The position numbers and the translations under genes were made by a program. A stretch of DNA of 64,000 bases from Macrostomum lignano (lineage: Eukaryota), in NCBI GenBank assembly GCA_002269645.1, contig NIVC01000598.1, positions 780,286 to 844,285 on the forward strand, in the 5' to 3' direction. Of this stretch, positions 1 through 64,000 are shown in pieces. The first letter of the stretch is position 1; each line of letters begins with the position of its first letter. The notes under the pieces were generated by a model. It was given only the letters and a program-made list of their open reading frames with translations, was not told where the DNA came from and did not search any database.

Positions 1-261
<261 letters not shown>

Positions 262-299
262 TCAGGGTACCATTTGTCATTCGCTGCTTTTTCGCCTTT

Positions 300-620
300 G
301 TACTCTGCAGGCCGTGAATTCACGGAGGTCTTGCAGCTTCTCGATAGTCTCTTCTGGAATGCCATAGCATCGTAGCAATTCCCACAGTAGCGGTTTGCAG
401 ACACGCGGGTATGTTTTGTCTTTCATTGCTGACATTGCCTTCTCGATTTCCGTTTTCGTCGGAATCGCTTTGAGTTCGTTGGTTCTGTCTGCGTCCTGAT
501 GCGTTGGTTTCTGATTAGTAGTATCTGCGTTCTAAAAAGTAGTATCTCCTTTTGATCAATTTTGGAACGCTCTCCTGATACCTTGGCCTGGTGCTCCTTG
601 AATACCAGTTCGCTAAAAAT
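300..620 (-). mobile_element. Degraded RTE-like LINE reverse transcriptase fragment
   Basis: Minus strand reads NELKAIPTKTEIEKAMSAMKD-KTYPRVCKPLLWELLRCYGIPEETIEKLQDLREFTACRV. This resembles two RT segments (P-T-x-x-E-I..M-K and L-W..L..Y-G-I-P) joined directly, with the normal intervening region missing. Confidence 0.55.
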
Positions 621-1505
621 GGTATCACGGGCTACATGTACTTATAAGTACTCGTAAAAGACGGCGACACGCACAAAACGTGCAATTTTTTTTGGAGGCT
701 GATTATTCAATTTTATGCGGCCCGGCTCCAGAAACTCGCCAAAGTTTAGTTTTTTCACAGGGATGCACATAATTTAGTCCTCATTTATGTAAGATTTTCA
801 ATGTATTGTTTACGCGATGCAGAAATCTTTGAAATTACGAGCGTAGTTTCATGCGTCGAAAACTACTAGTTTTGTCTGGTGAATTTTGATATGCGACATT
901 TATGGCACAAAATGTAAAAGTGACTCTTCATTTTGATATAGCACTTACTTTAAATGATGCTTCGGTACAAGCTGTTCATTGTCACTGTGGAGCGGACATT
1001 TAACCTGTTTTCTAGAGTCAAAAGACGAACTTAGACAAAAAATTTCCAAAAAATAACTTGGAGTCTATAGGTATTCAATATTGTTTTTTTGATGTCGTTT
1101 TAATATTATAGGCTTTTTTGAAAATGTATGCAAAAGTATAGACAAAAGTGGCATCGATAGCAGGTAACAGTTTCAACCATGTCCTATCGAGGCTTGGTCA
1201 GTGAAACTAGAGAGAGAAATTCAGAGTCACTTTTATATACATTGTATCAACCTATACATTGAAAACTTACAAGTCTGAAAGAGAATCACCCTCATTCGCC
1301 TTCAAAATCACACCGATCATACATAAGAATCGCTCCAATTCTCCTAGAAAGTATTGTCCCAGTACGCCCGTATTGAGAAAATTGCTTAAGACTATGGGCA
1401 AAATTGCCAGCCCTGGGCTTGTACTGGATGTACGTGTAGCTCTTGTTGGAAGAATCCTTGGAGCAACTGCCAAGGGCGCCTTAAATAGGGTGTAAAACAA
1501 CAATG

Positions 1506-2900
1506 TAAAACAACTTCACAATCGCCAAGCTTCACAATCCAAAAACGTCACAATCCTCAAGCTTCACAATCCTCAAGCTTCACAATCCCCGAACTTCACA
1601 ATCCCCAAGCTTCACAATCCTCAAGCTTCACAATCCCCAAGCTTCACAATCTCCAAGCTTCACAATCCTCAAGCTTCACAACCCTCAAGCTTCACAATCC
1701 CCGAACTTCACAATCCCCAAGCTTCACAATCCTCAAGCTTCACAATCCTCAAGCTTCACAATCTTCAAGCTTCACAATCCCCAAGCTTCACAATCCTAAA
1801 GCTTCACAATCCTCAAGCTTCACAATCCTCAAACTTCCCAATCCCCAAGCTTCACAATCCTCAAGCTTCACAATCCTCAAGCTTCACAATCCTCAAGCTT
1901 CACAATCCTCAAGCTTCGCAATCCCCAAGCTTCATAATCCCCAAGCTTCACAATCCTCAAGCTTCACAATCCCCAAGCTTCACAATCCTCAAGCTTCACA
2001 ATCCTCAAGCTTCACAATCCTCAAGCTTCACAATCCCCAAGCTTCACAATCCCCAAGCTTCACAATCCTCAAGCTTCCCAATCCTCAAGCTTCACAATTC
2101 TCAAGCTTCACAATCCCCAAGCTTCACAATCCCCAAGCTTCACAATCCCCAAGCTTCACAATCCCCAAGCTTCACAATCCCCAAGCTTCACAATCCTCAA
2201 GCTTCACAATCCTCAAGCTTCACAATCCCCAAGCTTCACAATCTTCAAGCTTCACAATCCCCAAGCTTCACAATCCTCAAGCTTCACAATCCCCAAGCTT
2301 CACAATCCTCAAGCTTCACAATTCTCAAGCTTCACAATCCCCAAGCTTCACAATCCCCAGGCTTCACAATCCCCAAGCTTCCCAATCCTCAAGCTTCACA
2401 ATCCCCAGGCTTCACAATCCTCAAGCTTCACAATCCCCAAGCTTCACAATCCCCAAGCTTCACAATCCCCAAGCTTCACAATCCCCAAGCTTCACAATCC
2501 TCAAGCTTCACAATCCCCAGGCTTCACAATCCCAGGCTTCACAATCCTCAAGCTTCACAATCCTCAAGCTTCACAATCCTCAAGCTTCACAATCCCCAAG
2601 CTTCACAATCCCCAAGCTTCACAATCCTCAAGCTTCACAATCCTCAAGCTTCACAATCCTCAAGCTTCACAATCCTCAAGCTTCACAATCCCCAAGCTTC
2701 ACAATCCTCAAGCTTCACAATCCCCAGGCTTCACAATCCCAGGCTTCACAATCCTCAAGCTTCACAATCCTCAAGCTTCACAATCCTCAAGCTTCACAAT
2801 CCCCAAGCTTCACAATCCCCAAGCTTCACAATCCCCAAGCTTCACAATCCTCAAGCTTCACAATCCTCAAGCTTCACAATCCTCAAGCTTCACAATCCTC
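1506..2900. repeat. 16-bp minisatellite (CAAGCTTCACAATCCY)n, array 1
   Basis: Seen directly. It is flanked on both sides by a 56-bp direct repeat (1450-1505 and 2901-2956). Confidence 0.97.
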
Positions 2901-3444
2901 AAGAATCCTTGGAGCAACTGCCAAGGGCGCCTCAAATAGGGTGTAAAACAACAATGGAGCAAATTACCGAGGGGGGGGTTGACAAAAGACAAAAGACAGA
3001 AGATCAAGTGCAGAAAGAACTGGATCCAGCATGCAAAGAGCCGGGGAGACGGGAGAGAGAAAAGTGGCCTTGAGGAGGCTGCGGCAAGGTCATGGGGAGC
3101 AAGTCCATCATCACGTGTTGGGGCCATACGTCAGCGGATGCATCTTAAGCTGTTTCATGAAGTGCAGATGCGCAGGGCAGGGAAGACGTCCATGCAGTGC
3201 TGGAGACGTGAAAAAAAATATTATGCAAGGACCAACTAAACAGAACAGCCTTGAAGTGGAATGAAGAGAACTTACAAAAGAGAAAGTTGAGTGTTTCTGC
3301 TAGTTATCTACTTGAGTCTGAGAGACAAACACGCTAGAGGCACTGCTTGAGTTGACAGTGCGCATGAGGATCTGGTTTGGATGCCGGATTGAAAGAAGTT
3401 CAGAGAGCTAAACTTAGCTGCGGCAACGAAGCGATGGCGCATGC

Positions 3445-4680
3445 ATCTTCACAATCCCCAAACTTTTCAATTCTCAAGCTTCACAATCCTCAAGCTTCCC
3501 AATCCTCAAGCTTCACAAACCCTAAGTTTCAAAATCCTCAAGCTTCACAATCCCCAAACTTTTCAATTCTCAAGCTTCACAATCCTCAAGCTTCCCAATC
3601 CTCAAGCTTCACAAACCCTAAGTTTCACAATCCGCAAGCTTCACAATCCTCAAGCTTCACAATCTCCAAGCTTCACAATCCTCAAGCTTCACAACCCTCA
3701 AGCTTCACAATCCCCGAACTTCACAATCCCCAAGCTTCACAATCCTCAAGCTTCACAATCCCCAAGCTTCACAATCCCCGAACTTCACAATCCCCAAGCT
3801 TCACAATCCTCAAGCTTCACAATCCTCAAGCTTCACAATCCCCGAACTTCACAATCCCCAAGCTTCACAATCCTCAAGCTTCACAATCCTCAAGCTTCAC
3901 AATCTCCAAGCTTCACAATCCTCAAGCTTCACAACCCTCAAGCTTCACAATCCCCGAACTTCACAATCCCCAAGCTTCACAATCCTCAAGCTTCACAATC
4001 CTCAAGCTTCACAATCTTCAAGCTTCACAATCCCCAAGCTTCACAATCCTAAAGCTTCACAATCCTCAAGCTTCACAATCCTCAAACTTCCCAATCCCCA
4101 AGCTTCACAATCCTCAAGCTTCACAATCCTCAAGCTTCACAATCCTCAAGCTTCACAATCCTCAAGCTTCGCAATCCCCAAGCTTCATAATCCCCAAGCT
4201 TCACAATCCTCAAGCTTCACAATCCCCAAGCTTCACAATCCCCAAGCTTCACAATCCTCAAGCTTCACAATCCTCAAGCTTCACAATCCCCAAGCTTCAC
4301 AATCCCCAAGCTTCACAATCCTCAAGCTTCCCAATCCTCAAGCTTCACAATTCTCAAGCTTCACAATCCCCAAGCTTCACAATCCCCAAGCTTCACAATC
4401 CCCAAGCTTCACAATCCCCAAGCTTCACAATCCCCAAGCTTCACAATCCTCAAGCTTCACAATCCTCAAGCTTCACAATCCCCAAGCTTCACAATCTTCA
4501 AGCTTCACAATCCCCAAGCTTCACAATCCTCAAGCTTCACAATCCCCCAGCTTCACAATCCCCAAGCTTCACAATCCCCAAGCTTCACAATCCCCAAGCT
4601 TCACAATCCTCAAGCTTCACAATCCTCAAACTTCCCAATTCTCAAACTTCACAATCTGCAAACTTGAACAATCCCGAGAC
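3445..4680. repeat. 16-bp minisatellite (CAAGCTTCACAATCCY)n, array 2
   Basis: Same unit as array 1. It produces the spurious ORFs 3377-4735 and 3441-4052. Confidence 0.97.
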
Positions 4681-5356
4681 TCCACTATCACCAAATTTCA
4701 GTCTCCAGACTTCCACAACACATCGATTTTCATAACTCGTTTTTACGAGCGCATAATATCTGTGCTTTCATCAATCCAAAACAGATTTGTCGGGAATTCA
4801 TATGGCCAATGGCAAGGAGCGGGTTTATGGATTGAGGTGAGGAAGGACCTGCGTAAGAAGGAGGTCGTGGACAGAGAAATGTAAAATATTGACAGCTGAC
4901 GGCCATGATTTAGTCGTAACTCATTCCCTTTCTTTGATTACTCTTGACTAGAGTGTTTATGTTTTAACTCAATCTCAAAAAGACTCAAACAATGCTAAGG
5001 TGTGGGAATTGGCTTTCACAGAAATTCTATTTGTTTAAAGGGATGAGGAGTTCTTAGTATATTTGTTCAGAAATTATCATTTAAAATTTGAAACATTAGA
5101 AGAAAACCTATTACTTGCAAGCATCCAGAGGAGTTATGTTTTCTAAATTTTGTTAAAAATAATTTGAACAGTAAAAAATTTAAATATATTGCATAGCTAC
5201 AAAAATATTTATTTCAAACTTACGATCACTGCAAATAAAAAACCAAGAGTCTTATTAACATTATGTCCTAGCTATGCTTAAGGTAGCTATCGTTACACTC
5301 AATAATGTAATTTATACAGCATACGTATGAATATTCTTTGAAATATTTTGCTCATG

Positions 5357-6209
5357 TTAACTGCACAGAGAGCCGTCCACCTGAGCGATGCTCACCTTGC
5401 CGAAGACTTCACCGTTGCCGCCTGTCGTTCCCGTGGCCTGCTTGCCGGATGAGCTCGCGTAGCTGCCGCCGCCGCCTCCGTAGCCGTTACTGCTGTCGCC
5501 GGGTCCTCCGCAGCCGCCAGAGTAGCCGCCTCCTCCGCCGCCGCCTCCATCTTCATCATTGTTGTTGCCGCCTCCGCCGCCTCCACCGTAGCCGCCGAAG
5601 CCGTTGCTGCCCGGCCCTCCGTTGCCTCCGGCCCAGTTGCCGCCGATGCTTCTTCCACCGTGGCCTCCGTTTTTGTCAGTGGCCAGGGCTGTTCCATCTG
5701 AGCTCCAACCAGCTCCGCCCGCGCCAGAGTTTCTAAAGCTTTCACCGTCACCGCCTTGTCCGTCGGATGTGTCGCAAGAGCCTCCGGTGCTGCTTGTTCC
5801 GTCCTTACCGATCGTCGAAGAAGATGCGGCGCCGCCGCCTCCTCCGCCACCGGCCACCAGTAGCAGCGTGCTGGGGCCGGTTGTGTACACAAAGCTGCCG
5901 CCTCCTCCGCCTCCTCCGCCGCTGCTGCCTCTGTTTCCCGGCTTGCCAACAACAAGCGTGAGAGTTTGCGACGTGGTCAGCATGAAATTGGCGCTCTTGA
6001 ATGCGCCTCTGCCGCCGTTCGCGTTAGCGGATGACTTGCCGCCTCTGGCGCCCCAAGCCGAGATTCGATAGCAGCCGTCGGTCGGCGGAGTGAAAGTCTG
6101 CACCGATCCAGTTTGGTTGCTCGAGTCCGACGGAGGAGCTGGAGGGAGTTCGATGGAATTTGAGTTTTTATTGCAAGGACCATTGTCGTACAACAGCTGG
6201 TGTAAAACT
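5357..6209 (-). CDS. Terminal exon encoding an ALK/LTK-like glycine-rich domain
   Basis: The ORF contains GSVQTFTPPTDGCYRISAWGARGG...GGRGA...LTLVVGKPG...GGGGGSFVY...LLLVAGGGGG...GGYSGG...GGGGGSY, the motif order of the ALK/LTK glycine-rich domain. Candidate splice acceptors lie at 6210 and 6197, and the stop is at 5357-5359. No transmembrane segment is present. Confidence 0.85.
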
Positions 6210-6218
6210 CTGAGAACG

Positions 6219-7064
6219 TGTAATTATTTTGAAGGTTAATTTTGTTGTTGTTGTTAAACGAAGTGCCAAGCTTAGCCTAGCGCGGATCAGTCCAGGGAAG
6301 GGCTCTGCCGCAGCGATTTTGTAGGGCGACACTACTAGGGGCATAAGCCCGAGACGCCAGTATTGGAGGCCGGGGACTTGCCCTAGCTGAGCTGCTACTA
6401 GCTTGTGGGCAAAGAGTGTGGGCAGCTTATTTATCAGGAGCGAGTCTCCTGTCAGGTAGGCCTTTAGGATAAAACCTCCAATAGGGCTGCAAGCCACAAG
6501 GCTTTTTCAGTACCCAGCTCTAATAAGCCCAAGCCAAGGGGTTGGAGAGGAGCAGCACAGAGCAAAAGGGCACTCAGCCAGTATTCTCCGATTCGGGACG
6601 AACTCATTCTCCAGGACACCAATCCACTGTCAGTGATGATAGCCGAGACACAATAAGCAGGGAGACAGCCAGAGGAGACAGCAGATGGGCCGAGGGAGCC
6701 GATGGAATTCACAGAGGCGAGATCTTAGCTCCTAAATTTTGGGTTGGCTCGATCATGACCAAAACATGAACAACTAGAGTAGACTACTCTAGTTGTCCAT
6801 GGATCAAAAGCTAAAAGCAAGGGATAAAACACAAAGCACAAAGACAGGGATAAAATCAATAATGGAGGAGGATCACTAGGGGCTCAGCCTCAGGGCTGGC
6901 ATCAACTGGGCTCTACCGTACACTTTTGTGAATGATCGTCTTTCCTGCAGGGTGGGTACTACGACCCGGAGGCTCAGCCACACTGCAGTCCAGAGTCACA
7001 ATCACTCCAGATACAACCCCCCCCCCTAAACCAAGGCAGGGCAGAAACTTAGAGAATTGTTACA
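6219..7064. mobile_element. Possible solo LTR
   Basis: A higher-GC block of about 846 bp bounded by TGTAAT...GTTACA (TG...CA with a short terminal inverted repeat) and lacking convincing coding content. No clean TSD was found. Confidence 0.3.
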
Positions 7065-7099
7065 AGAATTGCTCTCTCTAGAGCGTTATGGACAAACAA

Positions 7100-8430
7100 A
7101 CAAATATTAGAGATTTAGTTAAATAAAGGTAAATATCAACATGAAGTATTATTTGAGTTGCCGATGCATTTCGTCCATTTGCATTAGGACATCGTCAGGG
7201 TCTTTTTATTGAGAAACAATTTGAACGAATATTCAGTATATATAGATAGTTGAGAGTAACAAGAGTAGTTGAATTGAGTTTTTAATTGATGGTTTAAAAC
7301 TTGTACATAGTAATCAATTTTTTGATACAGTATTGGTTGGGTAAAGTGCATATCAGTTTCAAGCCAGTCCGGTCATTGACAAATCAGCTAAAAAATTCTG
7401 AGTTGACGGCTAGCCCCACCCATCGCAAGTTGGTTATTTAACGTGGGCTGTTTGGTCTTAATGTACAGGGCTTCTAATAGGCAGAGCATGTGATCTCTAT
7501 TACAAAAATCAATAGCCTTTATCATTTCGTGTGGTTCAGCCTCACAACAAGAATTGCAGGTTAGCAGGTGTTCGTTAATAGCAGAGTTTTTTAGCCAGTG
7601 CTCTCTGACCCTCGTGTATAAGTGTCGTTTAGTTTTTCCTATGTAGGAGATGCTCTGGTCCTCAGAGCAAACAAATTTATACACGACACCAGCCGCGAGA
7701 GGACGTGGAACACTGGATTTCAACTTGCAGACAAACTTAGCAATCTTTTCGGTGCGAAACACAACACGGATTTGAGTGTTTAAGTCTTTACGGAGCAGCT
7801 TTTCTAACTTCTTTTTAAACTCTATAGAACAAACACCAAAGTAAGGCAAAGTGATCAAGGGACATTCAGAGGTGGAATCACGAACTTTCAACCGATTAGG
7901 TTCAGTCAGTTTGTCATTGAGAAAAGAGTTGACAATTTTCATCACAAAGTTCTTAGGATAGCCATTGTAGCTGAGCAGATTGGTGAGGATTTCAACTTCG
8001 TTGTGGAAAAGTCTCCAAGAGCTGCAAGTGGAAAAAGCCCGGTGAAGAAAGCAACGAATCAATCCGGTTTTCCATTGTCTAGGGCACAAGGCGTCAAACC
8101 TAAGCATAAGCCCGGTAAAGCTAGGTTTCCTATACACGCTGGTCGAAATAGTTTCATCGGTGGCGTCAACGTCAATGTCTAAGAAAGGAAGTCTTCTGCC
8201 TCCCCCCTCCACCGTGAATTTGATATTCTCATGAATAGAATTGATTAACTTAAAAAACTCGTCCTTCTTAGCTTCGTCCTCAAAGATCGCAAACGTGTCA
8301 TCGACGTAGCGTTTGTAGAAGTGAGGCGCACAAGGGAGGGCCATCCAGTCCTTCTCCCAGTCCTTCTCCCAGAGATTTAGTATATTTAGATTTTTGGAAT
8401 GCACATCTACCTCCCGTGAGGACACTTTAG
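7100..8430 (-). mobile_element. 5'-truncated Penelope-like retroelement (RT C-terminus + GIY-YIG endonuclease)
   Basis: ORF 7388-8425 has FYKRYVDDTFAIF, LPFLDI, VYRKPSFT and LPYFG, then the GIY-YIG motif VVYKFVC...YIGKTKRHLYTRVREH...LEALYIK...PTLN. A hammerhead motif lies downstream. Confidence 0.95.
7161..7200 (-). ncRNA. Minimal type I hammerhead ribozyme in the Penelope 3' (pLTR) region
   Basis: Minus strand reads CC-CTGACGA-T-GTCC-TAATGCAAAT-GGAC-GAA-ATGCAT-C-GG. It has the core CUGANGA and GAAA, a 4-bp stem II, a palindromic AUGCAU stem III and an AUC cleavage triplet. Confidence 0.75.
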
Positions 8431-8665
8431 GATTGAGCTACCTTAAGGGTAGGTCAATTGGATTGCCCACAACCCGAGAAATGCCGCCAGAAGGCAGCCA
8501 TGGTAAAAACAGTCAGAGACCGGCTAATTTACTCGGGTTAGAAGATGGATGAAAGAAAACATTTTTTTCATCAAATAATAAATTGCCAGCTCTGGGGCAG
8601 TGATGATTACCATTCTTTTAATTTAGCATGCACAGCATGTTACTCTCAAGGACAACTTAAGTAGA

Positions 8666-9229
8666 AGGACGCTACACTCGAAATCTATGGTAAATGTTTT
8701 GAAGGCAACTTCTCGCCGAAAAATACACTACAGAGATAGGAGAGATAGGCAGATCCAGTGTTCATCTTTTGATATGTTGTGCCTTTCTTATTGCTCTATC
8801 GATATTCATAAAGCTTTTCGTTCAGAAATAGATGTAAAGGCAGGTTTCACCGGAAAAATACACTACGGAGGTAGGAAATTTCACGATTTTCAACACTAAA
8901 ACAGTGATTGGGTCTCTTAACAGTGTCAGAGAAAGTTCTAATCACACAATTTTGTGCCTCACATGCTGCTCTAACCACGCATTAATTGTTTTTCATGTTT
9001 AATTGGTCTGTCACTTGAAAAAAACGTTTAAAATAATGGATCGATTAATGCGTCGTTAGAGCAGCATGTGAAGCACAAAATTGTGTGATTAGAACATTCT
9101 CTGACACTGTTAAGAGACCCAATCACTGTTTTAGTGTTGAAAATCGTGAAATTTCCTATCTCTGTAGTGTATTTTTCGGCGAAAAGTTGCCTTTAAAACA
9201 TTTACCATAGATTTCGAGTGTTGCGTCCT
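8666..9229. mobile_element. Palindromic MITE/foldback element
   Basis: The terminal inverted repeat AGGACGCWACACTCGAAATCTATGGTAAATGTTTT... recurs reverse-complemented at about 9150-9229. An inner inverted pair lies at about 8880-8990 and 9045-9150. Confidence 0.8.
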
Positions 9230-9932
9230 ATATATATGTTACTTTAGTAGTCCTTGGTTACTCTATTGTATGATATACCTGTGTAGAGAAAGTTTCATTT
9301 TTATATTGTCTTTTTTTCATTTAATAAGCCCAAAGTTGTATGCACAAACTGTGTATGCATGTATGTAATGTATCTAGGAACTAATATGCATTGAAATGGA
9401 TCATTATACCTACAATATTGGCTTAGAGTACCTAGAGTACCTGCTTGCCACATTTTTATTACAAATATATTTGATTTGAGAAGGAGCAAAACAAAAATTT
9501 CAGATATAGTGCCACTTATGAGTGTTTACAACCTTGGGCTTCTCAATTAAAAAGAAAACAATATGAAACTTTCACTACACAACTGTATAAAATACAACAG
9601 AGTAACATATGTTGTGCTTGTTTGTGATTATACGAATAAGTAATTTTTACTGCCCCAGATCAAATGCCAGCATTGCTTTTGTGATGATGAAATAATTTTT
9701 TCGCAGTGTTCTTTTAGTAAATTGGCCTCCAAAAGATGAGTTCTACGTCTTGTTATACTACAGTGGTTCGACTTTCGACTTTATACCTGCCTTTCTGCAG
9801 TTCACCTTCAAGTTGTTGCTGACATAATTTGCTGACATAAAATAAATAGATATCGCTATAAACTGTTACACTGTTATCTATAATAGCATCCAGAACCCGA
9901 CATTTGGTTTTTTAATTCTCATGCGCACTTAC

Positions 9933-11577
9933 CATTGAATGCAGATGGCGCACTGAGTGTTGTAGCTGGTGCTGTAGTTGTACCCCTGGTAGTTGGTGTT
10001 GTAGTTGTAGTTGGTGTTGTAGTTGTAGTTGGTGTTGTAGTTGTAGTGGGTGTTGTAGTTGTAGTTGTAGTGGGTGTTGTAGTTGTAGTTGTAGTGGGTG
10101 TTGTAGTTGTAGTTGTAGTTGGTGTTGTAGTTGTAGTTGTAGTGGGTGTTGTAGTTGTAGTTGTAGTTGGTGTTGTAGTTGTAGTTGTAGTGGGTGTTGT
10201 AGTTGTAGTTGTAGTGGATGTTGTAGTTGGTGTTGTAGTTGTAGTTGTAGTGGGTGTTGTAGTTGGTGTTGTAGTGGGTGTTGTAGTTGGTGTTGTAGTT
10301 GTAGTTGTAGTGGGTGTTGTAGTTGTAGTTGTAGTGGATGTTGTAGTTGGTGTTGTAGTTGTAGTTGTAGTGGGTGTTGTAGTTGGTGTTGTAGTGGGTG
10401 TTGTAGTTGGTGTTGTAGTTGTAGTTGTAGTGGGTGTTGTAGTTGTAGTTGTAGTGGATGTTGTAGTTGGTGTTGTAGTTGTAGTTGTAGTGGGTGTTGT
10501 AGTTGGTGTTGTAGTGGGTGTTGTAGTTGGTGTTGTAGTTGTAGTTGTAGTTGGTGTTGTAGTTGTAGTTGTAGTGGGTGTTGTAGTTGTAGTTGTAGTG
10601 GATGTTGTAGTTGGTGTTGTAGTTGTAGTTGTAGTGGGTGTTGTAGTTGGTGTTGTAGTGGGTGTTGTAGTTGGTGTTGTAGTTGTAGTTGTAGTGGGTG
10701 TTGTAGTTGTAGTTGTAGTGGATGTTGTAGTTGGTGTTGTAGTTGTAGTTGTAGTGGGTGTTGTAGTTGGTGTTGTAGTGGGTGTTGTAGTTGGTGTTGT
10801 AGTTGTAGTTGTAGTTGGTGTTGTAGTTGTAGTTGTAGTGGGTGTTGTAGTTGTAGTTGTAGTGGATGTTGTAGTTGGTGTTGTAGTTGTAGTTGTAGTG
10901 GGTGTTGTAGTTGGTGTTGTAGTGGGTGTTGTAGTTGTAGTTGTAGTGGATGTTGTAGTTGGTGTTGTAGTTGTAGTTGTAGTGGGTGTTGTAGTTGGTG
11001 TTGTAGTGGGTGTTGTAGTTGGTGTTGTAGTTGTAGTTGTAGTGGGTGTTGTAGTTGGTGTTGTAGTGGGTGTTGTAGTTGGTGTTGTAGTTGTACTTGG
11101 CATTGTAGTTGTAGTTGGTGTTGTAGTTGTAGTTGGTGTTGTAGTTGGTGTTGTAGTTGTAGTTGGTGTTGTAGTTGTAGTTGGTGTTGTAGTTGTAGTA
11201 GCAACTGCTCCAGTCGAGGCTGCAGTTGTGGCTGCAGTGTCGCTCGTGGACCCGCACGCTGCCCGATCTCGAAGCGTCTGCGTGTCGCACGCTGGCCCGC
11301 CAGTGCTCTGCCACTTCAGCAGCAGGTCGCAGCTGTTGCCAAGGACGCAGGATTTGTTGCCAGGCAGGTATTAGTAGACGGAGCACACGCTGGTGTTGAC
11401 CGCGCACTCAACCGCGCACACTCGAGAGTCAACAACTCCGAGCACTTTGCGCTGGTCGCCAGCAGCCGGGGCCGCCTCCGCGAAGCACAGGTCCGGCCTC
11501 TTGTCGAAGACGAAGGTCTCACCGGCAGCTCGAGAGCTCCAGATGGCCACGATGACGGCAATGCTCGATAAGGACAT
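9933..11577 (-). CDS. Secreted PAN/apple-domain + Pro/Thr mucin exon with an in-frame TAA at 11371-11373 (possible pseudogene allele or base error)
   Basis: Reads MSLSSIAVIVAIWSSRAAG (signal-peptide-like), then C..C.VNTSVCSVY*YLPGNKSCVLG (PAN cysteine pattern), then about 400 residues of TTTTTTP repeats in the same frame. A strong G|GTAAGT donor follows 9933. Confidence 0.75.
9975..11200 (-). repeat. Coding ACT/ACA/CCA (Thr/Pro) repeat with 120/144-bp higher-order blocks
   Basis: A Ser variant (plus-strand GATGTT) recurs near 10217, 10337, 10457, 10601, 10721, 10865 and 10949. Confidence 0.9.
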
Positions 11578-12366
11578 TTTGGAAGGCCGTCGAGTAAGTA
11601 GGAATGAGAAGGCAGCACTGAGTGAGAGGCTTTGAGCTTGAGAATCTCAACAAACTGGGGAAGTGGCGCAGAGCCGATGCAGTCAAACTCTGCTTTAGTA
11701 GGAAAGTCTATCGTCTTGGGGCCTGGCTAATGTTTCCATGGAAACTTTGAGAAACAAACTGACAGAGAGAAACATGTGAGAAAGCGAGAGAGGACGGGAG
11801 CGACAGGGATAGAAAAGGAGATAAAGACCATACAATCGTGGCAATGGGGGACGGGTGTTGGTATTCTCTTAAGCGTTAAGCTGATCTGAGCTAGGCTGCG
11901 TTGGCCAAGTCCGCCTGAGCTGTAGTGAAGTGTTTAGAATATTTGCAGCGTTTCTTCAGTTCTCTTCGTGCAATGTGCTGCTCTCTAATCGTCAATATTC
12001 CTTCTCCAGCTCTCCCTCTTCCCGCTGATAAACCGCGAAGATGTACGAGCGCGTAACATTGTGCAGACACTTTTTTGTCCTTGTTCAATTTCAACCGTTG
12101 GGTTTATGTTTATTTACCCTGAACAGTTTTTTACTTAGAAGCCCAAGAGCTCGATTTATTCATAGCCAAAATAATAAAAGGGGCCATCATAAACCCGAAA
12201 TATCATACATGTTTAGCTCGTACATGAAGTCCGAAAATTGGAACAAGTGAAGGAGAACTGTGCATGGACTCCACTGAGCAATGGAGTCCAAAAGCCCACT
12301 GCCGTTCAACTCGAAGACGGAGACACGCGTTCCCTTTGCAAATTATACGAGCTAAAAAGCAAAGGC

Positions 12367-12377
12367 AAAATGGCGGC
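12367..12377 (+). promoter_or_regulatory. YY1-like motif AAAATGGCGGC in the region between two divergent genes
   Basis: Matches the YY1 consensus. A candidate non-coding-exon donor AAAG|GTGAGT follows 12946. This rests on the motif match alone. Confidence 0.25.
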
Positions 12378-13990
12378 TCCTCCAAAGTCAGTAGAGACCG
12401 CAGTGTTTGTACATGTACATAATACATGTACCTTCAATTCCAAATTTATAATACGCGCGAGCGTAAAAGTATACATTTCTATATCTTCAAATCTATAGGT
12501 TTACCTTATATCAGAAAATATGTCCAGAAAAAGCATTTTTGGAGAAAGGGAGCTTGGTTTCATACTATACATGTAGGCTACTGTGTATTTGGGTACTGTG
12601 TACTGCACACATGTGCACATGTGAACATTGATCACATTTGAACATACATAGTTTTGGCAAGCTGGACACCGACTTGTGAATATAGGCGAGTAAAACATTG
12701 TTTTACATGTATATGTATCGCTCAACACAACGCTATTTCGTCCATTTTTGGGCGCAACTGTGTGATATGTCGAGGGGGACAAGAAAACTAGTTGTTTGCA
12801 GGCTAAAAAATTGGGTCTTTCGCGTCACAATTTCGACTGAGCCTTTGCATGATACTATTTTAATCCAAAAAGCTTCGCGAGGAGCAAGCTTTATATGAAG
12901 CAAATCCAGAAGTAAGCAAAAGACATTTTTAGACTTTGCCACAAAGGTGAGTTTCGTTTTGCGTTCTATTTATAATTTAAATTACAATAAACTGTTAACT
13001 ATTAAAACAAGTTTTCTCCTAAGTTTAATGAAAAACGCTGATATACATATGCCTTCGCCAGATATGTATTAGTTTTACATAATAAATTTACAGAAAAGCA
13101 AATTTTTGCTCTTAATATACAAAAGATTGTTGTCAACCAAATATATCATCCCGCCTATTCAATGAGGCTTTTCATGATGATCGCTGAGATCCATTCGAGT
13201 TCGAGCCAAGAGAGGCCACCTATGCAAAAACGAACTGTAGGCTGTAGCCCAAACGCCGATAATCGTTTGAGAGTAATTATCAGCACTTTTCTTCAAGTTT
13301 TTTGAAACATCGAAAATTCAATTCAGTTCAATGAAGTTCAGTTCAGTTCAGCTCAATTCAATTCACCAGTTCCCAATTACTGTTTTTTTCGCAGGCATGA
13401 TATCTGTTAATTTTTTGCATTTTATTTGGCTTTTAGTATTTTTACTGCTAGAGAAATATAAGAACAACTTTTTGTTTCAAAATTAAATATTTAATTTTGC
13501 AAATCACTAGTTTTCTTAGGTAGACAGACAATAAAATTTGAAATTTCTACATTATTTTTTAGCAAAATACTAAATAATAGGTTAAGGCCAGATATACTAG
13601 TAGGCTACAGCCTGGTTGGACTGGAATGATCTTAGCCTACATCCAAATGGTCTAGTCTGAATTTTCAGAAAATTTCTTGTTTATTTCTAGAAAATTATTA
13701 GAATTAAAAAATGTATAATATATTTTAAATATATGTCTATGTTAAGTTGGGATCTTCATGTGTAACTTTGCCTTTATATATTTTTTGCTTTTATGTGCTA
13801 GTTAATGGATTTTTAAGTTAATAATTTTAGTTAATAAAGCATTATTGTATTGCTGCTTTGCTAGTTTAGAATTGAAGTTTTTGTTTAAGACAACTATTAT
13901 TATTCAAATTTTGTATCCTTATATATACATAATCATAACTAATTTGTGGTAAAATTAAATAATAACAATTTTTTTCTTCATGGCGACTGG

Positions 13991-16900
13991 ATGAATCGCC
14001 AGCAGCAGCTGTCCAGACTGAATCAACAGCAATGGGTGAGAGAGATTGATAGCCACCTGCGGCTGGGAGGCCAGCGCCTGCGCGCCAAGCAATCCTCGGA
14101 GGCGCTGGACAGCTACCAACGCGCCTACCGACTGGCCCTGCGCCTCGCCGACGCCAAACTGATCCGCGCATGCGCCTTCAATTTAGGCGCCTGCCTTGTG
14201 GCTCGCGGCGACTACGACAAAGCGGTGAACTATCTGCAACTGGTGCTGCCCTCCGAGCGGGACGAGCCTCCCGTGCCCTATGTGGCCGACGTGCACTTTA
14301 ACCTGGCCGTGGCGCACGATCGCCTTGGCAACGCCGAGGCCGCCCAGGAGGCCTACAGGACTGCCTTCCTGCTGTACGGCGGCGCCGACAAGCCGCAGCT
14401 GCAGTGCGAAGTGGCGCTGAAAATTGCCAGGTAAGTTTGGATGCTAAAATTGAACTATCGCTAATTTCTGACTTGAAAACTTAATTTCGATTTATATCGT
14501 CCATATGCAAGTTGTCAGTTCAAAATGATTAACTTCGATGATCTGTTGAAAGTTACTTTCGATACATATCGTCAAAACGCTTGTATGCAGTTTTTCAGTT
14601 CTAAATGGTTAACTTCGTTGATCAACTGAAGATTCATTTCGATACATATCGTCAAAACGCTTGTATGCAGTTTTTCAGTTCTAAATGGTTAACTTCGTTG
14701 ATCAACTGAAGATTCATTTCGATACATATCGGCTCTAAACTGTTTTCCTCTAATTAATTAGCGACGCCGAATCTCGCGGCAACAACGCGGAGGCGCGCTC
14801 CTATTATCTGGCCGCGATGCAGGCCTGCCAGGGCAACCAGGCGCTCACCGAGTGGCGGCTCCGTTGCCAGGTGAAGCACGCGGCTGTCAGTCATCGGCTT
14901 GGCGACGACAGGCCGCTTGAAGGCCTAGCGGAGTGCGAGTCCGCTGCGCACCTGGTGCCAGGCAGGGCTGCCAGGGTGCAGCTGCTGAATGAAATCGGAA
15001 TTACCTATATGCAAGCTAACAGGTAAAGCTTTCTAGTATAAATTCAGTAAATAACTCGATTAGAAATACTAGCGTCTACTAGTAGGGACACTAGCAGGAC
15101 ATCGGGACACTAGCAGGACATCGGGACACTAGCAGGACATCGGGACACTAGCAGGACATCGGGACACTAGCAGGACATCGGGACACTAGCAGGACATCGG
15201 GACACTAGCAGGACATCGGGACACTAGCAGGACATCGGGACACTAGCAGGACATCGGGACACTAGCAGGACATCGGGACACTAGCAGGACATCGGGACAC
15301 TAGCAGGACATCGGGACACTAGCAGGACATCGGGACACTAGCAGGACATCGGGACACTAGTAGGGCATGCGGACACTGTCAACTCAACTGTCCCAATCGT
15401 CAGGTACTCTGCCGCGGCGGAATCTTTTACATCTGCCATGCACTCGGTCGGCGGCGTCGGTGGTGACGACCCGGCCTTTCAACGGGCGGCGCTGTTGCAG
15501 AACTTGGCGGGCGCTCTGACGGCCCTCGGGCGTCACCGCGAGGCGCTGGCAAAGTACACAGAGACTGTCAGGCTGTTTAGGTCAGCCACAACGCCTAGCA
15601 GCCAGGGTTTGGGCCACTGCTACCTCAACATGGCGCTCTGCTATGCCCACCTAAAACGGGTGAACAGCAGCGCGGAGTCCTACGAGATGGCGCTGCAGTT
15701 TGCTAAGGAGGCCGGTTGGTGGAATCCTCGCTTGTTGCTTTGCTAAATTTCTTTAAAAAACAAACACAACGATTTCTAGTGACTGAATAATCTGAAGTTT
15801 TGTGAAGTTAATAATTAGTTTAATTCTAGGATACAACGACCAGTCATTAGTCACAGAGATTAGTAGTTACAAATACTTGTCAGTAGTTACAAAGACTTGT
15901 CACCAGTTGCAAAGACTTGTCACCAGTTACAAAGACTTTTCACCAGTTACAAATACTTTTCAGTAGTTACAAAGGCTTGTCACCAGTTGCAAAGACTTGT
16001 CACCAGTTACAAAGACTTTTCACCAGTTACAAATACTTTTCAGTAGTTACAAAGACTTGTCACCAGTTGCAAAGACTTGTCAGTGGTTACAAAGACTTGT
16101 CAGTGGTTACAAAGACTTGTCACCAGTTACAAGGACTTGTCAGTGGTTACAAAGACTTGTCAGTGGTTACAAAGACTTGTCAGTGGTTACAGAGTTGTCA
16201 CCAGTTACAAAGACTTGTCACCAGTTACAAAGACTTGTCACCAGTTACAAAGACTTGTCACCAGTTACAAAGACTTGTCAGTAGGTACAAGACTCGAATC
16301 CTAATCTCCAGGCGACAAGACCACCCAGTGGCAGGCGCTCGAAGGTCTCGGCGCGGTGGACTTCAACTCTGGACACAATCAATCGGCCACGGCCAGGTTT
16401 GCCGAGGCCCTGGCGCTCGCTAGCGACACCGAGGAGGCCCGGGTTCGAATCGCCGCCAAGCTTCAACGTGCCGGCGGCGGTGGCAGTCGCCGTAGCCGCG
16501 GCGGCAGTGGGCGTCGGCATCGGTGGAGCAGCGAACTTCCAGGAGGCAGCCGCCGAAGTGGCAGCTTCCTGCAGGGAATCGACGAAGACGGCGGCGACAG
16601 CCTGTTGGGCGGTTTCGGCGACGGAGTCGAAGGCGAAGGTGCGGACGACAGCGAGGAGGAGCCGGAGGAGGTGCAGGAGGCGCGGCGACGACTACGGCAG
16701 GCAGTTTACGGAGAGCCCGCCTATGGTTTGTCAACCGAAAAGGTTGGTGTTGCTGCTGCTGGTGTCACTGAGGTCAGGGGTAGCTCAGGTGTCATGGAGG
16801 CCAGGGGTAGCTCAGCTGTCATGGAGGCCAGGGGTAGCTCAGGTGTCATGGAGGCCAGGGGTAGCTCAGGTGTCATGGAGGTCAGGGGTAGCTCAGGTGT

Positions 16901-17358
16901 CATGGAGGCCAGGGGTAGCTCAGGTGTCATGGAGGTCAGGGGTATCTCAGGTGTCATAGAGACCTGGAGGTACCACGAGTGCCATGGCGCAGGTCAGAGG
17001 GTGTCTCAGGAGTCACAGAGGTCAGGAGGAGTAGGGTGGCTAATATCTCACTGCGAGATGAAATGGAATTAAAATATTTTGCTCTGTACCTGCCGCAGGT
17101 GTCCGATGAGACAGAGAAAGCTTACGAAGCCCAAACATCAGAGAGGGACTCTGAATCTGAGGACGAGGATGAGCAAAATGACAACAACGAAAGCATCGAC
17201 AAGGAATTGGTCGTGCCAAAAAAATCAAGGAAGAATGCCGCTGGGGTTCAAGGCAGGAATGCATTGGGCAGGTGAGTAAAACAGCTTCCTGATGAAGGTT
17301 GGTTATTGAATAGTTAGTTAGTTAGTCAGTCAGTCAATTACTTAGCTACGCTCGTAGC

Positions 17359-17420
<62 letters not shown>

Positions 17421-17628
17421 AATAGTTAGTTAGTTACTTAGTTAGTTAATTAGTTAGTTGGTTAGTTGGTTAGTTAGTTAGTTAGTTAGTTGGTTAGTTG
17501 GTTAGTTGGTTAGTTAGTTAGTTAGTTAGTTAGTTGGTTAGTTGGTTAGTTAGTTAGTTAGTTAGTTGGTTAGTTGGTTAGTTAGTTAGTTAGTTAGTTA
17601 GTTGGTTAGTTAGTTAGTTAGTTAGTTG

Positions 17629-17675
<47 letters not shown>

Positions 17676-17676
17676 G

Positions 17677-17710
<34 letters not shown>

Positions 17711-17720
17711 CGGTTAGTTG

Positions 17721-17755
<35 letters not shown>

Positions 17756-17864
17756 GGTTAGTTAGTTAGTTAGTTGGTTAGTTAGTTAGTTAGTTAGTTG
17801 GTTAGTTGGTTAGTTAGTTAGTTAGTTAGTTAGTTGGTTAGTTAGTTAGTTAGTTAGTTAGTTG

Positions 17865-17938
<74 letters not shown>

Positions 17939-19058
17939 CGGTTAGTTAGTTAGTTAGTTAGTTAGTCAGTTAGTAAGTTAGTTAGTTAGTCAGTTAGTTA
18001 GTTAGTTAGTTAGTCAGTTAGTTAGTTAGTTAGTTAGTCAGTTAATTAGTTAATTAGATATTTCTGACCGTCATCTGCAGGCACGCTCTGTGCCCTGAGA
18101 GCTTTGCTCTCCGCATTAGGGTGAATCTCACACAAGCCCTTAGTTAGTTTTCATGCATGAATCGCAACATTAATGCCTGGGCCATCGAGTGCATCATTCT
18201 CACAGTATTTTTAATTTTGTATAAAGCATTCCTAACCTAACCAATAGCCGCTAATCCTTAACCATTGGTTGCCCCTAGCAACGCTGATCGACTGCGCGCC
18301 TTCATCCGGGCGGAGCTACTGGCTTTGAAGGCCAACGACGAGGCCGCTCTGTCGCCTCGCTGCCAATCGGCTGACGGCGTCAGAAGCTGTCAGCGAAGGT
18401 GGCTCCTTTGCTGTTCCGAATGTTGTCTCTTGTCTCTTTGCCTTTCTGTTTCGACTAGTTACTTGCTATGCCGTCTTCTGCATCCGTTTTAAAGCTTTTG
18501 CTTGCGAAAAAATCTCCGTGTTTTTTCTAACCACTTTACTATGAGTAGCAAACAAAGTTTTTTTTCCGCTAAATTGATAACTATTTCGTTTGCAATTCCG
18601 ACTCTCTTCCAGACGCGTGGATGGCATGATGGAGACCAGGCCGCTCATGTCGGTCGGCTCCATTCAGAATGTCGCCAATGTGCTGCACGGAGCTCGGCAG
18701 GGCATTGAGCACAGGTGAGTACTGCTAGTTTGCTTTTATGCACCATGGCAACTGGAAAGCACCCGAATTTTAGGCCGGCATTTCTATTATTGCAATTGCA
18801 GGCCGCAAAGCGACGTTGTGCTCTACGAGGGACGCGAACTCAGAAATTCGGGAGGCGTCGACAGCACGGATTCTGGTCGCCCGAGGCGGGTTCGCCGGGT
18901 TGACAGCAAGCTGTGAGTGGCGGAGTTGACCTGATAGGTTTGCCCCAAACAGTTTTTTTGATTCGACTTACTGTGCTGTTTCCAGCTCCGGCAAGGCTCG
19001 CTTGGAGACTGCAGGCTCCGATGAAGATGACAGAATCCCTGTCAGGTTTGTACTTGCC

Positions 19059-19102
<44 letters not shown>

Positions 19103-19104
19103 CC

Positions 19105-19171
<67 letters not shown>

Positions 19172-19192
19172 TAGTGTCTGTCTGTCTGTCCC

Positions 19193-19227
<35 letters not shown>

Positions 19228-19242
19228 TAGTGTCTGTCTTAG

Positions 19243-19322
<80 letters not shown>

Positions 19323-19323
19323 G

Positions 19324-19355
<32 letters not shown>

Positions 19356-19356
19356 T

Positions 19357-19395
<39 letters not shown>

Positions 19396-19398
19396 TAG

Positions 19399-19481
<83 letters not shown>

Positions 19482-19506
19482 GTGTCTGTCTGTCTGTCTG
19501 TCTGTG

Positions 19507-19538
<32 letters not shown>

Positions 19539-19566
19539 GGTCTGTCTGTCTGTCTGTCTGTCTGTG

Positions 19567-19603
<37 letters not shown>

Positions 19604-19606
19604 TAG

Positions 19607-19643
<37 letters not shown>

Positions 19644-19646
19644 TAG

Positions 19647-19743
<97 letters not shown>

Positions 19744-22700
19744 ATCTGTCTGTTTGTCCCTGTCAAATACTACTTAGGTTCGTTACTATCCTTTTAGGGA
19801 GCGAGTTCTTCAACAACTGCAACAGCCACCTCAGATGCAGGAGGATCAGCAGCAGCAGCAGCAGCAGCGGCCAGTCAGCAGACACCGCAGCGACTCTGGC
19901 GACGGGTCCAGCCCAGACTTTGTTCTGCCGAAGCGGCCGCACAAGCCGCCGAGGGACAGTCTGAGGTGAGAGACCCGGCAAGCGGAGCAGCATTGCATCT
20001 CATTTCAGCATCCAAAATGCAGCACAGTGTGATTGAAATGATCTTGAAGACCCAAGCCAATTGATTAAGACAGAAATATTATTTTCTTATCGAATTGCAC
20101 GAATATTTATCGAGTGAAAACTGTACAACACAGACTAGACTAACAACCAATTAATTCCGAGTAAACTTTTAGAGCTAACGCCCAAACTGATATTTATTGA
20201 TCGATTGCTTCGATAAGAAATATACCAGATTCTAAACCGTGCCACATTGTTTAGACTAAAATTTTATTCACAATTATTGAATTTCTACGCATTAAAAGGT
20301 CCTGACTATTCAGTGTCTAAGTTTCTTATCGCGGCCTAGCTATTTATAGAGAGGAGCTTGGACGTACAAATTGTACATTCATATCGTAGGATTGCTATTT
20401 TTAGATACAGTGTACACTATCGATGGGTTGCTATTTTTAGATACAGTGTACACTATCGATGGGTTGCTATTTTTATATACAGTGTACACTATCGATGGGT
20501 TGCTATTTTTATATACTCGTACAGTGTACACTATCGCCGGGTTGCTACTTTTAGAAGTTTTCGGGCAGCCTGACCAAAGATGATAAAGTCTTCTTAAATT
20601 TTGACCCACAAAACCCCTCCTTCATGCTCTCATTGGCTGGAGGGTTTCAAACACACTTAGGATGATGTATCACAACCTTGCAAACACACCCCTACATTTA
20701 TCTCCCTACCCACCACCACGGCCAGCGAGTCCTCCCTTCCTAGCTAGTTTTTAAACCAATCGCAATCCTTATCAGCTATCTAATCTAACCAGAAGAATGT
20801 ACATAGAAGACCTTTCCCCAAATTGCATTAACCGATTAGCCAATCAGCGATGAGCAGCTTGCACATTACCTAGGCGCGAATTGCTGGATTAATAAAAATG
20901 ACAAGTAATCGATAGTATCTTCATAAATTTGATTATGATTTGGTTTTTAGACGATCTGCCGCTGCTGCTCCAGCCGTCACTGATCGGTGAGACTGGAGAG
21001 GGAGAGGCTTCGAAGCCTCATCAAGCTTAGCCCAGACGTATTAACTTCCTTGCGTTTCAGCTGATATATCTTATTGTAGTTTAGGGTTTCTATATCTGTT
21101 TCTCTATCCATATAGTTCCTCTGCAGTAGCATGGCTGCACTTGATGAATTTACAGTCTTACTTTGCCCTCCCACAGAAAAAGCAAAATAATTCTGGATAG
21201 AACTCAACACCTATAAAGATTATACCATGCCTTAACAGATGCTGTTATTATTTTCATTTTATTGAAATAATTTTTCGATTTAAAAATACAATTTTTCATT
21301 TTTTCGCAGCCAAACCAGCGATGACAACAACAATGGCTTGAACTCAAGCCGGAGTCAGCGGTCGCAGGACCAGCAGCAGCTGTCCCTGTCTGCCAGCGGA
21401 AACTCTGGCGGAGGACGCCAGGATGCGCTGAGAGCCGCTTCGCAGAGTTTGCAGAAACTGGCTGAAGAGATTGAGGTAACAGTGGAACTTGTGTGATGTC
21501 TTTACTGTGATGCTAGGCATTCACGCTGGCAATGCTGTATTCACACAGACAGCAGCGCTGTATTCACACAGACAGCAGCACTGTATTCACACAGACAGTA
21601 GCACTGTATTCACACAGACAGTAGCACTGTATTCACACAGACAGTAGCACTGTATTCACACAGACAGTAGCACTGTATTCACACAGACAGTAGCACTGTA
21701 TTCACACAGACAGCAGCGCTGTATTCACACAGACAGTAGCACTGTATTCACACAGACAGTAGCACTGTATTCACACAGACAGCAGCACTGTATTCACACA
21801 GACAGTAGCACTGTATTCACACAGACAGCAGCACTGTATTCACACTCACTCCAACGCTCTCACAGTCCAAAGAGCCGCCCGATGAGTACTCAACAATTCG
21901 CAGCAACGAAGCCGCCGCTCCAGTGGACGAAACTGAGAAAGATTCTCGGCCAACACTACCGACCAGACCCGCCGTTGACGCTGCCGCTGCCGCTGCCGCC
22001 GACACCGCCGCCGCAGCCGCCGCCGCCGTTGGCGACAAAGCCAGCAGGCCCCGAGTGCAGTCACGTCGAACAGCCTCGCTAATTTCCAGTTCGACAACCA
22101 CAGGAACTGCAGACAACGATCTGTCCACGGTGTCAACTTCGTCGGCGTCAACAACGGATGACGATGACAGCGACGGCAGCAGCTCGACTGTCACCAACGG
22201 CGACGATGCTGACAGAAAGCTGAAGGGAGCGACTGGCCAAACGCCGAACTCAAAGGGTGAGCAATGCCAAACTCTTGACTCTCGATATTCTCGATCTCGA
22301 ATTGTGAATCTTGATATTGCGATAAAAAGACTGTTGAAGAGCATTTGTAGCATTACTTCACAGTGATGTTGTGAGCGCCGCAATGACATGCAACTGACAT
22401 TCTGTTGTTGACATGAATCTTCACTAACTTGCAGCTGGTTCAGCACCTGGTGAGCAGGCCAGCGCTGGCGGCGGCAGCGGCGGAGATGACAGCCAGGCGA
22501 CCCGCCGTGAGCTGTGAGTGTTAACTAAAGTTTATCTCCTAATTAATTAGTATATTAACAAACAATATGCCCGACTTTCTTAAAGACCAACTCAGTTACT
22601 GCCTTACTGAGGCTGTAATTATCAAACCAGTAAGAAAAATTGAACGAACTTGTCATTTTAGCGATGACGGAAGTTCCGCAGAGCTTCAGTAAGAGATGCT

Positions 22701-25700
22701 GCTTTGAATGAGGCTTTGTCCTACAGTTTATATAAACACGCGCTATTCACGTTTGCATGTTTAATTCTCTACTTACAGTAGACTAGTAAGTGTAGCATTT
22801 TATTTCCATGGGAGTTGATAAAAGTTCATGTTTTACTGTCATATAATTTGCCGTAAACTACTACTAATATATGATAGTTATATTTTGTTTCTTAGGTTAT
22901 AGAGATATTTCTTATAATAATTATTGCAGTCTTTCATCGAATTGAGCTCACGTTCTTACGAGGAGACTGAGATGACTCACTGGTGATGCGTGAGTTCGAT
23001 CTCCAGACGGACTCCCTGACTTAGTCGTCGCATTCATCTGTAGAATAATAAAATTAACCCACCTGTAATCACATTTTAATCATCATTTAAGCAATTTAAT
23101 AAGCAAGTTTGAGTTGATTCTGATAATTGTGTTTGACACCTAACCCAATCAGTTTATTGATTGCATTACCAAATAGGTAATATGGCTGCTTAAAAATACC
23201 TGTCTCCCAGATCCTCGGTTGCTGGGCCAGTCTCCCAGATCCTCGGTTGCTGGGCCAGTCTCCCAGATCCTCGGTTGCTGGGCCAGTCTCCCAGATCCTC
23301 GGTTGCTGGGCCAGTCTCCCAGATCCTCGGTTGCTAAGCCAGTCTCCCAGATCCTCGGTTGCTAAGCCAGTCTCCCAGATCCTCGGTTGCTGGGCCAGCC
23401 TCCCAGAGTGTCAGTTGCTGGGCCAGCCTCCCAGAGTGTCAGTTGCTGGGCCAGCCTCCCAGAGTGTCAGTTGCTAGGCCAGCCTCCCAGATCCTCAGTT
23501 GCTGGGCCAGCCTCCCACATCCCCAGTTGCTGGGCCAGCATCCCAGATCCTCAGTTGCTGGGCCAGCCTCCCACATCCCCAGTTGCTGGGCCAGCATCCC
23601 AGAGTGTCAGTTGCTGGGCCAGCCTCCCAGATCCTCAGTTGCTGGGCCAGCCTCCCACATCCCCAGTTGCTGGGCCAGCCTCCCACATCCCCAGTTGCTG
23701 GGCCAGCCTCCCAGATCCTCAGTTGCTGGGCCAGCCTACCAGATACAAAAATATGGTGTGCTTGCAGGTTAAATTAAAAACTAATTTTTCGCGATGCAGT
23801 GCTGCTAGTTACTATCATATATTTCGAAATCGTGTGACAATAGATTAATTCAGGGAAAAAATATAAGAGTAACAGACAAATATTTTTAATGCCTTTGGGT
23901 TGCGATATATGTGCATTACTATTTATTGTCTTTAATTAACTCGATAATACTAACTATAACTCTCTAACCCTCTGGCGCCAACGTTAAAAGACAGTACTCA
24001 GTACCAATACACTAGACACAAACATGACTCAGACACGATTCCGACACGACTCAGACACGACTCAGACACTACTCAGACACGACTCAGACACTACTCAGAC
24101 ACTACTCAGACACTAATCAGACACTACTCAGACACTAATCAGACACTACTCAGACACTACTCAGACACTAATCAGACACTACTCAGACACTAATCAGACA
24201 CTACTCAGACACTACTCAGACACTACTCAGACACTACTCAGACACTACTCAGACACTACTCAGACACTAATCAGACACTACTCAGACACTACTCAGACAC
24301 TAATCAGACACTACTCAGACACTACTCAGACACTACTCAGACACGACTCAGACACTACTCAGACACTACTCAGACACGACTCAGACACTACTCAGACACG
24401 ACTCAGACACTACTCAGACACTACTCAGACACTAATCAGACACTACTCAGACACTAATCAGACACTACTCAGACACTACTCAGACACTAATCAGACACTA
24501 CTCAGACACTAATCAGACACTACTCAGACACTACTCAGACACTACTCAGACACTACTCAGACACTACTCAGACACTACTCAGACACTACTCAGACACTAC
24601 TCATATACGACTCAGACACTACTCAGACACGACCCAGACACTACTCAGACACGACTCAGACACGACTCAGACACTACTCAGACACGACTCAGACACTACT
24701 CAGACACGACTCAGACACGACTCAGACACGACTCAGACACGACTCAGACACTACTCAGACACGACTCAGACACGACTCAGACACGACTCAGACATGACTC
24801 AGACATCACTGTCGAGATGTGCCTCAAGGGATCACACACAGATAAGAGACACTTTATCTTTAAAAATGATTCCTTGAGCACACAAGAAAGCAAATGGGGT
24901 GCCCCCGCATCCCGGTAATCTCTGCTCTCTCGCCTCTGGCAGGTCAAGAATTCTCCAGCATCTCTAAGCCGATCCTAAGAAAACGATAATCCTAAAGAGC
25001 CAGAAACTACCCAAAGAAAATGAGGATAATCCTATTACTCCATGGGGTTCAAAGGATGGAGACTGCGCACTCAGTCTGAAGGGTTTTGCGTTTCTAAGAA
25101 AGTAGGATTCCAAGATCCAGTTTATCGGGAGGTGGAGACGAAAAAGTTTATCGCAAAATTGTTTTGTCTGCCCCCTAGACTAAGCCTAAACTTCCGACTG
25201 AGTTCATCCTTTCGAACAACGAGATTTTGCTCTCGCGTGTGCGTATTAATGGGGCTCCAGGACTGCCAGATCAAATTAATGTATCTGCGAAAAAAATTAA
25301 CAAACATATCAGTATTGTTACTTTCAATTTCTCCCTTTCTAGCTTTTTAGCGATTCGTGTCATAAATTAATGTTTTTTCTAAACAAAAAAAATAAAAGCC
25401 AACTATATAGACACTACTGAGATACTACTGAGTTACAGTTATACTACGTTACTGAAGACTACTCAGACACTACTCAAAGAATACTCAAAAACTACTCAGA
25501 CACTACTCAGACACTACTCAAACACTACTCAGACACTACCCGACACTACTCAAACACTACTCAAAGACTACTCAGACACTACTCAGACACTACTCAAACA
25601 CTAATCAGTCACTACTCAGACACTACTCAAACACTAATCAGTCACTACTCAGACACTACTCAAAGAATACTCAAAAACTACTCAGACACTGCTCAAACAC

Positions 25701-26618
25701 TACTCAGGCACTACTCAAAGACTACTCAGACACTACTCAAACACTAATCAGTCACTACTCAGACACTACTCAAACACTAATCAGTCACTACTCAGACACT
25801 ACTCAAAGAATACTCAAAAACTACTCAGACACTGCTCAAACACTACTCAGGCACTACTCAAAGACTACTCAGACACTACTCAAACACTAATCAGTCACTA
25901 CTCAGACACTACTTAAACACTAATCAGTCACTACTCAGACACTACTCAGACACTACTCAAACACTAATCAGTCACTACTTAAACACTAATCAGTCACTAC
26001 TCAGACACTACTCAAACACTAATCAGTCACTACTTAGACACTACTCAAGGCACTACTCAGACACTACTCAAAGAATACTCAGACACTACTCAAAGAATAC
26101 TCAGACACTACTCAAAAAATACTCAGACACTACTCAGACACTACTCAAAGAATACTCAGACACTACTCAAAGAATACTCAGACACTACTCAAAGAATACT
26201 CAGACACTACTCAAAGAATACTCAGACACTACTCAGACACTACTCAAAGAATACTCAGAAAAAGGTCAGACACTGCTCAGATATCATACAGTACGCGGGC
26301 ATTTTTGCTAATTAGTATTATTGGCTAATTATTTTAATCTGACACTTTTTAACTGCAAAAAATTTAGCCCTTGGATTTTTCCCTCGATCACCGATTTTAT
26401 CCGCCTAAATTTTGCGTTGATATTTCATTAGCTAAAATTACTATTTAACAAACTTTATTAGTCACTAATAAAAGCAGCATCCCCTGTTGCGTTGCAGTGA
26501 GCACATTCTGTACAGAAGGCACCTGGAGGAGCTGGAGATGCAGCAGCAGCAGCAACAGGTAGAAGCTGAGAGCGGCGTCTCCAGACCCAAGCGTTCGTCC
26601 GTTTGCAGCGTGTTTTAA
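13991..26618 (+). CDS. TTC24: TTC24-like tetratricopeptide repeat protein, about 971 aa, 14 exons
   Basis: Phase-consistent GT-AG exons: 13991-14430, 14762-15022, 15404-15714, 16312-16742, 17099-17271, 18279-18398, 18613-18714, 18802-18912, 18986-19045, 19798-19965, 21310-21475, 21866-22256, 22435-22513, 26516-26618. The motifs [35 protein letters not shown] and [15 protein letters not shown]...RVRIAAKL resemble TTC24 as I remember it. The C-terminal exons are low-complexity and less certain. Confidence 0.8.
14560..14730. repeat. 80-bp tandem duplication in intron 1
   Basis: TTGTATGCAGTTTTTCAGTTCTAAATGG... occurs at 14581 and 14661. Confidence 0.85.
15083..15362. repeat. 19-bp minisatellite (GGGACACTAGCAGGACATC)n, intronic
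   Basis: Seen directly; near-perfect units. Confidence 0.95.
15860..16290. repeat. 20-bp minisatellite (CCAGTTACAAAGACTTGTCA)n, intronic
   Basis: Seen directly. Confidence 0.95.
16765..17030. repeat. 27-bp minisatellite (GAGGCCAGGGGTAGCTCAGGTGTCATG)n, intronic
   Basis: Seen directly; lies between the donor at 16742 and the acceptor at 17098. Confidence 0.9.
17310..18056. repeat. (TTAG)n microsatellite
   Basis: Seen directly, with TTGG variants. Confidence 0.97.
19058..19755. repeat. (TCTG)n microsatellite
   Basis: Seen directly; it is the source of the CLSV/RQTD ORFs. Confidence 0.97.
20385..20545. repeat. 36-bp tandem repeat, about 4 copies
   Basis: Unit GGGTTGCTATTTTTAGATACAGTGTACACTATCGAT. 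Confidence 0.85.
21535..21845. repeat. 23-bp minisatellite (CAGCACTGTATTCACACAGACAG)n, intronic
   Basis: Seen directly. Confidence 0.95.
23200..23740. repeat. 28-bp minisatellite (GTTGCTGGGCCAGCCTCCCAGATCCTCA)n, intronic
   Basis: Seen directly. Confidence 0.95.
24017..26275. repeat. Two 11-bp (CTCAGACACTA)n arrays (24017-24805 and 25405-26275) separated by about 600 bp of unique sequence
   Basis: Seen directly; the second array is more diverged. Confidence 0.93.
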
Positions 26619-26699
26619 ACAGACTGAAATTCATATTTGCTGGGGAAATTTAATATTGCCAGATATCAGCATTAAAGGAAATAATACGTATTAAACTAA

Positions 26700-26998
26700 T
26701 AATAATAATAATTGATTACACCTGCCCCAATTGGGCCAGATGTGCAGCAGCTATTGTGCGGCGCATCTGAAGGCTGCGTACGGCTGTTCAGTCCAAGGAC
26801 TGGGCCGGGGGTCGCCACACACAGCCTCAATTACCCCAGCTAATGCTGGCACCCATTTTACAGCTGGGGTGAACTGAAGCAAGGCTCAATGTGTCTTGCT
26901 TAAGGACACAAATTGCCCCTGTGGGATCGGGAATCGAACGTCCGACCGCTCTAACGTGAGTCGTGAGTCCGACGCTCCAACACCCTAGGCTAAAACCC
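26700..26998 (-). mobile_element. tRNA-derived SINE with a conserved central domain and (ATT)n tail
   Basis: The minus strand has an A-box-like TAGCCTAGGG, a B box GTTCGATTCCC, then TGTGTCCTTAAGCAAGACAC...CAGCTGTAAAATGGGTGCC (similar to CORE/V/Meta-type SINE central domains), and a short ATT tail. Confidence 0.8.
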
Positions 26999-27789
26999 TT
27001 TAGTAGCTTTTAAATTTGAAAGAATTCTCACAAAGAATGCTGTACCTTCGAAGCTACTAAGTTATCAAAATTGATGAATATTGTACTCGTAAAATTGTAA
27101 TGAAAACTTTAGTGAGTGGTGTGCAGATTTTTAAAAGTACGTTTAATAAGCTGCTATACAGGTAGATAAATATTTATTGTGTGCATGATGCAATTTGCGC
27201 CGCGGAGGCCCCAGTTTAGCATGTTGCTGACTGTAGCGTGAATTCAAGCTGTTCTGTCAGTTAATATGCAAAAACCAATTATAAAAAGAAAAAAAATTCA
27301 GGTTTAAAAAGCGTATAGATTACTATTATTATTAGTGCTCGGAATTCTGTAATTTACTTTTTTGTATTCGATAACTTCTCTGTGTTTCATTTCTCTGTGA
27401 TGCTTTATTTACATCTGATTGCATAACTTTGTAAAAGTACATTAGATATACTTTCCTCCACAACGTACATAAATGGTGCACGCGAGACCTACCATACTTT
27501 TAGAATATTAATGAGCTAATTTAAACTGACTTCTTAAGCTTTCATGCCTGTTTTTTCTTCTGAGTACAAAACTATTCTTGAAGAAGATTGCGGATATTAA
27601 AACACACGCCTGTTAGAAAGTTTTTTTATTTTCTAAGAATAAAATGACTTTGCGGTCTTTGCCGTATTTGAATATCTCAAATATTTTTACGATAGCTTTG
27701 AAACTATCTAAAAAGACGGTGTTGTGTAATTGTAATCTTTTTTTAGACTGAACTCTTCGGAAATCTGTAAAGAAGTGGAGAACTAGATT

Positions 27790-30700
27790 CAATGACTGAG
27801 AGAGAGGAGAGAGGCAGATTCAATGACTGAGGGAGAGGAGAGAGGCAGATTCAATGACTGAGGGAGCGGAGAGAGGCAGATTCAATGACTGAGGGAGCGG
27901 AGAGAGGCAGATTCAATGACTGAGGGAGCGGAGAGAGGCAGATTCAATGACTGAGGGAGAGGAGAGAGGCAGATTCAATGACTGAGGGAGCTGAGAAAGG
28001 CAGATTCAATGACTGAGGGAGCGGAGAGAGGCAGATTCAATGACTGAGGGAGCGGAGAGAGGCAGATTCAATGACTGAGAGAGAGGAGAGAGGCAGATTC
28101 AATGACTGAGGGAGAGGAGAGAGGCAGATTCAATGACTGAGGGAGCGGAGAGAGGCAGATTCAATGACTGAGGGAGCGGAGAGAGGCAGATTCAATGACT
28201 GAGGGAGCGGAGAGAGGCAGATTCAATGACTGAGGGAGCGGAGAGAGGCAGATTCAATGACTGAGGGAGCGGAGAGAGGCAGATTCAATGACTGAGGGAG
28301 CGGAGAGAGGCAGATTCAATGACTGAGGGAGCGGAGAGAGGCAGATTCAATGACTGAGGGAGCGGAGAGAGGCAGATTCAATGACTGAGGGAGCGGAGAG
28401 AGGCAGATTCAATGACTGAGGGAGCGGAGAGAGGCAGATTCAATGACTGAGGGAGCTGAGAGAGGTAGATTCAATGACTGAGGGAGCGGAGAGAGGCAGA
28501 TTCAATGACTGAGGGAGCGGAGAGAGGCAGATTCAATGACTGAGTGAGAGGAGAGAGGCAGATTCAATGACTGAGGGAGCGGAGAGAGGCAGATTCAATG
28601 ACTGAGGGAGCGAGAGAGGCAGATTCAATGACTGAGGGAGCGGAGAGAGGCAGATTCAATGACTGAGGGAGCGGAGAGAGGCAGATTCAATGACTGAGGG
28701 AGCGGAGAGAGGCAGATTCAATGACTGAGGGAGCGGAGAGAGGCAGATTCAATGACTGAGGGAGCGGAGAGAGGCAGATTCAATGACTGAGGGAGCGGAG
28801 AGAGGCAGATTCAATGACTGAGGGAGCGGAGAGAGGCAGATTCAATGACTGAGGGAGCGAGAGAGGCAGATTCAATGACTGAGGGAGCGGAGAGAGGCAG
28901 ATTCAATGACTGAGGGAGCGGAGAGAGGCAGATTCAATGACTGAGGGAGCGGAGAGAGGCAGATTCAATGACTGAGGGAGCGAGAGAGGCAGATTCAATG
29001 ACTGAGGGAGAGGAGAGAGGCAGATTCAATGACTGAGGGAGCGAGAGAGGCAGATTCAATGACTGAGGGAGCGAGAGAGGCAGATTCAATGACTGAGGGA
29101 GAGGAGAGAGGCAGATTCATATGTTGAGGGAGCGGAGAGAGGCAGATTCAATGACTGAGGGAGCAGAGAGGCAGATTCAATGACTGAGGGAGACGAGAGA
29201 GGCAGATTCAATGACTGAGGGAGAGGAGAGAGGCAGATTCAATGACTGAGGGAGCGGAGAGAGGCAGATTCAATGACTGAGGGAGACGAGAGAGGCAGAT
29301 TCAATGACTGAGGGAGCGGAGAGAGGCAGATTCAATGACTGAGGGAGCGGAGAGAGGCAGATTCAATGACTGAGGGAGCGGAGAGAGGCAGATTCAATGA
29401 CTGAGGGAGCGGAGAGAGGCAGATTCAATGACTGAGGGAGCTGAGAGAGGTAGATTCAATGACTGAGGGAGCGGAGAGAGGCAGATTCAATGACTGAGGG
29501 AGCGGAGAGAGGCAGATTCAATGACTGAGGAGAGGAGAGAGGCAGATTCAATGACTGAGGGAGCGGAGAGAGGCAGATTCAATGACTGAGGGAGCGAGAG
29601 AGGCAGATTCAATGACTGAGGGAGCGGAGAGAGGCAGATTCAATGACTGAGGGAGCGGAGAGAGGCAGATTCAATGACTGAGGGAGCGGAGAGAGGCAGA
29701 TTCAATGACTGAGGGAGCGAGAGAGGCAGATTCAATGACTGAGGGAGCGGAGAGAGGCAGATTCAATGACTGAGGGAGCGGAGAGAGGCAGATTCAATGA
29801 CTGAGGGAGCGGAGAGAGGCAGATTCAATGACTGAGGGAGCAGAGAGAGGCAGATTCAATGACTGAGGGAGCAGAGAGGCAGATTCAATGACTGAGGGAG
29901 CGGAGAGAGGCAGATTCAATGACTGAGGGAGCGAGAGAGGCAGATTCAATGACTGAGGGAGCGGAGAGAGGCAGATTCAATGACTGAGGGAGCGGAGAGA
30001 GGCAGATTCAATGACTGAGGGAGCGGAGAGAGGCAGATTCAATGACTGAGGGAGCGAGAGAGGCAGATTCAATGACTGAGGGAGAGGAGAGAGGCAGATT
30101 CAATGACTGAGGGAGCGAGAGAGGCAGATTCAATGACTGAGGGAGCGAGAGAGGCAGATTCAATGACTGAGGGAGAGAGAGAGGCAGATTCAATATGTTG
30201 AGGGAGCGGAGAGAGGCAGATTCAATGACTGAGGGAGCAGAGAGGCAGATTCAATGACTGAGGGAGACGAGAGAGGCAGATTCAATGACTGAGGGAGAGG
30301 AGAGAGGCAGATTCAATGACTGAGGGAGCGGAGAGAGGCAGATTCAATGACTGAGGGAGACGAGAGAGGCAGATTCAATGACTGAGGGAGCGGAGAGAGG
30401 CAGATTCAATGACTGAGGGAGCGGAGAGAGGCAGATTCAATGACTGAGGGAGCGGAGAGAGGCAGATTCAATGACTGAGGGAGCTGAGAGAGGTAGATTC
30501 AATGACTGAGGGAGCGGAGAGAGGCAGATTCAATGACTGAGGGAGCGGAGAGAGGCAGATTCAATGACTGAGGGAGAGGAGAGAGGCAGATTCAATGACT
30601 GAGGGAGCGGAGAGAGGCAGATTCAATGACTGAGGGAGCGAGAGAGGCAGATTCAATGACTGAGGGAGCGGAGAGAGGCAGATTCAATGACTGAGGGAGC

Positions 30701-33672
30701 GGAGAGAGGCAGATTCAATGACTGAGGGAGCGGAGAGAGGCAGATTCAATGACTGAGGGAGCGGAGAGAGGCAGATTCAATGACTGAGGGAGCGGAGAGA
30801 GGCAGATTCAATGACTGAGGGAGCGGAGAGAGGCAGATTCAATGACTGAGGGAGCGGAGAGAGGCAGATTCAATGACTGAGGGAGCGAGAGAGGCAGATT
30901 CAATGACTGAGGGAGCGGAGAGAGGCAGATTCAATGACTGAGGGAGCGGAGAGAGGCAGATTCAATGACTGAGGGAGCGGAGAGAGGCAGATTCAATGAC
31001 TGAGGGAGCGAGAGAGGCAGATTCAATGACTGAGGGAGAGGAGAGAGGCAGATTCAATGACTGAGGGAGCGAGAGAGGCAGATTCAATGACTGAGGGAGC
31101 GAGAGAGGCAGATTCAATGACTGAGGGAGAGGAGAGAGGCAGATTCAATATGGTTGAGGGAGCGGAGAGAGGCAGATTCAATGACTGAGGGAGCAGAGAG
31201 GCAGATTCAATGACTGAGGGAGACGAGAGAGGCAGATTCAATGACTGAGAGAGAGGAGAGAGGCAGATTCAATGACTGAGGGAGCGGAGAGAGGCAGATT
31301 CAATGACTGAGGGAGACGAGAGAGGCAGATTCAATGACTGAGGGAGCGGAGAGAGGCAGATTCAATGACTGAGGGAGCGGAGAGAGGCAGATTCAATGAC
31401 TGAGGGAGCGGAGAGAGGCAGATTCAATGACTGAGGGAGCGGAGAGAGGCAGATTCAATGACTGAGGGAGCGGAGAGAGGCAGATTCAATGACTGAGGGA
31501 GCGGAGAGAGGCAGATTCAATGACTGAGGGAGCGGAGAGAGGCAGATTCAATGACTGAGGGAGCGGAGAGAGGCAGATTCAATGACTGAGGGAGCAGAGA
31601 GGCAGATTCAATGACTGAGGGAGAGGAGAGAGGCAGATTCAATGACTGAGGGAGAGGAGAGAGGCAGATTCAATGACTGAGGGAGCGGAGAGAGGCAGAT
31701 TCAATGACTGAGGGAGACGAGAGAGGCAGATTCAATGACTGAGGGAGCGGAGAGAGGCAGATTCAATGACTGAGGGAGCGGAGAGAGGCAGATTCAATGG
31801 CTGAGGGAGCGGAGAGAGGCAGATTCAATGACTGAGGGAGCGGAGAGAGGCAGATTCAATGACTGAGGGAGCGGAGAGAGGCAGATTCAATGACTGAGGG
31901 AGAGGAGAGAGGCAGATTCAATGACTGAGGGAGCGGAGAGAGGCAGATTCAATGACTGAGGGAGCGGAGAAAGGCAGATTCAATGACTGAGGGAGCGGAG
32001 AGAGGCAGATTCAATGACTGAGGGAGCGGAGAGAGGCAGATTCAATGACTGAGGGAGCGGAGAGAGGCAGATTCAATGACTGAGGGAGCGGAGAGAGGCA
32101 GATTCAATGACTGAGGGAGCGGAGAGAGGCAGATTCAATGACTGAGGGAGCGAGAGAGGCAGATTCAATGACTGAGGGAGCGGAGAGAGGCAGATTCAAT
32201 GACTGAGGGAGCGGAGAGAGGCAGATTCAATGACTGAGGGAGAGGAGAGAGGCAGATTCAATGACTGAGGGAGCGGAGAGAGGCAGATTCAATGACTGAG
32301 GGAGAGGAGAGAGGCAGATTCAATGACTGAGGGAGAGGAGAGAGGCAGATTCAATGACTGAGGGAGCGGAGAGAGGCAGATTCAATGACTGAGGGAGAGG
32401 AGAGAGGCAGATTCAATGACTGAGGGAGCGGAGAGAGGCAGATTCAATGACTGAGGGAGCGGAGAGAGGCAGATTCAATGACTGAGGGAGAGGAGAGAGG
32501 CAGATTCAATGACTGAGGGAGAGGAGAGAGGCAGATTCAATGACTGAGGGAGCGGAGAGAGGCAGATTCAATGACTGAGGGAGAGGAGAGAGGCAGATTC
32601 AATGACTGAGGGAGAGGAGAGAGGCAGATTCAATGACTGAGGGAGAGGAGAGAGGCAGATTCAATGACTGAGGGAGCGGAGAGAGGCAGATTCAATGACT
32701 GAGGGAGAGGAGAGAGGCAGATTCAATGACTGAGGGAGCGGAGAGAGGCAGATTCAATGACTGAGGGAGAGGAGAGAGGCAGATTCAATGACTGAGGGAG
32801 AGGAGAGAGGCAGATTCAATGACTGAGGGAGAGGAGAGGCAGATTCAATGACTGAGGGAGCGAGAGAGGCAGATTCAATGACTGAGGGAGCGAGAGAGGC
32901 AGATTCAATGACTGAGGGAGAGGAGAGAGGCAGATTCAATATGGTTGAGGGAGCGGAGAGAGGCAGATTCAATGACTGAGGGAGCAGAGAGGCAGATTCA
33001 ATGACTGAGGGAGCAGAGAGGCAGATTCAATGACTGAGGGAGAGGAGAGAGGCAGATTCAATGACTGAGGGAGCGGAGAGAGGCAGATTCAATGACTGAG
33101 GGAGCGGAGAGAGGCAGATTCAATGACTGAGGGAGCGAGAGAGGCAGATTCAATGACTGAGGGAGCGGAGAGAGGCAGATTCAATGACTGAGGGAGCGGA
33201 GAGAGGCAGATTCAATGACTGAGGGAGCGGAGAGAGGCAGATTCAATGACTGAGGGAGCGAGAGAGGCAGATTCAATGACTGAGGGAGCGGAGAGAGGCA
33301 GATTCAATGACTGAGGGAGCGAGAGAGGCAGATTCAATGACTGAGGGAGCAGAGAGGCAGATTCAATGACTGAGGGAGAGGAGAGAGGCAGATTCAATGA
33401 CTGAGGGAGCAGAGAGGCAGATTCAATGACTGAGGGAGCGGAGAGAGGCAGATTCAATGACTGAGGGAGCAGAGAGGCAGATTCAATGACTGAGGGAGAG
33501 GAGAGAGGCAGATTCAATGACTGAGGGAGCGGAGAGAGGCAGATTCAATGACTGAGGGAGCGGAGAGGCAGATTCAATGACTGAGGGAGCGAGAGAGGCA
33601 GATTCAATGACTGAGGGAGCGGAGAGGCAGATTCAATGACTGAGGGAGCAGAGAGGCAGATTCAATGACTGA
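27790..33672. repeat. 31-bp minisatellite array of about 5.9 kb (GAGGGAGCGGAGAGAGGCAGATTCAATGACT)n
   Basis: Seen directly; roughly 190 units, with variant blocks recurring at about 1-kb spacing. Confidence 0.98.
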
Positions 33673-34931
33673 TTGATAAAATAAAAAGTCAGTTTCATTT
33701 TTCTGTATTTTTCTTTTGTTTTAGCGAATCAACGCTTGAAGCGAAGTGAAGTGACCAGTTGAAAAATTTCAGATTTATTTTAATTTTTGCTTCTAATGGA
33801 AGCGAGAAAAAGGTACGTTTTGTAAGAATAGAAATTGAAAACTATGTTGCAAATTTCTTATTTTATGCTCTTGGAATTGAAAAAGCGAAGCTAAGCATAA
33901 TAATGAAGCATATAGAATTTAGCTAATAATTTTTGCAGCCTAATTTAAGCTACATCATCCGGCAGGCGCGGGGGGAATTACAGTACGATTTTTTCTAAGA
34001 AACGATATGAAAGTGTTGAGTAGGAAAATGTGAACTAAAAATTGAAAGCATAAAGAATTAAAGTTACAACAGAGGAGTGAATGTGAAAGAAAAAACGGGG
34101 ATTTTATACTACCGTAGGCTGATTGATCAATAAAATTGTGGATAAAAAACGGGACCAGACTGCATTTTATTGGCTGGAAGCTAAATTTGACCTTTTACAT
34201 CACGCTATCAGTGCGTGACTGATTTTATATATAGTTTTCTCATCTTCCCAAGGTCAAACTGAGACAGACAGCCAATTAAGATAAAACGAATCTGGCCTGC
34301 TACGGAAATCCCACGTCAAGTGGGTGTTTTCCCAGTTCTAAAATTAGCTATCTATAATAGAAAAGCTGGGGCTACACTGAATGTGCGAAAAATAAGCACA
34401 ATATGACGCTTATAAAATAATTCATAGCTGTGCATATAATTATTATTATGACTAGCTATGTACCAACTATAGGTCGCAGCAACTAAAAAGCAATGTGTTT
34501 ACCTCTCGAACAGCAGAAGCAAAAATCGTGATCATTACATCGAAAAAATATTATTCTCCCAGTCGAAGGACGACCGTTTTAGCGGGCCTTTAAAAATATC
34601 TATTCTTTCTGCCCATTCTACCGACTGCTGGCACATAAAAGCGCACGGGTATTGTACGCAGGCCCAAGACTTTTTAATCGTCAGGCATGTACATTCTCTG
34701 TGCCTTGGGGGGGGGGTTGAATGTACGCAGCGCGCGGAATCGAGCCAGAGGGTCGTGGCGAGAGAGTCGGACGTGTTCACCGCTGTCCCTACAATTGTAC
34801 CATAATTGTTTCTAGAGATTACTTTCGCCTAGAACTGCAGCACAGTTTGCCAATTACCGGTCTTGTAGCAACGGGTCAAAACCTCAGTTGAAATTCGTTA
34901 ATTTACTGGTTACGGTCGAACTCGTTTTTGC

Positions 34932-52621
<17,690 letters not shown>

Positions 52622-53471
52622 TATCAATTGAATTTTTTGTTTTTCTAGTATGATACGACACGAGCATCTATAATGAACAACGCGCGTGAACCTGTTTTAT
52701 GCTGATTTTAAGCTCGTGCGAAATTTTATTTTCGACCGTGAAAGCACCATAACAAAATTCCCAAATATGTTATCTTGATATTTCTATTAATGATATTATT
52801 TATTTATTCTGTGTCACCTTTTAAAAATTATGAAAATATGTATATTTTCATTTGGAGTCTTGTAGAGAAATTTTTTTCGAAAAAGACAGCTCGCTATCTC
52901 TATAATTGCTTTGGATATGATTGTTAAGGTATATTCGTACCCTCAAAAGAAGCCATGCCAAAAATCACTAGACGAAACTTAAATATTGTATAACTCTACA
53001 GAATTCCATAAATAAATTTCAATCAACACAAATTTCAACACAAAATCATGACTGCAGTCTGGCTCAAATTTGCTATTTTGTGCTATTTGTATCTCATTTT
53101 TTTTTTTGCTTTTGATCGAACTGTAATCTTCCTTTGCAATTTTTATCAGAAAAGATAAGCCAGCCCAGGACGTTAATTATATACTTAAGATAGAATCCGA
53201 TTACAAACTTCACCATTGGTATTTAGCAGAGTTACAAGCATAGTATAACAAAAGAAAAGACTTTTTTATCTGATCGATGTAAACAATATGAAGCAATGGT
53301 TTACATATGCATACATGTAGCTGTAATCAAGTCAACCAATAAATACGTTACAATTGTATATCAAACTGAATTAATGAATCCTAATAATTACGAATCTTTG
53401 ATACCAAAGCAAGGCTGTACTATCTTAAGTTTTCAGAGCAGGGCCAAGTAAATATATTAGCTTTGTTAGGC

Positions 53472-53582
53472 AGCCGCGGAAGCGCGGCTTGTCAAAAATT
53501 GAGTAGATCGCTCAATTGGATCCACGCGGTGTCTTACCATGCAAAATATTGAGTCTTCGCAGTAAGAGACCGTCAAAACGGC
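53472..53582 (-). ncRNA. Spliced-leader (SL) RNA gene, flatworm type
   Basis: Minus strand: leader GCCGTTTTGACGGTCTCTTACTGCGAAGACTCAATATTTTGCATG (53582-53538, ending in AUG), donor GTAAGA, Sm site AATTTTTGA (53500-53492) and 3' hairpin AGCCGCG-CTTC-CGCGGCT (53489-53472). TCTTAC in the leader pairs with the donor GTAAGA. Confidence 0.9.
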
Positions 53583-53796
53583 AAAGAGAGTGGAATGGAA
53601 AACGCTCTCCAACAGTGCACAGCTCTGCGCTTGAGCCGCGAGCCCTAGGGCAAATGATTATGTTGAATTTCATCTACTCCAAGTAAGTTATGCCGACTAG
53701 TGCAGCATTCTTGTGCACTGCAGCTTGAAAAGACGCGCCAAAAAGTGTGCAGCTCTGCCTTTCTTTTAGCCGACATGTTTAGAACGCGCCGCTTAA

Positions 53797-54420
53797 TCTC
53801 TAACTATAAAAATCAAAACTATGTCTGTGTGTCTGTCTGTCTGTCTGTCTGTGTGTCTGTGGACAATTTTGATCGCTATGGACTCCCAAACTGCTCAACC
53901 AAATTACACCAAACTTTACACCCACCCTAAACTTACTACGGAGAATGTCTTAGGCTACCTTTTAATTTCCTAGACTCAAGTCTTCCTACCTAAAAGTACA
54001 AAAAACTGCTCAAAATGCGCGATTTTTTCACTAAATCCTCCATAGCGACGCTCCACTTTTACCGATTCTGTTCAAATTTGACACAGGCAATTTTCAACTA
54101 TTTTGACACAATCGTGTAAAATTTCAAATCTCAAAGTTAATCCTGAACGGCGCTGTGCACTTTTAAAGTTTGGCTGTTTTTTTCAGCGAGACAGCCACCC
54201 CAACCTCCGCCCGCCTGCCTCTTTCCCGATCTGGGCAAAGGGTGTAAATGGGTTTTAAAATGACTAACTTTCGGCTGCCATAAGTTTGCTCCACGCGAAG
54301 CGATTGACTTCTAACTTAACACAATTCTTCTTTGATTCATTCTCTGTCTAAATGTAAAGTTTCAACTCTCTAACTCAATCAGAACAGAAACTGTAAGCAT
54401 GTGAAGTTTGTCTGCTTTTT
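53797..54420 (+). mobile_element. Non-autonomous Helitron/Helentron-like element (3' end uncertain)
   Basis: Begins A|TCTCTAACTATAAAA, followed by a GTCT microsatellite and ACCGATTCTGTTCAAATTTG / AAGTTTCAACTCTCTAACTC motifs that resemble HINE/DINE-type elements. Confidence 0.4.
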
Positions 54421-55044
54421 CTGTTGTTTGTGCCACTCACTCACTCATTCCCCCAGAGCCAGAAGAAGGGTCAGGCGATAGGGCTTAATGTATATAGCGA
54501 ATGTACAGTGTTTTGGAATAACTTTATTTATAGCCTTCTCTGCACACCGAGAGTGGAGAGGCTACGTTTAGCCATGACAGTTTAGTGAGAAATTCTAACC
54601 ACTGCCCTCCCCTCTGTATTGGCAAACTCTGCAGCAGTTTAACAGTGGATGGCAATTGGCAATTGGCAAATCGAGGGAATCCACTATCCAGCATGGTTTG
54701 TAAAAGCGAAAGATTTATGAAAAGGCGATGCAATGCAATACAACCCTACTAAATTAGTCACACCATGGAAATTTTAGGTTTCTCTTAAAAGTACTTTAAA
54801 TATTTAATGTCCTAAGAAATGCTTATTTCCTTGGTTGTTAGACTGATGCAGACTGCAGTGGAGCTGAAAATACACAAATTCCTTTCAGGGCTGAAAATTG
54901 GCAAGAAAAATGACGTGATCAAAGCATGAGAACAGCCATGAGAGTAGTACGTCCCACAAACTGCATGGCTTACCAAGCAGGAATGGGCAGACTTTTACTT
55001 CAAAAGCCAGATAAAGAATCCAGCTTATGTGCGGGCCAGATGAG

Positions 55045-55888
55045 AGTGGAAAGGAGAAGGAATAGACTATTAGAAGAGAGGAGAGGCGAGAGGGGGATAT
55101 GAGAAAACATGGAATATAAGAGGAGAGACAAGTGGTGAGGAGAGAGCAGAGAAGAAGGGAGGAAGAAGTGAGAGGAGGGGAGAAAGGAGGGAGAGGAAAG
55201 AGTAAAGGCGAGAAGAGGGGAGAGATGAGACAGAGGATCGATGAGAGGAGAGTAGAGAAGAGTGAGAAGAGATGAGAGGAGATGAGAGATGAGAGAGCAG
55301 AAAGAAGATGACAGAGGGTCAAGAGGAGATGAGAGATTAGAGAGGAGAGAGTAGAAAGGATAGAAAAGAGAGGAGATAAGAGGGGAGAGAAGAGGTGAGA
55401 AGAGAAGAGATAGAGATAAGAGAGGGGTGTAAGAAGAGGGGAGAAAGGAGAGATGAGAGAGTAAAGGGAAGAGGAGGAGAGAGGAAAGAGATGAGATTGT
55501 AAAGATGAGACAGATCAAAGAAGTGATGAGAGATGAAAAAGGTGAGAGGAGAGTGCAGAGAGACGAGAGAAGATATAGAGGAGAGAGAGTATAGAAAGGG
55601 AAAAGAAAAGAAGAGAGGAGTAAGGAAAGAGAGGAGTGAGAAGAGGTGAAGAGAAGAGTACAGAGGAGATAAGTGAGAGAACGTATAAGAGAGTAAAGAT
55701 GACAGATGAGAGAGCAGATGAACAGACGAGAGATGGGAGAGTGGAGAGAACAGAGGAGAGATAAGAGAGAAGAGATTACAGAGACTAGAGGAGAGAGGAG
55801 AGACAGGGAGAGAGAAGAGGAAACAGGAGAATGAAGAGGGGAGAGAGTAGAGAGGAGAAGAGAGATGGGAGAGGAGAAGAGAGATGGG

Positions 55889-55977
<89 letters not shown>

Positions 55978-56600
55978 CAGAGCAGAGAGAAACGAGAAGA
56001 GATAAGAGAGAAAATATAAAAGAAGAAAAAGGAGAGATGAAAGAGCGGACAAGAGAGAAGAGAGGTGAGGGAAGAGACGAGCGACGAGGGGAGAGAGAAG
56101 AGATAAGACAAGAAAAGAGATGAGAGGAAAGAGAGAGAGGAAAGAGGTGAGGGAAGAGACGAGAGAAGAGAGGAGAGAGGAGAGAGAGAGGAAAGAGTAG
56201 AGAGGAGAGATGAGAGAGTAGAGGAGAGAGTTAAGAGAAGAGAGAAAAGAATAGAGAGGAGAAGGAAGAGACGAGAGAAGAGGGGAGAGAGGAGAGAGAG
56301 AGGAAAGAGTAGAGAGGAGAGATGAGAGAGTAGAGGAGAGAGTTAAGAGAAGAGAGAGAAGAATAGAGAGGAGAAGGAAGAGCCGAGAGAAAAGGGGAGA
56401 GAAGAGAGAGGAGAGGAGAGAGAAAACGAAAGAGTAGAGAGGAGAGAGGAGAGCAGAGAGAAAAGAATAGGGAAGAGATGAGATAAGAGAGATGAAAGAG
56501 AAGAGAGATGAGGGAAGATACGAAAGAAGAGAGGAGAGAAGAGAGAGGAGATACGAGAGACGAGGGATGAGAGAGAAGAAAGGAAACAGAAGAGACGATA
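55045..56600. repeat. Degenerate polypurine (GA-rich) tract with a perfect (GA)n core at about 55895-55972
   Basis: Seen directly. Confidence 0.93.
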
Positions 56601-57100
56601 GAAATTTTAAAGGATCCAAGGGACATAGGGAGAGTCAGGGAGAGGCCAGATTTTGCCAATACATGTTTTAGAGTCAGACAGACATTGCCTGGCATTCTGT
56701 GGAGTACCCTAGCATTCCAACAAACAATATCAACGTTTGCCTCAAAACCTAATTTTACACAAATGTGCTCCATTTTATGTCTACCTCTATCCTACGAACT
56801 ATTAACAAGCTTTTGTTTGTTTATGGCCTTAGATTTCAGAATACATGCAAAAGTAGTTCCGGGGATTGGAATTCCCGGGTTCAAAATCCGCGGGTTTCAA
56901 CAGCTTGTTGATTCATATAAATCAAGAAAAAATTCCCGTGTGAGAGATTGAGATACTCGTAAAACTATTGTAGTGCATCGCGTCATCACGTGCAAAAGTG
57001 CGCATGTAAACTTGATCGATTCGAAGGGATCATAGTACTGTATTAATGCGTGCAGTAGCTGGAATTAGTTAATGATGAGTGCGAGGCAGTAAAAGATGCA

Positions 57101-57263
57101 AAAAGACAACAGCATTTGGTCAACGACCCAACTGTAACTTCTAGTGGTCCTTGCATTTGGTATTCCCAGGCGGTCACCCATCCAAGTACTAACCAAACCC
57201 AAAGTTACTTAATTTCGATGATCAGACGAGAACCGGTGTTTGCAACGTGGTATGGCCGTTGCC
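57101..57263 (-). pseudogene. 5S rRNA: 5S rRNA gene copy interrupted by a 32-bp insertion
   Basis: Minus strand: GGCAACGGCCATACCACGTTGCAAACACCGGTTCTCGTCTGATCATCGAAATTAAG...GGTTAGTACTTGGATGGGTGACCGCCTGGGAATACCAAATGC-[insert]-ACCAAATGCTGTTGTC-TTTT. Removing the insert and one repeat copy gives 118 nt with a complete helix I and a T-run terminator. Confidence 0.9.
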
Positions 57264-57659
57264 ACTGGCTGTTGACAATATTGTATTGACATTTTTCCAT
57301 ACACTTGCGTCTTCTACAATAAATTTTCTTTCAAAAACCCGTGTCTTTGTTCCAAGTAATGTCTTTGCCGGTCGGTGAATTAGTTTGGCAATTTTAATCA
57401 ATCAAATTTCTGCTGCAGCCTCCGCTCTGAATGGCCCTGGCCGCCCCATCTGCTCAGCTATTGAGGCGAAGGAGTCGCTCTGCAAAAGTGAGACGAGTTG
57501 CTAAGAAACAACTTTTTTTTCAGAACTGGCGCCATCTGGGGGTGAATTTTAGGACAAACCGAATGCATGGAACTGGAGAAGGTAGCCAGTGTTTAATTGA
57601 ATTCGGCTGCTTGGTCCGAAGTCTGGAGTCGTTCGGATAATAAACTTGATGCGTCTGAC

Positions 57660-58697
57660 ACTGACTTCTGAAGTGAGGCACTCCTGACACTCAAAGTGAG
57701 ACACTCCTGACTCCCAAAGTGAGGCACTCCTGACACACAAAGTGAGGACACTCCTGACACCCAAATTGAGGCACTCCTGACACCCAAAGTGAGACACTCC
57801 TGACACCCAAATTGAGGCACTCCTGACACCCAAAGTGAGACACTGCTGACACCCAAAGTGAGGCACTCCTGACTCCCAAAGTGAGGCACTCCTGACTTCA
57901 AAAAGTGAGGCACTCCTGACACCCAAAGTGAGGCACTCCTGACTCCCAAAGTGAGGCACTCCTGACTCCCAAAGTGAGGCACTCCTGACACCCAAATTGA
58001 GGCACTCCTGACACCCAAAGTGAGACACTCCTGACACCCAAATTGAGGCACTCCTGACACCCAAATTGAGGCACTCCTGACACCCAAATTGAGGCACTCC
58101 TGACACCCAAAGTGAGACACTGCTGACACCCAAAGTGAGGCACTCCTGACTCCCAAAGTGAGGCACCTGACATCCAAAGTGAGGCACTCCTGACTCCCAA
58201 AGTGAGGCACTCCTGACACCCAAAGTGAGGCACTCCTGACTCCAAAAAGTGAGGCACTCCTGACACCCAAAGTGAGGCACTCCTGACTCCCAAAGTGAGG
58301 CACTCCTGACACCCAAAGTGAGACACTCCTGACAAACAAAGTGAGACACTGCTGACACCAAAAGTGAGACACTGCTGACACCCAAAGGGAGGCACTCCTG
58401 ACACCCAAAGTGAGACACTCCTGACACCCAAAGTGAGGCACTCCTGACACCCAAAGTGAGACACTGCTGACAACCAAAGTGAGGCACTCCTGACACCCAA
58501 AGTGAGGCACTCCTGACACCCAAAGTGAGACACTCCTGACAACCAAAGTGAGGCACTCCTGACACCCAAAGTGAGACACTGCTGACAACCAAAGTGAGGC
58601 ACTCCTGACACCCAAAGTGAGACACTGCTGACACCCAAATTGAGGCACTCCTGACTCCCAAAGTGAGGCACCTGACACCCAAAGTGAGGCACCTGAC
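57660..58697. repeat. 23-bp minisatellite (AAAGTGAGGCACTCCTGACACCC)n, array 1
   Basis: Seen directly. Confidence 0.96.
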
Positions 58698-59940
58698 AGG
58701 AAACATTAGCTCCAAACGCGGTTGACCTCGTGTTCACATCCAGGTCTTTTGTCATTCCGTCATTTACACAAGAAACTGATTACAAGAGTTGACAACAGTT
58801 CGCACACATTCAGAGCAACTCCCGCGCCTCATATTGGGATTTGGTGGAAATTAATCACCTATAGAATTGATTAATGGTCAGTCAGTTTGAGCACACTGTA
58901 CGACCCTAGATAACTTCCAGTCACTCCACCTGTCACTTTTAAGCTCCGATACGACTGTCTTGAAGAATTGTGCAAACCGAACAAACTTGGTGTCTTTATT
59001 ACTTTGATCTGCCGGCCGAAATGATCTGATCTGTTTGCTCTGGCGGAGCAGTATCTTTACCCAGCCATCTAGCTGTCAGTGTGTGAGACTCCATTATAAA
59101 TAGGCTGACTACAAGCCAGGCAACAAGAGAATCTGGTCCGCCATCAGCTTCAGAAATTATTCCATGACTTGCTAGACAAAGGAAAAGCTTTTAAGCATTC
59201 GCAAAGTCAGTTAACTAAGGTGAGTGCCATTCATTTGCAATTTGCTAGCTACTGTTAGTAGTTTAATCAGGTAATATAAAATTTATAGTGGCAGATCATA
59301 CCATATTCTGATTGGGCTACAGTTTACTCATCCATTTCCCTATGAGTAAAACACTGTCCGGCCAAACAAGCTCTGAAAGGCTACCCCCCCCCCCCAGTTT
59401 TAAAGGCATAATGTGTGGCGCGCGACTTGCTGGTAGAAGATTTATTAAGCTGCTGAGGGGTTGGGATGGCTGAGGCTGCTGTGGAAGGCTGCACAAGTCA
59501 GCGCAGTCCCTGGGCTACCAGGGTTTACAGGTTCTCACGACTTGGGCTCGCATCTCTACTCCCCCCCTCTCTCTCTCCCTAATACAACGATATCCTCCAA
59601 AGCTTTCCTGACATTTCCAACACGGAATTTTGGAGGAGGGGGGGGGCGGGGGAGGCTGCTGGCCTGCAGCTTCCTTCCATTCTTCATCTTCTCTTATAAT
59701 TTCCCTTTACCAACCCACCCAGCCCATTCCGGGGAGAGAAGAGGAACGGGCAGGCGGATTCACGCGCGCGCTTGTCTCTGAGCTCAGCTCACCCCCTCCC
59801 CACTCGTCCCAGTCCTGTGCGACTGGCCCAGCCTTCGTCGACTAGGGGTCATGTAGGCTTAAAAGCAAGGATCTGGAGTGCTAAACTCATCCATCCTCAA
59901 GCCTGCATTGTGGCAATTGAATGAATTTATCCTGAAAGTT

Positions 59941-60602
59941 TCTGACACCCAAAGTGAGACACTTCTGACACCCAAAGTGAGGCACTCCTGACATCCAAAG
60001 TGAGGCACTCCTGACACCCAAAGTGAGGCACTCCTGACATCCAAAGTGAGACACTCCTGACACCCAAAGTGAGACACCCTTGACACCCAAAGTGAGACAC
60101 TCTTGACACCCAAAGTGAGGCACTCCTGACACCCAAAGTGAGACACTGCTGACACAAATATTGAGACACTGCTGACACCCAAAGTGAGACACTGCTGACA
60201 CCCCAAATGAGACACTGCTGACACCCAAAGTGAGGACACTCCTGACACCCAAAGTGAGACACTGCTGACACCCAAAGTGAGACACTGCTGACACAAATAT
60301 TGAGACACTGCTGACACCCAAAGTGAGACACTGCTGACACCCAAAGTGAGACACTGCTGACACCCAAAGTGAGACACTGCTGACACCCAAAGTGAGACAC
60401 TGCTGAGACCCAAAGTGAGACACTGCTGAGACCCAAAGTGAGACACTGCTGACACCCAAAGTGAGACACTGCTGACACCCAAAGTGAGACACTGCTGACA
60501 CAAAAATTGAGACACTGCTGACACCCAAAATGAGGCACTCTTGACACCCAAAGTGAGGCACTGCTGAGACCCAAAGTGAGGCACTCCTGACATCTAAAGT
60601 GA
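59941..60602. repeat. 23-bp minisatellite, array 2 (same family, AAAGTGAGACACTGCTGACACCC variant dominant)
   Basis: Seen directly. Confidence 0.96.
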
Positions 60603-61618
60603 GCAATTGAATTGAACAATTTGATTTAATTAAAGAATTTTGGTTGCATCCGCAGTATCTGTCCTCCTAGCTTCATCCTAAACAAAAACTGATAATTTGT
60701 GGACGAGTTAGTAGTCCAATCCAGACTCTGGTTTAAGGCGTCCTTGACTGGGATAGAGGGATGGAGGAGAGACAGACGGTCCCAGCACCAACACTTCCTC
60801 TTTGCCCTCCTCTAAATCTCTCTCTTACTGGGTGTGCGGTAAGAGAAATGCTGAGGCAGACAGGCGGCAGAAGGCAACCAGCCACCCTTCTCCAGCTTTC
60901 TCCAGCTCAGAATCAACCTGCTTTAAACTGTTGTTAGTGCAGCATGTTGCTGCTGCTGCTGTGTGTGTGCATGGCGACTCCACTTGCTACACGAGGTGAT
61001 GAGGAGAGACGAGATAGCGTAGACAGCCTCAGAACACACACTGTTCTGGGCCAACAATAATCTTCTAAATAAGTGCATTGTACTGAAGTAATACAAAATT
61101 GTTGATAATACTAGTATTTTGAAATAAGTCTGAGGGGAGGGGTTGGTGACAAGGTTAAAAAGACAAAGCCACTCTCTAATAATTGAAACTTTCTAAATCC
61201 CGAGGCAGAGTTGCCGGGCCATGGTCGGTGCAGTCCACACTGGCCTCCTGCCCCTGCTCTTCTCTCTTTGCCTAGAGTTTCTGCCCTCCCCTCCCCAACT
61301 CCCCACCCCCAGACCATGCTGCTCAGCTCCCACCTTCTCACACGTCTCCCCCTCCTCCCCGCACTGCCGTCTCCCCCCCCCTGACTCCCAGCCCCTCGGC
61401 TCCCATAAAGCCATCGCCACCTTGCCAGTCAACAAGCAGCCATTCGGAATTATTTTCCGAGAGAGGCGCGAGTGTCTCGGACAGTCAATAGGCGTGTTGG
61501 CACAGTTAGGTACTACTAATCTCCATGGCTGCCCAGCATCCTAACCGGGCTTCATCGCCAACTCGAGCTCGAGTCTGAACAGAAGTTTTTGCCTCCCTAA
61601 CAACCGCTAAACTCGACA

Positions 61619-64000
61619 ATGCTGCCGCCGCCGCCGCCTCCAACTCCGTCGGGAATGTCGCCGTTGGCTGGACCCATGATGTCGATGCTCGGGCCGCCGC
61701 CACCGCCACCTCCGCCGCCACCGCAGCAGCAGGCATTTTATCAAGACCCACCATTTTTCAGGACACCTCTGCCGCCGCCGCCGCCCCCGCAGCAGCACTG
61801 CCTGATGGGAACTCCAGACGTTCGGATCCATGAGATGAACAAGCGACTGCAACAGCGGCCAGAGGTCAGTGGGGGGAAACTGTTCTGGCATCTAATGTCT
61901 TCATCGATAGACAAATATTAATAAAATTAATTTTTATAACAGTGCGAAAGCGACGGCCAGAACTTCTGGTGGGATCAGTTTGCCACGGAGTTTTTTGAGG
62001 ACGACTCGGTGCTCACCATCCAGCTGCTGATGGAGGACGGGCCGAAACGCTATTGTGAGTGGAAGATACAAGATATATAACAGCTCAAGTACTGTTTTTT
62101 AACTTTCCGCTGCCCACCCTGTGTGTTGAAGCTTTTGTGTTAACCTTTGATCTTGCCGACCTCAGCCCTGTTCACTCAGTTTGATGGTATTGATATCTTT
62201 GATATTGCCGACCACAGCCCTGTTCACTCAGTTTGATGGTATTTATATCTTTGATCTTGCCGACCTCTGCCCTTTTCACTCAGTTTGATGCCACCTTTGA
62301 TCTTTCCGACCACAGCCCTGTTCACTCAGTTTGATGGTTTTGATATCTTTGATCTTGCCGACCTCTGCCCTTTTCACTCAGTTTGATGCCACCTTTGATC
62401 TTGCCGACCACAGCCCTGTTCACTCAGTTTGATGGTATTGATATCTTTGATCTTGCCGACCACAGCCCTGTTCACTCAGTTTGATGGTATTGATATCTTT
62501 GATCTTGCCGACCTCTGCCCTTTTCACTCAGTTTGATGCCACCTTTGATCTTGCCGACCACAGCCCTGTTCACTCAGTTTGATGGTATTGATATCTTTGA
62601 TCTTGCCGACCACAGCCCTGTTCACTCAGTTTGATGCCACCTTTGATCCTGCCGACCTCAGCCCTGTTCACTCAGTTTGATTCTATTTATATCTTTGATC
62701 TTGCCGACCTCAGCCCTGTTCACTCAGTTTGATGCCACCTTTGATCTTGCCGACCTCAGCCCTGTTCACTCAGTTTGATGCCACCTTTGATCTTGCCGAC
62801 CTCAGCCCTGTTCACTCAGTTTGATGCCACCTTTGATCTTGCCGACCTCAGCCCTGTTCACTCAGTTTGATTCTATTGATATCTTTGATCTTGCCGACCA
62901 CAGCCCTGTTCACTCAGTTTGATGGTATTTATATCTTTGATCTTGCCGACCTCTGCCCTTTTCACTCAGTTTGATGCCACCTTTGATCTTTCCGACCACA
63001 GCCCTGTTCACTCAGTTTGATGGTATTGATATCTTTGATCTTGCCGACCTCTGCCCTTTTCACTCAGTTTGATGCCACCTTTGATCTTGCCGACCACAGC
63101 CCTGTTCACTCAGTTTGATGGTATTGATATCTTTGATCTTGCCGACCACAGCCCTGTTCACTCAGTTTGATGCCACCTTTGATCTTGCCGACCTCAGCCC
63201 TGTTCACTCAGTTTGATTCTATTTATATCTTTGATCTTGCCGACCTCAGCCCTGTTCACTCAGTTTGATGCCACCTTTGATCTTGCCGACCTCAGCCCTG
63301 TTCACTCAGTTTGATGCCACCTTTGATCTTGCCGACCTCAGCCCTGTTCACTCAGTTTGATTCTATTGATATCTTTGATCTTGCCGACCTCAGCCCTGTT
63401 CACTCAGTTTGATGGTATTGATATCTTTGATCTTGCCGACCTCAGCCCTGTTCACTCAGTTTGATGCCACCTTTGATCTTGCCGACCTCAGCCCTGTTCA
63501 CTCAGTTTGATGCCACCTTTGATCTTGCCGACCTCAGCCCTGTTCACTCAGTTTGATGCCACCTTTGATCTTGCCGACCTCAGCCCTGTTCACTCAGTTT
63601 GATGCCACCTTTGATCTTGCCGACCTCAGCCCTGTTCACTCAGTTTGATGCCACCTTTGATCTTGCCGACCTCAGTCCTGTTCACTCAGTTTGATGCCAC
63701 CTTTGATCTTGCCGACCTCAGCCCTATTCACTCAGTTTGATTCTATTGATATCTTTGATCTTGCCGACTTCTGCCCTGTTTACTCAGTTTGATGGTATTG
63801 ATATCTTTGATCTTGCCGACCTCAGCCCTGTTCATCAAGTCTCGTCCTCTGATAAGTTTTTACCAACATTAGTGAATTTATTAATGAGCCTTTAGTGTTG
63901 CCGACTAATTAAGCACCGGCCCGAACACCCCCTCACATCACGCCGCCATTGCAGCCATCGGTCGCACCCTGATCCCGCGGTACTTTCGCAGCATCTTTGA
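61619..64000 (+). CDS. LDB: LIM domain-binding protein (LDB1/2, Chip), 5' exons; continues beyond window
   Basis: Exons 61619-61864 (...PDVRIHEMNKRLQQRPE), 61943-62054 (CESDGQNFWWDQFATEFFEDDSVLTIQLLMEDGPKRY) and 63955 to the window end (SIGRTLIPRYFRSIF). These match the LDB dimerisation domain, and the splice phases agree. The true start may lie further upstream. Confidence 0.95.
62140..63835. repeat. 46/52-bp minisatellite in LDB intron 2
   Basis: Core CTTTGATCTTGCCGACCTCAGCCCTGTTCACTCAGTTTGAT with two alternative tails (GCCAC or GGTATTGATAT). Confidence 0.95.

What the first reader, a model, noticed from the sequence alone, without database searches (positions are those of the whole stretch)
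53472..53582. Solitary spliced-leader RNA gene with a possibly variant leader
Seen: an AUG-terminated leader of about 45 nt, a GTAAGA donor base-paired with the leader (GGTCTCTTAC/GTAAGACACC), an Sm site AAUUUUUGA and a 7-bp GC 3' hairpin, about 111 nt in total. Established: flatworm SLs end in AUG, and SL RNAs have this layout. From memory, the main Macrostomum lignano leader is CCGTAAAGACGG...CAATTTATTGCATG. This copy differs in the first loop (TTTT) and near the 3' end (TATTTT). It also appears here as a single copy rather than a tandem array. Inference: it is a minor SL isoform or the SL of a related species. The ORF track does not show it.
Basis: partly seen in the sequence, partly recalled or inferred. 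Interest (0 to 1): 0.75.

Follow-up and report, generated by a model that had tools for sequence, protein, structure and literature searches.

The report
Flatworm spliced-leader RNA gene, variant leader
This is an intact gene for the small RNA that flatworms of the Macrostomum group use to put a common 5' leader on many mRNAs; its leader differs at 5 of 45 bases from the one so far found unchanged in every Macrostomum examined, but I could not test whether it is used.

Summary
On the minus strand, 53582->53472 is a 111-nt Macrostomum-type SL RNA gene. It has a 45-nt leader ending in AUG, a GUAAGA donor held in an 11-bp helix with the leader, a second hairpin, a single-stranded Sm site (AAUUUUUGA) and a 7-bp GC-rich 3' hairpin.

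The leader is 40/45 identical to the published leader shared by M. lignano, M. cliftonense and M. hystrix. I found that same canonical leader in two environmental SL RNA genes (L004, L007) and on four environmental mRNAs. The five differences fall in loops, or swap one pair for another.

The intron half is only 68-72% identical to the environmental genes, yet all functional elements are kept. In a neutral-decay simulation at that divergence, 0 of 3000 sequences kept them. So it is not an old pseudogene.

It is single-copy in the window, but so are both environmental genes, so being solitary is not unusual.

Two things remain unresolved: the source species, and whether any mRNA carries this leader. 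The nearest protein is M. lignano at 34-36%. It is either the regular SL of a macrostomid lineage not yet described, or a second SL class, or a recently silenced copy.

This is a new member of a known kind, of moderate interest.

The parts
53472..53582 (-). SL RNA gene, 111 nt from the inferred first base (G of GCCG) to the last base of the 3' hairpin
   Evidence: Sequence. The 5' end is inferred from the published 45-nt leader that starts GCCG and from the shared YTCTTT|GCCGT boundary in three genes. Three-hairpin fold.
53538..53582 (-). Leader (mini-exon), 45 nt, ending in AUG (53540-53538). It is 40/45 identical to the canonical Macrostomum leader; the differences are at nt 6-8, 36 and 38.
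53532..53537 (-). Splice donor GUAAGA. The first 11 intron bases, GTAAGACACCG, are identical in the window, L004 and L007.
53527..53572 (-). Stem-loop I. Leader nt 11-22 pair with nt 45-56 (last base of the AUG plus the donor), 11 bp with one C/C mismatch. An inner 6-bp helix, GCGAAG/UUUUGC, is included.
   Evidence: Predicted folds; consensus fold (all pairs invariant in the three genes).
53503..53525 (-). Stem-loop II, GUGGAUC(C)...GAUCUAC. The self-complementary GAUC core is shared with L004 and L007, but the helix extends outward here and inward in those two.
53492..53500 (-). Sm-binding site AAUUUUUGA, single-stranded between hairpins II and III
   Evidence: The weak U5 and SmY Rfam alignments anchor on this motif.
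53472..53489 (-). 3' hairpin AGCCGCG-CUUC-CGCGGCU, 7 bp. It shares AGCC/GGCU with the 5-bp hairpins of L004 and L007. When the hairpins are read in structural register from the shared AGCC/GGCU base, the fifth pair is G-C here and C-G there; the MAFFT alignment does not place these columns in register.
53457..53467 (-). Candidate 3' box AACAAAGCTAA. L004 has AATAAAGTTGAA and L007 has TATAAACGTAAA at the same distance. There is no T run, and the gene holds an internal T5, so Pol II is the expected polymerase (inference).
   Evidence: function inferred only
53583..53588 (-). CTCTTT directly upstream of the first base, shared with L004 (CTCTTT) and L007 (TTCTTT); no TATA box seen
53615..53628 (-). 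Proximal copy of the motif GCAGAGCTGTGCAC, at -34 to -47. A candidate promoter element (inference).
   Evidence: the motif occurs only twice in 64 kb (0.19 expected), both times upstream of this gene.
53745..53758 (-). Distal copy of the motif, GCAGAGCTGCACAC, at -164 to -177

Best explanation
This is a structurally intact SL RNA gene, maintained by selection, belonging to the Macrostomum SL RNA family.

How it most likely works (inferred): it is transcribed as a ~111-nt snRNA-type RNA, probably by Pol II, because there is no TATA box, there is an internal T5 run, and a conserved A-rich box follows the 3' hairpin. It binds Sm proteins at AAUUUUUGA. It presents its GUAAGA donor in a helix with the leader. 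It then donates its 45-nt AUG-terminated leader to pre-mRNAs by trans-splicing.

The leader is a sequence variant, with 5 of 45 bases changed from the leader that is otherwise invariant across the genus.

What is shown: homology, all the structural elements, and a pattern of change that preserves structure. What is inferred: transcription, Sm binding and use on mRNAs.

I lean towards it being the ordinary SL RNA of a macrostomid lineage other than the three characterised species (about 0.45 of total probability). The alternative is a second SL class sitting beside the canonical one (about 0.25).
For: 1. Homology. The leader is 40/45 identical to the published leaders. The first 11 intron bases are identical to two canonical genes. 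GATCCAAT, AGCC...GGCT and the upstream YTCTTT are shared.

2. Architecture. The window copy, L004 and L007 all fold to the same three-hairpin layout with a single-stranded Sm site.

3. Where the leader changes fall. Three are in the loop of the 5' CCGU-NNNG-ACGG mini-hairpin. A38->U turns an A/A mismatch into an A-U pair, while U36->A removes the neighbouring terminal pair, so the inner helix stays at 6 bp (sequence).

4. Intron half. It is 68-72% identical to L004 and L007, which are 85% identical to each other. Hairpin II, the Sm site and hairpin III are still kept. The Sm site fits RAU(n)GR better than in the canonical genes, and hairpin III is longer (7 bp against 5 bp).

5. Neutral-decay simulation from a canonical gene, with 5 leader and 17 intron substitutions. 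Of 3000 sequences, 0 kept AUG-GU, the donor helix, two hairpins and the Sm site together. The single criteria were kept in 35%, 10%, 5% and 0.2%.

6. Evidence leaning towards another lineage. The nearest relative of the MAP1-like exon, among 1.84 billion representatives, is M. lignano PAA88284.1 at only 34-36%. An intact 345-aa Penelope-like ORF has no relative above 68% identity among 5.8 billion clusters.
Against: - No expression evidence of any kind. The variant leader was not found on any sequence outside the window. It is absent from IMG/VR and from full-text papers.
- All four environmental mRNAs recovered carry the canonical leader.
- The peptide-proxy search for SL-bearing transcripts failed its own positive control, so it says nothing either way.
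- A leader that is 100% conserved across three species and several environmental sequences, yet changed at 5 positions here, could also mean relaxed constraint on a redundant copy.
- The neighbouring 5S rRNA gene is interrupted by a 41-nt insertion. This hints that the region may hold orphaned small-RNA genes.
- The species argument is weak. The MAP1-like exon looks like a divergent paralogue: it lacks the YVFPxGxGDS motif that M. lignano and P0122 share.
Confidence: 0.7

Rival explanations
1. Silent orphan copy. On this reading it is a dispersed SL RNA gene that was functional for most of its history, or was recently copied from a functional variant. It is no longer transcribed, or is transcribed too weakly to matter.
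For: - It is single in the window.
- It sits in a window where 46% of the bases are tandem arrays.
- It lies 3.5 kb from a 5S gene disrupted by a 41-nt insertion.
- The leader departs from an otherwise invariant sequence.
- Upstream sequence shows no clear conserved promoter element shared with L004 or L007 beyond YTCTTT.
- SL RNA pseudogenes are reported in other flatworms (PMC12582326).
Against: - Every functional element is intact, and some are closer to consensus than in the canonical genes.
- 0 of 3000 neutral-decay simulations kept them all, so any inactivation would have to be recent.
- The pseudogenes reported in PMC12582326 were recognised by loss of the AUG or the donor, and neither is lost here.
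Confidence: 0.25
2. The 5' end of a trans-spliced mRNA, or a retro-copy of one, rather than an SL RNA gene. This is the same error that PMC8629364 reports for the first published M. lignano 'SL RNA'.
For: Only the presence of the leader sequence itself.
Against: The leader is followed by GTAAGACACCG, hairpin II, an Sm site and a 3' hairpin. These are homologous to the intron halves of L004 and L007, and they are not coding sequence. True mRNAs (L001-L003, L005) continue into 5' UTR and ORF straight after ATG.
Confidence: 0.02
3. A chance resemblance, or a different Sm-class snRNA such as U5 or an SmY-like RNA.
For: Weak Rfam matches to U5 (19.1 bits, E=5.4) and SmY (12.6 bits, E=7.5).
Against: Both matches are far below the gathering scores (40 and 39 bits) and rest only on the Sm site plus the terminal hairpin. 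The 24-nt leader core has a chance expectation of 0.01 per window. blastn against the canonical genes gives E=7e-20.
Confidence: 0.01

Closest known systems
Macrostomum lignano SL RNA (109-bp gene, eight copies in the deduplicated Mlig_3_7 assembly; 35-nt leader CGGTCTCTTACTGCGAAGACTCAATTTATTGCATG; PMC8629364), together with the identical leaders of M. cliftonense and M. hystrix (PMC10468722, Table S3)
   Same: Same length class (111 against 109 nt). Leader at the 5' end forming the first hairpin, a GTAAG donor, an Sm-like site between two further hairpins, and a terminal AUG. 40 of 45 leader bases are identical.
   Different: Five leader substitutions: AAA->UUU at nt 6-8, U36->A and A38->U. 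I could not compare the intron half with M. lignano itself, because the published sequence is only in a figure. The published search for the gene required 100% matches, so a variant like this one would not have been reported.
Environmental canonical SL RNA genes found here: L004 (Ga0302322_100095745, 614-718) and L007 (JAGQZA010000190.1, 1588-1691, a flatworm contig binned into a Flavobacteriaceae MAG)
   Same: Identical GTAAGACACCG, shared GATCCAAT, an AGCC/GGCU hairpin base, upstream YTCTTT, an A-rich box after the 3' hairpin, the same three-hairpin fold, and one copy per contig.
   Different: Their leaders are 100% canonical and their intron halves are 85% identical to each other, against 68-72% to the window copy. 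Their Sm-like site is AUUUUUAG, against AAUUUUUGA here. Their 3' hairpin has 5 bp, against 7 bp here.
Multiple SL classes in other flatworms: Schmidtea mediterranea SL trans-splicing (cited in PMC12582326; the SL1/SL2 naming is from my own knowledge) and the many SL RNA paralogues of cestodes and trematodes (PMC12582326)
   Same: SL RNA paralogues with slightly different leaders, all ending in AUG, coexisting in one genome. Some are clustered and some dispersed.
   Different: In parasitic flatworms the paralogues are reported to be used interchangeably, and the Sm site there is an interrupted U stretch. For Macrostomum only a single SL has been described so far.
Nematode SL1 RNA genes linked to 5S rRNA genes in one tandem repeat unit (from my own knowledge, not tested here beyond coordinates)
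   Same: A 5S rRNA gene lies 3.5 kb upstream on the same strand.
   Different: There is no repeated 5S-SL unit in the window. Each gene occurs once, and the 5S copy carries a 41-nt insertion.

Membership tests
Flatworm (Macrostomum-type) SL RNA gene | Leader homologous to a leader known to be trans-spliced | tested here: met
   40/45 identical to the published M. lignano, M. cliftonense and M. hystrix leaders. blastn to canonical genes: 69 nt at 90% identity, E=7e-20.
Flatworm (Macrostomum-type) SL RNA gene | Leader ends in AUG and is followed directly by a GU donor | tested here: met
   ...TTGCATG|GTAAGA at 53540-53532.
Flatworm (Macrostomum-type) SL RNA gene | Donor site held in a helix with the leader (stem-loop I) | tested here: met
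   11 bp with one C/C mismatch in the minimum-free-energy and centroid folds. The same helix appears in L004 and L007. All pairs are invariant, so there is no covariation evidence.
Flatworm (Macrostomum-type) SL RNA gene | Single-stranded Sm site flanked by two hairpins; total length ~100-110 nt | tested here: met
   AAUUUUUGA is unpaired between a 7-8 bp hairpin II and a 7-bp hairpin III; total 111 nt.
Flatworm (Macrostomum-type) SL RNA gene | Leader found at the 5' ends of unrelated mRNAs | tested here: inconclusive
   The canonical leader was found on 4 environmental mRNAs. The variant string is absent from IMG/VR and from papers. The protein-level proxy failed its positive control. No reads of the source species were reachable.
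Flatworm (Macrostomum-type) SL RNA gene | Trimethylguanosine cap and Sm-protein binding of the RNA | not testable with these tools
   Needs anti-TMG or anti-Sm immunoprecipitation and a northern blot.
Flatworm (Macrostomum-type) SL RNA gene | Several copies or a tandem array (common, but not defining) | tested here: not met
   One copy in 64 kb. L004 and L007 also hold one copy each. Non-clustered SL RNA genes are known.
Rfam-curated SL or Sm-class snRNA families (SL1, SL2, SmY, U5 and others) | Score at or above the family's gathering threshold | tested here: not met
   No hit at gathering threshold. The best are U5 at 19.1 against 40 bits and SmY at 12.6 against 39 bits. No flatworm SL RNA model matched.
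5S rRNA-SL RNA linked tandem repeat | 5S and SL RNA genes alternating in a repeated unit | tested here: not met
   One 5S copy (57103-57263, minus strand, interrupted) and one SL RNA gene. No repeat unit joins them.

The most novel reading that the evidence does not exclude
The window comes from a Macrostomum species that also has the canonical leader, and this gene encodes a second, expressed SL class. It would be the first for a genus described as having a single SL. Published discovery methods would have missed it: one used 19-mers seen more than 1000 times, the other required 100% BLAST matches. A second class would open the question of whether it is specialised, for example for operon-internal genes or for a tissue.
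Probability: 0.25. Interest if true: 0.55.

Novelty: new member of a known kind. Interest (0 to 1): 0.35.

Why it matters
Macrostomum is a regeneration and stem-cell model in which 20-30% of genes are trans-spliced. Its annotation pipelines trim and map reads using one fixed leader sequence.

If this variant leader is used, reads that carry it are currently neither trimmed nor counted. Trans-spliced gene starts and operon boundaries would then be under-called.

If it is instead the regular leader of another macrostomid lineage, it gives the first look at which leader positions are free to change in a sequence that is otherwise frozen across the genus: two loops and one compensated pair.

Either way it is an incremental finding for specialists. 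It is not a new kind of system.

Tried and rejected
1. Rfam, at gathering and at permissive thresholds. No SL RNA family matches; there are only sub-threshold U5 and SmY hits.

2. Peptide proxy for leader use. The leader is open in the frame of its AUG (variant AVLTVSYCEDSIFCM, canonical AVKTVSYCEDSIYCM), so gene calls cut at the 5' edge of a contig might carry this peptide. Local simulations showed that a sharpened profile would detect both forms. The padded profile found no protein sharing three 5-residue words. The canonical peptide shares five words with the query, so the positive control failed and the result is uninformative.

3. Searches for the variant string. IMG/VR: 0 hits; the canonical core also gives 0 there, so that collection holds no Macrostomum sequence. 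Full-text papers: 0 hits.

4. Identifying the organism.
- The MAP1-like exon found nothing in the word-indexed search.
- The exhaustive search gave M. lignano as nearest, at only 34-36%. The exon looks like a divergent paralogue, so it is a poor clock.
- The nearest relative of the Penelope-like ORF is 68% identical, in Logan run SRR31628435, whose organism I could not establish.
- Satellite consensus strings are not in any paper.

5. The idea that the upstream region holds a decayed second leader copy. Local alignment of the upstream 250 nt against the gene is no better than shuffles (p about 0.6) in all three loci. Rejected.

6. A shared promoter element among the window, L004 and L007. Only YTCTTT at the start site, and a weak AGTAGR at about -95 to -100, are shared. 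Not convincing with three sequences.

7. Covariation. With three sequences all stem-I pairs are invariant. The consensus fold counts one double-sided change (pair 101/111 of its stem III), but the MAFFT alignment does not put stem III in structural register, so this does not confirm the G-C/C-G swap that I read by hand. There is no statistical support from covariation.

Full report
**What is there**

The feature reads on the minus strand. From 53582 down to 53472 the sequence is GCCGTTTTGACGGTCTCTTACTGCGAAGACTCAATATTTTGCATG|GTAAGACACCGCGTGGATCCAATTGAGCGATCTACTCAATTTTTGACAAGCCGCGCTTCCGCGGCT.

Positions below count from 53582 as nt 1. Folding gives three hairpins (z about -3.3):
- Leader nt 11-22 pair with nt 45-56, which are the last base of the AUG plus the donor. 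This helix has 11 bp and one C/C mismatch.
- An inner helix, GCGAAG/UUUUGC, has 6 bp.
- Hairpin II spans 53525-53503.
- An unpaired stretch holds AAUUUUUGA (53500-53492).
- The 3' hairpin, AGCCGCG/CGCGGCU, has 7 bp (53489-53472).

**Is it more than chance?**

The 24-nt leader core occurs once in the window, against 0.01 expected. blastn with word size 7 and an nhmmer profile find no second copy, even a diverged one. No Rfam family covers it. Only sub-threshold U5 and SmY alignments appear, and they anchor on the Sm site and the terminal hairpin.

**Comparison with known leaders**

- M. cliftonense: GCCGTAAAGACGGTCTCTTACTGCGAAGACTCAATTTATTGCATG.
- M. hystrix: the same, less the first two bases (PMC10468722 Table S3).

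The window leader differs at five positions: A6-A8 to U, U36 to A, and A38 to U. That makes 40/45 identical.

**Related sequences from elsewhere**

One scan of JGI metagenome contigs for the shared core gave five loci. Four come from one sample, hold the match at or within a few bases of a contig end, and are mRNAs for a 282-aa ORF that I read as a VDAC-type porin, a 440-aa ORF that I read as an isocitrate dehydrogenase, a 369-aa ORF that I read as an arginine-kinase-like enzyme (these three names are my own reading of the ORF translations, not checked with a tool) and one other. All four carry the canonical ...CAATTTATTGCATG.

The fifth locus, L004, holds a complete canonical SL RNA gene upstream of a 382-aa ORF that I read, without checking it with a tool, as a Na/K-ATPase beta-subunit gene. 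A scan of prokaryotic genome contigs found a second complete canonical gene, L007. It sits on a 3.8-kb flatworm contig that was binned into a Flavobacteriaceae MAG.

This gives two full gene sequences to compare with the window copy. Features shared by all three:
- YTCTTT immediately upstream of GCCGT
- the intron start GTAAGACACCG
- GATCCAAT
- an AGCC...GGCT hairpin base
- an A-rich box, AAYAAAG-like, a few bases after the 3' hairpin
- no TATA box

All three fold into the same layout. Identities are as follows:

| Pair | Leader | Intron half |
|---|---|---|
| Window vs L004 / L007 | 89% | 72% / 68% |
| L004 vs L007 | 100% | 85% |

Both environmental genes are single on their contigs. A solitary gene is therefore normal for this family. 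Dispersed SL RNA genes are also reported for other flatworms (PMC12582326).

**Pattern of change**

The three changes at nt 6-8 lie in the loop of a possible CCGU-NNNG-ACGG mini-hairpin. A38->U converts the A27/A38 mismatch of the canonical fold into an A-U pair. U36->A removes the adjacent terminal A29-U36 pair. The inner helix therefore stays at 6 bp (compare the folds).

The AUG, the donor and all 11 pairs of the donor helix are untouched.

In the much more diverged 3' half:
- Hairpin II is rebuilt around the same self-complementary GAUC core.
- The Sm site fits RAU(n)GR better than the AUUUUUAG of the canonical genes.
- Hairpin III is longer.

I simulated neutral decay from a canonical gene at the observed divergence, using 5 leader and 17 intron substitutions. 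None of 3000 sequences kept AUG-GU, the donor helix, two downstream hairpins and an Sm site together. So most of the divergence accumulated under selection for SL RNA function. An old decaying pseudogene is excluded. A recently silenced copy is not.

**Promoter**

A 14-nt motif, GCAGAGCTGYRCAC, occurs only twice in the window. Both copies lie upstream of this gene, at -34 to -47 and at -164 to -177 (0.19 expected). By eye, the similarity extends over about 35 nt. These are candidate proximal and distal elements, but nothing comparable is shared with L004 or L007.

The idea that the upstream region is a decayed leader copy was tested and rejected.

**Whose genome is it?**

This matters for choosing between 'variant paralogue' and 'another species' own SL', and I could not settle it.
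- The window is 46% tandem arrays.
- It holds a Penelope-like element ORF, TPR exons and a MAP1-like gene.
- The MAP1-like N-terminal exon has M. lignano PAA88284.1 as its best match among 1.84 billion representatives, at only 34-36%. That places the window among macrostomids. However, the exon lacks a motif conserved between M. lignano and the next hit, so it may be a divergent paralogue.
- The intact 345-aa Penelope-like ORF has no relative above 68% identity among 5.8 billion clusters, which include the M. lignano proteomes.

I take this as moderate evidence that the source is not M. lignano.

The only published macrostomorph genomes I could find are M. lignano, M. cliftonense and M. hystrix. 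All three have the canonical leader as their major SL. The methods used to find it would not have seen a minor variant: one used 19-mers present more than 1000 times, the other required 100% BLAST matches.

**Is it used?**

This was not testable here:
- The variant string is absent from IMG/VR, which holds no Macrostomum sequence at all.
- It is absent from the paper library.
- A protein-level proxy failed its positive control.

**Verdict**

The gene is a genuine, intact Macrostomum-type SL RNA gene with a leader not described in the literature I could search. My estimates are:
- 0.7 that it is a working gene. This splits into about 0.45 for the regular SL of an uncharacterised macrostomid lineage and about 0.25 for a second SL class beside the canonical one.
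- 0.25 that it is a recently silenced orphan.
- Negligible probability for the other readings.

It is a new member of a known kind. It has practical relevance for read trimming and for calling trans-spliced gene starts in Macrostomum.

Noticed in passing
window 57103-57263 (-): A 5S rRNA gene lies 3.5 kb upstream of the SL RNA gene on the same strand. It is interrupted near its 3' end by a 41-nt insertion: 32 nt plus a second copy of the 9-nt ACCAAATGC (repeats at 57153-57161 and 57112-57120). Rfam aligns only model positions 8-112. Removing the insert and one repeat gives a 120-nt 5S with a 9-bp helix I, followed by T5. It is probably a disrupted copy, and the direct repeat looks like a target-site duplication or a slippage event.
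   Followed up: partly
window, whole (for example 27785-33672, 1514-4656, 47339-49168): About 46% of the 64 kb lies in mini- and microsatellite arrays with units of 4-98 bp. One of them is a 5.9-kb array of a 31-bp unit with 191 copies. Many long 'ORFs' in the window are artefacts of these arrays.
   Followed up: partly
window 7388-8425 (-): An open 345-aa ORF with the C-terminal part of a reverse transcriptase and a GIY-YIG endonuclease domain. This is a Penelope-like retroelement fragment. Its closest relative is only 68% identical (Logan run SRR31628435); all others are at or below 44%.
   Followed up: partly
window 36712-43932 (-): A MAP1-like gene. Its N-terminal exon has an MBL-like domain (43018-43932), with M. 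lignano PAA88284.1 as best match at 34-36%. It is followed by a 1492-aa open frame (36712-41190) made almost wholly of 21- to 63-bp tandem repeats that encode PE/VK/TSHE-rich heptads. The conserved YVFPxGxGDS motif is replaced by [10 protein letters not shown].
   Followed up: partly
window 13943-17272 (+): Several exons of a TPR-repeat protein gene (TPR_12, TPR_1 and TPR_2 hits at 13943-14431 and 15342-15743), with tandem arrays in the introns and in a C-terminal exon.
   Followed up: no
window 5357-6193 (-): A 278-aa ORF rich in glycine runs (GGGGGGGG...), with no Pfam hit. From memory it resembles the glycine-rich extracellular region of ALK/LTK-type proteins. Not tested.
   Followed up: no
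L007 (JAGQZA010000190.1), 1588-1691: A contig in a Flavobacteriaceae metagenome-assembled genome (isolate HKST-UBA79) carries a complete canonical Macrostomum SL RNA gene. It is therefore flatworm DNA that contaminates the bin.
   Followed up: partly
L004 5-10 of the gene vs its Sm region: In the minimum-free-energy fold of the canonical gene in L004, leader nt 5-10 (UAAAGA) pair with the U run of the Sm site. The window variant (UUUUGA) cannot form this pairing. L007 does not show it in its minimum-free-energy fold, so the significance is unclear.
   Followed up: no
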